From Fidelibacterota bacterium (GTDB lineage Bacteria > Fidelibacterota > Marinisomatia > Marinisomatales > TCS56), in assembly GCA_043822705.1 (NCBI GenBank), contig JBDRBK010000060.1, forward strand, positions 1 through 64,000: a stretch of 64,000 bases of DNA. Reading direction: 5' to 3'. Numbering within the stretch: position 1 is the first letter of the stretch; the number at the start of each line of letters is the position of its first letter. Shown here piece after piece: positions 1 to 64,000 of the stretch. Both the position numbers and the translations under genes were made by a program. The notes under the pieces were generated by a model. The model did not search any database, was not told the origin of the DNA, and was given only the letters and a program-made list of their open reading frames with translations.

Positions 1-1
1 A

Positions 2-148
2 CACGACGAATTACTGTTCGAAGTGCCGGAAAATGAGCTGGATGAGTTGCGGTCCCTGGTGCTTGCCGAGATGGAAAATGCGCTGCCGCTGAATGTTCCC
101 GTAGTTGTAGATTGCGGGGTTGGCAATACCTGGTTTGATGCACACTAG
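2..148 (+). CDS. polA: DNA polymerase I, C-terminal fragment (gene begins upstream of window)
   Basis: Manual translation HDELLFEVPENELDELRSLVLAEMENALPLNVPVVVDCGVGNTWFDAH*: Pol A motif C (HDEL) and the typical ..G.NW..AH end. Confidence 0.93.
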   Translation, partial: HDELLFEVPENELDELRSLVLAEMENALPLNVPVVVDCGVGNTWFDAH

Positions 149-149
149 C

Positions 150-250
150 AAAGAGCGTAGAACAAAGAACGTAGAACTTAGAACGTAGAACTTAGAACAA
201 AGAACCAGGCATTAAGTTCTAGGTTCTAGGTTCTAAGTTCTGGGCTCTAA
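150..250. repeat. Inverted heptamer tandem repeat (8 x NNAGAAC-like, then 5 x GTTCTNN-like)
   Basis: aaagagc gtagaac aaagaac gtagaac ttagaac gtagaac ttagaac aaagaac, 10-nt spacer, then gttctag gttctag gttctaa gttctgg gctctaa. Confidence 0.9.
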
Positions 251-286
251 GATGATTTTTGGGAATCTGGTTTAGGCTGGAATTAA

Positions 287-1213
287 ATGGAAGCAAGTAT
301 AACACTTAAAAAAGTCGGCAAACTGGCCGGCGACCGCACCGTCCTGGCCGGCATGTCGTTCGGAGTCGAGCGGGGCACGCTGGTGGCCATCATCGGCGAT
401 AATGATTCCGGCAAGTCGACCCTGCTGCGGGTATTGGCCGGTTACGAACGGCCCGAATACGGCAGCGTCTATGTCCACGGGCTCGATTCGGTCAAACGTC
501 GCCGCGAGACCAGCCGCATGGTCGCCTTCGTACCGCACGAGCCGGATTTCGATCCCTGGTTGACGGTGGAGCAGAATATCCGGTTCATCGGCCTGTTGCA
601 CAAGCTGCCGGATCAGTTGATTCTGCAGCGCTTGGCCGGCTACAGTAAGCAGCTCGGCATCAGCGATTTTCTGCATGAAAATGCCAGCGGTCTGTCGCTG
701 GGAATCCTGAAGCGGGCCCTGATCGTTCGCGCCCTGGTGCAGGACCCCCAGGTGCTGATTATCGACGAACCCACCGCTTTCATGGATGCCGACGCCCGGC
801 GGATGGTCTGGGAATTGTTGACCGGAATGCACGGTCAGCGGACAATAATTTATGCCAGCCAGTCCCTGGAAGAAGTCGAGACCGCCAACGACCGTATCCT
901 GGTGTTGCATAACGGTCACATGGTTTTGGACGGAACGCTCGAAAAACTGCTGGCCACGACTAATCAGTATCACCATTTCCAGATCGAATTTGACGGTTTG
1001 ACCGATGCGTTGTATAAGGAACTGGCGGCGGTTTCGACCGTCGTCAATCCCAGCCGTGTCGGCGACAGTTTTCATTTCTACGGCCGCTCGCGGCGGGCTT
1101 TTTTCCATGTGATCAAGAAAGCCGCCGATTCGGTGCTAAGCGATTTCTCAATCAAGACGCTGGGACTGAAAGACCTGATGGACAGCAATTACGCCCGACG
1201 GGGGCTGGAATGA
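287..1213 (+). CDS. ABC transporter ATP-binding protein (DrrA/NodI-like exporter)
   Basis: Walker A GDNDSGKST, degenerate signature LSLG, Walker B LIIDEPT. Confidence 0.9.
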   Translation: MEASITLKKVGKLAGDRTVLAGMSFGVERGTLVAIIGDNDSGKSTLLRVLAGYERPEYGSVYVHGLDSVKRRRETSRMVAFVPHEPDFDPWLTVEQNIRFIGLLHKLPDQLILQRLAGYSKQLGISDFLHENASGLSLGILKRALIVRALVQDPQVLIIDEPTAFMDADARRMVWELLTGMHGQRTIIYASQSLEEVETANDRILVLHNGHMVLDGTLEKLLATTNQYHHFQIEFDGLTDALYKELAAVSTVVNPSRVGDSFHFYGRSRRAFFHVIKKAADSVLSDFSIKTLGLKDLMDSNYARRGLE

Positions 1214-1959
1214 TCGCGGCCTTTTTGAAACGGCGCTGGTGGCTTACTCAGAACCGGATATTGACATCGATCACTCTGGCACTGCTGACGCCGGTAATCA
1301 TCTATATTTCCGTCGTAACGGTCATGGATAATATCATTCTGCGGTCGATCGACGGACTGCCCTATGACCAGTGGGCCTTCCCCGGCCTGATAATGGTGAT
1401 CGCGATGATCGGCCTGTTCCCGCTGCTCTACCGCGATTTCTTCGACCTGCGGATCCACCGCCACATCCTGCAGCCGATCACCCTGGCGCCGATTTCGAAA
1501 ATGGAGATTGTAGCCGGAATCACAATTACGGCGATTATTGAATCGTTGACCTATGTCATTATCGGTTCGATCGTCCTGTATATTTTAATACCCATGCCTT
1601 TTGTCTGGTATAATTACCTGATTATCTATCTGTATGTAATCCTCTTTAACGCCGTGATCGCCAATATTTTCGTCACCATGGGCCTGTTGACCGACCGGGT
1701 AACAACCTACATGTTCATGGTGCTTAGTTTCATGATTTTTATCCTGTTCGGGTCCGGTCTGCTGGTCGAATTCGAGTTTTATCCGTCGCTGATGGGGGCA
1801 TTTTTCGCCAACCTGCCCACCAGCGTGCTGATGCAGGGACTGCGGCAACTGATTTTTGAGAATCGTTTCGACTGGGTAGCGCTGGTTTATCCGTTGGCCG
1901 TAATTGCGGTCTGGTTCGGTCTCAACAGCGTCCTGTTCCGGATCAAATTCCGCCAATGA
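1210..1959 (+). CDS. ABC-2 type transporter permease
   Basis: About 6 hydrophobic helices; ATGA overlap with the ATPase gene. Confidence 0.85.
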   Translation: MIAAFLKRRWWLTQNRILTSITLALLTPVIIYISVVTVMDNIILRSIDGLPYDQWAFPGLIMVIAMIGLFPLLYRDFFDLRIHRHILQPITLAPISKMEIVAGITITAIIESLTYVIIGSIVLYILIPMPFVWYNYLIIYLYVILFNAVIANIFVTMGLLTDRVTTYMFMVLSFMIFILFGSGLLVEFEFYPSLMGAFFANLPTSVLMQGLRQLIFENRFDWVALVYPLAVIAVWFGLNSVLFRIKFRQ

Positions 1960-2432
1960 AAGCCTATCTTTCCGGCGCCATGGAATATGAAGCCGACGAG
2001 GGTAAATCCTGGCGGGCGGAAGTTGAGAGCTGGTTGCGGACCAATCTGGGCCATACCGCCTTTAATCCGGTGACCGAAACCGAACGGCTGGCGGGTATAG
2101 AAGACGTCAGAGATTACCGGCAATGGAAACAAACCGATATCCAGCGATACCGCCACTTTGTCCGGCAATTCGTCGACCACGACCTGGGTGCGGTCCGGAA
2201 CGATTGCGATTACCTGATCTGTTACTGGAACCAGGCCACCAGTCGCGGCGGCGGGACCCACGGCGAGATTACCGTGGCCTATTTATCCGGCAAGCCGGTC
2301 TATCTGATCTGCGAACCACCTCCGGAGGAAATCAGCGGCTGGATATTGGCCTGCGCCAGCGTGATCTTCCGGTCATTCGCCGAGCTGAAAATTTTTCTGA
2401 TGTCCAGTTACAGCCCACCGGGACGCCACTGA
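1956..2432 (+). CDS. Nucleoside 2-deoxyribosyltransferase-like (NDT/Rcl fold) protein
   Basis: YLSGAM N-terminus, FNP, D..AV..CD, GT.GE...AY..GKPV pattern. Confidence 0.7.
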   Translation: MKAYLSGAMEYEADEGKSWRAEVESWLRTNLGHTAFNPVTETERLAGIEDVRDYRQWKQTDIQRYRHFVRQFVDHDLGAVRNDCDYLICYWNQATSRGGGTHGEITVAYLSGKPVYLICEPPPEEISGWILACASVIFRSFAELKIFLMSSYSPPGRH

Positions 2433-2626
2433 TATGCCGTCGGCCGGTGAGCGACCGGGTGCCGGGACATATTTCTGCATGAAATGCGGAGAAAGAATCG
2501 TCCTGAAGCAGGACGCGGACGAACTGCCGGTTTGTCCCCGCTGCGGCCATACCGAATTTCTAAAACTTCAAAAAAGCAAATGATATACAGGACCGGGCCA
2601 GTCGCCGGTTGCCGCCGTTTTTAGCG

Positions 2627-3280
2627 ATGGGTGTCAAAGTAAAAATATGCTGTATTAAAGACGCTGCCGAGGCCGGGCTGGCCTACCGCTACGGCGCGGC
2701 GGCTATCGGCCTGGTATCGGCCATGCCCAGCGGTCCCGGCGTGATCACCGAATCCGAGATCGCCCGGATTCTGGCAACGGCGCCCCCGATCGCCACTTTT
2801 TTACTGACCAGCTATCGCGATGCCGCCGCCATCATTGCTCAGCAGCGCCGTTGCCCGGTCACCACGCTTCAACTCTGCGATACATTGCCTGCCGATGATT
2901 ACGACCGGCTGCACGACGCTCTGCCGGATGTGAAAATCGTTCAGGTAATCCATGTTACCGGCAGGTCGGCAATTGACCATGCCGGTCGATTAGCGCCGCT
3001 GGTGGACGGATTGCTGCTGGATTCGGGCAATCCCGATCTGGCGGTGAAGGAGCTGGGCGGTACCGGCCGCACCCATAACTGGGATCTCAGCCGGGAAATC
3101 TGCTCCACCGTGGCGATACCGGTTTATCTGGCGGGGGGACTGAATCCGACGAATGTGGCGATGGCAATCCGGTCGGTGCGGCCCTGGGGCGTTGATGTCT
3201 GCACCGGTATCCGAACCGCGGACTGCCTCGACGAAAGCAAACTGGCCGCCTTCATGCAGGCGGTGGCCGAAGCCGGTTGA
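2627..3280 (+). CDS. Phosphoribosylanthranilate isomerase (TrpF)-family protein, outside any trp operon
   Basis: VKICCI, LLLDS, GGTGRTHNW, LAGGLNP, GVDVCTG motifs; ATG at 2627 preferred. Confidence 0.8.
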   Translation: MGVKVKICCIKDAAEAGLAYRYGAAAIGLVSAMPSGPGVITESEIARILATAPPIATFLLTSYRDAAAIIAQQRRCPVTTLQLCDTLPADDYDRLHDALPDVKIVQVIHVTGRSAIDHAGRLAPLVDGLLLDSGNPDLAVKELGGTGRTHNWDLSREICSTVAIPVYLAGGLNPTNVAMAIRSVRPWGVDVCTGIRTADCLDESKLAAFMQAVAEAG

Positions 3281-3304
3281 TATTTGGAAAAACGCGAGGG
3301 ATAT

Positions 3305-4057
3305 ATGCAGAAAACACAGGTAGCGAAATATTTTGCAGTCTGGTTCCTGATAGTATTGACGAAAACGGCAGCAGCCGATTTGCCGGGAGGGTTTGTCTAT
3401 GTCACCGCCGTCGTCCCGGATATCGTCCTGGATATTCGTTATTCCGGCAACCACAATTTTCTCGGCACGCGTGTCGATGGCTATGATGCCCCGGTCGGCA
3501 TTGTGACCGAAAAGGCGGCCCTGGCCCTGGCCGAAGTTCAGCAGGATTTGAAGGCATTCGGTTTCGGACTGAAATTATACGACGCCTACCGTCCCCAACG
3601 GGCCGTCGATCATTTTGTGCGCTGGGCGACGGATTTCGGCGACACGCTCACAAAAAAGGAATTTTATCCAACTTTAGCAAAACCGGTGCTGCTGGAGGAA
3701 GTGTATATCGCTACCCGTTCCAGTCATACCCGTGGCAGCGCGGTGGATTTGACGATTGTGCCGTTGCCGGTCCCGTACCAGCCACCATTCGAAATCGACC
3801 GGCAGTGCGATTGCTCGCGTGGTTCCGCCACTGGATTCCGGGATAACAGCATCGACATGGGTTCCGGCTTTGATTGCTTTCATGAAATCTCCCATACCGC
3901 CAATCCCAACCTGACCGAACAGCAGCGGACCAACCGGTTACTGCTAAAATCGATTATGGAGAAATACGGCTTTAAAAATTACGCCAAGGAATGGTGGCAT
4001 TTTAACTATCGCGACGAACCATTCCCCGATACTTATTTCGATTTCATTATAGAATAA
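3305..4057 (+). CDS. D-alanyl-D-alanine dipeptidase (M15D, VanX/DdpX family), probable signal peptide
   Basis: DIRYSG.HNFLG, YDAYRP, SSHTRGSAVDLT, DMGSGFD, EWWHF. Confidence 0.92.
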   Translation: MQKTQVAKYFAVWFLIVLTKTAAADLPGGFVYVTAVVPDIVLDIRYSGNHNFLGTRVDGYDAPVGIVTEKAALALAEVQQDLKAFGFGLKLYDAYRPQRAVDHFVRWATDFGDTLTKKEFYPTLAKPVLLEEVYIATRSSHTRGSAVDLTIVPLPVPYQPPFEIDRQCDCSRGSATGFRDNSIDMGSGFDCFHEISHTANPNLTEQQRTNRLLLKSIMEKYGFKNYAKEWWHFNYRDEPFPDTYFDFIIE

Positions 4058-4107
4058 AAAAAACCCCGCCGGAGACCCCGGGCTTCGAATCAAAAGTATT
4101 CGATCGG

Positions 4108-5124
4108 TCAGAAGATCGAATTAAGTATTTTCGGACTGCGCAGTTTCCAGCTGCCGCGATGATAGGCGTCGCTGATCAGTAGTGGCAAGTTGACGGTCGC
4201 CTCACCATAAACCATTTGCTCGTAAGTCACATCGACTTTGCCCCAGGAACAGGCTTCCTTCAGGGTCGAACCGGAAAGGGCGCCGTCGCGTTCGTCAGCC
4301 ACCGTCAATTGCAGGGCATATTTGTGCATCGGCTGCTCCTTACCCAGGATATCGGTGGCCACGACCACGTCCTGAGTGAAATTCTTGGGAACGCCGCCGC
4401 CGATCATCAGAATACCGGATTCTCCTAGGTGCAGTTTGATCTCAGTCAGCTCCTTGAAATCGGCCACGGAATCGATCGTCAGATGCCCGGCTGTATTGTG
4501 GATCTGGTGATAGATCAGTCCGAAGCCGGCGGAACAGTCGGAAAAGGCCGGCACGAAGATCGGGACCTGCCGCTGGTAGGCCGAGTAGACGATCGATTGG
4601 TCGCATTTCAATCCCTGCTCTTCCAGATACCGGCCCATGGCGGTGATGAATTCCCGGGAGGAGTAGGGCCGTGGTTCGAGGGTATCGGCGATTTTGGCGA
4701 TGGTCATGTCGCAGACCCGCAGCTCATCTTCATCGATATACGTGTCATAAATCCGGTCGATCGCCAGATCCCGCAGAACCAGGTCGTCGGCGGTGGGACT
4801 GCCCTGGTAGTGACAGAATCCCAGGGCCTCGAAAAAGTCCTGGTCGACGATATTGGCGCCGGTGGATACGATCGCATCGACCATGTTGTTTTCGATCATG
4901 TCGACGATAATTTTTTTCAAGCCGGCGGAAATCAATGAACCGGCCAGGGTCAGTATAATGCCGCAGTCGCGGTCGGCCAGCATGCGATCGTAAATATCGG
5001 CGGCGTTAGCCAGGTTGCGGGCCTGGAAAGCCATGCCCCGGAATGAATCGATCAGTGGTCGGGCATCGAAACTGGTGATGTCGATGTGGGCGATCTTATC
5101 TTTCAGAAAATTCTCTTTTTTCAA
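4108..5124 (-). CDS. Deoxyhypusine synthase-like protein (candidate homospermidine synthase)
   Basis: STGAN, RIYD, GGGVPKN, DGALSGSTLKEACSWGK (catalytic Lys motif EAxSWGK). Confidence 0.9.
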   Translation of the reverse strand: MKKENFLKDKIAHIDITSFDARPLIDSFRGMAFQARNLANAADIYDRMLADRDCGIILTLAGSLISAGLKKIIVDMIENNMVDAIVSTGANIVDQDFFEALGFCHYQGSPTADDLVLRDLAIDRIYDTYIDEDELRVCDMTIAKIADTLEPRPYSSREFITAMGRYLEEQGLKCDQSIVYSAYQRQVPIFVPAFSDCSAGFGLIYHQIHNTAGHLTIDSVADFKELTEIKLHLGESGILMIGGGVPKNFTQDVVVATDILGKEQPMHKYALQLTVADERDGALSGSTLKEACSWGKVDVTYEQMVYGEATVNLPLLISDAYHRGSWKLRSPKILNSIF

Positions 5125-6005
5125 CTTAATAAACCTTTTCGTTTGGCGGTTAGCAGGGAAATAAACTGGTAAATCAATTTAGCGGCCAGGAAATCCGGCG
5201 CCTTGTTGCTGGGGTTGGGCGCCAGTTCGGTCACGTCGAAGCCGACCACGTTTTTAGCACGGCAGACCGCTGTCAGGGTGTCGAGCACCTGGTACCAGTG
5301 CAGACCGCCGGGCTCGGGCGTCCCGGTGGATGGGACAAGCGCCGGATCGAAGCAGTCCAGATCGATGGTGACATAGACATTTTCAGTCAGACGTTCCACG
5401 ACCCGGGGGATGAAATCGACGCGATCGCGGATCTGATGGGCGAAGAAAGTCCGCACCGGCTGCAACAGCGTCAGCTCGCCGGCCTCCATGCTGCGGATAC
5501 CGACCTGGACATAGTCACCTAATTCCGCCGCCCGCGCCATGACACAGGCGTGACTGAAGCGGGAATTTTCATATTCGTCGCGGGTGTCGGAATGGGCGTC
5601 GAATTGCAGGACCGAAAGGTTGTCAAAACAGCGGTGATGGGCCCGGATCAGTCCGATGGCGACTGAGTGGTTGCCGCCAATCCCGATCACTGTTTTACCG
5701 TCCTGCAGTAGGGCCGTGGCGGTTTCGTCAACCCGCTCGACCAGGTCCTCGGCCGAGGTGAATCGATCGACCGGCGCCAGCGTCACGATACCATCGCGCC
5801 AGGCCTCGATCCCGGTGGGAATATCATACAGTTCCATGTTGGCTGACGCTTCCAGAATGGCGTCCGGTCCGCGATCGGCGCCTTTCAGCCAGGTCGAAGT
5901 CAGGTCGAACGGAACCGGTAGCACAACATAGCGTGCGGTTGCATATTCAGGGAATGGTTCGATCCCCCCGAATGCGCCGGGGTTGGGATGAAGGTTAACC
6001 TTCAC
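5121..6005 (-). CDS. speB: Agmatinase (ureohydrolase family)
   Basis: GGNHS, DAHSD, DLDCFDP, STGTPEPGGL metal-binding motifs. Confidence 0.88.
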   Translation of the reverse strand: MKVNLHPNPGAFGGIEPFPEYATARYVVLPVPFDLTSTWLKGADRGPDAILEASANMELYDIPTGIEAWRDGIVTLAPVDRFTSAEDLVERVDETATALLQDGKTVIGIGGNHSVAIGLIRAHHRCFDNLSVLQFDAHSDTRDEYENSRFSHACVMARAAELGDYVQVGIRSMEAGELTLLQPVRTFFAHQIRDRVDFIPRVVERLTENVYVTIDLDCFDPALVPSTGTPEPGGLHWYQVLDTLTAVCRAKNVVGFDVTELAPNPSNKAPDFLAAKLIYQFISLLTAKRKGLLS

Positions 6006-6024
6006 TGCGGCCTGTCAGGAAACC

Positions 6025-6426
6025 CTAATTCGGGAAATCGGCGCCGCGGTCGGTAAGGGCGACCTGGGGCGTTTTACTTTCCAGGGCTTCAATAATATAG
6101 GTTTTTGTTTTTTCAACGTCAAAGGGTTTGCATGAAAAAACATCAACAAAGGCATAATTCTTAAGCGGATAAGTGTGGATTGAAATATGACTTTCGGCAA
6201 TAATCACCACCCCGGTAATCCCGGCATCTTCCGGTACTTTTCCTTCGTAACGGAAAACATAGGGGCGGGTGATTTTGGTCATTCCAATCGATTCAGGTAA
6301 CGAATCCAATAAACGGTAGCAATATTCAAGATCATTCAGTTTGTCTGGATTGCAATTGCTAAGATCCAGCATCAGGTGGGGGCCATACCCGACTGTCTTG
6401 GTCATCCGGCATAAAATTCCTTTCAT
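6025..6426 (-). CDS. speD: Pyruvoyl-dependent AdoMetDC (SpeD/SpeH)-family decarboxylase proenzyme; may act on arginine
   Basis: G.HLMLDL, GITGVVIIAESHISIHTYP (E-S autocleavage site), DVFSC. Confidence 0.85.
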   Translation of the reverse strand: MKGILCRMTKTVGYGPHLMLDLSNCNPDKLNDLEYCYRLLDSLPESIGMTKITRPYVFRYEGKVPEDAGITGVVIIAESHISIHTYPLKNYAFVDVFSCKPFDVEKTKTYIIEALESKTPQVALTDRGADFPN

Positions 6427-7044
6427 ATAATTGTTCAGGGTTTAAAGCCTTTTTTCCCAAGGGAAAATAGCCGCCGACGTTATTAAAAAATAGAATACTA
6501 AGAAACAATTATATTCAATAAGTGAATAATATTTTCCCCAAGGATTCTTCTCCCGGGGCGGCTGGGAGTAATCCTGACTGCCAGGCTGATTTTTTTCCGG
6601 TTCGGGCCGCCGGATATAATATTCGGATTAACGGTCCGGTCGGGAAAAATTTCTTCCTGCGACAAAGTTGGACCGGGAATGTGTAAGTAGCTATAATTAA
6701 GATTGATAGACAAATCAATCGAGTCTTGGAATACTGAAAAAAAACTTTGGAAAATCAAAAAAATATATACCTGTTTTCTAATACATTTGTAATATTATGC
6801 AACGAAAATGACAATCATTAATTCACTTCAAAATTGTCACTATAGCCGACCGGTTTCGGACCGGCCGGCAGCCCGCGTTTTTACCGGATAAATCGTCGGT
6901 TATCCTCGTTATCTGAGGCCAAGTAAAACCGCAACCAGCCCAACCCGGTAAGCAATCCAAGGAAAGCAGTCCTGTCATCACCCCCTGCGTGCATAATGCA
7001 TTTAATTCACCCTCACGCATAAACCAAGAAAGGAGTTCCCGATT

Positions 7045-8361
7045 ATGGACAATACTCACATTGACCTGAAGCCCCCCAGCCAACGAAACAAAACCGGTTT
7101 GTCGATTTTAAATCAGGTTTCACTGCCTTCTAATTCCATTGTCTCAACTATACTCACCACCAATTTTTTTGAAGAACAAAAAAAATATCGTACTCGTCCT
7201 GCCTCTGCAGCCCAGATTTTCCGCAAGAAATTTTACCCGCAGGTAACGGCTGCCGAATGGGATGACTGGCGCTGGCAGCTCAACAAACGCATCCGTGATG
7301 CCAAAACAATCGGCGCGATGGTTAACCTGTCGGCGGCCGAGCTAAATTATTTCAATGAACGGAATGACCATTTGCCGATGGCGGTCACTCCCTATTATGC
7401 CAGCCTGATCGATCCCGATAACCCGGCCGATCCGATTCGCCGCAGCGTGATTCCGGTGACCGGCGAATTAACCAGTGCACCCGAGGAATCGGCCGATCCT
7501 CTGCATGAGGATGGCGACAGTCCGGTGCCGGGGATCATCCACCGTTACCCGGACCGGGTCCTGTTCCTGGTCACGGATTACTGTTCCGTCTACTGCCGTT
7601 ATTGCACCCGCTCGCGCCTGGTCGGCGGCGGCGGGGATTTCGTGTTTTCCAAATCGCAGTGGGAGGCGGCCCTGCAGTACATCGCCGCCACGCCCGCGAT
7701 CCGCGATGTCCTGATCTCGGGTGGCGATCCGCTGACTCTGGCCGACGAACGGCTCGAATATCTGCTGCGGCGGCTGCGGGCGATTCCGCATGTTGAAATC
7801 ATCCGGATCGGCACTAAAGTACCGGCCGTTCTACCACAGCGGATTACACTGTCCCTGACGCGGATGTTGAAAAAATATCACCCGCTCTGGATCAGTCTGA
7901 ATTTCATGCATCCGCGGGAGCTGACCCCGGAAGCCGGGCGGGCCTGCCAGCGGCTGGCCGATGCCGGTATTCCATTGGGCAGCCAGACCGTGCTGATGGC
8001 CGGCATCAACGACTCTGTCGAAACATTGAAGTCATTATTCCATGGTCTGCTCAAGCAACGGGTGCGGCCCTACTACCTGTACCAGTGTGACCCGATTCAG
8101 GGCAGCGCGCATTTCCGTACGCCGGTCAGCACCGGCCTGGAAATCATCCGGCAATTGCGCGGGCATACCAGCGGTTATGCCATCCCCAGTTATGTGATCG
8201 ACGCCCCCGGCGGCGGCGGCAAGATTCAATTGCTGCCCGACGCGGTGGTCCGCCGCAATAAGGATGGCTGGTATCTGCGCAGCTACGACGGCAAGGATTA
8301 TTTCTATCCCGATCCCAAGCCGTTGCGACGTCAGCAACAATCGCCGCCGAACGGGTGCTGA
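7045..8361 (+). CDS. KamA-family radical SAM amino-acid 2,3-aminomutase
   Basis: W.DWRWQL, HRYPDRVL, CSVYCRYC (CxxxCxxC), SGGDPL, PYYLYQCD, DAPGGGGK (PLP Lys). Confidence 0.92.
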   Translation: MDNTHIDLKPPSQRNKTGLSILNQVSLPSNSIVSTILTTNFFEEQKKYRTRPASAAQIFRKKFYPQVTAAEWDDWRWQLNKRIRDAKTIGAMVNLSAAELNYFNERNDHLPMAVTPYYASLIDPDNPADPIRRSVIPVTGELTSAPEESADPLHEDGDSPVPGIIHRYPDRVLFLVTDYCSVYCRYCTRSRLVGGGGDFVFSKSQWEAALQYIAATPAIRDVLISGGDPLTLADERLEYLLRRLRAIPHVEIIRIGTKVPAVLPQRITLSLTRMLKKYHPLWISLNFMHPRELTPEAGRACQRLADAGIPLGSQTVLMAGINDSVETLKSLFHGLLKQRVRPYYLYQCDPIQGSAHFRTPVSTGLEIIRQLRGHTSGYAIPSYVIDAPGGGGKIQLLPDAVVRRNKDGWYLRSYDGKDYFYPDPKPLRRQQQSPPNGC

Positions 8362-8365
8362 TTCG

Positions 8366-9361
8366 ATGCCCGGACGCAAACAAAAACGCCTGACGGTCGG
8401 CCTGACCTACGACCGCCGCTCCGACTATCTGGCGCTTGGCTACGGCGAGGAAGAAACGGCCGAGTTCGACCGTGACGACACGATTACGGCGCTTGACACG
8501 ACTTTGCTCAGCCTCGGCTATGCTACCGATCATATCGGCCATGTTCGAAACCTGATTCACCGACTGGACCAGGGCGAGCGCTGGGATCTGGTCTTCAATA
8601 TCGCCGAAGGACTTTACGGCGTCGGGCGGGAAGCGCTGGTGCCGGCCCTGCTGGACGCCTACCGGATACCGTATGTGTTTTCCGATCCACTGGTTCTGGC
8701 GGTGACGCTGCACAAGGGCATGACGAAGCGGATCATCCGCGATCTGGGACTGCCGACTCCAGATTTTGCCGTTGTCGAAAACGAAACCGAGCTGGCAGCG
8801 GTCGATCTGCCGTTTCCATTGTTTGTAAAACCGGTGGCTGAAGGTACGGGCAAGGGGATATCCGAACATTCGCTGGTGTCGACCAAGGACGCGCTGCAAC
8901 TGGTCTGCCGGTCGATCTGGCAGAATTTCCGGCAGCCGGCCCTGGTCGAAAGCTATCTGGCCGGACGGGAATATACCGTCGGAGTCGTCGGCACCGGTCC
9001 CCAGGCCCGCGCAGTCGGCGTCATGGAAGTAACCATGCTGGCCGGGGATCAGGATGAAATTTATTCCTATGAAAATAAGGAATTTTACGAGGAACGGGTC
9101 AGGTATGTCCCCTGTACCGGGCCTGAAGCAGCGGCCATGATCGAGCTGTCCCTGGCGGTCTGGCGCGGACTGGGTTGCCGCGATGGCGGCCGCGTCGACC
9201 TGCGCTGCGACGAACATGGCAAGCCCAATTTCCTTGAAGTAAATCCCCTGGCCGGTCTCCATCCGCGGCATTCCGATCTGCCGATTCTGTCCGGTCTCGC
9301 CGGTCTGTCCTACGCCGATCTGCTGCGGCAGATCATGGAATCGGCCTGCGAACGGCTTTGA
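8366..9361 (+). CDS. D-Ala-D-Ala ligase-like ATP-grasp amide ligase 1
   Basis: VFNIAEG, FVKPVAEGTGKGI, ESYLAGREYTV, RVDLR, FLEVNPLAG; lacks the canonical Ddl GGxSxE N-terminal motif; ATG at 8366. Confidence 0.85.
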   Translation: MPGRKQKRLTVGLTYDRRSDYLALGYGEEETAEFDRDDTITALDTTLLSLGYATDHIGHVRNLIHRLDQGERWDLVFNIAEGLYGVGREALVPALLDAYRIPYVFSDPLVLAVTLHKGMTKRIIRDLGLPTPDFAVVENETELAAVDLPFPLFVKPVAEGTGKGISEHSLVSTKDALQLVCRSIWQNFRQPALVESYLAGREYTVGVVGTGPQARAVGVMEVTMLAGDQDEIYSYENKEFYEERVRYVPCTGPEAAAMIELSLAVWRGLGCRDGGRVDLRCDEHGKPNFLEVNPLAGLHPRHSDLPILSGLAGLSYADLLRQIMESACERL

Positions 9362-10359
9362 TGAAAGCGCTTATTCTCCACGACACGGTCGCCGCCGATG
9401 CCGCCCCGGATACTCAGGACGTCCTGGTCCAGGCTCGGCATGTGCGGCAAGCGCTGGAAGAACTTGGTTATACGGTTGAAATAATCCCGGTAACACTCGA
9501 TATGGAAACGCTCCGCCGCCGATTGGTTACGGCCGGACCGGAAATCGTTTTCAATCTGGTGGAGTCGATCGCCAACCAGGGGTGTTTCAGCGCCTGGGTA
9601 CCGGCGTTGCTGGATTCCCTGGATTTGGCCTATACCGGCGCCAGTGCCGAGACGTTGTTCCTGACATCAAGTAAATTATTGACCAAACAATTGCTGCAGG
9701 CGCAGGGATTGCCGACACCAGCCTGGGAAACCAGAATATCACTGACTGGTGGAAAAGCATTTGAACCGGGCGAATATATTATCAAACCGGTCTGGGAAGA
9801 CGCCAGCATCGGTCTGGATGAGGATTCGGTTGTAGCGGTTGAAACGGCTCGGGAGCTGGCACACGCCTGGACGAAAATACCTGGCATCGATAGTCTGGAA
9901 TGTTTCGCGGAACGCTACATCTCCGGCCGTGAATTTGCTGTTGCATTGATTGCTGACGGCGATCGGGCATGGACGCTACCGCCGGCAGAAATGGTTTTTA
10001 ATGATTATGCTCCCGGTAAGCACCGGATTCTGGGCTACCGGGCCAAGTGGGACGAAGAGTCGTTTGAATATCGCCATACCAACCGGCGTTTCGACCTGCC
10101 GGCCGAAGATCATGCTCTGGCGCTGACCCTGACCGCGCTGGCCGACCGGAGCTGGTCCGCAGGTGGCGGTCGCGGATACGGCCGTGTGGATTTCCGGGTC
10201 GATGAGGCTGGCCATCCCTGGATTCTGGAAATCAATGCCAATCCCTGTCTGGCGCCGGATGCCGGTTTCACGGCTGCCGCCGAACGGGCCGGCCTGACCT
10301 TCACTGGAACAATCGATCTGATCGTCCGTGACGCACTCCGGCGTAAAAACCACAGGTAA
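9361..10359 (+). CDS. D-Ala-D-Ala ligase-like ATP-grasp amide ligase 2
   Basis: VFNLVES, IIKPVWEDASIG, ERYISGREF, RVDFR, LEINANPC; TGATG coupling to ligase 1. Confidence 0.85.
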   Translation: MKALILHDTVAADAAPDTQDVLVQARHVRQALEELGYTVEIIPVTLDMETLRRRLVTAGPEIVFNLVESIANQGCFSAWVPALLDSLDLAYTGASAETLFLTSSKLLTKQLLQAQGLPTPAWETRISLTGGKAFEPGEYIIKPVWEDASIGLDEDSVVAVETARELAHAWTKIPGIDSLECFAERYISGREFAVALIADGDRAWTLPPAEMVFNDYAPGKHRILGYRAKWDEESFEYRHTNRRFDLPAEDHALALTLTALADRSWSAGGGRGYGRVDFRVDEAGHPWILEINANPCLAPDAGFTAAAERAGLTFTGTIDLIVRDALRRKNHR

Positions 10360-10362
10360 ATA

Positions 10363-10881
10363 ATGAAATCCCGCCTACTGCAATTGTCTTTCCGTACCAC
10401 CGTTACCACCGCTGACGTGCATAACATTCGCCGCTTATTGCAGGCCAATAAACGTTATTTCTATCCGCACGAGGTCAAAACCGCCGTCGAACTGGTCACA
10501 GAACGACTCGCCAAGCGCCGTCGCAGCGGCTACTGGTTTATCTTTGCTGAATCTGAGGGACGAGTCGTCGGTTATACCTGTTTTGGTCCGATTCCCTGTA
10601 CGGCCGCCGGCTTCGATCTGTACTGGATCACCGTCCATCCCGACTGGCAGGGGCGGGGGATCGGGCGGGAACTGCTGGAAAGAACCGAGAAGGCCATCCG
10701 GCGGCGGCGGGGCCAACGGATTTATATTGAGACTTCCGGCCGGCCGGTGTACGCGACAACCCGCGCCTTTTATGGGCGCTGCGGTTATGACGAAACGGCG
10801 ATTCTACCGGAATTTTATGGTCCCGATGACGATAAATTCATCTATTCTAAACGAATGAGCGAGGCGGCTGAACAACAATAA
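10363..10881 (+). CDS. GNAT family N-acetyltransferase
   Basis: LYWITVHPDWQGRGIG acetyl-CoA motif A; FY..CGY. Confidence 0.9.
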   Translation: MKSRLLQLSFRTTVTTADVHNIRRLLQANKRYFYPHEVKTAVELVTERLAKRRRSGYWFIFAESEGRVVGYTCFGPIPCTAAGFDLYWITVHPDWQGRGIGRELLERTEKAIRRRRGQRIYIETSGRPVYATTRAFYGRCGYDETAILPEFYGPDDDKFIYSKRMSEAAEQQ

Positions 10882-10998
10882 TCTGATCTGTTATATCGGC
10901 AATCAGTTGTTGATATTTATCTTCCGCCGGACGGAACTTTCACCGACTCAAACCGGTTAATAGCTGCCCCGGTCAGTTGCTACTGAAATGGAAAACTA

Positions 10999-11604
10999 AT
11001 GGAAAGTTTTTTTGATTCTACTCTGTTCCACTGGGTGATTCTGCCGCTGCTGATTTTTCTGGCGCGAATCCTCGATGTATCGATCGGTACGGTACGGATT
11101 ATTTTTGTATCCCGTGGTTTGAAAATGATGGCGGCTTTTCTGGGCTTCGTGGAAGTGCTGATATGGATCAGCGTCATCGGTCAGGTCCTGCAGAATCTGA
11201 CCAATCCGGTAACCTACATCGCATATGCCGCCGGCTTTGCCACCGGCAATTATATCGGAATACTGATCGAGCAGCGCATCTCGATCGGTAAAATCATCAT
11301 CCGGATCATTACCGCCGACAACACCGATGATCTGCGCAAACATCTGAAATCGCACAGCATCCGCTACACTGTCATCGATGCCGCCGGCAGCACCGGCAGC
11401 GTCCAGTTATTATTTACGATCATGGACCGTAGTAAACTCCCGCTTATGCTGGAAAAAATCAATAAGTACAATCCCACTGCGTTTTATTCGATCGAGGATG
11501 TCCGGCAGGTTCGCGAGGGCGAATTCCCCGGTTCGTTCCGGCCAGTCAACGCCCGGCGACCGTTTTCCCGGATCCGGCAGTTTTCGATCATGAAGAAGAA
11601 ATAA
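10999..11604 (+). CDS. DUF2179/UPF0316 family membrane protein (N-terminal TM helices, C-terminal PII-like domain)
   Basis: ARILDVSIGTVR, YAAGFATGNYIG, C-terminal AFYSIEDVR. Confidence 0.8.
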   Translation: MESFFDSTLFHWVILPLLIFLARILDVSIGTVRIIFVSRGLKMMAAFLGFVEVLIWISVIGQVLQNLTNPVTYIAYAAGFATGNYIGILIEQRISIGKIIIRIITADNTDDLRKHLKSHSIRYTVIDAAGSTGSVQLLFTIMDRSKLPLMLEKINKYNPTAFYSIEDVRQVREGEFPGSFRPVNARRPFSRIRQFSIMKKK

Positions 11605-11609
11605 CCGCC

Positions 11610-12899
11610 ATGTCGTTGATCAACGACTATATCGCTCAATATCTGCGCGAGCTGGATTTTTACCGCGAAGTGGCCCGCATCTGCGCCCAGCAATGTGAGA
11701 ACGAACTGGAGCAGAATGGTATCCGCGCCATCGTAACCAATCGGGTGAAACGCTCCGACCGGGTCCGGAAAAAAATCGAGGCGCGCAATAAAAAGAAGCA
11801 TTACCGCAATTTCGAAGATATCAGCAATGATGTCATGGACCTGGCCGGGGTGCGGATCGCCCTGTACTTTCCGGCGGACCAGACGGAAGTGGACCGGATC
11901 ATAAAAAATGGCTTCGAGGTACTCAAAATAATCGAATTTCCCAAGCCGCCGGACACGGAAAAATTCAAGCGCAGCAATCCCGGTTACCGGGCCGTGCATT
12001 ACCGGGTGCGGCTCCAGAAAAAAAATCTGTCGGACTCCCAGTTGAAATTCCTCAGCGCCAATATTGAAATCCAGGTAGCTTCGATCCTGATGCACGCCTG
12101 GGCGGAGGTGGATCACGATCTGGTTTACAAATCAATCGACAAGGCCCCGTCCGCCGAAGAAATTGATATTCTGGAAGAGCTGAATGGTCTGGTCCTGCTG
12201 GGTGAGAAAGTGCTGAATCGCCTGTACAAGAGTATCGAACGGCGGGTCGAGCGTGAAAATTTCTCCAATCACTATGAACTGGCGGCCCATCTCTATTCCC
12301 TGGTTAAAATCAATCCGGTCGGTACGGTCGCCGAGCCGGACATGGGCCGGACCGATATTTTATTCCGCTTCCTGACCTCGATCGATGGCAATAATCCCGG
12401 TTTTCTCCAGGAACGGGTCAAGCATATCCGGTCCGACCTACCGGTTGTCCGGCAGATTGTCGACGACCTGATCTTTGCCGACGCCCGGCTGTATGATTTA
12501 TTCATCAGCGCCAAGCAGGAGGTCGGCGCCCGTGCACCCTATGATTACAACGATACCTATTTCCACAAGGAGTTGACCAGTAACCTGCGACGGGACTTTT
12601 TACGCGTGTGGATTATGCTGGAAAAAATTACCGATTCGATAAAAGGTGATAAACTATCGCTCCTGTGTAATGAAGACCTGATTACGTTCGCCAGAAAATG
12701 GTCGTTACCCGATAAAGACCTGATGTCACTGGAGAAATTCAAGGATCTACGCAACGATCTGATTCACGGACTGGATCCGCCGTCACCCCGGGTACTGGAA
12801 GAAGGAATCGCCACGCTTAAGGGAATTCTTACCGTAATTTCACCCAGCTTGCCCGAACGGTTGCGGACCGAAATAAAACGTCTCAAAATATCGGGGTAA
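11610..12899 (+). CDS. RelA/SpoT-domain small alarmone synthetase with C-terminal HEPN-like domain
   Basis: Synthetase motifs RVK, DLAGVRI, GYRAVHY, EIQVASILMHAWAEVDHDLVYK; C-terminal FLRVWIMLE...LRNDLIHG (RxxxxH). Confidence 0.85.
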   Translation: MSLINDYIAQYLRELDFYREVARICAQQCENELEQNGIRAIVTNRVKRSDRVRKKIEARNKKKHYRNFEDISNDVMDLAGVRIALYFPADQTEVDRIIKNGFEVLKIIEFPKPPDTEKFKRSNPGYRAVHYRVRLQKKNLSDSQLKFLSANIEIQVASILMHAWAEVDHDLVYKSIDKAPSAEEIDILEELNGLVLLGEKVLNRLYKSIERRVERENFSNHYELAAHLYSLVKINPVGTVAEPDMGRTDILFRFLTSIDGNNPGFLQERVKHIRSDLPVVRQIVDDLIFADARLYDLFISAKQEVGARAPYDYNDTYFHKELTSNLRRDFLRVWIMLEKITDSIKGDKLSLLCNEDLITFARKWSLPDKDLMSLEKFKDLRNDLIHGLDPPSPRVLEEGIATLKGILTVISPSLPERLRTEIKRLKISG

Positions 12900-13024
12900 T
12901 CAAAGAACCTTCCTTAATTGTACGTCGTCGGGCCCACTGACGGTAAAAATTTTGTTTACTACTATCGACTCCTGCCGTATTTTCGGTAAAGCGGGGGCCA
13001 ACCGCAATCCGGAAAGGAACTACC

Positions 13025-13423
13025 ATGGATAAACCGATCTCGGTTAAAGATATCATGGCCAGGAATATTATTACTTTTCATCCGGACCAGAATGCCTCCG
13101 AAGTCATTGATCGTCTAATCGGCGCCGGTATTTCCGGAGGCGCGGTCGTCGATGCCGAAAATCGTCTGATCGGCGTCATCTCGGAGAAGGATTGTCTCAA
13201 AACGATCGTCAAGTCGTCCTACTACGACAGCATGGGCGCCCTGGTTTCCGATCTCATGTCCACAACCGTAGCAACTGTGGATGCCAACGACAGCATCCAC
13301 TCGGTGGCCCAGAAATTCCTGGATTCCCACTACCGGCGTTTTCCGGTCCTCGAGGATGGAAAGCTTATAGGTCAGGTCAGCCGCCGCGACATATTGCGGG
13401 CGGTCCAGCACATTCCGCATTGA
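13025..13423 (+). CDS. Stand-alone CBS-domain pair protein
   Basis: VKDIM..., GVISEKD, VSDLMS, FPVLEDGKLIGQVSRRD. Confidence 0.9.
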   Translation: MDKPISVKDIMARNIITFHPDQNASEVIDRLIGAGISGGAVVDAENRLIGVISEKDCLKTIVKSSYYDSMGALVSDLMSTTVATVDANDSIHSVAQKFLDSHYRRFPVLEDGKLIGQVSRRDILRAVQHIPH

Positions 13424-13576
13424 GCCAATTTATTGGCGAATTTTTAATGTTCGCGTCGATAATTTCCGCACTGGTACCGGACAGCGCAGGGAAAAATTAA
13501 CCCTGGAAAAACTGCCGTCCGGTTAAACGGAATACGGGAAACAGCGAAAAATTTACCTTTCAGCGGCATTCGGAAA

Positions 13577-14596
13577 ATGAAAATCAGTTTGTTATTTTGT
13601 TTGTTCCTGACCTGTTATCCCGCCTGGGGATTCGATTGGTGGATAACGGATTTCATTGCTGATTCGGTGACAGTTTCCGTGCCCGGCGATTCAAATTTCG
13701 CCCCGTCGCTGATTCGTATTGTCGAAGATCACCGCGATCTGCCCGGCCGGCTGCTGGGAATCGGTTCCAGAAAAAAATTACGTTATATCCCGGTCGACCA
13801 GTATTACATCTTGAACCAGCCGCTGGCCGATCTCTGTGATTATCATTTCAAGGAGGTACCAATCGACTCCGGATATCGGCTGGTCATCGACAATCTGACC
13901 TTCTGGTACGATCGCAATGGTATCTTCACCAAAGGTGATAAGCTGAACGGCTACACCAAGTTGATCGACGGGGCAGATGTTGTGGTTGCCGACTGGCAGT
14001 GGGAATACCGGCAACGCAAGCGACGCAAGCAGGAACCGGCGGAGTTGATGGGCCAGTTACTGACCGTCTGGCTGGCTGATCAGCGTGCCGTTCTGGAACA
14101 ACCGCTGACTGATGCGATGATTGCGCCCCGTCCCTATCGGCGGCAATTGACGATCTGGACCGACGTCATCCGCCTGGGCGACGGTTATATCCTGGATAAT
14201 CGCCTGGCACTGGCCTTTCCCGATGATGAGACGAACCGGTCGAGCAGCGGGGTGCGGGGCCTGTACTACCGCAAATCGGCCCTGCATGAATCCGCCAGCC
14301 TGGGTGGCCCCGACCAGCAGTGGTATTTTCGCTTCCGTGAAAGCTGGCGGCTGCGCATCGGAATCAGCATCCGTTTCGGTTTCAACACCATCAATGATAA
14401 AATGTTCGACAATGTGGACTGGTGGAATATTTTCATGATCAATACCGGTGCGGTGACCGCTGTGGAATACCGCCCGCGCTATTGGCGTGGTGTTTTCGCC
14501 GGTGCCGGTATCTACCAGCAATTGAATCTGCTGCCGGATCTGATCGATCGTTATGAGTTCGGGACGCTGCTGACAATCGGGATTAATCTGCCATGA
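13577..14596 (+). CDS. Hypothetical exported/outer-membrane protein
   Basis: Signal peptide; alternating-pattern C-terminal strands; ATGA overlap with the TonB receptor gene. Confidence 0.65.
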   Translation: MKISLLFCLFLTCYPAWGFDWWITDFIADSVTVSVPGDSNFAPSLIRIVEDHRDLPGRLLGIGSRKKLRYIPVDQYYILNQPLADLCDYHFKEVPIDSGYRLVIDNLTFWYDRNGIFTKGDKLNGYTKLIDGADVVVADWQWEYRQRKRRKQEPAELMGQLLTVWLADQRAVLEQPLTDAMIAPRPYRRQLTIWTDVIRLGDGYILDNRLALAFPDDETNRSSSGVRGLYYRKSALHESASLGGPDQQWYFRFRESWRLRIGISIRFGFNTINDKMFDNVDWWNIFMINTGAVTAVEYRPRYWRGVFAGAGIYQQLNLLPDLIDRYEFGTLLTIGINLP

Positions 14597-16914
14597 TCAC
14601 CCGGATTCTCCTCATTTGTCTGTTGACGATGGCCTGGCTGCCGGCGGTGAATATCAGCGGTTATGTCGCCGATCAGGAATCAGGTGAAACGATTATCGGC
14701 GTCAACGTGATCGTGGGCGGCAGCGGCCTGGGCGCGGCCACCGACCGGAAAGGCTTTTTCACGGTTTCCGGCGTCCCGGAAGGCGATTATACCCTGCGCT
14801 TTTCCCATATCGCTTATCGGGAAAAGACACTGGCGGTGGTCGTGACCGGCCGGGATCTGTTCCTGGGGACGGTGGTAATCGAGACGAGCCCGGTGGCGCT
14901 GGAGGCGATCACGGTAACCGGCAATCGCGGCAAAATCATCCAGCGGGATATGGATATATCGGCTTTCGAGGTCGATCCGCTGGTCTTGAAAGAAGCCCCG
15001 ACCCTGGGCCGTGATGTCTTCCGGTTGATCCAGTATTCACCCGGAGTCACGATTTCCGATCCGCTGTCACCGCTGTATTACGTGCGCGGCAGCGATCCCG
15101 GCGAAAACCTGGTCCTGCTGGATGGCATGACGATCTACAATCCGCAGCACACCCTCAGCCTGCAGGCTATTTTTAATCCCTATGCGATAAAAAATATTGA
15201 GATGCTGGTCGGTGGTTTTGACGCCGAGTTCGGTGGCCGGAATTCATCGATCCTGTACATTTCTTCGCGGGAAGGACACCAGGAAGAGGTCAAGGGCGAA
15301 TTCAAACCGTCGATTTCCGGAATCAACGGGGCGGTGGAATTCCCGGTGGGGAACGGCGGTACGGCCATGCTGTCAGGCCGCTTCGAATATGCGCTGCTGA
15401 GCCGGGTGATGCTGAATATGCCCAATTATATGTCCGACCTCAACGGTTCCTGGCAGAATACATTCGGAAACACCAAGGTCCGCGTCTCGACCTTTTACGC
15501 CCGCGATTACATCGATTACGATTTTCATCGCTACGGGATTTATTTTACCGAACAGTACATGAAGGATTACAGCTTCGGCTTTCTGACCAACACCGCCAAC
15601 ATGGCCGCCGGTGTTCAGACCCGGTCGATTCTGGCGCCCAGTCTGGTGGCCGAAACGCATATCTATAATTCCCGTTTCGAAGTTTATAATAAAAACTTTT
15701 TCAGCTTCAGCACGTTCGATTCGATCAATAATATCGACTACGTCTTGAAGTATGACACCCGCATTACTAATAAGATCGCTGATTTCACCGCCCGGGCCAG
15801 CCTGACCTGGTTCGCATTCTGGAAGCAGACCGTCAAACTGGGCCTGGAACGCAATAATTTCAATTTCTATAACGATACCGGCCTGTATTCCAGCGCATCA
15901 TCTGTGACCGATCAACCGGCGCAACTTACGGCCTGGTTCCTGCAGGATAAGCTCGCGCTGGGACCGTTGCTGCTGAAATTCGGCCTGCGCCGGGCCCGGT
16001 TCGGCACAGTGAATCAATGGCGCAGCGAACCACGGGCGTCGCTGGCATTGCGCTGGGGCCGGAATACATTGAAGGCCGCCTGGGGCCGCTATCACCAGTA
16101 TATCGCCACGATGAACACCCAGGATTTCGAGATCAGCCAGTTTCTCGATTATTATTATCCGCTGCTGGCGACGGAACCGTTGGAGTCGGTCCATTACATT
16201 CTCAGCCTGGAAGGCAGTGTTAATCCCCGCCTGAATTACTCGGTATCGGCCTACTACAAGGATTTGCCGGTATTGTACCGGTTCGATTACAATACATCGG
16301 CCAGTTCGATCCTGGCCTACAACGCCGACCTGGAACGGGGCAGCGGTGTGGCCTATGGCGCCGAAATCGTCCTGCGCGGCGACTGGCACCAGTTTTCGGG
16401 CTGGACCAGCTATACCTGGTCGCGCTCGACCCGCAGCTATCCTTCGATCCAGGGTGGAAAGGACTACCTTTATGACGGCGATCAGACCCACAACCTGAAA
16501 GCGGTGCTGCTGTACAAACTGACCGACCAGATCACCGCCAGCACGACGGTCACCCTGGCTTCCGGATTTCCGCGGACCTGGGAAACGGGGAATATCAACC
16601 GTTATACCTACGATCCGGTTGACAACACGGTGGGCATCTTCAGCGAGCCCTACACGCCGGTCAAAAACAATGTTCGATACCCCACACGCATCATCTGGGA
16701 TATCGGCTGGAAAAAGAAACTGCGCGAAGGGTTCGGCTATTATCTGGCCGAATACCTCGGCTCCGATGAAGCCTACATGAATCTTTCGATCCAGAATCTG
16801 CTGTTCCTGGTTCGCAACCCCTACATGTATGTCTACATTCCGAAATATGGCTACTACGGCTATGATATCTATTTTGTGCCGACGGTCAGTTTCGGCTACA
16901 GTATCAAATTTTAG
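14593..16914 (+). CDS. TonB-dependent receptor (carboxypeptidase-regulatory-like N-domain, plug, barrel)
   Basis: ISGYVAD..SGE.IIGVNV, YVRGS....NLVLLDG..IYNP.H, GGFDAEFGGR.SS, C-terminal F. Confidence 0.9.
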   Translation: MITRILLICLLTMAWLPAVNISGYVADQESGETIIGVNVIVGGSGLGAATDRKGFFTVSGVPEGDYTLRFSHIAYREKTLAVVVTGRDLFLGTVVIETSPVALEAITVTGNRGKIIQRDMDISAFEVDPLVLKEAPTLGRDVFRLIQYSPGVTISDPLSPLYYVRGSDPGENLVLLDGMTIYNPQHTLSLQAIFNPYAIKNIEMLVGGFDAEFGGRNSSILYISSREGHQEEVKGEFKPSISGINGAVEFPVGNGGTAMLSGRFEYALLSRVMLNMPNYMSDLNGSWQNTFGNTKVRVSTFYARDYIDYDFHRYGIYFTEQYMKDYSFGFLTNTANMAAGVQTRSILAPSLVAETHIYNSRFEVYNKNFFSFSTFDSINNIDYVLKYDTRITNKIADFTARASLTWFAFWKQTVKLGLERNNFNFYNDTGLYSSASSVTDQPAQLTAWFLQDKLALGPLLLKFGLRRARFGTVNQWRSEPRASLALRWGRNTLKAAWGRYHQYIATMNTQDFEISQFLDYYYPLLATEPLESVHYILSLEGSVNPRLNYSVSAYYKDLPVLYRFDYNTSASSILAYNADLERGSGVAYGAEIVLRGDWHQFSGWTSYTWSRSTRSYPSIQGGKDYLYDGDQTHNLKAVLLYKLTDQITASTTVTLASGFPRTWETGNINRYTYDPVDNTVGIFSEPYTPVKNNVRYPTRIIWDIGWKKKLREGFGYYLAEYLGSDEAYMNLSIQNLLFLVRNPYMYVYIPKYGYYGYDIYFVPTVSFGYSIKF

Positions 16915-16925
16915 GTGAATGGATC

Positions 16926-17693
16926 ATGGCAGGTAAATTACTGATCACAATGATTTTCCTCCTGGCCGCTGGCTGCGATCTGCCCCAGGAACCGGGCCGA
17001 ATGCCCACCAGCCTGACCGCTACCGAGTTCGAGCCCGGCCATAATGTGTTCGGAATGCTGCGCCTCGACGGCCGCCCCGGTTCCTCCTTCATCCGAGTGG
17101 AGCGGGCCTGGGAAACGGAAGAAACGGATGATGAATTTGATTCGGTGATCCGCGACGCCGGCGTGACCGTGATCGGCGACAGCGGCAGCTGGCAGTTCGA
17201 GTTCACCGCCGACAGCAGCGACGGCGATAATTATTATCATCCCGATTTCATGCCGCAGGCGGGCTGCACCTACGATCTGATCGTCGAATCGCCCGGATTG
17301 CCGACGCTGACCGGCAAGACTACGGTCCCGTACCCGCCGCTGCTGACCGCCGCTGATATCCTGATCGGTGCTAATTCGGTGACTCTGACCATTCCGGCCG
17401 AGCCGACAATCATACTCTACGATATTTACCTGCTGTCGGCCGCCGACCAGTTGGCCCGTCGGGTGGTCAGTAACGGTCAGGCGGTCACTGTCGCAATCGA
17501 TCCGGACAAGCTGAATGGTCCGGCGCAGCGTCTATTAATCTATGGCTATGATGCCAATCTGGCGGCCTATCAGACCACGCCCACGACGATCAAGCCCCAG
17601 ACCTACCATGAATCGACGATCACGGTCAACGGCGGTTACGGTTGTTTTGGCGCCGTGGCAGTGACGGAAATCATTCTGCAGGAAGTAAATTGA
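16926..17693 (+). CDS. DUF4249-like lipoprotein
   Basis: Lipobox LAAGC; C-terminal V.GGYGCFGA; follows a TonB receptor. Confidence 0.65.
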   Translation: MAGKLLITMIFLLAAGCDLPQEPGRMPTSLTATEFEPGHNVFGMLRLDGRPGSSFIRVERAWETEETDDEFDSVIRDAGVTVIGDSGSWQFEFTADSSDGDNYYHPDFMPQAGCTYDLIVESPGLPTLTGKTTVPYPPLLTAADILIGANSVTLTIPAEPTIILYDIYLLSAADQLARRVVSNGQAVTVAIDPDKLNGPAQRLLIYGYDANLAAYQTTPTTIKPQTYHESTITVNGGYGCFGAVAVTEIILQEVN

Positions 17694-17744
17694 AACCATT
17701 CATTTTTATCTTGAAAACAGAATTTAACATAATGGAGAGTTGAA

Positions 17745-18611
17745 ATGATCGGAATCTGGATTGGCGTGATCGCCGGGTTGGTACTGTTGGTCGTGGTGGC
17801 TCTGACCCGGGTCTACCACAATCCCCAGGTGCCCCACCAGACTACCCCGGATCAATTTGACATTGATTTCGAAGTCGTCCGTTTCCCGACCCGTAATAAC
17901 TGTTCTCTGTACGGCTGGTGGATTCCCGATGTCGATACGACCGAATCGCTGCCGACCCTGATTCTGGTGCATGGTTTTTCTCGCAATGTCGAGCGGATGC
18001 TGCCGTATATCCGGAATCTGCACGGGCAGGGTTTTCACCTGCTGGCCTTTGACGCCCGCCACCACGGCAGCAGCGACCCCGATAAATTTTCTTCCATGTT
18101 GAAATTTGCCGAGGATATTCGGGCGGCCGTCGATTTTGTGGAGCACCGGGCCGGCGTCGATCCCCGCCGGATCGGCGTGCTGGGACTGTCGATCGGGGGC
18201 GCCGGTACGATTTACGCCGCCGCCCACGACGAGCGCATCCGGGCGGGCGTCACCGTCGGCGCTTTCGCCCATCCCGAAGCGGTGATGCGGCTGGAATTCC
18301 GCAAACGGCGTTTCCCGTATATTCCTTTCGTCTGGCTGTTATTTCGTTTCATGGAGTATCGGATCGGCGCCCGCTTCGACGATATCGCGCCCATCAACAA
18401 CATCCGCCAGGTGAAAGCCGCGCTGCTGCTGGTGCACGGGCAGGATGATCAAACGGTGCCGGTGGAACAGGGCGAGCATTTATATGCGACGGCCATCCCG
18501 GACCGCACCGAATTATGGCTGCAACCCGGCCGCGGTCACTCCGATTGCCACTTGGAACCGGATTTCTGGGAGCGGCTCGATTGTTTTTTCAACAATGCTT
18601 GGATAAAATAA
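17745..18611 (+). CDS. Membrane-anchored alpha/beta hydrolase
   Basis: LVHGF, DARHHGSS, GLSIGG nucleophile elbow, HGQDD, GH. Confidence 0.9.
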   Translation: MIGIWIGVIAGLVLLVVVALTRVYHNPQVPHQTTPDQFDIDFEVVRFPTRNNCSLYGWWIPDVDTTESLPTLILVHGFSRNVERMLPYIRNLHGQGFHLLAFDARHHGSSDPDKFSSMLKFAEDIRAAVDFVEHRAGVDPRRIGVLGLSIGGAGTIYAAAHDERIRAGVTVGAFAHPEAVMRLEFRKRRFPYIPFVWLLFRFMEYRIGARFDDIAPINNIRQVKAALLLVHGQDDQTVPVEQGEHLYATAIPDRTELWLQPGRGHSDCHLEPDFWERLDCFFNNAWIK

Positions 18612-18619
18612 TTTAATGC

Positions 18620-18675
18620 GGGCACGATACAGCGTGCCCCCACATTTAACAAATGGCAAGTGCCCGGCACTTGCC
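18620..18675. repeat. Two REP-like palindromes
   Basis: gggcacg-atacag-cgtgccc and perfect ggcaagtgcc-c-ggcacttgcc. Confidence 0.6.
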
Positions 18676-18763
18676 TTAATGACTTACTCATGTCGCTCAC
18701 GATAATCATCAAATTCTAACATATTAGTTACGCCATTTCCCCGAACCGGTTTAAATTTAATCC

Positions 18764-20077
18764 GTGGGTAGCTCGATCCTCGGAAAACATAAACATTTAT
18801 TAAAGACAGCCGCCGTTGCGATCAGTCTTATCGCCGTTCCGCTGGCGCAGGACTATCAATATAGTAAAATTTACCCGGTCCCCGACCTGTCCTTTTATCC
18901 AGGCGTCCTGACCGGCCTGGACATTCTGCAGCAGACGGATTTCAAACCGCTTCAGGGCAAGCGGATCGCCATCCTCTGTAACCAAACCGCCGTCAATCGC
19001 CAGGGGCAGCACCTGCTGGATTTCATCAACAGTCAGTGGGACATCACGGTTAAAACCATATTTACGCCGGAACATGGTTTATTCGGTCGCCAGGCGGAAG
19101 CGGTCCGCCTGTCCGGCAAGGATGATATCGATCCGGTCACCGGCGCCCGGATCATCAATCTGTTCGGCCGCTATGTCATCCCGCCGCGCTGGTCGCTCAC
19201 CGACGTGGATCTGATCGTCGTCGATCTGGTCGATCCGGGGGTGCGCTATTTTACATTTGCCACGACGATCTCCAAGATGATGGAGACCGCCAGCCAGATG
19301 GGCATCCCGGTGTTTGTGCTGGATCGTCCCAATCCGCTGCGGGGGGATGTCATCGATGGACCGGTAATACGGACCGAGTACCAGTCCTTTGTGGGTTATC
19401 ATCTGGTACCGATCCGCCACGGCCTGACGGTGGGCGAATATGCGCTGATGATCAATGAAATGGGCTGGGCCAAGGACCTGGCCCGGGTGGACCTGACCGT
19501 CATCCCGCTGGTCAACTGGCAGCGCGACCAGTGGTTTGATGAGACCGGCTTGCCCTGGGTGGCGCCGGCGCCCGACCTGGACAGCGTCGAGAATGTTCTG
19601 GTTTACACCGGAACGGCTCTGATCGAAGGTACCAATCTGAGTGTTGGCAAGGGAACCGACAAGCCCTATTACCGGATCGGCGCCCCTTGGATTGCCGGCC
19701 TCTATTATGCGGATGTACTGCGGCGCCAGAACCTGCCCGGGGTTACGCTTACCGCCATCAGTTTTACGCCCCAGGGGCAAACCGGCAGTCCGTTGCAACC
19801 GGCCTATCAGGGCGAGGAATGCCACGGCGTCGAGATCACGGTCACCGACCGCGACCTGTTCGATCCGCTACGGACCGTCACCACCATCATCGTGCTGACG
19901 GAACAGCTCTATCCGCGGCAATTTTCCTGGAATGGCGACTATATCGATAAACTATTCGGCTATGATCTGCTGCGGACTTTCGTGGCCCAGAAAAAGGACC
20001 CAGCCTACTTGCCGGCCCGCTGGACCCATGAGGTGATCCGTTTCAGTGAATTCCGCGAACGGTTTTTACTGTACTGA
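18764..20077 (+). CDS. DUF1343 family exo-beta-N-acetylmuramidase (NamZ-like); start uncertain
   Basis: NQT, FTPEHG, D.GVRYFT, VLDRPNP, PIRHGLTVGE, EGTNLSVGKGT. Confidence 0.85.
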   Translation: MGSSILGKHKHLLKTAAVAISLIAVPLAQDYQYSKIYPVPDLSFYPGVLTGLDILQQTDFKPLQGKRIAILCNQTAVNRQGQHLLDFINSQWDITVKTIFTPEHGLFGRQAEAVRLSGKDDIDPVTGARIINLFGRYVIPPRWSLTDVDLIVVDLVDPGVRYFTFATTISKMMETASQMGIPVFVLDRPNPLRGDVIDGPVIRTEYQSFVGYHLVPIRHGLTVGEYALMINEMGWAKDLARVDLTVIPLVNWQRDQWFDETGLPWVAPAPDLDSVENVLVYTGTALIEGTNLSVGKGTDKPYYRIGAPWIAGLYYADVLRRQNLPGVTLTAISFTPQGQTGSPLQPAYQGEECHGVEITVTDRDLFDPLRTVTTIIVLTEQLYPRQFSWNGDYIDKLFGYDLLRTFVAQKKDPAYLPARWTHEVIRFSEFRERFLLY

Positions 20078-21677
20078 ACGGCCCTTGCGGACGACTGCCC
20101 AAATTCTGGTTGTGCTGTCTCTGCTCAGCGGATTGACCGCCCAGATCCAGTATACTTTACCGAACAATGTCTGGCGGGTTTCCGTCAGCCGGACCCAATC
20201 CCAAGGCGACTGGGTCAGCGGCGCCGGTTATGCCGGTTCCGGTCCCCAGGAATTCACTCTGGAAGGGTACGGCCGCCGTTATTACGATCATCTGGAGCCG
20301 GACGCCTACTACGACCTGTACAATCTTGATTCATTGCGGATCGGACGGTCATACAGCGGCGCCATCATCCGCGGATTCAATAATTCCCTGTCGGCAATGA
20401 TCTGGAACGATACGCTACCCGATTTTTCCAATGAATTTTTTGGTCCCGATTCGGTGACAGTCGGTGGTTTTCTGATCAACACCAGCAACCGGCGAACGGT
20501 TGCGCGACGGGATATCAGCCTGGAATACGGCATTTCGAACCGCGCGACCTTCAGTTTGGAGCTGCCGTACTACGACAGCGTGGAGGAACGGCGACAGTGG
20601 CGCTGGTCCGGAACTCCGCCGGCCGGACTGGCTGAGTTTATCGCCTATCAGGATTCAGCCCGGCAGAAATTCGATGATTTTGCCGCTTTTTTTGATATTA
20701 TCCCGATGAATCAAGACACGCTGGCGATGCTGCTGGATATCCGTGAGCGGCTGTATACGTGGGATGGGAACAGCTCGGTGCTGTGGGCCCTGGCCGGCGG
20801 CACCGATCCCCTGCAGACCGGGATCACCGGCTCGGCCTACAATCCCTTTGCCAGCGACGATACCAGCGCCACGACAATCGATTCGCTGATCGCCTGGTAC
20901 CTGCCGGCCTACCGCCGCATTTCCGGCCTGGGTGACATTACCCTCAGACTGACCTTCCTGCTCGCCGGTAAACCAGTCTGGTCGCGGGCCGGTTTTTATT
21001 CGGTCTACACCGGCGTCGCCGTGCGCCTGCCGCTGGCTCGGCGTTTAAGCCGTTTTGATCCCGAGGACACCGATTCGGCCGGGCGTCCCGCGCAATTTTC
21101 CGAGTACCCGCTGGGAACCGGCAGCACGCGCTGGACGGTGGCGTTCTTCGGTGAATTCTACAAATTTCTGTTCAACCGTCTGATCGGCATCAACTGGTAC
21201 GGATCATTGAGTATCAGCAGCCGGGAATTCCTGAATTTTCCGGTTTCACTGGCGGGGACCAATCTGACCGTACCCGACAGTATCGTGGCCCGTTATGGTT
21301 ACCAGTACGGGCATCGGCCGGGCTGGGAGGGGCAGGGCCGGATCGCCGCTAATCTGGAACTGTGGCCGGATCGAATCCTGCTGCGGCCGCAACTCACGGC
21401 TTATTACCGGGGGCGCGACCGGTTCTATTCCACATCTGATGCTTGGAACCACTCGCAGGAATTCCGTCGTTATGACGGCCGGATCGTATATGATACGCGC
21501 ATTCTGCAACTGACGCCCCAAGTTAGTCTTTTGTTGCGGAATCTGCACCCGATCAGGAAAATCGGACCGCTGCCATTCGAATTGGAAATCGGCGGTTCCA
21601 AGCCGGTTTTTACCCGCCATAACTACTCCGATTATGCGCTGTGGCTGAAATTGACGACCTATTTCCAGAGCTGGTAA
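20046..21677 (+). CDS. Hypothetical exported (probable outer-membrane) protein
   Basis: Long ORF with signal-like N-terminus, GLGDI motif, aromatic C-terminus. Confidence 0.65.
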   Translation: MNSANGFYCTERPLRTTAQILVVLSLLSGLTAQIQYTLPNNVWRVSVSRTQSQGDWVSGAGYAGSGPQEFTLEGYGRRYYDHLEPDAYYDLYNLDSLRIGRSYSGAIIRGFNNSLSAMIWNDTLPDFSNEFFGPDSVTVGGFLINTSNRRTVARRDISLEYGISNRATFSLELPYYDSVEERRQWRWSGTPPAGLAEFIAYQDSARQKFDDFAAFFDIIPMNQDTLAMLLDIRERLYTWDGNSSVLWALAGGTDPLQTGITGSAYNPFASDDTSATTIDSLIAWYLPAYRRISGLGDITLRLTFLLAGKPVWSRAGFYSVYTGVAVRLPLARRLSRFDPEDTDSAGRPAQFSEYPLGTGSTRWTVAFFGEFYKFLFNRLIGINWYGSLSISSREFLNFPVSLAGTNLTVPDSIVARYGYQYGHRPGWEGQGRIAANLELWPDRILLRPQLTAYYRGRDRFYSTSDAWNHSQEFRRYDGRIVYDTRILQLTPQVSLLLRNLHPIRKIGPLPFELEIGGSKPVFTRHNYSDYALWLKLTTYFQSW

Positions 21678-21766
21678 ACAGTATGTAACTATTCGATAAT
21701 TAGCGATTAAATTTGCGCGTTTTACTGGGTTGGGGATCGGATTAATTCGTTGGATAAGGAGGCAGT

Positions 21767-23116
21767 ATGACCAAGGATAAGAAAGCCATCTGGGGCTGGG
21801 CGGCCTATGACTGGGCCAACTCGGCATTCGCCACAACGGTGATGGCCGGATTCTTCCCGATTTTTTTCAAGCAGTACTGGAGTGCCGGTGCCGATGTGAA
21901 TACCAGCACGGCGCAGTTGGGGTTGGGTAATTCGATCGCCAGTCTGATCGTGGCGATCCTGGCTCCGATCCTCGGCGCCATCGCCGACAAAGGCACCAAA
22001 AAGAAAAAATTCATGATATTTTTCGCCTATCTGGGCGTCCTGATGACGGCCGGTCTGTTCCTGGTTCAGCAGGGCAGTTGGGAATGGGCCATCTTCATCT
22101 ATGTAATGGGCATCATCGGTTTTTCCGGCGCCAACGTGTTTTACGATTCCTTGCTCCCGGGCATCGCCGGCGAGGAGAAGATCGACTATGTCTCGGGCCT
22201 CGGCTTCGCCATGGGCTATCTGGGCGGCGGGTTGCTGTTCCTGATCAATGTGCTAATGACCCAGATGCCGGAGGCCTTCGGTCTGGCCGATGCCGGTCAG
22301 GCGGTCCGTTTTTCGTTTTTATCGGTGGCGCTCTGGTGGGGTGGCTTTACTATTTTGACGATTATGTGGGTACCGGAATTCAAGGCCAGCACCGCCGCCA
22401 AGGCCGGCGAGGGATCCTATATTCTGGCCGGGTTCAGGCAATTTTCCGCTACCTTCCGCAAAATTCGCCACCTCAAAACGGTATTCCTGTTTCTGCTGGC
22501 CTACTGGTTTTATATCGACGGGGTCGATACGATCATCCGGATGGCGGTGGACTACGGCATGTCGCTGGGATTCGAATCGGGTGACCTGATCAAGGCGCTG
22601 TTGATCACCCAGTTCGTCGGTTTCCCGTCCGCCCTGATCTTCGGCAAGCTGGGGCAGGACTGGTCCGTGCGCAAGTCGATTTACATCGCCATCGGCGTAT
22701 ACATATTTGTCACGATCTGGGGCGTGCGCATGACCCAACGTCATGAATTCTATATTCTGGCGATCGTGATCGGTCTGGTTCAGGGCGGCATTCAGGCCCT
22801 CAGCCGGTCATATTATTCCCGGCTGATACCCAAAAACCAGGCCGGTGAATTTTACGGCTTTTATAATATGCTGGGGAAATTTGCCGCCATTATCGGACCG
22901 GCTCTGATCGGCCTGGTGGGCCTAGCTACCCGGCGCATCCTGCTGCCGCCATCACCGACCGAACAGCAGTTATTCGAAGTCGGTCAGACGGCCGCGCGCT
23001 GGGGGATCGGTTCGATCATCATCCTGTTCGTGGTCGGCGCGGTTTTGTTCTACTTCGTGGATGAGGAACGCGGTCGCGAGGAAGCAAAATTCCTGGAACA
23101 GTCCACCGCCTCATAA
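21767..23116 (+). CDS. MFS transporter, UMF1/ATG22-like family
   Basis: WAAYDWANSAF, GYLGG, DGVDT, QALSRS; about 12 TM helices; GGAGG RBS. Confidence 0.9.
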   Translation: MTKDKKAIWGWAAYDWANSAFATTVMAGFFPIFFKQYWSAGADVNTSTAQLGLGNSIASLIVAILAPILGAIADKGTKKKKFMIFFAYLGVLMTAGLFLVQQGSWEWAIFIYVMGIIGFSGANVFYDSLLPGIAGEEKIDYVSGLGFAMGYLGGGLLFLINVLMTQMPEAFGLADAGQAVRFSFLSVALWWGGFTILTIMWVPEFKASTAAKAGEGSYILAGFRQFSATFRKIRHLKTVFLFLLAYWFYIDGVDTIIRMAVDYGMSLGFESGDLIKALLITQFVGFPSALIFGKLGQDWSVRKSIYIAIGVYIFVTIWGVRMTQRHEFYILAIVIGLVQGGIQALSRSYYSRLIPKNQAGEFYGFYNMLGKFAAIIGPALIGLVGLATRRILLPPSPTEQQLFEVGQTAARWGIGSIIILFVVGAVLFYFVDEERGREEAKFLEQSTAS

Positions 23117-23163
23117 TCATTTAGAAGACCTGATTCGGGAAAAATCTGAGTCTGAATCCGGCT

Positions 23164-23191
23164 GGCAGACCGGTGTAATAACCGGTCTGCC
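23164..23191. terminator. Strong hairpin downstream of the MFS gene
   Basis: ggcagaccggt-gtaata-accggtctgcc (11-bp stem; no U-tract). Confidence 0.5.
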
Positions 23192-23256
23192 GGTCCGAGG
23201 GGCAGTCTAACAAGCATGGAATCAGACGATTTTGACCGAATATTGGAAAAAAAGTG

Positions 23257-23285
23257 TTGACAGGATATGTTATAAACTATAAAAT
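23257..23285 (+). promoter_or_regulatory. Near-consensus sigma70 promoter
   Basis: TTGACA-N17-TAAAAT. Confidence 0.75.
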
Positions 23286-23291
23286 CCAGCA

Positions 23292-23364
23292 CAGGCCCCG
23301 CAAAAGTGGCGTGCTCTTCAGAGGAAAAATTATTTTCTCGAGGGTAAAATGCGGGGCTTTTTTT
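23292..23364 (+). ncRNA. Candidate ~73-nt structured small RNA or attenuator
   Basis: Begins at the expected TSS; ggccccgca pairs with tgcggggct, inner stems, followed by T7. Confidence 0.45.
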
Positions 23365-23546
23365 TATTCAGTTTCCGAATATCAGCGACGGTGGAACTGG
23401 CTGTTATTGGAACAATTATCTTAGGAACACCGGGTAGCGGAACCGGTTTCTCAATTTATAATGGGCAGTTTCAGTGGACAGTCCCAAGAATTGCGTGCGG
23501 GTAAGGAAAATAATTTTAAATTCAGTCATTATTACGGTTCGATGAT

Positions 23547-24476
23547 TTGAAGTTAAGTACTTATCTACCATTATTTTCGCTGCTCATCGGTGGCTGTGCG
23601 CTGATGACGCCAAAAATAAAAGAACCGATCCTGCTGGAGCGTGATCCGATAGTAGCTTTTCGCTATGAGTACGCGACGGTGTCGATTTTGGTGCCGTACC
23701 GGATCGAAGGCCGGGAACCGGAATCGATTCGTCTGTACTTGGCGTTACGGTCAAGACCGGAAATGATCCTGCTGGAACACGAGTTTTCCGTTGGCGACAC
23801 GCTGGAGCTGTCGCTTCCCAGAAATGTGTTGAGCCAGGACGAAATGGGAAACCTGGCGGTAATCCAACCGTCGGGGGGGGATTACGAAACGATCAAGATC
23901 CTGTTCTCTGCCGGGACCGTCCCGGAGATCAGCCTGCCGGCGGTACTGATCAGGGAGAAACCATATGTGATTACGGGGGTCGTACTGGAACGGAATACGA
24001 TGCTGCCGGTGGCCGGCGCCGTCGTCGAACTGATGGCGCGCAGCTTGAATACCATTTACGGAACGACCGTTTCCAACAGCAGCGGCTTTTTCCGGATTGA
24101 ACTGAAGAATGAATATGGGCATAGCGTAGATTTTTCTCTGCGTATCCTTTCCGACCAGAAATACCCGGAACGACAGGTTACGGTGGAATTCGACACTACC
24201 AAGCAGTTTACGACGCAGGTGCTGCTGGGGGTCAGTGATTCCGGTCTGTCCAGCGGCGTCCGCTACCGGGTATTGGAAAACGGCACAGCCTTTCGGGCAG
24301 GACCCGAGAACAGTGCCGATATCAAATTTTTTCTCGCTGCCGGTGATCTGGTGATTGTGACCAGGGTGGCGGGAAACCGCTTATTTGGCTTCGTGGAGAT
24401 GGAAGCCGGCGGTGGTGATAAAATCCAGGCGGTCCACGGTTGGATTCGGGGAAAAGACGTGGAGCTCAGTAATTAA
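23547..24476 (+). CDS. Hypothetical lipoprotein (carboxypeptidase-regulatory-like and SH3-like segments)
   Basis: Lipobox IGGC; ITGVV....PVAGAVVEL; C-terminal R.GP...GWI. Confidence 0.65.
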   Translation: MKLSTYLPLFSLLIGGCALMTPKIKEPILLERDPIVAFRYEYATVSILVPYRIEGREPESIRLYLALRSRPEMILLEHEFSVGDTLELSLPRNVLSQDEMGNLAVIQPSGGDYETIKILFSAGTVPEISLPAVLIREKPYVITGVVLERNTMLPVAGAVVELMARSLNTIYGTTVSNSSGFFRIELKNEYGHSVDFSLRILSDQKYPERQVTVEFDTTKQFTTQVLLGVSDSGLSSGVRYRVLENGTAFRAGPENSADIKFFLAAGDLVIVTRVAGNRLFGFVEMEAGGGDKIQAVHGWIRGKDVELSN

Positions 24477-24935
24477 ATGCGGAGAATCTTAATACTGACA
24501 ATGGTCCTGCCAATCGTACTTGTTCTGGCTCAGACTCCAACCACCATAACCAGTGACCCCAGCGGTGCTGTGGTGAAAATCAACTGGCGGGTAATCGGGA
24601 CAACGCCGATTAATAACTATCTGATGTCGATGGGTAATAATACGATTACCCTGGAAATGGATGGTTATGCTCCTATCGTCAGTCAGGTAAAAATTCATAT
24701 GGCCCGTCATCTGGAACTGGGTTTCGAGCTCAATCAAATTCATCCGGTGACTTTCAAGTCGGCCGTGGGCGGACTGCGCTTCGCTACCGGTAAGGAAACA
24801 TGGTCTGAGCGGAAAATCAAATTGAAGATGGAGGCCGGCATCCATCAAATCGATGTCTTTGCCGGTGACGTCCCGGTCGATTCGATCCGCGTAACGGTCA
24901 ACGGACCGCTGAAATACATTTACGATCCCCGCTGA
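24477..24935 (+). CDS. PEGA domain protein
   Basis: Signal peptide; ITSDPSGA.V.IN...IGTTP, GY. Confidence 0.8.
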   Translation: MRRILILTMVLPIVLVLAQTPTTITSDPSGAVVKINWRVIGTTPINNYLMSMGNNTITLEMDGYAPIVSQVKIHMARHLELGFELNQIHPVTFKSAVGGLRFATGKETWSERKIKLKMEAGIHQIDVFAGDVPVDSIRVTVNGPLKYIYDPR

Positions 24936-25135
24936 TTGAACCGTTTTTCGGTACCGGTCCAATGGTATTAAAAAGAGGACCGGTCTGTCCTTTATAGTTG
25001 TTGTAAAAATTGAATGTTCGTAAACTTTTGCATCGTATAATCGTTTTGAACGCGTATTTGCAGAGTATTGAATCATACCATTTTTCATTGTCCTAACCAA
25101 AACATCACATAAGGAAAAGTAGGAGCTCAAACACC

Positions 25136-27073
<1,938 letters not shown>

Positions 27074-27096
27074 GCTTTTCCGGCTTAGTCCAATCG

Positions 27097-27128
27097 AAAA
27101 GGGGCTTCAATCGAAGCCCCTTTTTTTT
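27097..27128. terminator. Bidirectional rho-independent terminator
   Basis: aaaa-ggggcttc-aatc-gaagcccc-tttttttt. Confidence 0.85.
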
Positions 27129-27187
27129 ATAGATAAGTAGTTGTGGGTTGGGGAGAACTGGTCTCTATAATTCAGACCGGGGATAGA

Positions 27188-27385
27188 TCAAATCGTTTTT
27201 AAATCACCTACCTGGCAGACGATTTCGCCGCAGGAGCAGACGATCAGATCATGATCCTGCATACCGGCGTAATCAGCATAATCGGCGCTCCAGATCTGAT
27301 AACAGTGATCGCAGCGTAGCGGATCGCCGGCAAATATAAAACCGCGATTTATGTTCTTGTCGACGGTAAAGTGGGCGTGTTCCAT
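27188..27385 (-). CDS. Small Cys-rich (zinc-ribbon-like) protein, 65 aa
   Basis: AAGGA RBS before ATG; CDHC...CSC....C. Confidence 0.55.
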   Translation of the reverse strand: MEHAHFTVDKNINRGFIFAGDPLRCDHCYQIWSADYADYAGMQDHDLIVCSCGEIVCQVGDLKTI

Positions 27386-27567
27386 GCTATTTCCTTTCAA
27401 GTTCTACGATAGGTGTACAAAAGGCGTACAAAATATAAGACCGGAAATTCACTAGTGCAAGACCAGATCGGAATAATTATTGAGAATGTGACGCGGTGGG
27501 GGCTAATTTCCAGTGCTTGCAGCTTATAAAATGACATTCAATCAGGAATTATAACCAAGGAGAAATA

Positions 27568-29031
27568 ATGGCTCATCTCAAGCAAGTGACCGCCACCAAA
27601 AAATCATGGAAAGATCTGCAGTTTGATCTGATTGCGACTGGCGTTTTCGAAGAAACGCGACTCAGCGGATTGGGAGAGGAAATTGATGCGGTTATCGGGG
27701 GACAGATAACGGCTGCAATTAAAAATGGTGATATCCGCGGTAAAACCAAGGAAACCACCCTGTTTTACGGTAAAGATTTTCGCGTTTTAGTTCTCGGACT
27801 GGGTAAAAAGGATAAATTCAACTCTGAAGTCGTACGCCGGGCCGCCGCCACCGTTGCCAGGACCGGGCTGGAAAAGAAAACCGGCCGTATGGTTCTGGAA
27901 TCCTTCGGCGGGGACAATTCCGCCCTGGCGAACCAGGCCCTGGCCGAAGGTGTCGTGCTGGGCAGCTATCAGTTTCTGAATTACAAGAAACCTGATGAGG
28001 AGCGTTTTGAGCTGACCGCTGCCGCGGCCCTGAATACCGACCCCGCGGCCATCCGTAAGGGCAGCCTGATCGGTGCGGCCGTCTGTTTCGCCCGCGACCT
28101 TGGTAACCATCCCGGCAATGTGGCCACGCCGACCTATCTGTCACAACAGGCCGCAGCGATCGCCAAAGACGGCGATATGAAATTGACCGTATTCGATCGG
28201 GACGAATTTACCAAAATGGGCATGGGCGCCTTGGCCGGTGTGGCCCAGGGTACCGACGAGCCGCCTAAATTTATCCTGCTGGAATACAATGGCGGCGGAG
28301 CCGCAAAACCGGTGGCCCTGGTCGGCAAGGGTCTGACTTTCGACAGTGGCGGTATCTCGATCAAACCCGGCGCGGGCATGGACGACATGAAATATGACAT
28401 GTGCGGTTCGGCCGTGGTGCTGGGAGCGATGCAGGCGATCGCCGCCCTGAAACCGAAAATGAACGTGGTTGCGGCGATTCCGTCCACCGAAAACCTGAGC
28501 GGCGGCAAGGCTTACAAGCCGGGCGATATTCTGACCGCCTACAACGGCAAAACTATCGAAATACTGAACACCGACGCCGAGGGCCGGGTGATACTGGCCG
28601 ATGCCCTGAGCTATGTCAGCAAGCACTACGAGCCGCAGTATATCCTGGATTTCGCCACCCTGACCGGCGCCGTTTTAATCGCCCTGGGCCATATCGCCAC
28701 CGGCATTCTGGGCACCGATGAAGAACTGATCCAAAAAATCAAGACGGCAGCCGATGTGACCGGTGAGAAATTCTGGCAATTGCCCCTGTGGGATGAATAT
28801 TGCGAACAGGTTAAATCCAAGATCGCCGATGTGAAAAACGTGGGTAAGGAACGCCAGGCCGGCACGATCGCCGGGGCGGCCTTCCTGAAGGAATTCGTCG
28901 GCGAAGGCATCTCCTGGGTGCACTTCGATATCGCCGGCACGGCCTGGAGCGACGAGGATATTCCCTATAATGTGAAAAACACCGCCAGTGGCGCCGTCAT
29001 CCGGACTGTACTGGAAGTAATGGGCGTCTGA
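27568..29031 (+). CDS. pepA: Leucyl aminopeptidase (M17)
   Basis: GKGLTFDSGG, MKYDM, NTDAEGR, ATLTG, HFDIAG. Confidence 0.96.
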   Translation: MAHLKQVTATKKSWKDLQFDLIATGVFEETRLSGLGEEIDAVIGGQITAAIKNGDIRGKTKETTLFYGKDFRVLVLGLGKKDKFNSEVVRRAAATVARTGLEKKTGRMVLESFGGDNSALANQALAEGVVLGSYQFLNYKKPDEERFELTAAAALNTDPAAIRKGSLIGAAVCFARDLGNHPGNVATPTYLSQQAAAIAKDGDMKLTVFDRDEFTKMGMGALAGVAQGTDEPPKFILLEYNGGGAAKPVALVGKGLTFDSGGISIKPGAGMDDMKYDMCGSAVVLGAMQAIAALKPKMNVVAAIPSTENLSGGKAYKPGDILTAYNGKTIEILNTDAEGRVILADALSYVSKHYEPQYILDFATLTGAVLIALGHIATGILGTDEELIQKIKTAADVTGEKFWQLPLWDEYCEQVKSKIADVKNVGKERQAGTIAGAAFLKEFVGEGISWVHFDIAGTAWSDEDIPYNVKNTASGAVIRTVLEVMGV

Positions 29032-29061
29032 TAGCGCCTGATAACAACGGACTTACTAAAG

Positions 29062-29093
29062 ATAAAGCCCCTGGTGTATGCCGGGGGCTTTAT
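29062..29093. terminator. Rho-independent terminator
   Basis: ataaagcccc...ggggctttat. Confidence 0.75.
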
Positions 29094-29485
29094 TATGAGC
29101 TGAAAATTGATGTACTACCTATCGATTTTTTTTTGAAAATAATACGCAAATGCTGGTAATTAGTTCAACGATAGCAAAGATGTGGCCTACTATTAAGGTT
29201 GCCTCAGTTTTATTTATGTATTACAACTCTGAAAATAAATAGAGCTATACAGATTAGTATATTCACCTGGTTAGATTAATTAACTGATATTATTAATAGT
29301 TATTTAGAATACTGCTGTATTGAGGTCTTGCCTGATCTTAAGTATTCTCGGCAAATAGACCGTCAAACCGCGGCTGTATACAAATTTCGTTTTTCAATTG
29401 CTGATCCTTCAGTAGGTTATGTATAACAAATTTGAATTTGATCGGATTGTAGTTGGTCACTGGTTATATCGATGATGGAGGCAAT

Positions 29486-30061
29486 ATGGCTGATTATCCT
29501 TCCCGCGCTGAGGCGCTGGAATTATTTTATGAGTACACTAAAAGTGAATCGCTGCGTAAGCACGGCCTGGCAGTGGAACAGGTGATGCGTAAGCTGGCCG
29601 CGAAATACGGTCAAGATGTTGAATTATGGGGCATCACCGGTCTGCTGCACGATTTTGATTATGAGCGCTACCCCACGGCTGAGGAACATCCCTGGAAAGG
29701 CAATCAAATCCTGAAAGCAAAGGGGTACCCAGCCGAAATGCTGGCGGCCATCATGGGGCATGCCGATTACACCGGCATCCCCCGGGAAAGTCTGATGGCT
29801 AAAGCCCTGTTCGCATGCGATGAATTATCAGGTTTCATATTTGCGGTGGCATATGTGCGGCCGTCGAAGTCGGTGCTGGATGTGAAAGTCAAATCGGTCA
29901 GTAAAAAGCTGAAGGACCGCAGTTTCGCCGCCAAGGTCAGCCGTGAAGATGTGGAAATGGGGATCGTCGAGTTGGGCGTGGACCGGGCTGAACATATCCA
30001 GTTCGTAATCGACGCCCTGAAGGAAAAGGCCGCCGAGCTGGGACTAGCCGGAGAATTGTAG
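29486..30061 (+). CDS. HD-domain phosphohydrolase (HDIG-like)
   Basis: SLRKH, GLLHDFDYE, ACDELSG; GGAGG RBS before ATG 29486. Confidence 0.88.
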   Translation: MADYPSRAEALELFYEYTKSESLRKHGLAVEQVMRKLAAKYGQDVELWGITGLLHDFDYERYPTAEEHPWKGNQILKAKGYPAEMLAAIMGHADYTGIPRESLMAKALFACDELSGFIFAVAYVRPSKSVLDVKVKSVSKKLKDRSFAAKVSREDVEMGIVELGVDRAEHIQFVIDALKEKAAELGLAGEL

Positions 30062-30143
30062 ACAAGAGCGGAGGAGCAGAAGGGCAGGGGAGCATAGGGG
30101 GAGCGGCCGGGAATGGTTTGCAATCCGGTGGAGAGAATATTGA

Positions 30144-30500
30144 CTATTGTCCAGTTAGTTTCTGGCGGAATACGAAGAAAACAGCGCCCAGAATGCAAAG
30201 ACCGGCCCACAGATAATCCAGTTTGAGCGGCTCTTTCATGAACAAGATCGAAAAAGGCGCAAAAATCGACAGCGTGATGACTTCCTGAAGTATTTTTAAT
30301 TGGCCGAGGTTCATCACCTGAAAACCGATCCGGTTGGCCGGCACTTGCACCAGGTATTCGAACAGGGCGATTCCCCAGCTGACCAGTGCGGCGATAATCC
30401 AGGGTTTTCCAGTCAGGTTCTTCAAATGTCCGTACCAGGCAAAAGTCATAAACACATTACTGCAGCATAACAGAAAAGCCGTAATCAGAATCGTACGCAT
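30144..30500 (-). CDS. DMT family small membrane protein (DUF486)
   Basis: SNVFMTFAWYGHLK, SWGIALFEY, QVPANRIG, QLKILQEVI. Confidence 0.88.
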   Translation of the reverse strand: MRTILITAFLLCCSNVFMTFAWYGHLKNLTGKPWIIAALVSWGIALFEYLVQVPANRIGFQVMNLGQLKILQEVITLSIFAPFSILFMKEPLKLDYLWAGLCILGAVFFVFRQKLTGQ

Positions 30501-30537
30501 ATTCGTATCCTCGGCGTCAGCGGTGGAATCTTCTATG

Positions 30538-30639
30538 AAAAACCTGCCATTTTCCCCGGTGGGTCGACTGACGGTCATCCGGTTCGAAAACGCTGGCAGG
30601 CAATGGGATAGAATATAGCGGAAACAGGAATATTGTCAA
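30538..30639 (-). promoter_or_regulatory. Sigma70-like promoter followed by a structured leader hairpin and U-tract
   Basis: Minus strand TTGACA-N16-TATATT, then gcctgcca...tggcaggt-tttt. Confidence 0.5.
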
Positions 30640-30655
30640 GAGGGACGGTGATAAT

Positions 30656-31639
30656 TCAGCCGGAATAAATACGCCAGATACTGAATCCAAAATACAGAAA
30701 TAACAAAAACAGACCTTCCCGCCAGACGATTTTCCGTCTGTCGGTGATGCATAGGGGCAGTAAAAGAAATGCCAGAAATACCATCATCACCAAATCTTGT
30801 ATTCCTTCCGCCGCCGGAACGGGGATCGGCCGCAGGGTCGCGCCGATGCCGTTAATGAAAAGCAGATTAAATATATTCGACCCGACGATATTGCCGATGG
30901 CGATATCGGTCTGACCTTTCCAGGTGGCGATAACCGACGTAACCAGTTCCGGCAGACTGGTACCGACGGCGATTACCGTCAGTCCGATGATGACCCGTGG
31001 CACATGCAGCGATTCAGCCACAGTCACTGCGGCGTCGACGGCCAGTTTACCGCCGGCAACCAGGAGAACCAGCCCGGCGATAAACAGAAACAGGTTGTAG
31101 GTAATTTTTCCGGAGCTTTTTCCCGCTGATATTTCCTCGGCCTGCATAAGCAGCGGGTCCGCTTTCCTTTTTCGAATGACATCGCCGATCGTATAAAACA
31201 GAAAGACACAAAATATCAGAAGAAAAACCAATCCGTCCGAACGATCAAAAGTGTTGGGGGAATTACGCAGGAAAATATCCATCCCGGCCACCAAGGCGAT
31301 CAGGGAGGCCAGCAACATCATCGGGATTTCCCGCGTTATAATGATCCCTTCGATGGCCAGTGGTTTGATCAGGGCCGCAATTCCGATGATCAACCCGATA
31401 TTGGCGATATTGGAACCGATTATATTGCCGAAAGCAATTTCCGTGTTGCCCTGAACGGCGGCCAGCAGGGTAACCGAAAGTTCCGGAGCGCTGGTCCCGA
31501 AAGCGACGATCGTCAGACCGATTACCAGCGGGGAAACCCGCAGGCTTTTAGCCAAAGCGGAGGCGCCGCGAACCAGTAATTCGCCACCGCCCAGCAGCAG
31601 GGCGAGGCCTGTCAGCAGGATTAAGAGTTGAATCAGCAC
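30656..31639 (-). CDS. Ca2+/Na+ (cation) antiporter, YrbG-like
   Basis: Duplicated alpha repeats GTSAPEL/GTSLPEL and GNIIGSN/GNIVGSN. Confidence 0.93.
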   Translation of the reverse strand: MLIQLLILLTGLALLLGGGELLVRGASALAKSLRVSPLVIGLTIVAFGTSAPELSVTLLAAVQGNTEIAFGNIIGSNIANIGLIIGIAALIKPLAIEGIIITREIPMMLLASLIALVAGMDIFLRNSPNTFDRSDGLVFLLIFCVFLFYTIGDVIRKRKADPLLMQAEEISAGKSSGKITYNLFLFIAGLVLLVAGGKLAVDAAVTVAESLHVPRVIIGLTVIAVGTSLPELVTSVIATWKGQTDIAIGNIVGSNIFNLLFINGIGATLRPIPVPAAEGIQDLVMMVFLAFLLLPLCITDRRKIVWREGLFLLFLYFGFSIWRIYSG

Positions 31640-31782
31640 TGGATTTTGCTTGGAAAATTGCTTGTGAATTTACATTATTCCGGATGGCCGGATTTATTTG
31701 GTTATATTATACGATTATTGCCGGGCTTCCCGTCGAAAATCAGTATGCCAGTATTTTCACCGGGTTGATTCGTGCAGTCCGG

Positions 31783-32253
31783 TTAAATATATCTTCTCAC
31801 ACGCTGCCGGTATTTTATATATTGTTCCGCAAATCGATTTTCAAGGAATTTTTCTTCACCGAGGATTATCCGGTGATAAATCACAATACTGTATATCCCA
31901 AAAATTAAAACCGGGAAGTTTTTGAGATAGAGTACCGCTGACAGCGTCAACAAATTAAAACCCAGGTACATCGGGTTACGGCTGATTCTGTACAGGCCAT
32001 TTGTTTTGAACGCAGTGGTGTCACCGGGAATACCCAGGCAGGTGGATTTCCCCAGGTTTATCAGGCTGATGACCGTGAATGTCAGTCCGATGAACAGGCC
32101 AATTACAGTAATCCACTTTTGCAGACTCATTGTGATTGTCCAACCAGTGGATAACAGTGCCTGCAGCAGCAGAATCCATAGTACATAGCCGGAAATTTTC
32201 CCGGAGTAAAATAGCAGGGGGTTGATGGTCGCTTTCCCGATAAGATTTTTCAT
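31783..32253 (-). CDS. Isoprenylcysteine carboxyl/phospholipid methyltransferase family protein
   Basis: GLYRISRNPMYLG, EE..L...F...Y..Y...V.RY. Confidence 0.85.
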   Translation of the reverse strand: MKNLIGKATINPLLFYSGKISGYVLWILLLQALLSTGWTITMSLQKWITVIGLFIGLTFTVISLINLGKSTCLGIPGDTTAFKTNGLYRISRNPMYLGFNLLTLSAVLYLKNFPVLIFGIYSIVIYHRIILGEEKFLENRFAEQYIKYRQRVRRYI

Positions 32254-32423
32254 TTTTTACCTCAATTGACTTGTTGTGCTGGCTGAATAATTATTGTATC
32301 CGAGACTATGTCAATTTAAGACTCCATAAGGCTTTGGAAGATAATATTTGTTAGTGGCAGCGACCGCTGTTTTCACCATCCAATTTCCATTTAACAATTG
32401 CCTACATTTCCGTACCTTTAACC

Positions 32424-33521
32424 ATGACAAATTTTACCGGAATTGCACTATTTGTAATTGGATTTATCAGCGGGGCGATCGTGATCTGGCTGGTCCGCCA
32501 GCGGGAGCTGAAATCAGTTGCCGCCAGTCAGAAGCAGTTGGAGGACGCCTTTGGCAGCCTCTCCCGGGAAGCACTCGACGCCAACCAGAAAACCTTTCTG
32601 GAACTGGCCCGGTCGCAATTCGATAACCTGCTCAAATCGTCGGACAATCAGTTGGACGAAAAGAAAAAGTTGATCGATGGCACGATCAATGATATGAAAA
32701 CCCAACTGGAAAATTTAAATCGTCAGACCTCGGCCCTGAAAGGTTCCCTGGAGGAATCCCAGCAGGGCATTTCCCGGCTCACCGACACCACCGGTCAACT
32801 GCGCCAGATTCTGTCCAGTTCCCAGGCCCGGGGGCAGTGGGGCGAGCGGATGGTCGAAGATATCCTCAATTTTATTGGCCTGGTGGAAGGCATCAATTAT
32901 TCCAAACAATCCATGGAGGGGAGCAACCGGCCTGATTATACTTTTATCCTGCCCCACGACAAGCGGATCAACATGGATGTTAAATTTCCCCTGGTCCACT
33001 ACGAACGCTACCTCACAGCCGAACAGGACGATCAGCGTGAGAACGCCAAAAAGCAGTTTCTCAACGATGTGCGCGGCCATATCAAGGCGATTGCCAAACG
33101 CGATTATATCGATCCTGCCGGGGGGACCGTCAATTACGTCCTGCTGTTTATTCCCAATGAAAGTATTTATTCATTTTTGAACCAGGCCGATACGGAATTG
33201 ATCGATTTTTCCCTGTCCCAGCGGATCATTCTGTGCTCGCCGATCACCCTGTATGCCGTGCTGTCGCTGATCAGGCAGGCAGTGGACAGTTTCGCCATGG
33301 AAGCGCGGGCCGGCGAGATGCAGAAACTGGTCCAGGAATTCAAACAGCAGTGGGGGAAATTCAATGAAAAAATCGATTCACTGGGAAAATCATTGACCGC
33401 CACCCGTAACCATTTCGAAGATTTAGCCACGACCCGCACCAACAAGCTGCAAAAACCGATGGACAAGATCGCCGATCTGCAACTGGCGCCGGGTTCCGAA
33501 CCGGAATTATTGGAGGAATGA
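32424..33521 (+). CDS. rmuC: DNA recombination protein RmuC
   Basis: N-terminal TM helix, coiled coil, RGQWGE, RPD, DVKFP, LFIPNE. Confidence 0.9.
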   Translation: MTNFTGIALFVIGFISGAIVIWLVRQRELKSVAASQKQLEDAFGSLSREALDANQKTFLELARSQFDNLLKSSDNQLDEKKKLIDGTINDMKTQLENLNRQTSALKGSLEESQQGISRLTDTTGQLRQILSSSQARGQWGERMVEDILNFIGLVEGINYSKQSMEGSNRPDYTFILPHDKRINMDVKFPLVHYERYLTAEQDDQRENAKKQFLNDVRGHIKAIAKRDYIDPAGGTVNYVLLFIPNESIYSFLNQADTELIDFSLSQRIILCSPITLYAVLSLIRQAVDSFAMEARAGEMQKLVQEFKQQWGKFNEKIDSLGKSLTATRNHFEDLATTRTNKLQKPMDKIADLQLAPGSEPELLEE

Positions 33522-33522
33522 C

Positions 33523-33957
33523 GTGAAAATTCAAGGGATTATACTTATTTTGTTTATTAGTCTGATTGTGCTGGTTGGCACCGCCTGCGTCGGCCCGGCC
33601 GAGCCGGACGACGGATTACTGGAGAACCTGACAGCCGTCGTCAATACCGCAACCGCCTTTACGCTGCATCTCAAGGCCGATGAATATACCTTTGACGAAG
33701 ACTATACCCTGTCAATGACTTACACCGATACCAACGCCGTGCTTTCAAAGGTGTTGCTGGTGGAGAACTACACCAAACCAGATTCGGCATACATTTATTT
33801 TTACCGGGCCGACAACACCTTGCTGACGGCTTGGGTCATCGGTGGTGCCGAAATGCGTGTTGAGACTGACTCGGTAAAACATTTTGCGCCCAAGAAAATC
33901 AAATTCCAGGGTGAAAAATTCACCGGTGTGATTGAATTCATCCTGGCCAAGGATTGA
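33523..33957 (+). CDS. Hypothetical lipoprotein
   Basis: Signal peptide with GTAC lipobox; operonic spacing. Confidence 0.6.
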   Translation: MKIQGIILILFISLIVLVGTACVGPAEPDDGLLENLTAVVNTATAFTLHLKADEYTFDEDYTLSMTYTDTNAVLSKVLLVENYTKPDSAYIYFYRADNTLLTAWVIGGAEMRVETDSVKHFAPKKIKFQGEKFTGVIEFILAKD

Positions 33958-33974
33958 CCGGCGGTCGGCCAGCA

Positions 33975-34703
33975 ATGATTATCAAGTCGATTCCGCTGCT
34001 GCTGATCCCGGTCCTGATAATGGGAGGAACGATGGATAATTATCAGACCGACCGCCTGCAATCGACGGCCGGCGTCATTGAAATAACCGCCATCGGCCAC
34101 GCCTCGCTGCAGTTACGGCTGGCCGATAAGGTCATCCACATCGATCCGGTCCTGCGTGAAGGCGATTATGCCACCCGGCCGAAAGCCGACCTGATCCTGG
34201 TCACACACGACCATTTTGATCACCTGGATTCCGACGCCATCAACCTGGTCCGGACTACCGCCACCCGCCTGGTTTATACGGCCGGTTGTGCGGCACGGAT
34301 GCCGGGAGGAACAGTCCTGGCAAATGGCGCCACGATGGATTTGGGCTGGATTCACATCGAAGCCGTGCCGGCCTACAACATCAAACATCTGCGGGCCCCG
34401 GGGCAGCCGTTTCATCCCAAAGGTGTGGGCAACGGCTATGTGCTGACACTGGGGGACAAGCTGATCTACATCGCCGGTGACACCGAAGATATACCCGAGA
34501 TGCGTGAGCTGAAAAATATCACTATCGCCTTTCTGCCGATGAACCTGCCCTACACGATGACCCCGGAAATGGTGGCTGGTGCCGCCCGTGCCTTCCGGCC
34601 GGCGATCCTGTATCCCTACCATTTCGGCAACAGCGATCTGCAGCAACTGGTCAAACTGCTGGCAGACCGGCCCGCAATTGAGGTGCGACTGCGGGATTTC
34701 TAA
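33975..34703 (+). CDS. Metallo-beta-lactamase fold hydrolase
   Basis: GHAS, IDP, THDHFDH, AGDT, PYH. Confidence 0.88.
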   Translation: MIIKSIPLLLIPVLIMGGTMDNYQTDRLQSTAGVIEITAIGHASLQLRLADKVIHIDPVLREGDYATRPKADLILVTHDHFDHLDSDAINLVRTTATRLVYTAGCAARMPGGTVLANGATMDLGWIHIEAVPAYNIKHLRAPGQPFHPKGVGNGYVLTLGDKLIYIAGDTEDIPEMRELKNITIAFLPMNLPYTMTPEMVAGAARAFRPAILYPYHFGNSDLQQLVKLLADRPAIEVRLRDF

Positions 34704-34798
34704 GCCGGCGATCCGGCGCCTCGAAAAATTCGTATTGTTAACCGGATACCTTCCGGTGGCCGGTGTAAACCGGAAGGTTGTAAAATAAGGGAGGTCTT

Positions 34799-35779
34799 AT
34801 GCCGGGAGCCAACAAAAACGCGATTCCCCGAATGCTCACTTTTTACTTTTTACTGATCACTCTCGTTTTATCCCAGCCGGGACCAGTGGCTACTTTTTCG
34901 ATCGTGGCCGCCGATACGGCCGCCGGCGAATTGGGCATCGCCGTGGCTTCACGCTTCTTCACCGTCGGCAATGTGGTTCCCTGGGCCAAAGCCGGAGTGG
35001 GGGCGGTAGCGACCCAGTCCTTCGCCAATACCAGTTTCGGCTGGCGCGGGTTGGACCTGCTGGAACAGGGGACCGCCCCGGATGAAGTGGTCGCGATCCT
35101 CATACGCAACGATGATAATCCCACCCGGCGTCAGTTCGGGGTGGTGGCTGCCGATGGCCGATCGGCGACCTACACCGGCGAAAACTGCCTGGACTGGGCT
35201 GGCGGCCGCAGTGGGTCCTGTTATGCCGTGCAGGGCAATATTCTGGCCGGTGAGGCGGTCGTAGCGGCCCTGGAGAAAACCTTTCTATCCACGACGGGGA
35301 CGCTGGCGGAACGGTTATACGCCGCCCTGATTGCCGGTGAAGCGGCCGGCGGTGATTCCCGCGGGAAACAGTCGGCGGCGCTGCTGGTGGTGAAGGCCGG
35401 CGCCGGCTATGGCGGATATACCGACCGGGCCATCGATGTGCGTGTGGACGATCACGCCGAACCGTTCGTGGAACTGGGTCGGATTTTGGCGATTGCCCGG
35501 ATGAACTACGCCTGGAACGAAGCCTGGACGCTGTTCATGCAGAAACGGCCGCAGGAGGCGCTGCCCCACATCGAACGGGCCGTCGGCCTCGATCCGGACT
35601 ACCCGGAACTGCTGTACGATCAGGCGGTGATTCGCCTGGCAGCCGGGCAGCCCAAGGCTGCCCTGGAGGCGTTGGAGCAGTGCCTGAAACTGAATCCGAA
35701 ACTGAAAACCCAGGCCGCCGTCGACAACGACCTGGAACAATTACGTGCCGATTCGGCTTTCCGGAAATTGATCAAATAG
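34799..35779 (+). CDS. DUF1028 (Ntn-hydrolase-like) protein with C-terminal TPR
   Basis: TFSIVA after signal peptide, GAVATQS, QGNIL, GGDSRGKQSAA, RVDDH; TPR-like tail. Confidence 0.85.
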   Translation: MPGANKNAIPRMLTFYFLLITLVLSQPGPVATFSIVAADTAAGELGIAVASRFFTVGNVVPWAKAGVGAVATQSFANTSFGWRGLDLLEQGTAPDEVVAILIRNDDNPTRRQFGVVAADGRSATYTGENCLDWAGGRSGSCYAVQGNILAGEAVVAALEKTFLSTTGTLAERLYAALIAGEAAGGDSRGKQSAALLVVKAGAGYGGYTDRAIDVRVDDHAEPFVELGRILAIARMNYAWNEAWTLFMQKRPQEALPHIERAVGLDPDYPELLYDQAVIRLAAGQPKAALEALEQCLKLNPKLKTQAAVDNDLEQLRADSAFRKLIK

Positions 35780-35799
35780 CCGGCGCTGACGCTCCCGGT

Positions 35800-38790
35800 T
35801 CAGTCGCGGTCTTCCCAGGCCGGGCAGAGCAGTTCCTTATAGTCGCACCAGTCGCAGTGCATCCCTTTTTCGGGGTCGAAGCGGCGCTGGTTGATACCAC
35901 CCACGACTTCCCGGATTTTATTCAGGAATTCATCCAGTTCGGCAACGCTGAAACGATGGGAAAATTCCGGTTCTGCCTGGCGCAGGAATAACAGCGAAGC
36001 TTTCTCCGGCAGGCCCCCCGGTTCCCGGTCGCTTTGCCGGGCCAGGAACAAGCAGTAGACCGCTAACTGCAGGCTGTCCTTCGGTTCGCTGGGTTTCTTG
36101 CTGGTTTTATAGTCGACCACCCCGATACCGGCGCCCTCCCGGTCGATCCGGTCGATCTTGCCGCGGATTGTACAGAAATCCAAGTCGAATTTGAATTTGT
36201 ATTCCGTTTCCAGAACCTGCGGCGGACTTGCCTGAAAGTAGCGGAAATAATTCTTCAGGATTTCCACGGCCTGTTCGCGGAAACTCAGCTCACGGGACTG
36301 GTAGTCGAAGCCTTCCGATTGCCAGAAGCGGTCCAGCAATTCCAGCAGTTGCACTTCGGTGCCGTCGCCCTCGCGGTGGAAATGCTCCAGCACCTGGTGG
36401 ATGATATTGCCGAAGGTGAGTTGCGGCTTGCTGGCAGTCTCGGGCACGTTGTCGATATAACCGAGGCGGTATTTGAGCGGGCAGGCGGCGTAGGTCTCGA
36501 TGGCGCTGGCGGAAAGGACCGGATGGGCCGGCACCTCCGGCAGTGGCTGGCCGGCCAGTTTTCCCTGCAACTCACGTTCCCAGTCGGTCGAGCCCCAGGC
36601 GATTGATTCGCCGCGGGTCACGGCGGTCAGCTGTTCCAGCGCTGCGATCAGATCCCGGGCCGTGTCAAACTGATCCTGGGACAGGGCGGCGTTCAGCCGT
36701 TGTTCATAGGCGACGCGCAATTCATTGTAAACATCCTGGCCGTTGTCGGCAATTACTGGTTCCATCACGATTCTCCGGGTCAACTCGGTTGGGATTTCCT
36801 TGATAAACGGTGAGCAGCGTTTTTCCGGGGCCAGCAGGATCAGTCGTTCCCGCGCCCGCGTGATCGCCACGTAGAACAGCCGCCGTTCCTCCTGGCGGTG
36901 CAGATCTTTCGACGGCAGATCGACGGTGCCGGCGAACGGCTGCCATTCCGGCGGTGGTTCGGCCGTCAGCCGGTCCGGCCGGTAATTCAGCGGGAAACGC
37001 TGGCTCTGGTTGTAGGGCACGATCACTACCGGGTATTCCAGTCCCTTGGCCTTGTGGACGGTCTGCACGGTGATCGCCGCCAGGTGCGCTGGCCGGGGCG
37101 GTTCCATTGCCGGGATCGCGTCGGCCCGTTGCAGTGTCGCCATGAAGCGCAGGAAGCGTTCCAGTGAATTGTCATTATAATGACGGCGGCTGAATTCCTG
37201 GGCACGGGCGATCAGATCGCCGACGTTGGTCAGGGCGATCTGGTCGGTGTATTCGTAGCGGCGGGCATAGGGGCGCAGCAGGGCCGTCGCCCGGAAGATT
37301 TCCCAGACCATTTCGCCGGCGGTTTTACGGCGCTGTTGCAGATGCTGCCGGAGGTCGTCGATCCGGCGGATCAGGTCAATCACTGGTTGCGGCAGCTGTG
37401 CCGGGTCGTCGGCTAAATCCCGCAGCAGGCGCAGGCGGCTGGTCAGGTCACGCCGCGAATAGGCGCCGTACAGGCTCCGGGCGGCGGCGGGTCCGATCGT
37501 CCGGATCAGCAGGCGATAGAGGGCATTGTCGGCCTGGGGACCGTCGGCGACCACCTGGCACCAGGCCAGCAGGTCACGGATCACCGGCAAGTGGAAATAA
37601 TCGGTCAGGAAAATGCTCACCGGCAGATGAACCCGCTGCAATTGCCGGGCGGCTTCCCGGGCCTGGGCGCGGGTGCGACAGAGTACGGCGATATCACCGA
37701 AGGCCCGGCCCTGGGCGAGTAATTCGTCGATGATCGCCGGCAGATTGCCGTTCTGCGTGGTGGTGTCGCCGATGTACAGCAGCGGCCGGTCACCCGTCGG
37801 CCGATGCGGATTGACCAGCGTCTTGGGCTGGCGGCCGTGATTATTGGCGATCACAACGTTGGCGGCGTTCAGGATCGGCTGGACCGAGCGGTAATTCTCT
37901 ACCAGGGCGATTTCACGGTAATCAGTAAAGGCCCGGTAGCGGGCCTGGAAATCCTGGATATTATAAGCACTAGCCCCCCGGAAGCTGTAAATCACCTGAT
38001 CGTCGTCGCCCACAACGGTGATGCTGCCCCGGTTTTCAGCCAGTTTGCCAATGACGGCATTCAGGGCGAAATTGTTATCCTGAAATTCATCGATGATCAG
38101 ATGCCGGTAGCGCTCCTGGAGTTGTACCAGGATGGCGGGATCGTCCAGCAATTGCTGGCAGAGCTGGATCATGTCACCGTAATCCACCAGGCCTTCGGCC
38201 CTTTTCCAGTCCTGGAAGATACCATACACCCTGGTCAGGTCCTGTAACTGGGCAGCCGGTTCCTCTGATTCATCGTCACTGCCGCTGGGAACTGATTGCC
38301 GGGCGGGATCGATCAGGGCGTCGCGCAGGTGGTTGAAGAACGGCAGGAACGAATTGCTCACGGTCCGTACCGGGTCCTGTGGGAATTCCCGCGACTCGAA
38401 CGGCGCCAACTCGTCGAAACGATCCAGCAGCATAAATAGGGCGTCGCCTTCCTCCATCAATACCGGCGGCCGCTCCGGTTGGAAAGCGAATTCCCGCACT
38501 ACGCCGTAGCAGAAAGCATGGAAAGTGCCGACGGTCAGTTTTTCGGCGGCGGCGCCGATCTCGGCAATGATCCGGTTTTTCAGTTCATCGGCCGCTTTTT
38601 CAGTGTAGGTAATGACCAGCAGATTTTCAGGCGCCAGCGCGTAATGCTCGATCAGATGGATTATGCGCTGGATCAGGGTCGTGGTTTTACCAGTTCCGGC
38701 CCCGGCGATTATCATCAGCGGCGCCGGCGGATGGGTGATCGCCGCGGACTGGGCGGTGTTGGCGGTGAAGTCTCCCCGTGAATATGGCAT
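35800..38790 (-). CDS. UvrD/PcrA-like SF1 helicase fused to a PD-(D/E)XK (AddB/Cas4-like, Fe-S) nuclease
   Basis: AGAGTGKTT, IDEFQD, EERRLFYVAITRAR; GKIDRID..DYKT, QLAVY; Cys in ACPLKY plus CDWC...C. Confidence 0.9.
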   Translation of the reverse strand: MPYSRGDFTANTAQSAAITHPPAPLMIIAGAGTGKTTTLIQRIIHLIEHYALAPENLLVITYTEKAADELKNRIIAEIGAAAEKLTVGTFHAFCYGVVREFAFQPERPPVLMEEGDALFMLLDRFDELAPFESREFPQDPVRTVSNSFLPFFNHLRDALIDPARQSVPSGSDDESEEPAAQLQDLTRVYGIFQDWKRAEGLVDYGDMIQLCQQLLDDPAILVQLQERYRHLIIDEFQDNNFALNAVIGKLAENRGSITVVGDDDQVIYSFRGASAYNIQDFQARYRAFTDYREIALVENYRSVQPILNAANVVIANNHGRQPKTLVNPHRPTGDRPLLYIGDTTTQNGNLPAIIDELLAQGRAFGDIAVLCRTRAQAREAARQLQRVHLPVSIFLTDYFHLPVIRDLLAWCQVVADGPQADNALYRLLIRTIGPAAARSLYGAYSRRDLTSRLRLLRDLADDPAQLPQPVIDLIRRIDDLRQHLQQRRKTAGEMVWEIFRATALLRPYARRYEYTDQIALTNVGDLIARAQEFSRRHYNDNSLERFLRFMATLQRADAIPAMEPPRPAHLAAITVQTVHKAKGLEYPVVIVPYNQSQRFPLNYRPDRLTAEPPPEWQPFAGTVDLPSKDLHRQEERRLFYVAITRARERLILLAPEKRCSPFIKEIPTELTRRIVMEPVIADNGQDVYNELRVAYEQRLNAALSQDQFDTARDLIAALEQLTAVTRGESIAWGSTDWERELQGKLAGQPLPEVPAHPVLSASAIETYAACPLKYRLGYIDNVPETASKPQLTFGNIIHQVLEHFHREGDGTEVQLLELLDRFWQSEGFDYQSRELSFREQAVEILKNYFRYFQASPPQVLETEYKFKFDLDFCTIRGKIDRIDREGAGIGVVDYKTSKKPSEPKDSLQLAVYCLFLARQSDREPGGLPEKASLLFLRQAEPEFSHRFSVAELDEFLNKIREVVGGINQRRFDPEKGMHCDWCDYKELLCPAWEDRD

Positions 38791-38950
38791 GGGTGAAATT
38801 AAGTCGGCGCGCCGCAAACGGGGAACTGTAAAAGTTGACTGGTTCAGTGCGATGCTTAATATAGGACGGCTGGGAAGGAAGGGACGTCGAAGGTCAGGTT
38901 ATCCAGAGATTTGGCGTTTCCGCTCTTAGCTCTTTGCTTGGGTAGCCCCC

Positions 38951-39328
38951 TCAACCAAGCCAGTCCAGGGCGGCCGCTTCTTCCGTGAAGCGCTGGCAGT
39001 TGTAGCCGGCATTCAGAAATACCGTCTCGATGAAATTATGGGAAATATCGTCGGGAGCGGTCAGGATTGCTACCCGGGTGGTCTTGTCCAGATCTAAAAT
39101 CTTCATGTCGGAATAGGCGAAGTTATATAATTCAGCAAAGGAGGCCTGATTAAATACCCGGGTGACATCGACCAGGTATCTGGTCAGATTATTCTGCTGG
39201 GCCAGCCGGATCGCTTCCCGGGCGAACTCACGCTGGACTGTGTATGATATTGGTGTCGATACGTCGATCCGGATGATCTTCCCCCTGATAATCCCAATGA
39301 CATATCCGTCATTTATTTTATCGGGCAT
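38951..39328 (-). CDS. Hypothetical protein (STAS/SpoIIAA-like)
   Basis: LVD.T, RVAIL, F.ETV..NAG, F....AALDWL pattern. Confidence 0.6.
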   Translation of the reverse strand: MPDKINDGYVIGIIRGKIIRIDVSTPISYTVQREFAREAIRLAQQNNLTRYLVDVTRVFNQASFAELYNFAYSDMKILDLDKTTRVAILTAPDDISHNFIETVFLNAGYNCQRFTEEAAALDWLG

Positions 39329-39438
39329 CAGGTACGAGTATAACCCGCAGGAGAAATAAAAACAAGCGACTGGTTAAAATAAGCGCGACCGGTGGTTGGC
39401 GATTTCGCTCCGATCTTTCATTATCAGAAAAAAATATT

Positions 39439-39465
39439 TAACCTTTCACAGTTCCATTGGTCTAA
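39439..39465 (+). promoter_or_regulatory. Candidate autoregulatory ECF-sigma promoter
   Basis: TAACCT-N16-TCTAA, resembling sigmaE GAACTT-N16-TCTRA, just upstream of the sigma gene. Confidence 0.45.
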
Positions 39466-39479
39466 TTGGACGTAATTGC

Positions 39480-40013
39480 ATGAAAACCGATCATGAAATC
39501 ATTAAATCATTTCAGGCAGGCAATCGCAGCGCATTCGATGAACTGGTACGCCGTTACTTGTCGCTGGCGTTCGGTTTTTTTGCCGGTATCACCGGCGACC
39601 GGATGGCGGCCGACGATCTGGCTCAGGAAGCTTTTCTGCGCATCTACAAAAATCTGGGGAAGTTCCGGTTCGAAGCCGAATTCAGCACTTACCTCTACCG
39701 GATCAATCTCAATCTGGCCAGCAGCTATCTCCGCCGGAACCGCTGGAGAAATTTCCTGCACCTGGACCAGGCTCCGGAACCGGTTGCTGCCGGGCCAGAG
39801 AGTGAATCCGATTGGAACCGGCGGCAATTATGGAATGCCGTGGCGCGTCTGCCCGGCAAACAGCGGCAGGTCGTGATCATGCGGATTTCGCAAGAATTGC
39901 CGTTCCGCGATATTGACCAAATTCTGGATATTGCCGAAGGAACAGCCAAGGTCAATTATCAACATGCCGTCCGCCGGCTGAAACAATTACTGGAAAAAGA
40001 AAATGGATTTTGA
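39480..40013 (+). CDS. ECF RNA polymerase sigma factor
   Basis: AFDELVRRY, DDLAQEAF, FSTYLYRI, LP.KQR, GTAKV. Confidence 0.92.
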   Translation: MKTDHEIIKSFQAGNRSAFDELVRRYLSLAFGFFAGITGDRMAADDLAQEAFLRIYKNLGKFRFEAEFSTYLYRINLNLASSYLRRNRWRNFLHLDQAPEPVAAGPESESDWNRRQLWNAVARLPGKQRQVVIMRISQELPFRDIDQILDIAEGTAKVNYQHAVRRLKQLLEKENGF

Positions 40014-40383
40014 ATCAAAATTAGCAAAACTGTCGGCCGATCCGGTCGCGGTGCCGGACAGTGCTGATTTCATCGCCCGGCTGCATACCCGCCAGATTGA
40101 ACAGGCCAATATGCGACAGAGTCGGCGCTATGGGGCAATGGCGGCGCTGTTGTTGGTCACCGTTCTCTTGATCGGCCGGTTCCAGCTCAATAACACCCTG
40201 GACCGGCTGGTTGGTCTCGACGCCGCCTACCTGACGCAGGAGGAACGGCAGTCGTACGACCGTTTTATCGACGATGCCGCTCTGTATTTAATCAGCGAAT
40301 CAGAAGATGTCTGGGCTACAGTCGAATTTTTCGGGGAAATCGACTATAAACCGGCCATCGCAACCCTGGAGCAACCATTATGA
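40003..40383 (+). CDS. Probable anti-sigma membrane protein
   Basis: Overlaps the sigma gene; single TM helix. Confidence 0.55.
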   Translation: MDFESKLAKLSADPVAVPDSADFIARLHTRQIEQANMRQSRRYGAMAALLLVTVLLIGRFQLNNTLDRLVGLDAAYLTQEERQSYDRFIDDAALYLISESEDVWATVEFFGEIDYKPAIATLEQPL

Positions 40384-40883
40384 GGATATTTATTTTGATC
40401 ATTGCAATGACCATCGCGACCGCGCAGAATGTTCCGGTGGTCGATCCGGAGCCGAATGCCGAAAAAATGGAACTGATGGCCACCTGGCGGATGACGGAAT
40501 ACCTGAAATTGACCAGTGAACAGGCCCAGGTCCTGTTTCCGTTGCTGCGCGAACAACGCGAACGGACCGCCGAACTCAACCGCCAGCGGCGTGAACTGGG
40601 CAAGGATCTGTTGGATCGCGCCGAACGCGGCGAGGATATTTCCAATACGGAATTCCGGTCGATGCTGGACAAGATTTCCACGCTGGAAAAGCAGAAAATC
40701 GAATACCAGACGGAATACCTGAACAGCCTGCAAGGCAAACTGACCAACCTGCAGCGCGTCCGGCTGATGATGTTTGAGGAACGTTTTCGAAAGGAATTGC
40801 AGCAGAACATCAAGCAGCAGCGTGATGTTCTGGATCGTCACCGGCGGTCCATGGGCCCGGATATAAAGTCGCGCCGGAAATAG
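40380..40883 (+). CDS. Spy/CpxP-like periplasmic helical protein
   Basis: Signal peptide; LKLTSEQ and LTNLQR LTxxQ-like motifs. Confidence 0.65.
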   Translation: MRIFILIIAMTIATAQNVPVVDPEPNAEKMELMATWRMTEYLKLTSEQAQVLFPLLREQRERTAELNRQRRELGKDLLDRAERGEDISNTEFRSMLDKISTLEKQKIEYQTEYLNSLQGKLTNLQRVRLMMFEERFRKELQQNIKQQRDVLDRHRRSMGPDIKSRRK

Positions 40884-40924
40884 CGGAAATAAATTATTCG
40901 TATTAATTACAGAAAGGTTTTGAA

Positions 40925-41911
40925 ATGAAAAAACTATTGATTCCGGTAGTGGCCATATTCATGCTGCTTCTGGTCGGCTGCGAGGATAGTGATACTAATA
41001 CTGCCACTACCGAACAGCAGTTGTTGGCTTTACTCGACGGCGATGATATTTTCGGTTTGGATGGCCTGGACGATGGGGAGGCTATCGAAGGCGATTACGA
41101 GAGCGGACTGGAATTACCCGGCACCTACAAGACTCTGGGCGATACGATCGACCCGGACAGCGGCCTGCGGATTCGCTTCGGCCGCCGGATAACCAGTGTC
41201 GCGCGGGAGGTCGAGTTCCGCGACACCGACGCCGACACCGCCTATGCCACGATCACCCGTGTCGTCAACGGTAATTTTGTTATCTTCACCCGCGACACGG
41301 CCAGCGGCGATACCAGTCGCTGGATCAAGCCGTTCACCACAGATTTTATCCGCCAGGTGCGCTTTGTCCGGGTGGCTGATTCCGATACTCTGGACTGGAA
41401 AATCGATGCCCTGACCGTTGGTGTCGGAATTACCGGCACGAAAGTCAATATTGCGCGGGTTGACTGGTTCACCGCCGATGGTACGACTGTGCTGTTTTCC
41501 TATGGCGGCGATGTAATCAATCAATTCTTTTCCCGGGACGAAATTGCTGCTTTCACGGCTTGGGAAACACTGCGGGTCGAAGTTACCGTAACCAACCAGG
41601 GACCGGAATTTCCTTTCAACAGCGGCGAAGGCGTGCTGCTGCATTATGGCAGCGGCCCGGGTGTGAAGGGCCGCAAGGCAATTAATGACAGTGGGCGTAG
41701 CGGCGATGCGGTCGCCAGTGATAATATTTTTACCGGTTACTGGCGTGTCCATGGACCCGGTTGGGATAACCGGCAGGGGCGGTGGTACCAGCACCGGGCC
41801 TTTCGCAGTTTCGTGGATGTGATTGATTTTGGATCACTATATGCGGAGGACGAAGCAATTCATTCAGTTTTTTGGGCTTTACCCTACCGCAGTATGCGTC
41901 CTGATGCTTAA
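40925..41911 (+). CDS. Hypothetical lipoprotein
   Basis: Lipobox LVGC; DSG..GD.VA.D.IFTG motif. Confidence 0.7.
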   Translation: MKKLLIPVVAIFMLLLVGCEDSDTNTATTEQQLLALLDGDDIFGLDGLDDGEAIEGDYESGLELPGTYKTLGDTIDPDSGLRIRFGRRITSVAREVEFRDTDADTAYATITRVVNGNFVIFTRDTASGDTSRWIKPFTTDFIRQVRFVRVADSDTLDWKIDALTVGVGITGTKVNIARVDWFTADGTTVLFSYGGDVINQFFSRDEIAAFTAWETLRVEVTVTNQGPEFPFNSGEGVLLHYGSGPGVKGRKAINDSGRSGDAVASDNIFTGYWRVHGPGWDNRQGRWYQHRAFRSFVDVIDFGSLYAEDEAIHSVFWALPYRSMRPDA

Positions 41912-41954
41912 ATTGCGGCCACACTGATTTGTAAATCTGGCTGTGGAATATATT

Positions 41955-41990
41955 AAGGCGCCGCTTCATGCAAGCGGCGCCTTTCATTTT
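41955..41990 (+). terminator. Rho-independent terminator
   Basis: aaggcgccgctt-catgc-aagcggcgcctt-tcatttt. Confidence 0.75.
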
Positions 41991-42150
41991 TGGCCGGTCC
42001 GGCCCGTATCGACCATACACCTGCGGCAAAAATCCTTTCCCTGTAATAAGCGGATACGCCTAACTTCTTATCTTGTTTTGATTGCATTAATTAGTAATGT
42101 AAAAATCGTTAGTCGATAGATAACAGTTCCTGACAACCAAGAGGTTCACG

Positions 42151-43020
42151 ATGTACGAAATTATTGAGGCGCGATTCCTGGCCCGGGACATTAAATTATT
42201 TAAAATATATTCTCCCCCGGTCGCGAAAAAACGGAAGGCTGGCCAGTTTGTAATTATCCGCGTGTCCGAAACCGGTGAACGGATTCCGCTGACCATTGCC
42301 GATTCCGATGCCGAGCGGGGGACAGTTACCATCATCGTCCAGGGCATCGGCAAAACCACCCGTGAGTTAAACCGCAAGCAGGCCGGCGACTTCATCGCCG
42401 ACGTGGTTGGTCCGCTGGGCAGACCGTCGGAGATCGAGAATTTCGGCACGGCCGTCAGTATCGGCGGCGGCGTCGGGACGGCGATTGCCTACCCCACTGC
42501 CGTGGCCCTGAAACAGGCCGGCAACCACGTGATTACCATTAACGGCGCCCGTTCCAAAGATATGGTCATCCTGGAAGAGGAAATGAAGGCCGTCAGCGAT
42601 GAAGCCTACATTACCACCGACGATGGCAGTTACGGTTTGCATGGCTTTGTCACCACCCAGTTGCAGCAGCTGATCGATTCCGGTAAAAAAATTGATTTTG
42701 TGCTGGCGATCGGCCCGATCCCGATGATGCGGGCGGTGGCCGATGTGACCCGGCCCCACGGTATCCACACCGTCGTCAGTCTGAATCCGATCATGGTGGA
42801 TGGCACCGGCATGTGCGGCGGCTGCCGGGTGACCGTCAACAATAAGGTCAAATTTGCTTGTGTCGACGGACCCGAATTCGATGCCCACCAGGTCGATTTC
42901 ACCAATCTGGTGAATCGCAACCGCGTCTACGCCGACAAGGAAAAACAATCGCTGGAAAGCTTCGAGCACCGCTGCAACCTGGATCGACAGGCGGCCGCGC
43001 TGGCAACCGAAACCGTTTAA
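42151..43020 (+). CDS. nfnA: NfnA/SudB: FAD/NAD-binding [2Fe-2S] subunit of electron-bifurcating transhydrogenase
   Basis: GQFVI, ERIPLT, GPLG, DGTGMCGGCRV, CVDGPEF. Confidence 0.88.
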   Translation: MYEIIEARFLARDIKLFKIYSPPVAKKRKAGQFVIIRVSETGERIPLTIADSDAERGTVTIIVQGIGKTTRELNRKQAGDFIADVVGPLGRPSEIENFGTAVSIGGGVGTAIAYPTAVALKQAGNHVITINGARSKDMVILEEEMKAVSDEAYITTDDGSYGLHGFVTTQLQQLIDSGKKIDFVLAIGPIPMMRAVADVTRPHGIHTVVSLNPIMVDGTGMCGGCRVTVNNKVKFACVDGPEFDAHQVDFTNLVNRNRVYADKEKQSLESFEHRCNLDRQAAALATETV

Positions 43021-43042
43021 TTATTGACAATACGAGATTATA

Positions 43043-44473
43043 ATGGCTGAATTTCTCCCTGTAAAAGAACGGACTAAAATTCCGCGTCAGAATATGCCCG
43101 AACAGGATGCGCTGGCACGTAGTCAAAATTTTGAAGAAGTAAACCTGGGCCTGACCCGCGAACAGGCGATCCTGGATGCCCAGCGCTGCCTGCAGTGCAA
43201 AAAGCCGACCTGCATGGAAGGCTGCCCGGTGGAAGTGGACATTTTCGAGTTTCTGCAACTGGTGGTTCAGGAGGACTTTCTGGGCGCCGCGAAGAAGATC
43301 AAGGAAGACAATGTTTTGCCGGCGATCTGTGGTCGGGTCTGTCCCCAGGAAACCCAGTGCGAAGCCCAGTGCAAGATAGCCAAGAATTTCGGCGCCGTTT
43401 CCATCGGCCGGCTGGAACGCTTCGTGGCCGATTATGAAATGGCCCAGGGTGTTTTCCCCGAGCCGCCCAAAGTCGCCAAAACCGGCAAGAAAGTGGCCAT
43501 TGTCGGCAGCGGTCCCGCGGGGCTGAGCTGCGCCGGCGACCTGGTGAACATGGGTTACGACGTTACCGTTTTCGAGGCGCTGCACGAGCTGGGCGGGGTG
43601 CTGGTCTACGGCATCCCCGAATTCCGGCTGCCGAAAGAGATCGTCCGCAAGGAAGTGGACAACATGCGCAAAATGGGCGTCAAATTCGAGACCAATGTGG
43701 TCATCGGCGCCACCTATACCATCGATGAATTAATGCAGGAAGAAGGCTTCAGCGCCGTTTTTGTCGGCGTAGGCGCGGGGCTGCCATGGTTCATGAATAT
43801 TCCCGGCGAAAACCTGGCGGGGGTCTATTCCGCTAATGAATTTTTGACCCGCGTCAATCTGATGAAAGCCTATAAATTCCCGGATTACGATTCGCCGATC
43901 CTGGATTGCGCCGGCCGTAATGTGGCCGTATTCGGTGGCGGTAACGTGGCCATGGATGCGGTCCGCACCGCCAAACGGCTGGGCGCCAAATCGGCCTCGA
44001 TCTATTATCGCCGCTCGGAAGCGGAAATGCCGGCCCGCACCGAAGAAATTCACCACGCCAAGGATGAGGGCGTCATATTCGAAATTTTGACCACACCGAT
44101 CGAACTGATCGGTGATGACCAGCAGCGCCTGCATTCGATGAAATGCCTGCGGATGGAATTGGGCGAGCCCGATGCTTCCGGCCGCCGCCGCCCGGTACCA
44201 ATCGAAGGTTCGGAATACGCCGTGCCGGTGGATATTGCCATCGTTTCGATCGGCAACGGCTCCAATCCGCTGATCAGTCAGACCACCCCGGATATCAAGA
44301 CCAACAAATGGGGCGACATCATCGCTGATGAAGATTCCATGAAGACCACCAAAACAGGCGTATTCGCCGGCGGCGATATCGTCACCGGTGGCGCCACGGT
44401 GATCCTGGCCATGGGCGCCGGCCGCAAAGCCGCCCGCGGGATTCATGAATACCTGACCAGCGAGAACTGGTGA
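43043..44473 (+). CDS. nfnB: NfnB/SudA (GltD-like) NADPH-dependent flavoprotein subunit
   Basis: RCLQCKKPTCMEGCP, CGRVCPQETQCE, GSGPAG, GGGNVAMD, GGDIVTG; paired with nfnA, no gltB nearby. Confidence 0.88.
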   Translation: MAEFLPVKERTKIPRQNMPEQDALARSQNFEEVNLGLTREQAILDAQRCLQCKKPTCMEGCPVEVDIFEFLQLVVQEDFLGAAKKIKEDNVLPAICGRVCPQETQCEAQCKIAKNFGAVSIGRLERFVADYEMAQGVFPEPPKVAKTGKKVAIVGSGPAGLSCAGDLVNMGYDVTVFEALHELGGVLVYGIPEFRLPKEIVRKEVDNMRKMGVKFETNVVIGATYTIDELMQEEGFSAVFVGVGAGLPWFMNIPGENLAGVYSANEFLTRVNLMKAYKFPDYDSPILDCAGRNVAVFGGGNVAMDAVRTAKRLGAKSASIYYRRSEAEMPARTEEIHHAKDEGVIFEILTTPIELIGDDQQRLHSMKCLRMELGEPDASGRRRPVPIEGSEYAVPVDIAIVSIGNGSNPLISQTTPDIKTNKWGDIIADEDSMKTTKTGVFAGGDIVTGGATVILAMGAGRKAARGIHEYLTSENW

Positions 44474-44507
44474 TCAGAAGTCATTAGTAGTCATTGATTG
44501 TTATTTG

Positions 44508-44536
44508 AAAAAGTCCGTTGGTTGGCGGACTTTTTT
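44508..44536. terminator. Bidirectional rho-independent terminator
   Basis: aaaaagtccg...cggactttttt. Confidence 0.8.
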
Positions 44537-44573
44537 GTTTATATAAGTAACCTGGAAGGTTACAGTACTAATT

Positions 44574-44678
44574 ATTCCCCTCTGAAGAGGGGGACCTCAC
44601 ACAGTGAGCAGGGGTGTGTGAAAATACTACAAAACCCACCCCGTCCCTGCGGGACACCCCTCCTGTGAAGGGGGATTA
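44574..44678. repeat. REP/MITE-like multi-hairpin element (CCCCTC...GAGGGG type)
   Basis: cccctc-tgaa-gagggg, ctcac-aca-gtgag, ggggtg...cacccc, gtccc-tgc-gggac, cccctc-ctgt-gaagggg. Confidence 0.7.
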
Positions 44679-44814
44679 TCGGGCTTGCGTTTCGAATTAG
44701 AATGTTTTTCATCAGTTTTTGTCATTTGTATAATCTAAACAGTAACACCACAAGCTGGCCTGGGCCTTGTTGCCTTGGTGGAGACGAGGGCGGAAACCTA
44801 TCCCGGTCACTCGT

Positions 44815-45666
44815 TCATTTAACTAACGCTTTCCTCTTTCGCAATTGGCGCAAACCAATCCCGGTCGCTAAGAAGAGTAGGATACTGATGAGTCCGTTAA
44901 CCGGTGAAATCAGCCAGTCCGTACCCGGTATGATCTGAATATGACGTTCCGTAAAAAGCTGGTTGAGAAAGGCATCCTCCACCGTATGCATCAAAACTGC
45001 CGGCCAGATTGAATTAGTTAACAGGCGGATCTCTCCATATACAATTCCCCATACAATCATTACTACGATTGATAGGGGAATAAAGATTGCCAGTTTCAAT
45101 ACGGTAAAGTTTTGGAGAATGGCTGGATCCAAATAAAACAAATAGTATGGAATATGCCAGGCTCCCCAAACGAATCCAACGATCAAATGGCCGATATAAT
45201 CATTCATGCGCAGGGAGTAGACCTTGGGGGCGAGGTATCCACGCCAAGCAGCCTCTTCAAAAATATTCTTAATGAATTGCGAGAGCATGCCCAAAGCGAA
45301 AGTCTGCAGGATCAGCCAAAGTGTGTTCTGGGAGAAATTGGGAAATGAAATCAGGCCTGAACCTCGACCGATTATCAGGACAATTATTGTTAGCAGGGGA
45401 TACACAAGCAGGGCGATGATGTACCACGGCAGATTCCCCTTAAAATTTGGTTTGATTCCAAAGTCTTTCCAGCCATCACCGGCAAACGACCTTAGTAATA
45501 CTGAGACCAGAAGTGGCGTGATTAGCCACAGGAGCATTCCCAGACTTTCCGAAGAAGGATTACCCATCAGTATATCCAATCCTCGCCCAATCCAGCCAAT
45601 CGCCAGCACGGCGATAATGAAAATCGCCAGGTTGCGAATCGTAGTCTTATTATTGGGGAAACTCAT
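44815..45666 (-). CDS. CPBP (CAAX/Abi) intramembrane glutamic protease
   Basis: FEEAAWRG, WGAWH, H motif (AVLMH); multi-TM; AT-richer than neighbours. Confidence 0.9.
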   Translation of the reverse strand: MSFPNNKTTIRNLAIFIIAVLAIGWIGRGLDILMGNPSSESLGMLLWLITPLLVSVLLRSFAGDGWKDFGIKPNFKGNLPWYIIALLVYPLLTIIVLIIGRGSGLISFPNFSQNTLWLILQTFALGMLSQFIKNIFEEAAWRGYLAPKVYSLRMNDYIGHLIVGFVWGAWHIPYYLFYLDPAILQNFTVLKLAIFIPLSIVVMIVWGIVYGEIRLLTNSIWPAVLMHTVEDAFLNQLFTERHIQIIPGTDWLISPVNGLISILLFLATGIGLRQLRKRKALVK

Positions 45667-46068
45667 TATTTATGACTCCTTTAAGATTGAATAATAATTA
45701 TCTGAGGTAAATTATCTGACCTGGATAGGGTTTTTGTACAAGGAATTAAGGTGATAACATTTGGCATATTAAAATATCGTATCACCCTGGACAGGGAAAA
45801 TTAAACAGCTGATTTCAGCAATTCAAATGGAATGTTAGCTATGATTGATAATGGTCTACTCTTTGATATTATTTCCGTTAATAATTTTCCACCCAAATAT
45901 TAAAGCGCCAAATCATCTGGTAACCATCATCGATGGCCGAAAGGATACCTTCCCGGTCACACAATTTCGTTTTCTGATATCAAACCGGGTTTGGTAAGCT
46001 ACTGCGCTCCTTTTTGCATTTCCCCATTCAATAGTATATATTAACCCCACTGCACGGGGGACGGTAAA

Positions 46069-46083
46069 TGAGAATTATTCGCA
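46069..46083. promoter_or_regulatory. Possible Fur-family 7-1-7 operator upstream of pnt
   Basis: TGAGAAT-T-ATTCGCA (one mismatch from a perfect 7-1-7 palindrome). Confidence 0.35.
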
Positions 46084-46161
46084 AATAGTTTGGAACCGTT
46101 GTAACCATGTCCGGTATAAGCCATCAAACAAACAGCAGCTTAAACCAAGGAGCATAAATTT

Positions 46162-47328
46162 ATGTTAACTATCGCAGTCCTGAAGGATACGGCTCCCGGG
46201 GAACGTCGTATCGCCCTGGTACCCGAAAGTGTCAAGCGGCTGACCAAACTGGGTGCTCGCATCCTGATCCAGGCTGGCGCCGGGGCCGAAGCCGGCTTCA
46301 CAAGGGAAGAATTTGAGTCCTCCGGCGCCACCTTTGTCACTGATTACGACCAGTTGTTGAAGGAAGGGAAGGTTTTCCTGAAAGCCCAACTGGTCTGCCT
46401 CACCAGCGCCGAAACGCTGAAAATGATCGATCCCCTCCCCAAAGATTCGGTAATTATCGGGTTCATGAATCCCTTTAAATACATCCACAATGTGGAAAAG
46501 CTGGCGAACAAGGGAGTCACCAGTTTTGCTATGGAACTGGTACCGCGAATCAGCCGGGCCCAGCGCATGGACGCTCTCAGCGCCATGAGTTCCGCCGCCG
46601 GCTACAAGGCCGTGGTCATGGCCGCCGCCTCGCTGAACAAATTTTTCCCCTTGATGATGACCGCCGCCGGAACGATTTCGCCCGCCAAGGTGCTGGTGAT
46701 CGGCGCCGGGGTGGCTGGTTTGCAGGCCATCGCCACCGCCAAACGCCTGGGCGCCAAGGTCTTCGCCTTCGATACCCGCCCGGTGGTAAAGGAACAGGTC
46801 GAAAGCCTGGGTGCCAGCTTCGTATCGCTGGAAACCACCGCCGAAGCGGAAACCGCCGGCGGTTACGCCGCCGAACTGTCCGAGGATTTTTATCGCCACG
46901 AGCAGGCGATCATTGCCGCCCATCTGAAAGATAGCGATGTAGTGATCTCCACGGCCCAGATTTTTGGTAAGCGGGCGCCGCTGCTGATTACCGAGGAGAT
47001 GGTCAAATCGATGCGCTCCGGCACGGTGATCGTTGATCTGGCGGCCGAAGCCGGCGGTAACTGTGAACTGACCGTGGCCGGTAAAACGGTGCAGCGTTAT
47101 GGTGTCAGCATCCACGGCGAAACCGACCTGCCGGGATCGCTGTCCTACCACGCCAGCGAAATGTACAGCCGCAACGTCACCGCCCTGCTACAGGAAATGA
47201 TCAAGGACGGCGAGCTGGTGATCGATCCGGAAGACGATGTCATCGGCGGAACGCTGCTGACGCATGCCGGCAAAATTATGAACAAGCACGTCCAGGACCT
47301 GCTGGACCGGGAAAAGGAGGAGAAATGA
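46162..47328 (+). CDS. pntAA: NAD(P) transhydrogenase subunit alpha part 1 (domain I)
   Basis: ERRIALVP, PRISRAQRMDALS, GAGVAGLQA, DLAAEAGGNC. Confidence 0.95.
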   Translation: MLTIAVLKDTAPGERRIALVPESVKRLTKLGARILIQAGAGAEAGFTREEFESSGATFVTDYDQLLKEGKVFLKAQLVCLTSAETLKMIDPLPKDSVIIGFMNPFKYIHNVEKLANKGVTSFAMELVPRISRAQRMDALSAMSSAAGYKAVVMAAASLNKFFPLMMTAAGTISPAKVLVIGAGVAGLQAIATAKRLGAKVFAFDTRPVVKEQVESLGASFVSLETTAEAETAGGYAAELSEDFYRHEQAIIAAHLKDSDVVISTAQIFGKRAPLLITEEMVKSMRSGTVIVDLAAEAGGNCELTVAGKTVQRYGVSIHGETDLPGSLSYHASEMYSRNVTALLQEMIKDGELVIDPEDDVIGGTLLTHAGKIMNKHVQDLLDREKEEK

Positions 47329-47633
47329 GCTCGGACCTGTTAATCCAGATTTATGTTTTCGTGCTGGCGGTGTTCGTCGGTTTTGAAGTCATCACCAAGG
47401 TGCCGCCGACGCTGCACACGCCGCTGATGTCCGGTTCCAATGCCATTTCCGGGATAACGATCGTGGGCGCTTTAATCGCCGCCGGCTTCACCGACCTGCA
47501 CGTGCAGACGTTTATGGGCGACCTGAATATCAGCGCCGTCCTGGGTTTCATTGCGATCGTGTTCGCCACGATCAACGTGGTGGGCGGTTTCTTGGTGACC
47601 AACCGCATGCTGAAGATGTTCAAGGGTAAGTGA
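47325..47633 (+). CDS. pntAB: NAD(P) transhydrogenase subunit alpha part 2
   Basis: LHTPLMSGSNAISG, NVVGGFLVT.RML.MF. Confidence 0.95.
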   Translation: MSSDLLIQIYVFVLAVFVGFEVITKVPPTLHTPLMSGSNAISGITIVGALIAAGFTDLHVQTFMGDLNISAVLGFIAIVFATINVVGGFLVTNRMLKMFKGK

Positions 47634-47640
47634 GGCCGCC

Positions 47641-49038
47641 ATGAATATGTTACAAGACGTCCTGATCCCCATCGCTTACCTGCTGTCGGCGGTCCTGTTT
47701 ATCATGGGACTCAAGCAGCTTTCCCATCCCAAGACCGCGCCCGCCGGTAATCGCACCGCCGCCATAGGCATGCTGATCGCGATCGTGGCAACGCTGGTTT
47801 ACCGCGACGTGATCGATTACACCCTGATCATCGCCGGTATCGTGCTTGGCTCAGCTACTGGCGCTTATGCCGCCAAGAAAGTCGAAATGACCGCGATGCC
47901 CCAGATGGTGGCGATTTTCAACGGCTTCGGTGGCGGCGCATCGGTGCTGGTGGCCGCGGCGGAATTTTACCGTCAGGTTTCCGGTGCCGGCGATTTATCC
48001 GGATTTACAATGACTACCATCGGGTTGAGTATTATCATCGGTGGGATCACCTTTACCGGCAGCATCGTGGCCTTTGCCAAACTCCAGGGCATCATGCGCG
48101 GGGCGCCGATCCTGTTCAAAGGCCAGCAGGTGGTCAATAGTCTGCTGCTGCTGGCGACCCTGGTGCTGGCCGTGCTGGCGGTCCTGGCTGCCGCCACCGC
48201 CGGGAATTACATTCTTGGAATCATTGTGGTAGCGCTGATTCTCGGTTACATGTTCGTGATTCCCATCGGCGGGGCCGACATGCCGGTGGTGATTTCGCTG
48301 CTGAATTCTTTCTCCGGTATCGCCGCTGCCGCCACCGGATTTGTCCTCTCCAACAACGCCCTGATCATCAGTGGTTCGCTGGTGGGCGCCAGCGGGATCA
48401 TCCTAACCAATATCATGTGCAAGGGAATGAACCGCACGATCTGGAACGTTTTGTTCGCCGGTTTCGGCGGCGAGGATTTCGCCCCCGGCGCCGGTGCCGT
48501 GGTCACGACCAAGCCGGTGAAATCCTATGAACCGGAAGACACGGTAGTTATCTTCGAGAACGCCCGCCAGGTGATCATCGTCCCGGGGTACGGCATGGCC
48601 GTAGCCCAGGCTCAGCATGCGGTCCACGAACTGGAAAAAGTGCTCGAAAAGAAGGGCGTCAAGGTCAAGTATGCGATTCACCCGGTGGCCGGGCGCATGC
48701 CGGGCCACATGAACGTGCTGCTGGCCGAGGCCAACGTATCGTACGACAACCTGTACGATCTGGACCAGATCAATCCCGAATTCGAACAGACCGAGGTAGC
48801 GCTGGTGATCGGTGCCAACGACGTAGTTAATCCTGCCGCCCGTCACGATAAATCCAGTCCGATCTACGGCATGCCGATCCTGGATGTGGACCGGGCCCAG
48901 ACGGTGTTTGTGCTCAAGCGCAGCATGAATCCGGGCTTCGCCGGTATCGAAAACGAATTGTTCTACAACGATAACACGATCATGCTGTTCGGCGACGCCA
49001 AGGATACGGTATCCAAGCTGGTGGCCGAATTAAAATAG
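47641..49038 (+). CDS. pntB: NAD(P) transhydrogenase subunit beta
   Basis: MTAMPQMVA, GGADMPVVIS, PGYGMAVAQAQH, HPVAGRMPGHMNV, GANDVVNPA. Confidence 0.96.
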   Translation: MNMLQDVLIPIAYLLSAVLFIMGLKQLSHPKTAPAGNRTAAIGMLIAIVATLVYRDVIDYTLIIAGIVLGSATGAYAAKKVEMTAMPQMVAIFNGFGGGASVLVAAAEFYRQVSGAGDLSGFTMTTIGLSIIIGGITFTGSIVAFAKLQGIMRGAPILFKGQQVVNSLLLLATLVLAVLAVLAAATAGNYILGIIVVALILGYMFVIPIGGADMPVVISLLNSFSGIAAAATGFVLSNNALIISGSLVGASGIILTNIMCKGMNRTIWNVLFAGFGGEDFAPGAGAVVTTKPVKSYEPEDTVVIFENARQVIIVPGYGMAVAQAQHAVHELEKVLEKKGVKVKYAIHPVAGRMPGHMNVLLAEANVSYDNLYDLDQINPEFEQTEVALVIGANDVVNPAARHDKSSPIYGMPILDVDRAQTVFVLKRSMNPGFAGIENELFYNDNTIMLFGDAKDTVSKLVAELK

Positions 49039-49062
49039 GAAAATCAATCAATATCTGGCGGA

Positions 49063-49094
49063 AAATAAGGGGGTTGGATTCAATCCCCTTATTT
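49063..49094. terminator. Rho-independent terminator
   Basis: aaataagggg...ccccttattt. Confidence 0.7.
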
Positions 49095-49168
49095 AGTTTC
49101 TTGCCTTGGGTAGGATATTTATTGTAGTATTCCCAGGGAAATAACCAGCCAGTAAATAAAGTAAGGTA

Positions 49169-50116
49169 ATGAACGAATTATACCCGCCGATCGAACCGTA
49201 TAACGAATTTTTCCTGGAAGTATCCGATCTTCACACTATCCGGGTGGAACAGGCCGGCAATCCCGCCGGCAAAACGGTGGTTTTCATCCATGGTGGACCG
49301 GGCGGCGGCATCGAACCGGTCTATCGTCAGTTCTTCAATCCCGAGAAGTGGCGGATCATTCTGTTCGATCAGCGCGGCTGCGGTAAAAGCACACCGTTTG
49401 CCGAGCTGCGGGAAAACACCACCTGGGATTTGGTGGAGGATATGGAGAAAATCCGGCGCCACCTGAAAATCAACCGTTGGGCGGTTTTCGGCGGTAGTTG
49501 GGGCAGCACCCTGGCCCTGGCCTACAGCCAGACCCATCCGGACCGCACGGTGGCTTTGATCCTGCGTGGTATCTTCCTGCTGCGCCGGCAGGAACTGGAC
49601 TGGTTCTACCAGGATGGCGCCAGTCACGTTTACGCCGATGCCTGGGAACAGTACCTGAAGCCGATCCCGGTGGAAGAGCGCGGCGATCTGCTGGCGGCCT
49701 ATTACCGGCGCCTGACCAGTTCCGACCATGAAACCCGCCTGGAAGCCGCCCGCGCCTGGAGCGTCTGGGAAGGCAGCACCAGCAAGCTGTATCCCAACCC
49801 GGAGGCGATCCAACGTTTCGGCGCCAACCAGTTCGCCGAGGCGTTCGCACGGATCGAATGCCATTATTTCACCAACGGCGGATTCCTGCGCAGTGAGGAC
49901 CAGTTACTGGAGGATATCGGTCTGATCCGGCATATTCCGGCGGTGATTGTCCAGGGGCGCTACGATGTGGTTTGTCCGATGACGACCGCCTGGGATCTGC
50001 ACAAAGTCTGGCCGGAGGCCGATTTCCACATCATTCCCGATGCCGGGCACTCGATGACCGAGCCGGGCATCCGGTCGAAATTGATCGAGTATACCGACAA
50101 GTTTGCCGATTTATAA
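49169..50116 (+). CDS. pip: Proline iminopeptidase
   Basis: HGGPG, DQRGCG.S.P, GGSWGS, QGRYD, AGHS. Confidence 0.95.
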   Translation: MNELYPPIEPYNEFFLEVSDLHTIRVEQAGNPAGKTVVFIHGGPGGGIEPVYRQFFNPEKWRIILFDQRGCGKSTPFAELRENTTWDLVEDMEKIRRHLKINRWAVFGGSWGSTLALAYSQTHPDRTVALILRGIFLLRRQELDWFYQDGASHVYADAWEQYLKPIPVEERGDLLAAYYRRLTSSDHETRLEAARAWSVWEGSTSKLYPNPEAIQRFGANQFAEAFARIECHYFTNGGFLRSEDQLLEDIGLIRHIPAVIVQGRYDVVCPMTTAWDLHKVWPEADFHIIPDAGHSMTEPGIRSKLIEYTDKFADL

Positions 50117-50172
50117 TTGAATTGTCGTTGTCAGCCCGTCCGGGATCGACAACGACACGGATTCAGGGCTGG

Positions 50173-51405
50173 TTAAAATTTTAGATATATCGAAAAGATA
50201 TAGGGTTGGAAGTGTATTCCAAAGCGCAACCAGTCTGAGATTGAGTAGATAAATCCCAAGTCATAATGGACCGGGTTGATCCATGATTTTTTCGGTTTTT
50301 CGGTCGCTAGTTCCTGTTCAAAATCCAACAGGAAGTCGCCTCGATTCCACCATTCCACATACCAGGGATCATAGAAAATCTCATAATTCATAATCAGGTT
50401 TTTCCGGATATCAATACCACCGCCATAATAGACGCGGTACATGATATCGTCGGTGCCATCGTATTTGCTAACAATGGTACCTATTGTGTGGTTGATCCGC
50501 CCGGACATATTTGAACGGGCCTTTGAAAATGAATAGGCGAGAAAGGTCTCATAATAACCCCGATAATCGGGATCGACAATATCAACCCAAGCGTCGACTT
50601 CGTTGTATTCTGTGTTAAACCGTTTATAACCTTCGGTAAAATTAAGGGCGCTGCCAATTTGGACATATTCGCCATAATACACGGTCGTGTCACGGTCGGA
50701 TGACACCCATTCGCCGTTTACTCCGCTATACGATCCCACATCGACCAGATAGCTGTTTTCCAGCCATTCAAATTTGTCGGGTACATAACGGCTGTGATAA
50801 TGAGCACCAATCGCCAGAGTGTGTTCTTTTTCCCAATTCCCAAGTTTAAACAACTGTAGTTTGGGCCGTAGATTGAAGTCACCTGAGAAATAACCAGACC
50901 ATTTGGAAGTAACCTGGAATTTGTCGGTCACACCAAACCCCCAGCTTAAACCGCTGACGTATAAAACACCGCGATCCAGTGTATATCCGGTGGGATCGTA
51001 AAAAATGTCGATTTGCTGTTCCTGGCCAGTGGTAAATTTCTCCAATAGTGGCCGCACTGCTCCGGTCGACTGGCGCAGGCCGTACTCAATACTTTCGATC
51101 ATGCCCTTGGCAATCGTCAGCCGGCCCATTCCCGAATTGAGAATGATGACGTCGGCGTTTTCCGATTCGATCGTGCCCTTGAGCTGGTCGCCGAATTTCA
51201 GGGTGACGATAACGAACTCCTCATTCAGGTTGGCGCGTTCGATGGTCACTTCGCCATAAGCGGTCTTAATGGTGATCCGATTGTCGTCCTCGGCCACGAT
51301 TGTACCGGTGATTTTTTCCCCGCTCTTGAGATGGTAGGTCCGCTGTTCCTGGGCCAGTCCGGCAGCCAGGAGGACTGTCAGCAGGATCGTTATTGACTTG
51401 TGCAT
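50173..51405 (-). CDS. Hypothetical exported protein with two N-terminal Sm/LSM-like repeats and a barrel-like C-terminus
   Basis: LKSGEKITGTI... and LKFGDQLKGTI... repeats; ends YLKF. Confidence 0.65.
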   Translation of the reverse strand: MHKSITILLTVLLAAGLAQEQRTYHLKSGEKITGTIVAEDDNRITIKTAYGEVTIERANLNEEFVIVTLKFGDQLKGTIESENADVIILNSGMGRLTIAKGMIESIEYGLRQSTGAVRPLLEKFTTGQEQQIDIFYDPTGYTLDRGVLYVSGLSWGFGVTDKFQVTSKWSGYFSGDFNLRPKLQLFKLGNWEKEHTLAIGAHYHSRYVPDKFEWLENSYLVDVGSYSGVNGEWVSSDRDTTVYYGEYVQIGSALNFTEGYKRFNTEYNEVDAWVDIVDPDYRGYYETFLAYSFSKARSNMSGRINHTIGTIVSKYDGTDDIMYRVYYGGGIDIRKNLIMNYEIFYDPWYVEWWNRGDFLLDFEQELATEKPKKSWINPVHYDLGFIYSISDWLRFGIHFQPYIFSIYLKF

Positions 51406-51424
51406 GTTGCCTAACCTCCGTTGA

Positions 51425-52276
51425 TTAGTGGGTAACCAAAACCGTCACCGAACCGTCTTCGACGATTTTCCGGGCGGTGGAGCCGTAAAATAACCGGGAA
51501 ATGCCTTTCTGACCGTAGGCGCCCAGCACTACGGCGCTGGGTATCCGCCGCTTTGCTTCTTCCAGAATCACTTCGTGGGGTTTGCCTTCGCGGATGATTG
51601 AAGTCGCCGTGAGGCCGTGGGCCTGCAGGTAATGGTGGGCGCCTTCGTGCAACGGCAGCATTTCTTCCCGGGTACCGGCCGACACCAGGAAGAAATTAAT
51701 ATCGGTGAAAATATCGCGGTCCTCGTACAGATCGACGAATTCGCGCAAACCGCGGGCGGCGGCACGGGAGCCATCCAGGGCGACGATAACGTTTTTCGGG
51801 AATTCGGCCTGCTCCGGAACCGCCACTACCGGGCAACTGGCGTATTTCAACAGCCGCATTACCGTTTCACCCGGTTTGGAATTGGTCTCGAAATGGAAAA
51901 AAGTCTTGACGCCGACGTAGATCAAATCGGCGAAATTTGCTTCCTTGATAATTTCTTCGAATGGCACGCCTTCGTGGGAGCGGATTTCATAATTAACACC
52001 GGATTTTTCACAGAAGGCCTTGAAATCGGCGATGAAACCGGCCATTTTCGTGCAGGCATCCTTGATTTTGGTCTCCTCTGCCCGGTGGGCGTAGTAACTG
52101 GCCCCCGCCGGTGCGCCGGCTTCCTGCCGGGTGATTCCCGGAATATCGACCACGCCGACACCGCAAATCAGGGCGCCGGTTTTTTTCGCCCGCGTACAGG
52201 CCAGGTTGAGGGCGGTTTTTGCATAATTGGAACCATCGATCGCTACAACAATTCTTTTAACCATTCCAACTCCCAT
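51425..52276 (-). CDS. Tandem universal stress protein
   Basis: IVVAIDGS, VIVALDGS, GAYG...YGSTA. Confidence 0.9.
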   Translation of the reverse strand: MGVGMVKRIVVAIDGSNYAKTALNLACTRAKKTGALICGVGVVDIPGITRQEAGAPAGASYYAHRAEETKIKDACTKMAGFIADFKAFCEKSGVNYEIRSHEGVPFEEIIKEANFADLIYVGVKTFFHFETNSKPGETVMRLLKYASCPVVAVPEQAEFPKNVIVALDGSRAAARGLREFVDLYEDRDIFTDINFFLVSAGTREEMLPLHEGAHHYLQAHGLTATSIIREGKPHEVILEEAKRRIPSAVVLGAYGQKGISRLFYGSTARKIVEDGSVTVLVTH

Positions 52277-52405
52277 TTCGGTTGTAATTCATAATTTTGA
52301 CTGTCCCAGTTTACAGACATTCGGGAATATGTTCATTAAAAACGTGTTTTGTCATCAGTAAGGTACCGGTTATGAGCTTAAATTTCAATCCGGGTAAATA
52401 TAAAT

Positions 52406-52642
52406 ATGATCAAGATATATACTATTGCCAATTGTCCTTCCTGCAACGCTGCCAAACGATTCCTGCGGGAACGTAACCAGGAATACGTGGAAATTGACAT
52501 CACCACCGCCGGCATCAGCCGTTCCGATCTGGAACAACTGACCGGCGGTCGCACGGTGCCCCAGATCGTGATCGACGATAATCCCATCGGTGGTTATGAT
52601 AATCTACTGGCCCTGGACCAGGCCGGAAAACTGCCATTCTGA
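52406..52642 (+). CDS. Glutaredoxin (Grx3-like)
   Basis: CPSC, TVPQI, IGGYD. Confidence 0.9.
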   Translation: MIKIYTIANCPSCNAAKRFLRERNQEYVEIDITTAGISRSDLEQLTGGRTVPQIVIDDNPIGGYDNLLALDQAGKLPF

Positions 52643-52651
52643 GGCGGCCCG

Positions 52652-54376
52652 TCAGCGGATCAGGGTGATCTTCTCGCGGTAGGTCAACCGGTCGCCACTG
52701 ACCAAAATAAAATATATTCCCGAAGGCGCCCGGCGCCCGTCGGACAGGTAGCCGTCCCAGACGAATTGATGCATACCGAACTGGACATGACCGTGCTGTA
52801 ACTCTTCGACCAACTGTCCCGACAGGTTGAATATCCGGATTTGGATCGGCTGGGGAATACGGGCGATCAGATCAAAAGTAACTTTGCCACTTGACGGGAA
52901 AAAGGGGTTGGGGCCCGGTCGGCTGACCGAATAATCGTTGGGAATTTCCACCGGGCCGCTGAAACCGTTCTGGAAGGTCAGATTGAAGTCCCAGTCGCGG
53001 TCTAACGTGTCCTGGCTGACGATCGCCAGATTAATCTGTTCCCAGTCGTTTTGAATATTCAACATCGACCCGGATTCAACCACGACCGTGCCGTCGCTGG
53101 CCTGGAGAATAGCGATCAGGTTCAAATCCGTTTCAGGACCGTCCAGATTGGTGAGCGTCACCAGCACCGGCACCAGCGTGTTTATTTTATAGTACTGGCT
53201 GGCGTAGCGGTTCAACTTGGTATTATCGATCGAATGCCAGTCGTCCGGGGCGAAATTGACGGTCGCTTCAATCCGTGGCCCGCTGACCGGGTAGCCGGCG
53301 GCTTCGACATATGAATATTCACCGGCCGCCGGTGACGCCGACATTACCAGGTTGGCCACTACCATTCTATTCAGTGCATCCTGAAAATCGGACCCTTCCG
53401 GCTCCAGGGCCTCGGTGATCTCCTGGCGGCTGTAATCGCCGTAATAACTGTCGTACTCAATACTGCGCTCAAAAATCCGGTGGATGGTAGCATAGCCGCC
53501 CAGATGTTCCTGGATATACTGGAAATAGATAAACGAACCATATTTGTGAGTCGAATTGATAGAATAAAAATCCAGGGCCACATCCGGCGCGTTGAACCAG
53601 CCGCGCATGTACTGATAGCAGTCGTTGATATCATCGTAAACTGCTTCTTCCATTAGTACCGCCGTGGCTTCGAGCAGCCAGGATTCCTGATCGGCATCCC
53701 AGGCGTCAATGCCGTATTGCACGGCATGGAAATATTCATGGGCGGCGGTTACCCGGATATTTTCCAGCGGTGTGTTGGGAAACCCGCCCCATTCGTTGCG
53801 GATGGTAATATAGGTAGACCAGGCGTTCACTTCTTCGACCGGCGAATTTTCATTGTCACCGATCTCCGTTTCCGGAATCGTGTAGGCATAAACGCCGGCT
53901 TCCTGCCTGGCGATGTAAATATCATATTTATTCGATCCGCCCTCATTCTGGTCGGATGGCGGCCGGGTGAAATTCAGCTCTTCCATAATGACGGTGTCGG
54001 TGTGGGCGAAGGCCTGGGCCACGATTTCCACATAATCAGGCACACCGCTGACGCCGCTGATATCATCCGGCGGCACCGGGCCGGTCCCGTCCAAATCGTA
54101 ATGAATCCTAAAATTCTGATAGTCATAGTAGTAGGGCAGCACAGGCCGCATGTAGGCCACGTAACTGCGGGAAAAGTCGAATCCGAGCGCTGCCAATTGG
54201 ATTTTAACATCATCGGGCAGCTCGTGGCCGAAATTGGCGATGTACAACAGGCCGGCGGCCAGGTGGTCCGGCGCCGCGTCACCCTGTAAAATAGCGATTA
54301 CCTCTTGGGCGGCGCTGACTGCGGTGGCGGTGGACGGCCGGGCCGACAGGGTCAGCGGTACAACCAGCAGCAGCAA
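52652..54376 (-). CDS. Secreted zinc metalloprotease (MXAN_6640-like) with FlgD/T9SS-like C-terminal domain; start uncertain
   Basis: TAAHEYFHAVQ, WLLEATA; PNPF...IFNLSGQLV...WDG....G...PSGIYF tail. Confidence 0.8.
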   Translation of the reverse strand: MLLLVVPLTLSARPSTATAVSAAQEVIAILQGDAAPDHLAAGLLYIANFGHELPDDVKIQLAALGFDFSRSYVAYMRPVLPYYYDYQNFRIHYDLDGTGPVPPDDISGVSGVPDYVEIVAQAFAHTDTVIMEELNFTRPPSDQNEGGSNKYDIYIARQEAGVYAYTIPETEIGDNENSPVEEVNAWSTYITIRNEWGGFPNTPLENIRVTAAHEYFHAVQYGIDAWDADQESWLLEATAVLMEEAVYDDINDCYQYMRGWFNAPDVALDFYSINSTHKYGSFIYFQYIQEHLGGYATIHRIFERSIEYDSYYGDYSRQEITEALEPEGSDFQDALNRMVVANLVMSASPAAGEYSYVEAAGYPVSGPRIEATVNFAPDDWHSIDNTKLNRYASQYYKINTLVPVLVTLTNLDGPETDLNLIAILQASDGTVVVESGSMLNIQNDWEQINLAIVSQDTLDRDWDFNLTFQNGFSGPVEIPNDYSVSRPGPNPFFPSSGKVTFDLIARIPQPIQIRIFNLSGQLVEELQHGHVQFGMHQFVWDGYLSDGRRAPSGIYFILVSGDRLTYREKITLIR

Positions 54377-54377
54377 T

Positions 54378-54533
54378 TTAGTCAGCTTCCTGATCTGATT
54401 GCTCCTTCCGCTGTTTTAATATTTCTTCCAGATTGCGCATTCGTTTTTTACGATAAAAGAACCGGATAAACAGGGCCATGATCACCATGCCGATGACATA
54501 ATACCAGGCAAAATAGGTCGCCGAATCAGTCAT
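54378..54533 (-). CDS. 51-aa single-pass membrane protein (absent from the ORF track)
   Basis: MTDSATYFAWYYVIGMVIMALFIRFFYRKKRMRNLEEILKQRKEQSDQEAD; fills the gap, overlaps the upstream stop (ATGACTGA), TM helix followed by a basic cluster. Confidence 0.65.
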   Translation of the reverse strand: MTDSATYFAWYYVIGMVIMALFIRFFYRKKRMRNLEEILKQRKEQSDQEAD

Positions 54534-55188
54534 CGATCAGCGGTTTGATATATTTGTCGAATAAATAAGTTCCGCCGATCAACCCGATCCCGGTGCCGAA
54601 TTCCCAACTCAGGCCGCCGGCATTATCCTGTTGAATCACACCGGCGATGGTCAGGGACGCTCCCGTCAGGTACAGGGCGGTGCGAATTTTGGCATACATC
54701 CCGCCGTCGGTTGGGGCAGCCGCGGCCGCCTGCCCGGTCAGTGCTTCCGGTGCTGATTGCGCCTTTTCCTGCTGCAGGGCGACCAGGACATCGGTGATCG
54801 GGAAGCGTAGCGATACCAGCAGTTCCGGGGGCTTTTCCGACTGGTACAGGTCGAACGATTCGACTTTCCGGTCCAGTTCGAAGGCAAACTGGGCCGATTC
54901 GCCGACCTGGCTGAGTTCGAAATTTTTCACCGGGCGGTTTGGTGCCGTGGTCATGATAGCAGCACTATCAAAAGTGGCATTCATGATTGTGAGATAAAAA
55001 TAATTGTCCTTGCGGATCCAGCCCGAAGTGTTGCGCAGGTCGATCGGCCGGCTCAGGTCGATCCGCAGAAAAGCGCCGTTTTTTTTACCTTCGATCGTCA
55101 GGTTCCGGATCGTTGTCTGTCCGGAGAGGGAAAACACCGTAGTCAGCAGGAGCACAGGGAGAATTCGATAGTGTTTCGTAATCTGCAT
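54526..55188 (-). CDS. Hypothetical exported protein (AMIN-like N-domain, hydrophobic C-terminus)
   Basis: Signal peptide; beta-rich domain; two C-terminal hydrophobic segments. Confidence 0.6.
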   Translation of the reverse strand: MQITKHYRILPVLLLTTVFSLSGQTTIRNLTIEGKKNGAFLRIDLSRPIDLRNTSGWIRKDNYFYLTIMNATFDSAAIMTTAPNRPVKNFELSQVGESAQFAFELDRKVESFDLYQSEKPPELLVSLRFPITDVLVALQQEKAQSAPEALTGQAAAAAPTDGGMYAKIRTALYLTGASLTIAGVIQQDNAGGLSWEFGTGIGLIGGTYLFDKYIKPLIDD

Positions 55189-55368
55189 CGGGTATTTAAC
55201 TTGGTCTAAACTAAGTAAGTTTCAACAAGCGAATCACGCTAAATATATGCTGGTTGGCGGGTAGTAAAGATCGGGTGAAAATTCAACCATGGTGCGCGCG
55301 TCACAAATTTTTGCGGTTGAACGGACCTTGCCGTCACGGTAACTTCCCCGTCTGAAATGGGAGAATTT

Positions 55369-56976
55369 ATGCCAAAGATTTATTCGCGGATTTTTCTGCT
55401 CCTGTTGTTGACCTTTGCGGCCGGTTTCGCCCAGGAAGAACGCTCGGTGCAGGGCGCCCTGGGGGCGGTTACGATCGATGGTAAAATCTGGAATCAGATC
55501 GCCATCCGGCCGGTACTGCCGATCTGGAAATTCGGTCTGGCCCTGGACTTGGTCTTTTACGTCGATGAGAATGGCAATATCCATAAGGATGAATGGGATT
55601 TTTCCGATGGCACCGCCATTAAAAACACCCTGATCGATAAGATTTATTACCTGCGTTTCGGACAGAAATCGGACCCGCTGTATTTCAAGATCGGCGCCCT
55701 CGATTATGTCGACCTGGGCTACGGCATCCTGGTCAACGGCTATACCAATACCTGCGAATATCCCAATGTCCGCAAGGTCGGGCTGGATCTGGCACTGAAA
55801 ACCAAACGGTTTACGGCCCAGGGTTTCGTCAGCGATTTCAAGGAAAACATCGGCCTGTTCGGTATGCGGGTCACCAGCCCGCTGGTGGGCGGCCTGCCGG
55901 TGGGCGTTTCGCTGGTCGTGGACCGTAACCAGTACCTGGCCCTCCATGACCGGGACGGCGACGGCGTGCCGGATGAAGTGGACGATTTTCCCGACCGGAA
56001 AAAATGGCAGATCGACAGCGATTACGATGGTCTGGCCGACAATCACCCTGACGAATTCGATCGTGACGGTGACGGCCGGCCCGATGTAGATAATATTGCG
56101 GCAATCCACGATTTCTGGGACGAATTGGGCAACGACGTTGGATTCGATTTCAGTAACGAAGCCTACTATGATTCGCTGCCGGATAAAAACGCCACCCTGC
56201 GTGAGCCGCTGATCAATCTTAACGACGACGCCAATCCGATCGGCGCTTTTGCCCTCGATATCGGCTACCCGATTCTGACCGAAGGTGCGTTCAAATTGTC
56301 AATTTACGCCCAACTGGCCAAGATGCTCGGCCAGACCGTCGATCCGGCCAGTGGAATGGAAGTGGACCTGGGACTGGGGCTGATCCCGCTCGGTATATCC
56401 GCCGGTTTCGGACCGGCGCGCCTGAACTTGGAGTACCGGATGATTCCTAACGACGGCCGTTTCGATTTCAGTTACTGGAACCGCTCCTACGACCTGGAGC
56501 GGGCCGTATTCGCCACGGCGGCCGGCCAACTGGTCGTCCGCACCAAGGAACAGTCCCTGGGACGGTTCGGATCGCAAAACGGCCTGTTCGGCCAGGTACG
56601 GATCGACGTCAGCCATCTGCTGGCCGTCTCGGCCCAGTATCAGAATCTGGACGGCACGATGTGGCACGAGGCCGATCAGGCTTTCGTTACCGAGAACAAC
56701 CAGAGTCTGCTGGGTCAGATCCAGTTGCAGAAATCGATCAGCAAGCTTAAAGTCGCCCAGTTGTTTTACGAGCAACGTAATACACCCAATCCCTTCAAAT
56801 TTGAGTTGACCGAAAGCACGATCATGGGTTACCGGCTGGGACTGGAAATGGGCGGTGGTATCGTCCTGAATTACATCTTCCAGCGCACTTTCCGTGATAT
56901 CAACGGCGACGGCCGGATCAAGGGGGAGCGGGAGACGATTAACATAACCTCGATTGAAACATCTTTCGCTTTTTAG
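55369..56976 (+). CDS. Hypothetical outer-membrane protein with thrombospondin type-3-like Ca-binding repeats
   Basis: Signal peptide; DRDGDGVPDEVDDFP, DSDYDGLAD, DRDGDGRPD; C-terminal F. Confidence 0.7.
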   Translation: MPKIYSRIFLLLLLTFAAGFAQEERSVQGALGAVTIDGKIWNQIAIRPVLPIWKFGLALDLVFYVDENGNIHKDEWDFSDGTAIKNTLIDKIYYLRFGQKSDPLYFKIGALDYVDLGYGILVNGYTNTCEYPNVRKVGLDLALKTKRFTAQGFVSDFKENIGLFGMRVTSPLVGGLPVGVSLVVDRNQYLALHDRDGDGVPDEVDDFPDRKKWQIDSDYDGLADNHPDEFDRDGDGRPDVDNIAAIHDFWDELGNDVGFDFSNEAYYDSLPDKNATLREPLINLNDDANPIGAFALDIGYPILTEGAFKLSIYAQLAKMLGQTVDPASGMEVDLGLGLIPLGISAGFGPARLNLEYRMIPNDGRFDFSYWNRSYDLERAVFATAAGQLVVRTKEQSLGRFGSQNGLFGQVRIDVSHLLAVSAQYQNLDGTMWHEADQAFVTENNQSLLGQIQLQKSISKLKVAQLFYEQRNTPNPFKFELTESTIMGYRLGLEMGGGIVLNYIFQRTFRDINGDGRIKGERETINITSIETSFAF

Positions 56977-56989
56977 AATTAGAACCCAG

Positions 56990-59617
56990 ATGAATTCCAA
57001 GACAATCCGCCAGCAGTTTATCAGTTTTTTCAGTGAGCGGGGACACCGCTTCGTCCGCAGCGCCCCGGTGGTGCCGATCGACGACCCGACCCTGCTGTTC
57101 ACCAACGCCGGGATGAACCAGTTCAAGCCGATTTTTCTCGGGCAGGAATCCCGCGCTTACGTCCGGGCGGTTAACAGCCAGAAATGTATCCGCGTCAGCG
57201 GCAAGCACAACGACCTGGAAGAGGTGGGGGTCGATACCTTCCACCACACTTTTTTCGAGATGCTGGGCAACTGGTCCTTCGGCGATTACTACAAGGCCGA
57301 GGCGATCCGCTGGGCCTGGGAATTGTTCACCGAAGTCTGGAAGCTGGATAAAAACCGTCTGTGGGTCACGGTATTCGAGACCGACGATGAGGCATTCGAA
57401 CTGTGGGCCAGTGTTACGGACATCGCCCCGGACCGGATTCTGCGCTGCGGCGCCAAGGATAATTTCTGGGAGATGGGCGAAACCGGTCCCTGCGGACCCT
57501 GTTCCGAAATCCATTATTACATCGGCAATGATCCCGCCGGTCAGATCGCCGGGGGCGTAAATAACAGCGACGAATACTGGGAGCTGTGGAACCTGGTGTT
57601 CATCCAGAACGAACGCCTGGCGGACGGCAGCCTGATCGACTTGCCGGCCAAGCACGTGGACACCGGCGCCGGTCTGGAACGGATCGTAGCGGCGTTGCAG
57701 GGCAAATCCAGCAATTATGAAACCGACCTGTTCCGGCCGATAATCGATCGGACCGCCGCATTAGCGGGTGTTAAATATGCCGATAATCCGATTCCGTTCA
57801 GAGTAATTTCCGACCATGTCCGGATGCTGAGTTTCTCGATCGCCGACGGCGCCATGCCATCCAATGATGGGCGGGGCTATGTATTGCGCCGGATTTTACG
57901 CCGGGCCTCGCGCTTCGGCCGGATGTTGAATTTGCACGAACCATTCCTGTATCAGCTGGTCGACACGGTCGGTGAAATCATGGGTGAGGATTTCCCGGAA
58001 GTGCTGGAGAAGGCCCGGCACATTAAGAATGTGATCAAGGCTGAAGAAACCTCCTTCAACGAAACGCTGGATCGCGGCCTGAATAATTTTGAGAAAGTGG
58101 TGCGGAGTTTGTCCGGCACAGAAATTTCCGGTGCCGATGCCTTCCGACTTTACGATACTTTTGGTTTTCCGCTGGACCTGACCCAGTTAATGGCCCGGGA
58201 ACGGAATCTGACTGTCGATGAAGCGGGCTTTGAAAAAGAAATGAAACAGCAGAAATCCCGCGCTAAGGCGGCTGGCCGGTTTCGAATAGTTGATAAAAAA
58301 ATAAATTGGATTACCATAAGTGAAGGTAAAGACTCTGAGTTTGTCGGATACGAGACTACCTATGCAATGGTGCAAATCAGGAGTTGGGCAAAAGAAGATG
58401 ATCATTATTTGATAATTTTAGATCGTACACCGTTCTATGCTGAATCAGGTGGGCAAATTGGAGATACTGGAAATTTAATCAGCAATGGTAAATATCTAAC
58501 TATATATGATGTTTGGAAAGAAGGAGAATCATTTATTCATCAGGCTATTCCTAATACTGATGATGCAAAAATCGATGATTTCCTTGGTAGAATCACGGCA
58601 GTTGTAGACAAAGAACGGCGTGACGACATCCGCCGCAACCATACCGCCACGCACCTGCTGCATGCCGCCCTGAAACAGGTTTTGGGCGAGCACGTTCATC
58701 AGGCCGGATCGCTGGTGGCGCCCGATCATTTCAGGTTTGACCTGACCCATTTTGAAAAAATTACCACCGAACAGCTGGCCGGGGTGGAACGGATCGTCAA
58801 CCGCGAAATCCGCCGGAACACTGTTTTGAATATCGCTCACCGTTCCTACGATGATGCCCGCGCCGCCGGTGCCGAGGCACTTTTCGGTGAGAAATACGGC
58901 GATGAAGTGCGGGTAATTACGATCGGGGATTTTTCGATGGAGTTATGCGGCGGCACCCACGTGGAGCGGACCGGCGATATCGGCTTTTTCAAGATTACCG
59001 AGGAATCGGCCCTGGCGGCGGGCGTCCGCCGGATCGTGGCCCTGACCGGCGCCGGCGCCGTAGAGCGGGTGCAGGCGCTGACGGATACGATCAGTAAAAT
59101 TCAAGCACGCTTCAATAGTCCGCCGGGCGAATTGCCCGAACGGATCGACCAGTTACTCGATGTCCGCAAGGAACTGGAACGGGAGCTGAAACGGTTGAAA
59201 CGGGACGATCAACGCGCCAGCACCGGCGATCTGACCGAGCAGGGAACCGCGGTCGGTGAGCACCTGCTGGTGGTTACCAGAGTCGCTGCCGCCGATGATG
59301 AAGATTTGAAGGCCCGAGGCGACAGCCTGCTGGAAAAACTGAAATCAGGCATCGGTCTGCTGGGGGCCGTGATCGACGACAAACCGGTGGTAGTGGTGGT
59401 GGTCACCGCGGACCTGATCAAGGCCGGAATCAAGGCCGGCGACCTGGCCCGGGTAATCGGAAAAAGCATGGGTGCCGGCGGCGGCGGTAAACCGCACCTG
59501 GCAACAGCCGGGGGCAAAGACGTGGCCCGACTGGATGACGCTCTGGCCCAGGCCAAGGCCGATTTGCTGAACCGACTGGCGGCGCTGAACAAACCGGGCG
59601 ACGAAATAATACTCTAA
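56990..59617 (+). CDS. alaS: Alanine--tRNA ligase
   Basis: DPTLLFTNAGM, HHTFFEMLGNWSFGDY, DTGAGLER, HTATH, ELCGGTH, GGGG. Confidence 0.98.
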   Translation: MNSKTIRQQFISFFSERGHRFVRSAPVVPIDDPTLLFTNAGMNQFKPIFLGQESRAYVRAVNSQKCIRVSGKHNDLEEVGVDTFHHTFFEMLGNWSFGDYYKAEAIRWAWELFTEVWKLDKNRLWVTVFETDDEAFELWASVTDIAPDRILRCGAKDNFWEMGETGPCGPCSEIHYYIGNDPAGQIAGGVNNSDEYWELWNLVFIQNERLADGSLIDLPAKHVDTGAGLERIVAALQGKSSNYETDLFRPIIDRTAALAGVKYADNPIPFRVISDHVRMLSFSIADGAMPSNDGRGYVLRRILRRASRFGRMLNLHEPFLYQLVDTVGEIMGEDFPEVLEKARHIKNVIKAEETSFNETLDRGLNNFEKVVRSLSGTEISGADAFRLYDTFGFPLDLTQLMARERNLTVDEAGFEKEMKQQKSRAKAAGRFRIVDKKINWITISEGKDSEFVGYETTYAMVQIRSWAKEDDHYLIILDRTPFYAESGGQIGDTGNLISNGKYLTIYDVWKEGESFIHQAIPNTDDAKIDDFLGRITAVVDKERRDDIRRNHTATHLLHAALKQVLGEHVHQAGSLVAPDHFRFDLTHFEKITTEQLAGVERIVNREIRRNTVLNIAHRSYDDARAAGAEALFGEKYGDEVRVITIGDFSMELCGGTHVERTGDIGFFKITEESALAAGVRRIVALTGAGAVERVQALTDTISKIQARFNSPPGELPERIDQLLDVRKELERELKRLKRDDQRASTGDLTEQGTAVGEHLLVVTRVAAADDEDLKARGDSLLEKLKSGIGLLGAVIDDKPVVVVVVTADLIKAGIKAGDLARVIGKSMGAGGGGKPHLATAGGKDVARLDDALAQAKADLLNRLAALNKPGDEIIL

Positions 59618-61077
59618 TGGAACACATCCCAATGGAAAAAATATTGATTATTGACAAGAGCGCGTCGGGCAGAGTGGGGATCAACCTGCCGCCGGTCGAT
59701 GTGCCCGAGACCGATCCGACCACGATCTTCGCCGATCGCTATTTCCGCCGGAGCGAACCGCGTCTGCCGGAAGTCAGCGAACCGGAAGTGGCCCGCCATT
59801 ATATCGGTTTATCGACCAAGAACCACCACGTGGACAAGGATTTCTATCCGCTGGGTTCGTGTACGATGAAGTACAATCCCAAGATCAACGATGCGGTGGC
59901 GGCGCTGCCGGGTTTTGCCGGCATTCACCCGGCCCAGCCCGAGGAAACCGTCCAGGGTGCCCTGCAACTGCTGTGGGAACTGGAGCAGCAGTTGAAAGCC
60001 GTCACCGGCATGAGCCGTTTCACGTTGCAGCCCAGTGCCGGCGCCCAGGGCGAGCTGGTGGGCGTTTTTATTATGAAAAAATATCACGAGAAACGGGGAA
60101 ATTCCGGCAAGACCCACATCCTGATTCCCGACAGCGCCCACGGCACCAATCCCGCCAGCGTCGCTATCGGCGGCTTTCAGACCCGTCAGGTCAAGTCCGG
60201 ACCCGACGGCCTGGTGGATATCGAAGATTTGAAAGCCAATCTGGACGATTCGGTGGCCGGGATGATGCTGACCCAGCCCAACACCCTGGGTCTGTTCGAA
60301 AGCAATATTTGTGAAATTACCGAATTGATCCATTCCGTGGACGGCCTGATGTACATGGACGGTGCCAACCTGAATGCTCTGATCGGCATCGTCCGGCCGC
60401 TGGACATGGGCTTCGATATCGTCCACATCAACCTGCACAAAACTTTTTCGACGCCGCACGGCGGCGGCGGTCCGGGGGCGGGTCCGATCGGCGTCGTGGA
60501 ACAACTGGTGCCCTACCTGCCCGTGCCGCGGGTGGAAAAATCCGGGGCGGATTACCGGTTGAATTATGACGGTCCGGATTCCCTGGGTCGGATTCACGGT
60601 TTTTACGGCAACTTCGGCGTGCTGGTGCGGGCCTACACTTTCATCAAATCGATGGGCGAAAAAGGCCTGCGCGACATGACCCGCAACGCCATCGTCAACG
60701 CCAATTATCTGATGCGCTGCCTGAATGGCAAATACGAGGTGGCCTATCCGGGTCATTGCATGCACGAATTCGTGATCACCGCCCGCGGCCAGAAGGAACG
60801 CGGCGGCCGGGCGCTGGATATCGCCAAACGGCTTCTGGACCATGGATTTCATGCGCCGACGATCTACTTCCCGATCAGCGTGCCGGAAGCGATGATGATC
60901 GAACCGACCGAATCCGAATCGCGGGAAACGCTGGACCGCTTCGCCGCCACCATGCTGGCCATCGATGAGGAAATCGACCGCGATCCCAATATTCTGCTGC
61001 AGGCACCGACGAAGACACCGGTCCGCCGCCTGGATGAAACCACCGCCAATCGCAACCCCAACCTGCGCTGGAGCTGA
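59617..61077 (+). CDS. gcvPB: Glycine dehydrogenase (decarboxylating) subunit 2
   Basis: YPLGSCTMKYNP, SAHGTNPAS, NLHKTFSTPHGGGGPG, EPTESE. Confidence 0.96.
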   Translation: MEHIPMEKILIIDKSASGRVGINLPPVDVPETDPTTIFADRYFRRSEPRLPEVSEPEVARHYIGLSTKNHHVDKDFYPLGSCTMKYNPKINDAVAALPGFAGIHPAQPEETVQGALQLLWELEQQLKAVTGMSRFTLQPSAGAQGELVGVFIMKKYHEKRGNSGKTHILIPDSAHGTNPASVAIGGFQTRQVKSGPDGLVDIEDLKANLDDSVAGMMLTQPNTLGLFESNICEITELIHSVDGLMYMDGANLNALIGIVRPLDMGFDIVHINLHKTFSTPHGGGGPGAGPIGVVEQLVPYLPVPRVEKSGADYRLNYDGPDSLGRIHGFYGNFGVLVRAYTFIKSMGEKGLRDMTRNAIVNANYLMRCLNGKYEVAYPGHCMHEFVITARGQKERGGRALDIAKRLLDHGFHAPTIYFPISVPEAMMIEPTESESRETLDRFAATMLAIDEEIDRDPNILLQAPTKTPVRRLDETTANRNPNLRWS

Positions 61078-61079
61078 AG

Positions 61080-61499
61080 ATGCAATACCGCAAAGCCGGC
61101 GACCGCTATTTCGTCTATATCCGGAAGAATGAACCGGTCCTGGAAACATTGACCGAATTTTGCATAGCCCATAATATCGACAACGGCCAGTTATCCGGCA
61201 TCGGCGCCCTCAAGGATATTGAAATCGGCGCCTTCGACCCGGACACCAAACAGTACACCCGTAAGCTGTACGCCGGCAACTATGAATTGATCGCCTGCCA
61301 GGGCAACATTACTTTACTCGATGGCAAGCCGTTCATCCATGCCCATGTTTCCCTGGGGGATCACGGCTTCAACCTGGTAGGGGGGCATTTGTTCGCCGGC
61401 CAGGTGGCGGTAGTGGGTGAATTCATTATCATTCCGCTGGCGGGTGACGCCCACCGTGAATTCGATCCGGAAATCGGTCTGTCGACCTGGCATTTTTGA
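61080..61499 (+). CDS. PPC domain (DUF296) protein
   Basis: GIGAL, E...CQGNI, HAHVSLG, GGHL. Confidence 0.88.
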   Translation: MQYRKAGDRYFVYIRKNEPVLETLTEFCIAHNIDNGQLSGIGALKDIEIGAFDPDTKQYTRKLYAGNYELIACQGNITLLDGKPFIHAHVSLGDHGFNLVGGHLFAGQVAVVGEFIIIPLAGDAHREFDPEIGLSTWHF

Positions 61500-61501
61500 A
61501 A

Positions 61502-61536
61502 TAGTAATAAGTGAGAAGTGATTAGTAATAAGTGAA
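61502..61536. repeat. Short heptamer tandem repeat
   Basis: tagtaat aagtgag aagtgat tagtaat aagtgaa. Confidence 0.6.
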
Positions 61537-61613
61537 GAGGGTCAAGCGGACTGTTGGATGATCCGGTGGCCGGTGTTAATATTTCCAGCAATTAAGCCTC
61601 AAGGGAGGGCAGA

Positions 61614-62003
61614 ATGGACAGAAAAGTAGTTCATACCGCGTTGGCGCCGGCGGCCATCGGACCTTACAGTCAGGGGATTGTTGCCAACGGATTTATCTTT
61701 TCGGCCGGCCAGATACCGCTGGACCCGGTAACCATGAAGCTGATCGACGGTGATTTCAAGCAGCGCGTGCAGCGTGTTTTGAAAAATCTCAATGCCGTGC
61801 TGGCGGCTGCCGGCTCCGATTTGTCGCAGGTGGTCAAATTCACTGTCTTTCTCACCGACCTTTCTCAGTTTGCCCAGGTGAATGAAGTATTCAACGAATG
61901 CTTTGCCGGCCTTGAACCGCCGGCCCGGTCGGCGGTGCAGGTGGCCGCCCTGCCGCTGGGAACCGATGTTGAAATCGAATGCATAGCTTTAGCGGAGAAT
62001 TAA
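61614..62003 (+). CDS. ridA: RidA family enamine/imine deaminase
   Basis: APAAIGPYSQG, AGQIP, PARSAVQV..LP, VEIE. Confidence 0.92.
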   Translation: MDRKVVHTALAPAAIGPYSQGIVANGFIFSAGQIPLDPVTMKLIDGDFKQRVQRVLKNLNAVLAAAGSDLSQVVKFTVFLTDLSQFAQVNEVFNECFAGLEPPARSAVQVAALPLGTDVEIECIALAEN

Positions 62004-62004
62004 T

Positions 62005-62919
62005 ATGAGCAAGAAAAAACGTTATCTGCTGATCGTTAATCCCGAAGCCGGCAGCCGCCGGACGATGCAGGCCCTGCCGGATATTGACCGGATCCTGCGG
62101 CAAAGAGAAATCGATTTCGAATTCCATTTTACCGATGAACCGGGCCATGCTACCGAGTTGGTCCGGGACTACAAGAACCGATTTGATGTCGTCGTGTCGG
62201 TCGGCGGCGACGGCACCATCAATGAAGTCATCAACGGCTTGCCGGACCTGGTGATTCCCTTCGGCATGATCCCGATCGGCACCGGCAATGATTTTGCCCG
62301 CAGTTGTTCGATCCCCCATGATTCGGTGGAAAAAGCGATCGATATTCTGCTGCAGCACGATGTAAAAACTATCGATGTGGGCGAGGTTAACGGACGCCGT
62401 TTCGTCAACGTTATGGGTCTGGGTTTCGAAGGCCGTGCCAACGAAGTCGGCCGCGCCGTGGAATTCATCAAGGGCGCCCCGCGCTACCTGGTCGCAATCG
62501 GCTACACTTATCTTTCCTACCGGCGCCTGCCGATCCGGATCAGCTTCAATAATCTGGTCCTTGATGATGATGTCTTCCTGCTGAGCATCGGCAACGGCTG
62601 GAATGTCGGCGGCGGACTGCAACTGACACCCAAGGCCAAACTGGACGACGGCGTTTTTGACATCTGTTATATCAAGAATATTTCCCGGCCGCGGATTCTG
62701 GCCGTGTTCGGCCGGCTGTATGACGGTACGATCGACACCGTCACCGAAGTGGACAGCTACCAGACCAGTCACCTGACGATCGAATCCGAAGCCCGGCTGC
62801 CGATTCATATCGACGGTGAAAAGCTGGAATACGAAGGCAATAAACTCGAGATTAAGGTTATCCCGGCCTGCCAGCCGGTGATTGGGAACTGGTCCGCCGA
62901 TAAACGCTTTGATGCGTAA
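62005..62919 (+). CDS. Diacylglycerol kinase family lipid kinase (YegS/DgkB-like)
   Basis: IVNPEAG, GGDGTINEV, PIGTGNDFAR, DGE. Confidence 0.92.
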   Translation: MSKKKRYLLIVNPEAGSRRTMQALPDIDRILRQREIDFEFHFTDEPGHATELVRDYKNRFDVVVSVGGDGTINEVINGLPDLVIPFGMIPIGTGNDFARSCSIPHDSVEKAIDILLQHDVKTIDVGEVNGRRFVNVMGLGFEGRANEVGRAVEFIKGAPRYLVAIGYTYLSYRRLPIRISFNNLVLDDDVFLLSIGNGWNVGGGLQLTPKAKLDDGVFDICYIKNISRPRILAVFGRLYDGTIDTVTEVDSYQTSHLTIESEARLPIHIDGEKLEYEGNKLEIKVIPACQPVIGNWSADKRFDA

Positions 62920-63334
62920 ATTCTCGCTGGTTTTACTGATCACCGGATTAATTGCCGTTGCAGCGGCAGCGGATTCAACTTTGGTCAGTTCACCCCGGAC
63001 GGCGGCCCGCTGGTCGTTTATCTGTCCGGGTGGCGGTCAGATTTACAATCGCAAGTACATCAAGGCGGGGATTCTTGTCGGCGCGGAAGCAGTAGCGCTT
63101 TGGCGATTTGCCGAAAACCGGCAAGCCTATGCCGATTACGCCAGCGGCGATTACTCTCTGGTGCGGCACCGCTATCTGGAAAAGCGCAACAAGTACGCCT
63201 GGTGGGTCGCGTTCATCTATTTTTACGGTGTCATCGACGCCGTAGTGGATGCGCACCTGGAACCGTTTGATGCCGTCATGCAGGAGAATTTGGAAATTAA
63301 CGAAACACCAATCAAACCAGACGAGACACCATGA
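62912..63334 (+). CDS. DUF5683-like membrane protein
   Basis: SPRTAA.WS...PGGGQIYN.KY.K, DAVVDAHL. Confidence 0.75.
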   Translation: MRKFSLVLLITGLIAVAAAADSTLVSSPRTAARWSFICPGGGQIYNRKYIKAGILVGAEAVALWRFAENRQAYADYASGDYSLVRHRYLEKRNKYAWWVAFIYFYGVIDAVVDAHLEPFDAVMQENLEINETPIKPDETP

Positions 63335-64000
63335 TTAATCAGCGGGAACACTGGGGCTCCAGGATCGGCTTCATCCTGGCGGCCACCGGTTCGGCCATCG
63401 GCCTGGGCAATATCTGGAAATTTCCATACATCGCCGGTGAAAATGGCGGTGCCGCCTTCATTTTTATTTACCTGATCTGCATTGCCATCATCGGGCTGCC
63501 GGTCCTGATCGCCGAGATTCTGCTGGGACGTACCACCCAGCGCAACCCGGTCGGCGCTTTCAAGGCGCTTTCCAGTTCCCGGGGCTGGATGGCAGTCGGC
63601 GGTATGGGTGTGGTCGCCGGATTCGTGATCCTGTCATTTTACAGCGTCGTGGCCGGCTGGTCGCTGGGCTACATTATCGAGGCCGGCAGCGGTGTTTTTG
63701 CCGGTTTCACCGATGCTACCGTCGCCGGCGCTCATTTTGCAGGACTGGTCGCCAGTCCCGGCTGGACGGTCGGTTTCCATGTGGTTTTTTTCCTGTTGAC
63801 GATGGGCGTGGTTTACGCCGGCGTTCAGAAAGGTATCGAACGCGGCAGCAAAATCATGATGCCGGTCCTGTTTGTAATTCTGCTGGTTCTGGTCATCCGC
63901 GGGCTGACCCTGCCGGGCGCCGAAGCCGGGATGGATTTCCTCTGGAACCCCGACTGGAGCAAGGTCACCGGTTCGGCCGTTCTGATCGCCCTGGGCCACG
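63331..64000 (+). CDS. Sodium-dependent transporter (NSS/SNF family), runs off the window end
   Basis: REHWGSRIGFILAATGSAIGLGNIWKFPY...ENGGAAF. Confidence 0.93.
   Translation, partial: MINQREHWGSRIGFILAATGSAIGLGNIWKFPYIAGENGGAAFIFIYLICIAIIGLPVLIAEILLGRTTQRNPVGAFKALSSSRGWMAVGGMGVVAGFVILSFYSVVAGWSLGYIIEAGSGVFAGFTDATVAGAHFAGLVASPGWTVGFHVVFFLLTMGVVYAGVQKGIERGSKIMMPVLFVILLVLVIRGLTLPGAEAGMDFLWNPDWSKVTGSAVLIALGH

Follow-up and report, generated by a model that had tools for sequence, protein, structure and literature searches.

What do two operons that stand back to back in a Fidelibacterota genome make, and do they make it together? The window, the whole 64,000-nucleotide stretch analyzed here, covers positions 1 to 64,000 of the forward strand of contig JBDRBK010000060.1 from Fidelibacterota bacterium (assembly GCA_043822705.1; genome completeness 93%). 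On its minus strand lie the DHS-like gene speY (4108-5124), speB (5121-6005), and a speD-like gene (6025-6426). On the plus strand lie kamA (7045-8361), two ATP-grasp ligase genes (ligase 1, 8366-9361; ligase 2, 9361-10359, with an ATG start), and a GNAT gene (10363-10881), referred to below as the cassette. The cassette is tightly spaced, with a gap of 4 nt between kamA and ligase 1, a 1-nt TGATG overlap between the two ligases, and a gap of 3 nt before the GNAT gene. All seven open reading frames were located and their families assigned with Pfam and NCBIfam, and the genes and spacings given in a preliminary description of this DNA were confirmed. Our best explanation, to which we assign a probability of about 45%, is that the cassette and the left operon would together give an acetyl-capped β-lysyl-polyamine.

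The divergent intergenic region (6427..7044, 618 nt) is A+T-rich, with 41% G+C. The junction is not an assembly artefact and is continuous in a related population: a contig from run X1 spans 6034-6994 with 33 letters different, and a contig from run X3 bridges 6987-7137 with zero letters different. An Rfam scan of 6427..7044 returned no family, its two matches being at chance level only, and promoter and terminator scans gave no more matches than shuffled sequence. Two sigma-70-like sites on the plus strand (6669-6697 and 6707-6735) likewise do not rise above shuffles.

The left operon

The left operon corresponds to the SpeDA-SpeB-SpeY route known from the literature and likely makes homospermidine from arginine. 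The speD-like product matches PF02675 and scores 83 bits with TIGR03330, and its gene is present in single copy in the genome. SpeDA is described as hard to tell apart by sequence; one proline, which never changes in true AdoMetDC, does vary among SpeDA proteins (PMC10407285). The position of this diagnostic proline is marked only in a figure of that paper; the protein considered here carries ESHISIHTYP, as do SpeY-linked relatives. Its gene stands beside speB and speY in a genome in which no PdaD, SpeA, or canonical SpeE was found: the lone SpeE match, a membrane fusion of 718 aa, fails every cut-off, no other arginine decarboxylase was detected, and LysA is the only fold-III decarboxylase. 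The SpeDA that has been assayed is from a SpeD-SpeB-SpeY cluster of a Marinimicrobia genome (PMC10407285). The speD-like gene is likely to encode a neofunctionalised pyruvoyl arginine decarboxylase (SpeDA) that would convert arginine to agmatine, as the published orthologues do.

The DHS-like product scores 573 bits with NF002699 (cut-off 500), and true DHS models remain below cut-off; it is likely SpeY, a small-molecule synthase and no protein modifier. The gene adjoins those for the arginine decarboxylase candidate and the ureohydrolase, and the same gene order is seen at 13 of 80 SpeY loci. Assayed SpeY orthologues form G44G from agmatine (PMC13625781; further background in PMC10981699), and SpeY here would join two agmatines in the same manner. 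The agmatinase-family SpeB product (227 bits with TIGR01230; cut-off 174) is likely, by analogy with a SpeB-family ureohydrolase that turns G44G into homospermidine (PMC13625781), to be the G44G ureohydrolase that would yield homospermidine.

The same three families form one cluster in the published SpeDA-SpeB(DUH)-SpeY agmatine route (PMC10407285; PMC13625781; PMC10981699), and the left operon needs no partner because it matches this stand-alone homospermidine pathway (PMC10407285, PMC13625781). The accessible text on such clusters (PMC13625781) mentions no ligase or aminomutase neighbor, whereas here the intergenic region is shared with the cassette. The speD-, speB-, and DHS-like genes of the preliminary description stand, with arginine decarboxylase and small-molecule synthase as likely roles; protein modification by the DHS homologue, which it had also considered, is unlikely.

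The likely aminomutase and its N-terminal head

The kamA-ligase-ligase-GNAT block is a conserved multi-phylum cassette. Among 80 ligase-1 loci, KamA is present in 76, ligase 2 in 75, and GNAT in 60, and a ligase of the cassette family was matched in 115 of the 301 genomes of one phylum. Plasmids gave one weak match and viral contigs two loci at 35%. Neither DUF5698 nor VanX, both neighbors in the window, occurs in any of the 80 related loci, and they are not part of the cassette. A literature search found no published account of the cassette or its product, in agreement with the earlier statement that no characterized product was known; the ATP-grasp neighborhood survey of Iyer et al. 2009 may cover the operon.

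KamA exceeds the TIGR00238 cut-off and scores best with AblA (483 bits; cut-off 525), followed by the glutamate (416), arginine (381), and EpmB (256) models. It has CxxxCxxC, the PLP lysine, and the Arg/Asp/Asp lysine-binding set. Residues R189, D349, D386, and K393 align with R134, D293, D330, and K337 of PDB 2a5h, which we take to be the lysine-binding Arg/Asp/Asp and the PLP lysine, and were found unchanged in 74 of 74 KamA sequences. This protein, the only KamA in the genome, is likely a radical SAM/PLP lysine 2,3-aminomutase that would supply β-lysine. The cassette resembles the AblA/AblB pathway to the osmolyte N-epsilon-acetyl-β-lysine (TIGR03820, TIGR03827) in having a lysine-type aminomutase and an acetyltransferase. 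It differs in that KamA misses the AblA cut-off and does not group with the AblA clade, the GNAT has 172 aa, and two ligases are added. In a control locus (L183), a true AblA-AblB pair (786 and 329 bits) stands separately behind the cassette, so the cassette product is not simply acetyl-β-lysine.

The N-terminal extension of KamA appears disordered, as judged from alignments, and carries a Glu-Pro-Pro head in 67 of 73 relatives, compared with 8 of 563 and 10 of 1479 background ORFs. The first proline codon of the head is CCT in 64 of 74 genes, versus 13.7% in gene bodies. Shine-Dalgarno pairing is disfavored as the cause of this bias, with CCT kept in 35 of 41 genes that lack an upstream GGAGG. 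The copy in the window is degenerate, with Lys-Pro-Pro-Ser (7069..7080, plus strand; codons CCC CCC) in place of Glu-Pro-Pro-(Gly/Ser). Crude Pro-Pro counts by gene position (19/29 versus 3/19) include wrongly extended starts and are of qualitative use only, and frameshift stops have no fixed place. The acidic head is likely a ribosome-pause control that would tune KamA output. Acidic residues and a proline pair near the start codon are also found in the MgtL and CadC proline-pause controls, and non-CCG proline codons, the CCU-C type being selected against in E. coli, are a further likeness (PMC12856214, PMC8129111). In contrast with these systems, the motif in KamA lies in the enzyme's own N-terminal extension with no separate leader, and the window's copy is degenerate.

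The ligases, the GNAT, and a candidate amidohydrolase partner

Ligase 1 matches PF07478, and its model (pLDDT 91.5) superimposes on Ddl structures with TM values of 0.70-0.77. Both ligases keep the ATP-grasp catalytic Lys, Arg-x-Asp, and Glu-x-Asn, so that fold and ATP/metal catalytic residues are common to them and the D-Ala-D-Ala and Van ligases. They differ from those enzymes in their pocket residues, in being two divergent paralogues, and in lacking a cell-wall context. Scores with the Ddl family model are 147 bits for ligase 1 and 107 bits for ligase 2, versus a cut-off of 243 bits, and all Van models lie far below theirs. The Ddl D-Ala pocket (LHG, HSL, YDY-AKY) is replaced by FNIAEG, HSDL, and YSYENK in ligase 1, where Glu81 occupies the Ddl His position and Asp304 the Ddl Leu position, and by FNLVE, DAGF, and YRAKW in ligase 2. 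Ligase 2 is a Ddl-like ATP-grasp enzyme with a pocket different from that of ligase 1, and the extra acidic residues in both pockets would fit cationic substrates. An acidic residue persists in the N-terminal motif stretch (AE33FD in 81 of 81 ligase 1 sequences; D18/D21 at ≥90% in ligase 2) and may be equivalent to Ddl Glu15. The preliminary description was correct that the ATP-grasp motifs are kept and, for the GGxS part, that GGxSxE is gone; an acidic residue remains in that stretch. Its view that the right operon is not a cell-wall Ddl system agrees with the scores, with the replaced pocket, and with a true Ddl elsewhere in the genome, on contig C206.

The GNAT is a small N-acetyltransferase, an orthologue of the uncharacterized PDB 2r7h; it has no match to TIGR03827 and is not AblB. 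Ligase 2 is fused to a GNAT in five cases (P0004, P0029, P0045, P0056, and P0061) and to ligase 1 in L070; a predicted complex of the two ligases scored 0.12 against a mark of 0.32. A GNAT-deacetylase fusion occurs in 25 of 80 ligase loci and in 28 of 60 cassette genomes, compared with none of 20 cassette-free relatives. In the window's genome the fusion lies away from the cassette, on contig C128 (58% identity). The best solved relatives of the fusion (orthologue L080) are acetylpolyamine amidohydrolases (E 1e-73 to 2e-66), and the HDAC-fold domain of the C128 partner appears closest to APAH with metal and catalytic motifs intact. Because β-lysine carries a putrescine-like diamine, the amidohydrolase could also act on acetyl-β-lysine without any polyamine.

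Polyamine genes in related loci

In 15 of the best 20 related loci from a deltaproteobacterial phylum, the two ligase genes come immediately after a gene for pyruvoyl arginine decarboxylase, on the same strand. An agmatinase gene is present in 14 of those loci and a DHS-like gene in 8, with frequent 4-nt overlaps, and a lysine-type KamA is encoded in 15 of 16 such genomes, 13 times elsewhere and twice inside the operon. Since these ligases belong to a different clade and the decarboxylase is non-homologous to that of the window, the linkage in the window seems to have arisen a second time, independently. Polyamine-synthesis genes adjoin the cassette at just 16 of 189 loci, and the 15 from one phylum are perhaps one ancestral arrangement; none were seen in 20 acidobacterial, 20 planctomycete, and 20 other deltaproteobacterial loci. 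Of 50 cassette genomes, only 8 have a SpeY above its cut-off, and 24 have a DHS-like gene of any kind. The polyamine link suggested in the preliminary description gains family-level support from the deltaproteobacterial operons and the amidohydrolase fusion; the two-operon layout does not recur.

Co-occurrence of the adjacent operons in other genomes, a check proposed at the outset, was not observed. Neither SpeY nor SpeB stands beside any of 80 ligase loci, no cassette gene stands beside any of 80 SpeY loci (48 of them with at least 4 kb upstream), and in all 8 same-phylum genomes with both cassette and SpeY the two are on different contigs. The layout was absent from 40 relatives and 220 order members, a set that does not include the contig of an 82%-identical SpeD (P0242). 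Neither operon was found in the 40 relatives, and the speD-like gene was found in none of the 220 order members; the two operons may therefore have arrived separately at one spot. We infer that the back-to-back position is lineage-specific and that linkage is not needed for joint function.

Discussion

We propose that the ligases couple the β-lysine carboxyl to terminal amines of a polyamine, which in this genome is likely homospermidine. The proposal builds on the observed gene identities and coupling, the conservation of the four-gene block, and its alternative neighborhoods. Each ligase would use ATP to form β-lysyl phosphate and then acylate an amine. With their different pockets, the two ligases could carry out two successive steps, either at both ends of the symmetric triamine or by making a β-lysine dimer that is then joined to polyamine. 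The GNAT is predicted to acetyl-cap a free amine, and the C128 GNAT-amidohydrolase would strip the acetyl, which could be a protecting group or a charge switch. The early suggestion that the right operon builds a β-amino-acid amide most likely holds, with active-site residues pointing to β-lysine. Glutathionylspermidine and trypanothione synthetases are ATP-grasp enzymes that acylate polyamine amino ends and have a paired hydrolase, and they serve as a working analogy for this chemistry; they belong to another ATP-grasp family, use another acyl donor, and gave no sequence match in the searches with the cassette ligases.

Somewhat less likely is that the cassette uses β-lysine alone and makes an acetylated dimer or short oligomer as a polyamine substitute or compatible solute, with the homospermidine operon a neighbor by chance or shared physiology. 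β-Lysine has a carboxyl and two amines, 173 of the 189 cassette loci are without polyamine-synthesis genes, and the operons may have arrived separately. In addition, no triamine pathway is seen in two cassette genomes, G117 (one contig, 95% complete) and G143, where agmatinase, DHS-like, and canonical SpeE genes were not found and the HSS/CASDH domain gave only marginal matches. However, both could import polyamines or use a second fold-III decarboxylase, and this reading leaves unexplained the operons in which decarboxylase, agmatinase, and ligase genes overlap while kamA has moved to another place. That KamA instead acts on arginine or glutamate, giving a β-arginine or β-glutamate conjugate tied to the arginine-agmatine pool, seems quite improbable. 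Its score below the AblA cut-off and the neighboring arginine-derived polyamine genes would fit, but KamA scores lower with the models for glutamate and arginine mutases than with AblA (arginine mutase being compared by model only) and the Asp/Asp/Arg lysine-binding set is invariant.

Attachment of β-lysine or polyamine to a protein, EF-P or other, with the GNAT and deacetylase as a switch and the Pro-Pro head reporting EF-P activity, is improbable. In other organisms, homologues of KamA and DHS supply modifications of translation factors (PMC12856214), the cassette shares a KamA-family β-lysine source with EpmA/EpmB β-lysylation of EF-P, the proline-pair head is conserved, and EF-P here has a Lys-type loop (KPGKG) in a genome without EpmA, for which only two sub-cut-off matches in 499-aa frames were found. 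Yet EpmA exceeds its cut-off in 32 of 50 cassette genomes, where no substitute ligase is therefore needed, and EpmA is likewise missing from 10 relatives that do not carry the cassette. No efp-like cluster is among the recurrent neighbors, KamA is far below the EpmB cut-off (256 versus 369 bits), the ligases are unrelated to LysRS, and the DHS homologue is likely SpeY. Ddl-fold pockets are known to take small substrates. The EF-P alternative raised in the preliminary description is weakened by these observations. Synthesis of an alternative, Van-like peptidoglycan dipeptide is very improbable, despite the Ddl fold, the adjoining gene for a VanX-like dipeptidase (3284-4057) that could help, and the title of PDB 2r7h, putative D-alanine N-acetyltransferase. 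Neither ligase reaches any Ddl or Van cut-off, the true Ddl scores 193 bits versus 85 and 59 for the cassette ligases, the D-Ala pocket is replaced, VanX is missing from related loci, and no Mur genes are among the recurrent neighbors.

For the acetyl-capped β-lysyl-polyamine that we prefer, the polyamine operons and acetylpolyamine amidohydrolase next to related ligases leave a short list of candidate acceptors, and all the parts proposed are present in the window's genome: the route to homospermidine, the cassette, and the deacetylase. A broader and rather unlikely extension is that β-lysyl-polyamines, such as mono- or bis-β-lysyl-homospermidine, constitute a widespread new metabolite class made by a repurposed D-Ala-D-Ala ligase pair, with an acetylase/deacetylase switch and with feedback via the Pro-Pro head, which would parallel in bacteria the peptides that stall ribosomes in response to polyamines. 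Many anaerobic and subsurface bacteria carry the cassette, annotated there as a cell-wall D-Ala-D-Ala ligase. A β-lysine-extended polyamine, if true, would represent a new way to long polycations without S-adenosylmethionine-dependent aminopropylation.

Results

All seven ORFs of the two divergent operons were checked, and their strands and spacings are as the preliminary description had them. On the minus strand, the left operon holds speY (4108–5124), speB (5121–6005), and a speD homologue (6025–6426); a 618-nt gap of 41% G+C separates the last from the plus-strand right operon, or cassette, which runs from kamA (7045–8361) through ligase 1 (8366–9361, after a 4-nt gap) and ligase 2 (9361–10359, overlapping ligase 1 by 1 nt) to a GNAT gene (10363–10881, after a 3-nt gap). 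The divergent region is not a misassembly, because contigs of two other sequencing runs span the same stretch (X1 over 6034–6994 with 33 differences and X3 over 6987–7137 with none). The named homologues suggest that the host is of Marinimicrobia type. Convergent with speY lies a gene for a VanX-like D-Ala-D-Ala dipeptidase with a signal-like N terminus (3284–4057), a gene not conserved beside the cassette. The region 10999–12899 encodes a DUF5698/DUF2179 membrane protein and, after it, a protein that resembles small alarmone synthetases and combines a RelA/SpoT domain with a long stretch at its C terminus. A 158-residue ORF lacking a Pfam match (1956–2432) is coupled to an ABC transporter pair and presumably resembles nucleoside deoxyribosyltransferase-like proteins.

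The window's genome has a single SpeD homologue, and sequence does not separate SpeDA, the SpeD-family arginine decarboxylase, from AdoMetDC with certainty in this case. No PdaD was found in this genome, its one fold-III decarboxylase is LysA, and its one SpeE-like protein is membrane-fused and scores below the cut-offs. At locus L083 (4030–6186), a membrane-fused spermidine synthase-like protein is encoded behind a gene set that we take to be AmmeMemoRadiSAM-like. The left operon probably encodes a known pathway, since the chemistry of SpeD, SpeB, and SpeY orthologues is published. A Marinimicrobia SpeD from a SpeD-SpeB-SpeY cluster was shown to decarboxylate arginine (PMC10407285), SpeY joins two agmatines into G44G, and SpeB releases homospermidine from G44G (PMC13625781; PMC10981699).

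The preliminary description proposed a survey of whether the two operons are neighbors in other genomes, and the layout proved not to be conserved. Neither speY nor speB occurs in any of 80 ligase-1 loci (flanks of up to 8 kb, many shorter), and no cassette gene occurs in the 80 nearest SpeY loci, 48 of which have at least 4 kb upstream. Among 300 same-phylum genomes, a close ligase 1 was found in 20 and SpeY in 22; in all eight genomes that have the two, they lie on separate contigs. Fifty cassette genomes, representing 50 of the 80 loci, were searched for SpeY: eight have a match above its cut-off, and a DHS-like gene of some kind was present in 24. A search of 40 relatives turned up neither operon, and the speD homologue was not found among 220 members of the order. 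The back-to-back layout is lineage-specific.

The cassette itself is widespread. The 80 ligase-1 loci, from deltaproteobacteria, Bacteroidetes, planctomycetes, acidobacteria, alphaproteobacteria, and others, include KamA in 76, ligase 2 in 75, and GNAT in 60, and ligase-ligase, ligase-GNAT, and deacetylase-GNAT fusions occur as well. It is also uncharacterized. A search of the open-access literature found neither the cassette nor beta-lysyl-polyamines described, a result that subscription papers and supplements could alter. One same-phylum family carries, in place of the window's type, a second type at ~35% identity (ligase, ligase, GNAT, kamA; L185–L194), and all 10 of its genomes also match SpeY, unlinked. 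In another orphan family (L268 8387–10327; also L267, L269, and L271), one Ddl-like ligase stands alone and is fused with a methyltransferase; no KamA was found in its four genomes (G628, G408, G540, and G478). On an IMG/VR viral contig, a distant ligase is followed directly by kamA (L367 3199–5233).

Discussion

We favor, at a probability of about 0.45, a pathway in which the cassette would acylate a polyamine with beta-lysine. KamA would supply beta-lysine; the ligases would activate its carboxyl with ATP and use it in two steps to acylate the polyamine, which in this genome would be homospermidine; the GNAT would cap an amine; and an unlinked amidohydrolase would take the cap off. The main rival, in which beta-lysine serves as donor and acceptor alike, is a tentative but substantial alternative. 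Use of another beta-amino acid is unlikely: KamA matches a lysine 2,3-aminomutase of solved structure, 2a5h (E 3e-133), and Arg189, Asp349, Asp386, and Lys393, whose roles we assume from the 2a5h residues, are kept in 74 of 74 sequences. KamA scores below the cut-offs of the glutamate and arginine mutase models, as it does for AblA and EpmB.

Least probable is a cell-wall role for the ligases. Both have the Ddl fold (the ligase 1 model has a pLDDT of 91.5 and TM scores of 0.70–0.77) and, by comparison with Ddl, retain the ATP-grasp catalytic residues noted earlier; both score below every Ddl and Van cut-off and place acidic residues at the positions of the D-Ala pocket of Ddl, and the true Ddl of the genome is encoded on another contig (C206). 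Protein modification, which the preliminary description raised with EF-P in mind, is improbable, if slightly less so than another beta-amino acid; it is weakened because EpmA is already present in 32 of 50 cassette genomes, whereas the window's genome and 10 cassette-free relatives are without it. The GNAT is an orthologue of the uncharacterized PDB entry 2r7h and is not AblB. A second KamA stands behind the cassette in L182, L200, and L183, where it belongs to a separate, full AblA-AblB pair (9883–12062).

At the level of the family, a polyamine link holds in part. Acetylpolyamine amidohydrolases are the best solved relatives of a GNAT-deacetylase fusion that lies within or next to 25 of the 80 ligase-1 loci and occurs in 28 of 60 cassette genomes versus 0 of 20 relatives lacking the cassette. 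The window's genome has a stand-alone copy (L082 10371–12125; G000:C128:22370–24124) that is 58% identical to in-cassette copies elsewhere. We used a more distant ligase 1 to search 301 genomes of the phylum to which G061, a deltaproteobacterial record, belongs, and examined 20 of the 21 best loci. In 15 of these the ligase pair follows a gene for a pyruvoyl arginine decarboxylase in the same orientation, often with 4-nt overlaps, joined by agmatinase in 14 and a DHS-like gene in eight. A lysine-type KamA is present in 15 of 16 such genomes, elsewhere in 13 and between decarboxylase and ligases in two. These operons (L236–L247, L251, L252, and L254; e.g. L239 2837–7449) read DHS-like gene, agmatinase, decarboxylase, and two Ddl-like ligases, with a GNAT in some; kamA elsewhere sits behind a small MerR-type HTH gene. 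Nine run on into a small membrane protein, and seven have GT4 glycosyltransferases, with methyltransferases nearby.

In a FastTree phylogeny of 127 ligase-1 sequences (28 random ones from the first 80 loci and all later ones), the decarboxylase-linked ligases form three groups within one large clade, possibly reflecting one ancestral arrangement. The window's ligase 1 sits in another clade, and the decarboxylase linked to it is non-homologous; therefore, ligases and polyamine synthesis would have been linked at least twice independently. Counting against the link, polyamine-synthesis neighbors were found at 16 of 189 loci overall, and at none of 20 further loci of the G061 phylum, 20 acidobacterial loci, or 20 planctomycete loci. 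Two of five cassette genomes tested, G117 and G143, yielded no agmatinase, DHS-like, or canonical SpeE genes and only marginal HSS/CASDH-domain matches, though both carry two fold-III decarboxylases. Possible further ties to polyamines are a PuuR-like HTH-cupin regulator encoded close to five cassette loci (L262, L263, L265, L266, and L270) and, close to one (L261 7916–8638), a gene for a PuuD-like C26 peptidase.

The N termini of KamA in L001–L080 share an acidic Glu-Pro-Pro head with codons CCT-CC(A/G). The motif, Glu-Pro-Pro-(Gly/Ser), lies in an otherwise unalignable extension, 6 to 29 residues past the nearest Met, in 67 of 73 cassette KamA relatives; among background ORFs it occurs in 8 of 563 in one set and 10 of 1479 in another. 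The first Pro codon is CCT in 64 of 74 genes (13.7% in gene bodies) and the second CCA in 35 of 74 (8.2%), counts that are inflated by kin yet hold across phyla; the CCT codon persists in 35 of 41 kamA genes lacking an upstream GGAGG. The extension is usually absent when kamA is the last gene, and a similar acidic Pro-Pro loop is found on some first-position ligases (51 of 120). The window's kamA has a degenerate head, Asp-Leu-Lys-Pro-Pro-Ser, with CCC CCC (Lys-Pro-Pro-Ser at 7069–7080, plus strand). In Escherichia coli, CCC/U-C is selected against and CCA is used for pause tuning (PMC8129111), and acidic-plus-proline leaders such as MgtL are described as Mg2+ sensors (PMC12856214). We infer that the head could exert pause-based control of kamA. 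This codon-biased proline head and the ligase-polyamine operons both represent new leads.

Follow-up and report, generated by a model that had tools for sequence, protein, structure and literature searches.

A gene in the window, the whole 64,000-nt stretch of Fidelibacterota DNA analysed here, joins a RelA/SpoT synthetase to a HEPN domain in a single chain, and this fusion is a real, undescribed variant within the known FunRel family of small alarmone synthetases (SAS). We read its product as a self-restrained, single-gene growth-arrest effector of the abortive-infection type, in which an added RNase arm would accompany a synthetase core; this reading is tentative, with a probability of roughly 0.4. 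The fusion was not found described in the literature searched, although subscription journals and supplements, chiefly those of comparative genomics, could list it. In related work RelA-type and HEPN domains appear as alternative effectors, and not fused (PMC3153485, PMC7159879, PMC13069673, 10.1101/2022.07.19.500537, 10.64898/2026.10.19.760177).

Domain layout of the protein

The AlphaFold model of the 429-aa protein, built with a 112-sequence alignment, has a pLDDT of 89.9 and a pTM of 0.82. The chain runs from an alpha/beta synthetase through a long helix, a helical middle domain and a flexible linker to a four-helix tail (helices at residues 320-345, 354-363, 368-386 and 393-413), and its C-terminal half is wholly helical. 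The features of the gene and its two neighbours are as follows.

10999..11604, + strand: DUF5698/DUF2179 membrane protein, 5 bp upstream of the fusion gene, context only (Pfam)
11610..12899, + strand: whole gene, FunRel-type small alarmone synthetase with middle domain and HEPN (429-aa ORF, AlphaFold)
11610..12245, + strand: aa 1-212, RelA/SpoT synthetase domain ending in a long helix (PF04607, RelQ fold match)
11742-12134, + strand: Pfam RelA_SpoT core, aa 45-175 (PF04607, E 1e-13, above cut-off)
12246..12539, + strand: helical middle domain, aa 213-310, with NHYEL/GRxDxL/QIxD motifs (conservation; no Pfam family)
12567..12848, + strand: four-helix HEPN domain, aa 320-413, carrying W334/E338 as well as R381-N382-x3-H386 (profile and structure matches)
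12750..12767, + strand: predicted RNase motif RNDLIH, R381-H386 (sequence and homologue conservation)
13025..13423, + strand: CBS-pair protein, downstream of the fusion gene, context only (Pfam)

The first-pass annotation had reported intact synthetase motifs in the N-terminal part, and all of these residues are there (R45/K47/K55/R59, D77/R82, Y126/H130, E153/Q155, E166/H169). It had also seen no hydrolase, TGS or ACT domain; the Pfam scan likewise gave RelA_SpoT only, with HD, TGS and ACT not found, so that the protein has the make-up of a small alarmone synthetase. The tail signature that it quoted, FLRVWIMLE, begins at F330 (12597), and the RxxxxH is RNDLIH, placed correctly at R381-H386. 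Between synthetase and HEPN it overlooked a conserved helical domain of about 100 residues (aa 213-310).

The synthetase head

In structure searches, residues 1-212 matched RelQ (5dec) with a Z score of 18.0 (rmsd 2.8, 182 residues aligned), and RelQ/RelP structures as a group (Z 16-18; 6ewz, Z 17.3) ranked above CapRel (12.0), Tas1 (10.6) and FaRel (7.8). The catalytic residues align with those of the RelQ/RelP-type structures, and across the family the 12 synthetase catalytic residues are identical to those of the query in 187 of 188 loci, every architecture included.

The head motifs DLAGVRIALYFP and EIQVASVLMHAW are common to rows labelled funRel, one of them fungal, in the supplementary alignment of Jimmy et al. 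2020 (PMC7229694). The same supplement records FunRel[S] for all four homologue-bearing strains that are present in it; a fifth strain looked up, Streptomyces parvus, was absent from the portion searched. Judged by these sequence comparisons, the synthetase head belongs to the FunRel subfamily. FunRel is one of 30 SAS subfamilies, also the one given for fungi (PMC7229694), and has been described as paraphyletic (10.1101/575399); no experimental study of it was found in the literature searched. In fungal NLRs, RelA_SpoT serves as a canonical N-terminal domain (10.1101/2024.11.26.625400), and we infer that these fungal domains are FunRel. No clear signature of tRNA-targeting enzymes is reported in the Kurata preprint (10.1101/2021.04.30.441581), and the product of the synthetase is not readable from its sequence.

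Two relatives carry other SAS families (L082 in G010 and L083 in G047), the latter with a C-terminal extension of about 350 aa. At two loci (L064:3910-7588 and L125:2108-7290) a long Rel/RelA gene is found no more than two genes away from FunRel.

The HEPN tail

The first-pass annotation had called the tail HEPN-like and proposed a check of its RxxxxH in homologues. The motif alone is weak: RxxxxH turns up in 7.7% of shuffled tails (RNxxxH in 0.24%), and the synthetase has another RxxxxH at aa 59-64. It is conserved, however, among 113 homologues of 380-480 aa taken from the 120 listed of 747. R381 is kept in 110 of these, N382 in 102 and H386 in 101, with R and H together in 98, W334 in 111 and E338 in 105, all within a domain whose mean pairwise identity is 26%. 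We therefore take the tail motif to be real.

Profile and structure searches point the same way as the conserved motif. A profile of 33 motif-bearing tails had the HEPN domain of ApeA as its best PDB match (E 5e-5), with W..E and RNxxxH aligned. For aa 319-420 the structure search returned 1wwp (Z 8.3, rmsd 3.4, 96 aligned), 2hsb (7.5), 8xdj (7.4) and 1ylm (7.1); the top rows for the C-terminal model were mostly HEPN-bearing chains, and the HEPN toxin structures 8xdj and 5yep were among the fold matches. In the case of a helical bundle, Z scores of 7-8 are moderate, and they carry weight only in combination with the RxxxxH motif. The tail combines a four-helix fold with an Rx4-6H that ends helix 3, a polar residue after the R and an upstream acidic residue, as in the HEPN superfamily, for which the motif was defined as Rx4-6H by Anantharaman 2013 (PMC3710099).

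No curated Pfam HEPN family matched the query protein, and homologues matched RiboL-PSP, HepT-like, DUF4145, Cthe2314 and Swt1 at weak E values of 1e-4 to 1. PADLOC run on the query gave a weak match to Csx1/Csm6 HEPN (E 0.006), a partial PDC-S33 match across the synthetase and no ApeA match. Foldseek, used with a single-sequence model of aa 211-429 that is of low confidence across the middle domain, found nothing with an E value of 0.001 or lower. Against 1.84 billion proteins, the HEPN profile recovered family members and apparent fragments, and none of the 143 new rows had a clear second architecture. Because the profile recovers mainly the fusion family and its fragments, the tail seems to represent a branch of HEPN that is unmodelled and linked to the FunRel-type synthetase. 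HEPN domains fused behind nucleotidyltransferases usually lack Rx4-6H and have a regulatory role (PMC3710099); RxxxxH kept across many phyla is an exception to that rule.

Family architecture and distribution

Homologues were collected as 747 proteins, the best 80 of 496 GTDB loci, the best 80 of at least 566 metagenome loci and 28 viral loci. The tails of the best 80 GTDB loci comprise 34 intact HEPN domains, 21 degenerate ones, 13 TPR tails, 10 absent and two cut by a contig end; the script had given 35 intact, 20 degenerate, 13 TPR and 12 short, and L027 was reassigned by hand as degenerate and L032 and L046 as contig-cut. Among the best 80 metagenome loci, 60 tails are intact, 14 degenerate, one is TPR, four are missing and one is cut. 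Of the viral loci, seven have intact HEPN and seven a different tail; the other 14, on large contigs, are extended at the N-terminus. Plasmids gave one partial match and GenBank phages one distant match.

In a quick tree of the heads, built without the two contig-cut rows, loci with intact HEPN are dispersed among many phyla, and the TPR forms (one clade), the tail-less forms and most degenerate forms fall within Bacillota. With the root unsure, this fits an ancestral HEPN with repeated loss. The query is a long branch in the tree, without a strongly supported placement, and neither 60 relatives nor 300 other genomes of the phylum yielded a full-length member.

In close pairs of other family members, purifying selection acts on each of the three domains, degenerate HEPN tails included: dN/dS is 0.07-0.09 and 0.15 for these tails in five pairs, and 0.03-0.16 for intact ones. 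Selection as strong on degenerate as on intact tails means that the HEPN fold matters without catalysis.

Several clades have an anatomy of their own. In a Bacillota clade (L012/L014/L037/L038/L047/L055/L062/L063/L067 and kin) the HEPN His is replaced by Tyr or Phe; the gene keeps a stable site between a beta-lactamase-family gene and malic enzyme, and its tail is under purifying selection. A clostridial clade (L011, L021, L023, L028, L031, L034, L040, L042, L044, L057, L058, L065, L075) has about 260 aa of TPR-like repeats instead of HEPN and sits in housekeeping contexts. Seven copies, from P2-like prophages (L092, L095-L097, L104, L106 and L111; about 5980-7305 in most), consist of FunRel with a tail of about 150 aa without RxxxxH, directly behind an integrase in all five checked. 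Longer members with extra sequence also occur (P0264, 827 aa; L197:5977-7656; L068:1020-2663), and P0264 was the one match with a full core among the four found in a search for longer fusions.

Fourteen large-phage proteins, from IMG/VR contigs of 55-463 kb (L091, L093, L094, L098-L103, L105 and L107-L110), form a clade with the 12 catalytic residues intact and no middle domain, fused to an InPase-like domain. The N-terminal extension is InPase in the one protein scanned with Pfam, and in L093 the synthetase is apparently inserted inside the InPase domain. Most of these fusions lie just upstream of a gene of more than 1,100 codons, and their architecture matches the theme of polyvalent proteins (PMC5512222).

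Two motifs of the middle domain were scored. They were present, respectively, in 126/139 and 130/139 HEPN-type or cut proteins, in 13/14 and 13/14 tail-less ones, in 12/14 and 13/14 with TPR, in 7/7 and 0/7 integrase-linked prophage proteins, and in 0/14 and 0/14 large-phage proteins. The likely restraining element is not HEPN but the middle domain, which the large-phage forms alone lack. A search of Atlas structures with the middle domain gave no match with TM 0.5 or more, from which neither novelty nor absence follows.

Genomic context of relatives

Genes around the homologues were compared at 29 of the 34 intact GTDB loci (150 of 152 ORFs), 26 of the 60 metagenome loci with an intact tail (dereplicated, 4 kb or longer) and 27 of the 46 other GTDB loci. 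A defence-domain neighbour within two genes was found at 14 of 55 HEPN-intact loci (L009, L018, L019, L022, L053, L069 with Hachiman, L076 by PADLOC, L118, L139, L141, L170, L177, L193 and L194) against 0 of 27 others (Fisher p 0.003), with classes judged by hand, L139 and L177 sharing a context, and PADLOC run on the HEPN-intact side only. This contrast may reflect lineage, since the comparator is nearly all Bacillota and the Bacillota-type HEPN-intact loci are also without such a neighbour (0 of 9; p 0.14 against other phyla). The remaining 41 of the 55 have no recognised defence neighbour, and the tail-less and TPR forms lie in housekeeping contexts without any antitoxin. At one locus (L118:3494-8248) a close homologue sits among caspase-TPR, DUF4062-pYEATS and dCTP deaminase genes, a possible conflict island.

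No neighbour gene is conserved across lineages in the 80 GTDB loci, among protein-coding ORFs of at least 70 aa; the conserved adjacent antitoxin gene of a two-gene toxSAS toxin-antitoxin system is therefore missing on this scale.

Six of the seven viral HEPN-bearing copies (five distinct) lie among P2-like tail genes. L087 and L088 are between tail-fibre assembly and sheath genes, a position that we take to be the P2 Z/fun locus. Z/fun has been named as a defence hotspot (PMC13586616). Near L084 and L086 there are PD-T4-10 and PD-T4-2/NsnA-like genes. Three of 5426 E. coli genomes, two of which are the same strain, have a copy 99.6% identical to that of L087; it stands at the end of a defective lambdoid prophage, at a tRNA-Thr gene. 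The fusion family is probably of defence origin.

The copy in the window

Here the fusion gene stands in a co-oriented housekeeping run, with the DUF5698/DUF2179 gene before it and the CBS gene after it, and a scan of 39 other ORFs of the window gave no defence domain. The first-pass annotation had proposed a single-chain effector. The single chain is borne out by the lack of a cross-lineage partner gene, and relatives are often in prophage cargo or defence islands; the housekeeping surroundings of this copy speak against an effector. A single long Rel, which carries an HD domain, was found in the genome, and no separate SAH (hydrolase).

GC3 of the gene equals the genome mean (0.64; 0.53 in the HEPN part). 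A 93-95% identical gene without indels occurs on contigs from two runs of one study, and contigs of X1 bridge it to both neighbours. Sixteen codons are among the listed differences between the query and this close relative, 13 synonymous, two non-synonymous and one start codon, with 165 further differences lying beyond those listed. The query departs from the consensus at 11 of 84 near-invariant sites (other homologues, mean 2.3). Decay to a pseudogene was considered and rejected, as no departure falls among the 12 catalytic residues and synonymous changes outnumber non-synonymous ones by 13 to two among the differences listed. Scans for promoters, terminators and repeats around the gene gave nothing above chance, and there was no visible insertion scar. 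In a search run without a positive control, the genomes of 12 relatives yielded no copy of the DUF2179 gene that lies upstream here. We infer that the copy is a maintained, long-resident foreign gene.

Elsewhere in the window, genes for deoxyhypusine synthase, an arginase-family protein and SAM decarboxylase (4108-6426, - strand) are divergent from genes for KamA, two ATP-grasp proteins and a GNAT protein (7045-10881, + strand), and both groups are linked to polyamine metabolism. At 35800-38817 (- strand) a UvrD helicase and a PD-(D/E)XK nuclease are joined in one AddA-like protein of 1005 aa.

A model for the fusion and its alternatives

HEPN RNases act as dimers. In the growth-arrest reading, the middle domain would hold the synthetase off until a phage or stress cue lifted the restraint. 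The synthetase would then use ATP to pyrophosphorylate a purine nucleotide or the tRNA 3' end, and the HEPN domains would form dimers that act as a second arm by cleaving RNA, probably tRNA; a phage that reversed one lesion would still face the other. The synthetase is likely to be the core output, because it is indispensable whilst the tail is optional. The copy in the window would be an old lateral acquisition, by now at home in a housekeeping operon and with neither site lost. In favour of the model are two catalytic motifs that are intact and conserved, the lack of a partner gene common to the lineages, a constant synthetase beside a variable tail, the P2-like and lambdoid prophage positions, the defence-domain neighbours, the middle-domain motifs found in most cellular forms and in none of the large-phage fusions, and a patchy distribution. 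Against it stand the absence of a recognised defence neighbour at 41 of the 55 HEPN-intact loci and in this window, the possible lineage effect in the neighbour contrast, the constraint on degenerate tails, the housekeeping contexts of tail-less and TPR forms without antitoxin, a GC3 at the genome mean, and structural Z scores that are middling.

Of the other readings, the one that survives best, though we think it improbable, is an ordinary, non-toxic stress (p)ppGpp synthetase in a RelP/RelQ-like role, with HEPN as a structural or oligomerising appendage. It would explain the housekeeping context here and at most loci, and it agrees with RelQ/RelP as closest structures, above CapRel, Tas1 and FaRel, with the existence of tail-less forms, and with a long Rel whose HD domain could clear (p)ppGpp, a separate SAH not having been found. 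Such an appendage does not account for the selective retention of R, N and H in a domain of 26% mean identity, nor for prophage cargo positions, defence neighbours and a very patchy distribution.

We regard as unlikely a signal-to-effector chain, like that of Csm6 or ApeA, in which a nucleotide made by the synthetase would bind the middle domain or HEPN and activate the RNase as the sole killing output. By profile the closest solved HEPN is that of ApeA, which is reported to be ligand-activated and to cleave tRNA anticodons; the weak PADLOC match to Csx1/Csm6 HEPN and the co-conservation of both sites in the widespread form also fit. The synthetase is, however, unchanged where HEPN has been lost, including the seven other-tail prophage copies and the 14 large-phage fusions, and a known nucleotide-sensor domain was not found in the protein. 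The more specific proposal of a one-protein immune circuit, in which a pyrophosphorylated nucleotide made on infection by a RelA/SpoT-family enzyme activates a fused HEPN RNase, is also unlikely by our estimate. If the synthetase product did activate the RNase, this would be a new type of second messenger in bacterial immunity: an alarmone in the part played by cyclic oligonucleotides in CBASS and type III CRISPR, and in the bacterial branch of a family that fungi also carry.

Doubtful too is a fused toxin-antitoxin like CapRel, with the synthetase as sole toxin and the C-terminal slot as sensor or auto-inhibitor rather than nuclease. TPR repeats fill that slot in 13 of the best 80 of 496 GTDB loci, degenerate HEPN is still conserved, and nucleotidyltransferase-fused HEPN domains are usually motif-less and regulatory (PMC3710099); R and H are nevertheless both kept in 98 of 113 homologues, and ten tail-less genes without a partner imply that the tail is unneeded for restraint. 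The kinship with HEPN-MNT that the first-pass annotation had drawn on, taken as an in-cis RelA/SpoT antitoxin that covalently modifies a HEPN toxin, has the shared Pol-beta fold and the toxin structures 8xdj and 5yep on its side and is very improbable, given that the Tyr of RX4HXY is found in two of 99 motif-bearing homologues and is absent here, that GSX10DXD is missing, that the RelA/SpoT residues are those of pyrophosphate transfer, and that the synthetase is retained where HEPN is lost.

Comparison with known systems

HepT/MntA (HEPN-MNT) resembles the fusion in coupling a Pol-beta-fold enzyme to a HEPN RNase. Here there is one gene, the enzyme is a pyrophosphokinase and not an adenylyltransferase, and the RX4HXY and GSX10DXD motifs that mark class I (PMC7641770) are absent; we do not count the protein as a HEPN-MNT member. 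ApeA, a single-gene HEPN anti-phage RNase, has only the HEPN motifs W..E and RNxxxH in common with the tail, and is without a synthetase. RelQ and RelP, the housekeeping SAS, are the top structural matches of the head, with catalytic residues that line up; they differ in sharing about 20% identity, in an NCBIfam score of 45 bits against a cut-off of 320 and in lacking the query's 220 extra residues, and the fusion family is patchy and mobile in its distribution.

CapRel, a fused toxSAS that acts as a tRNA pyrophosphokinase in phage defence, is likewise a single-chain SAS with a C-terminal extension, although the fold match (7ztb, Z 12.0) is restricted to aa 1-201. Its C-terminus is a pseudo-zinc finger (PMC11782079), an antitoxin domain that this protein does not have; here a helical domain and HEPN take that place, and the subfamily differs. 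FunRel itself was defined from the synthetase alone, and HEPN tail, middle domain and experiments are absent from the passages that describe it (PMC7229694). With the present analysis FunRel gains a domain anatomy of synthetase, middle domain and swappable tail, together with a testable role in phage defence; WP_052318513.1, an allele native to an E. coli prophage, lends itself to a direct test.
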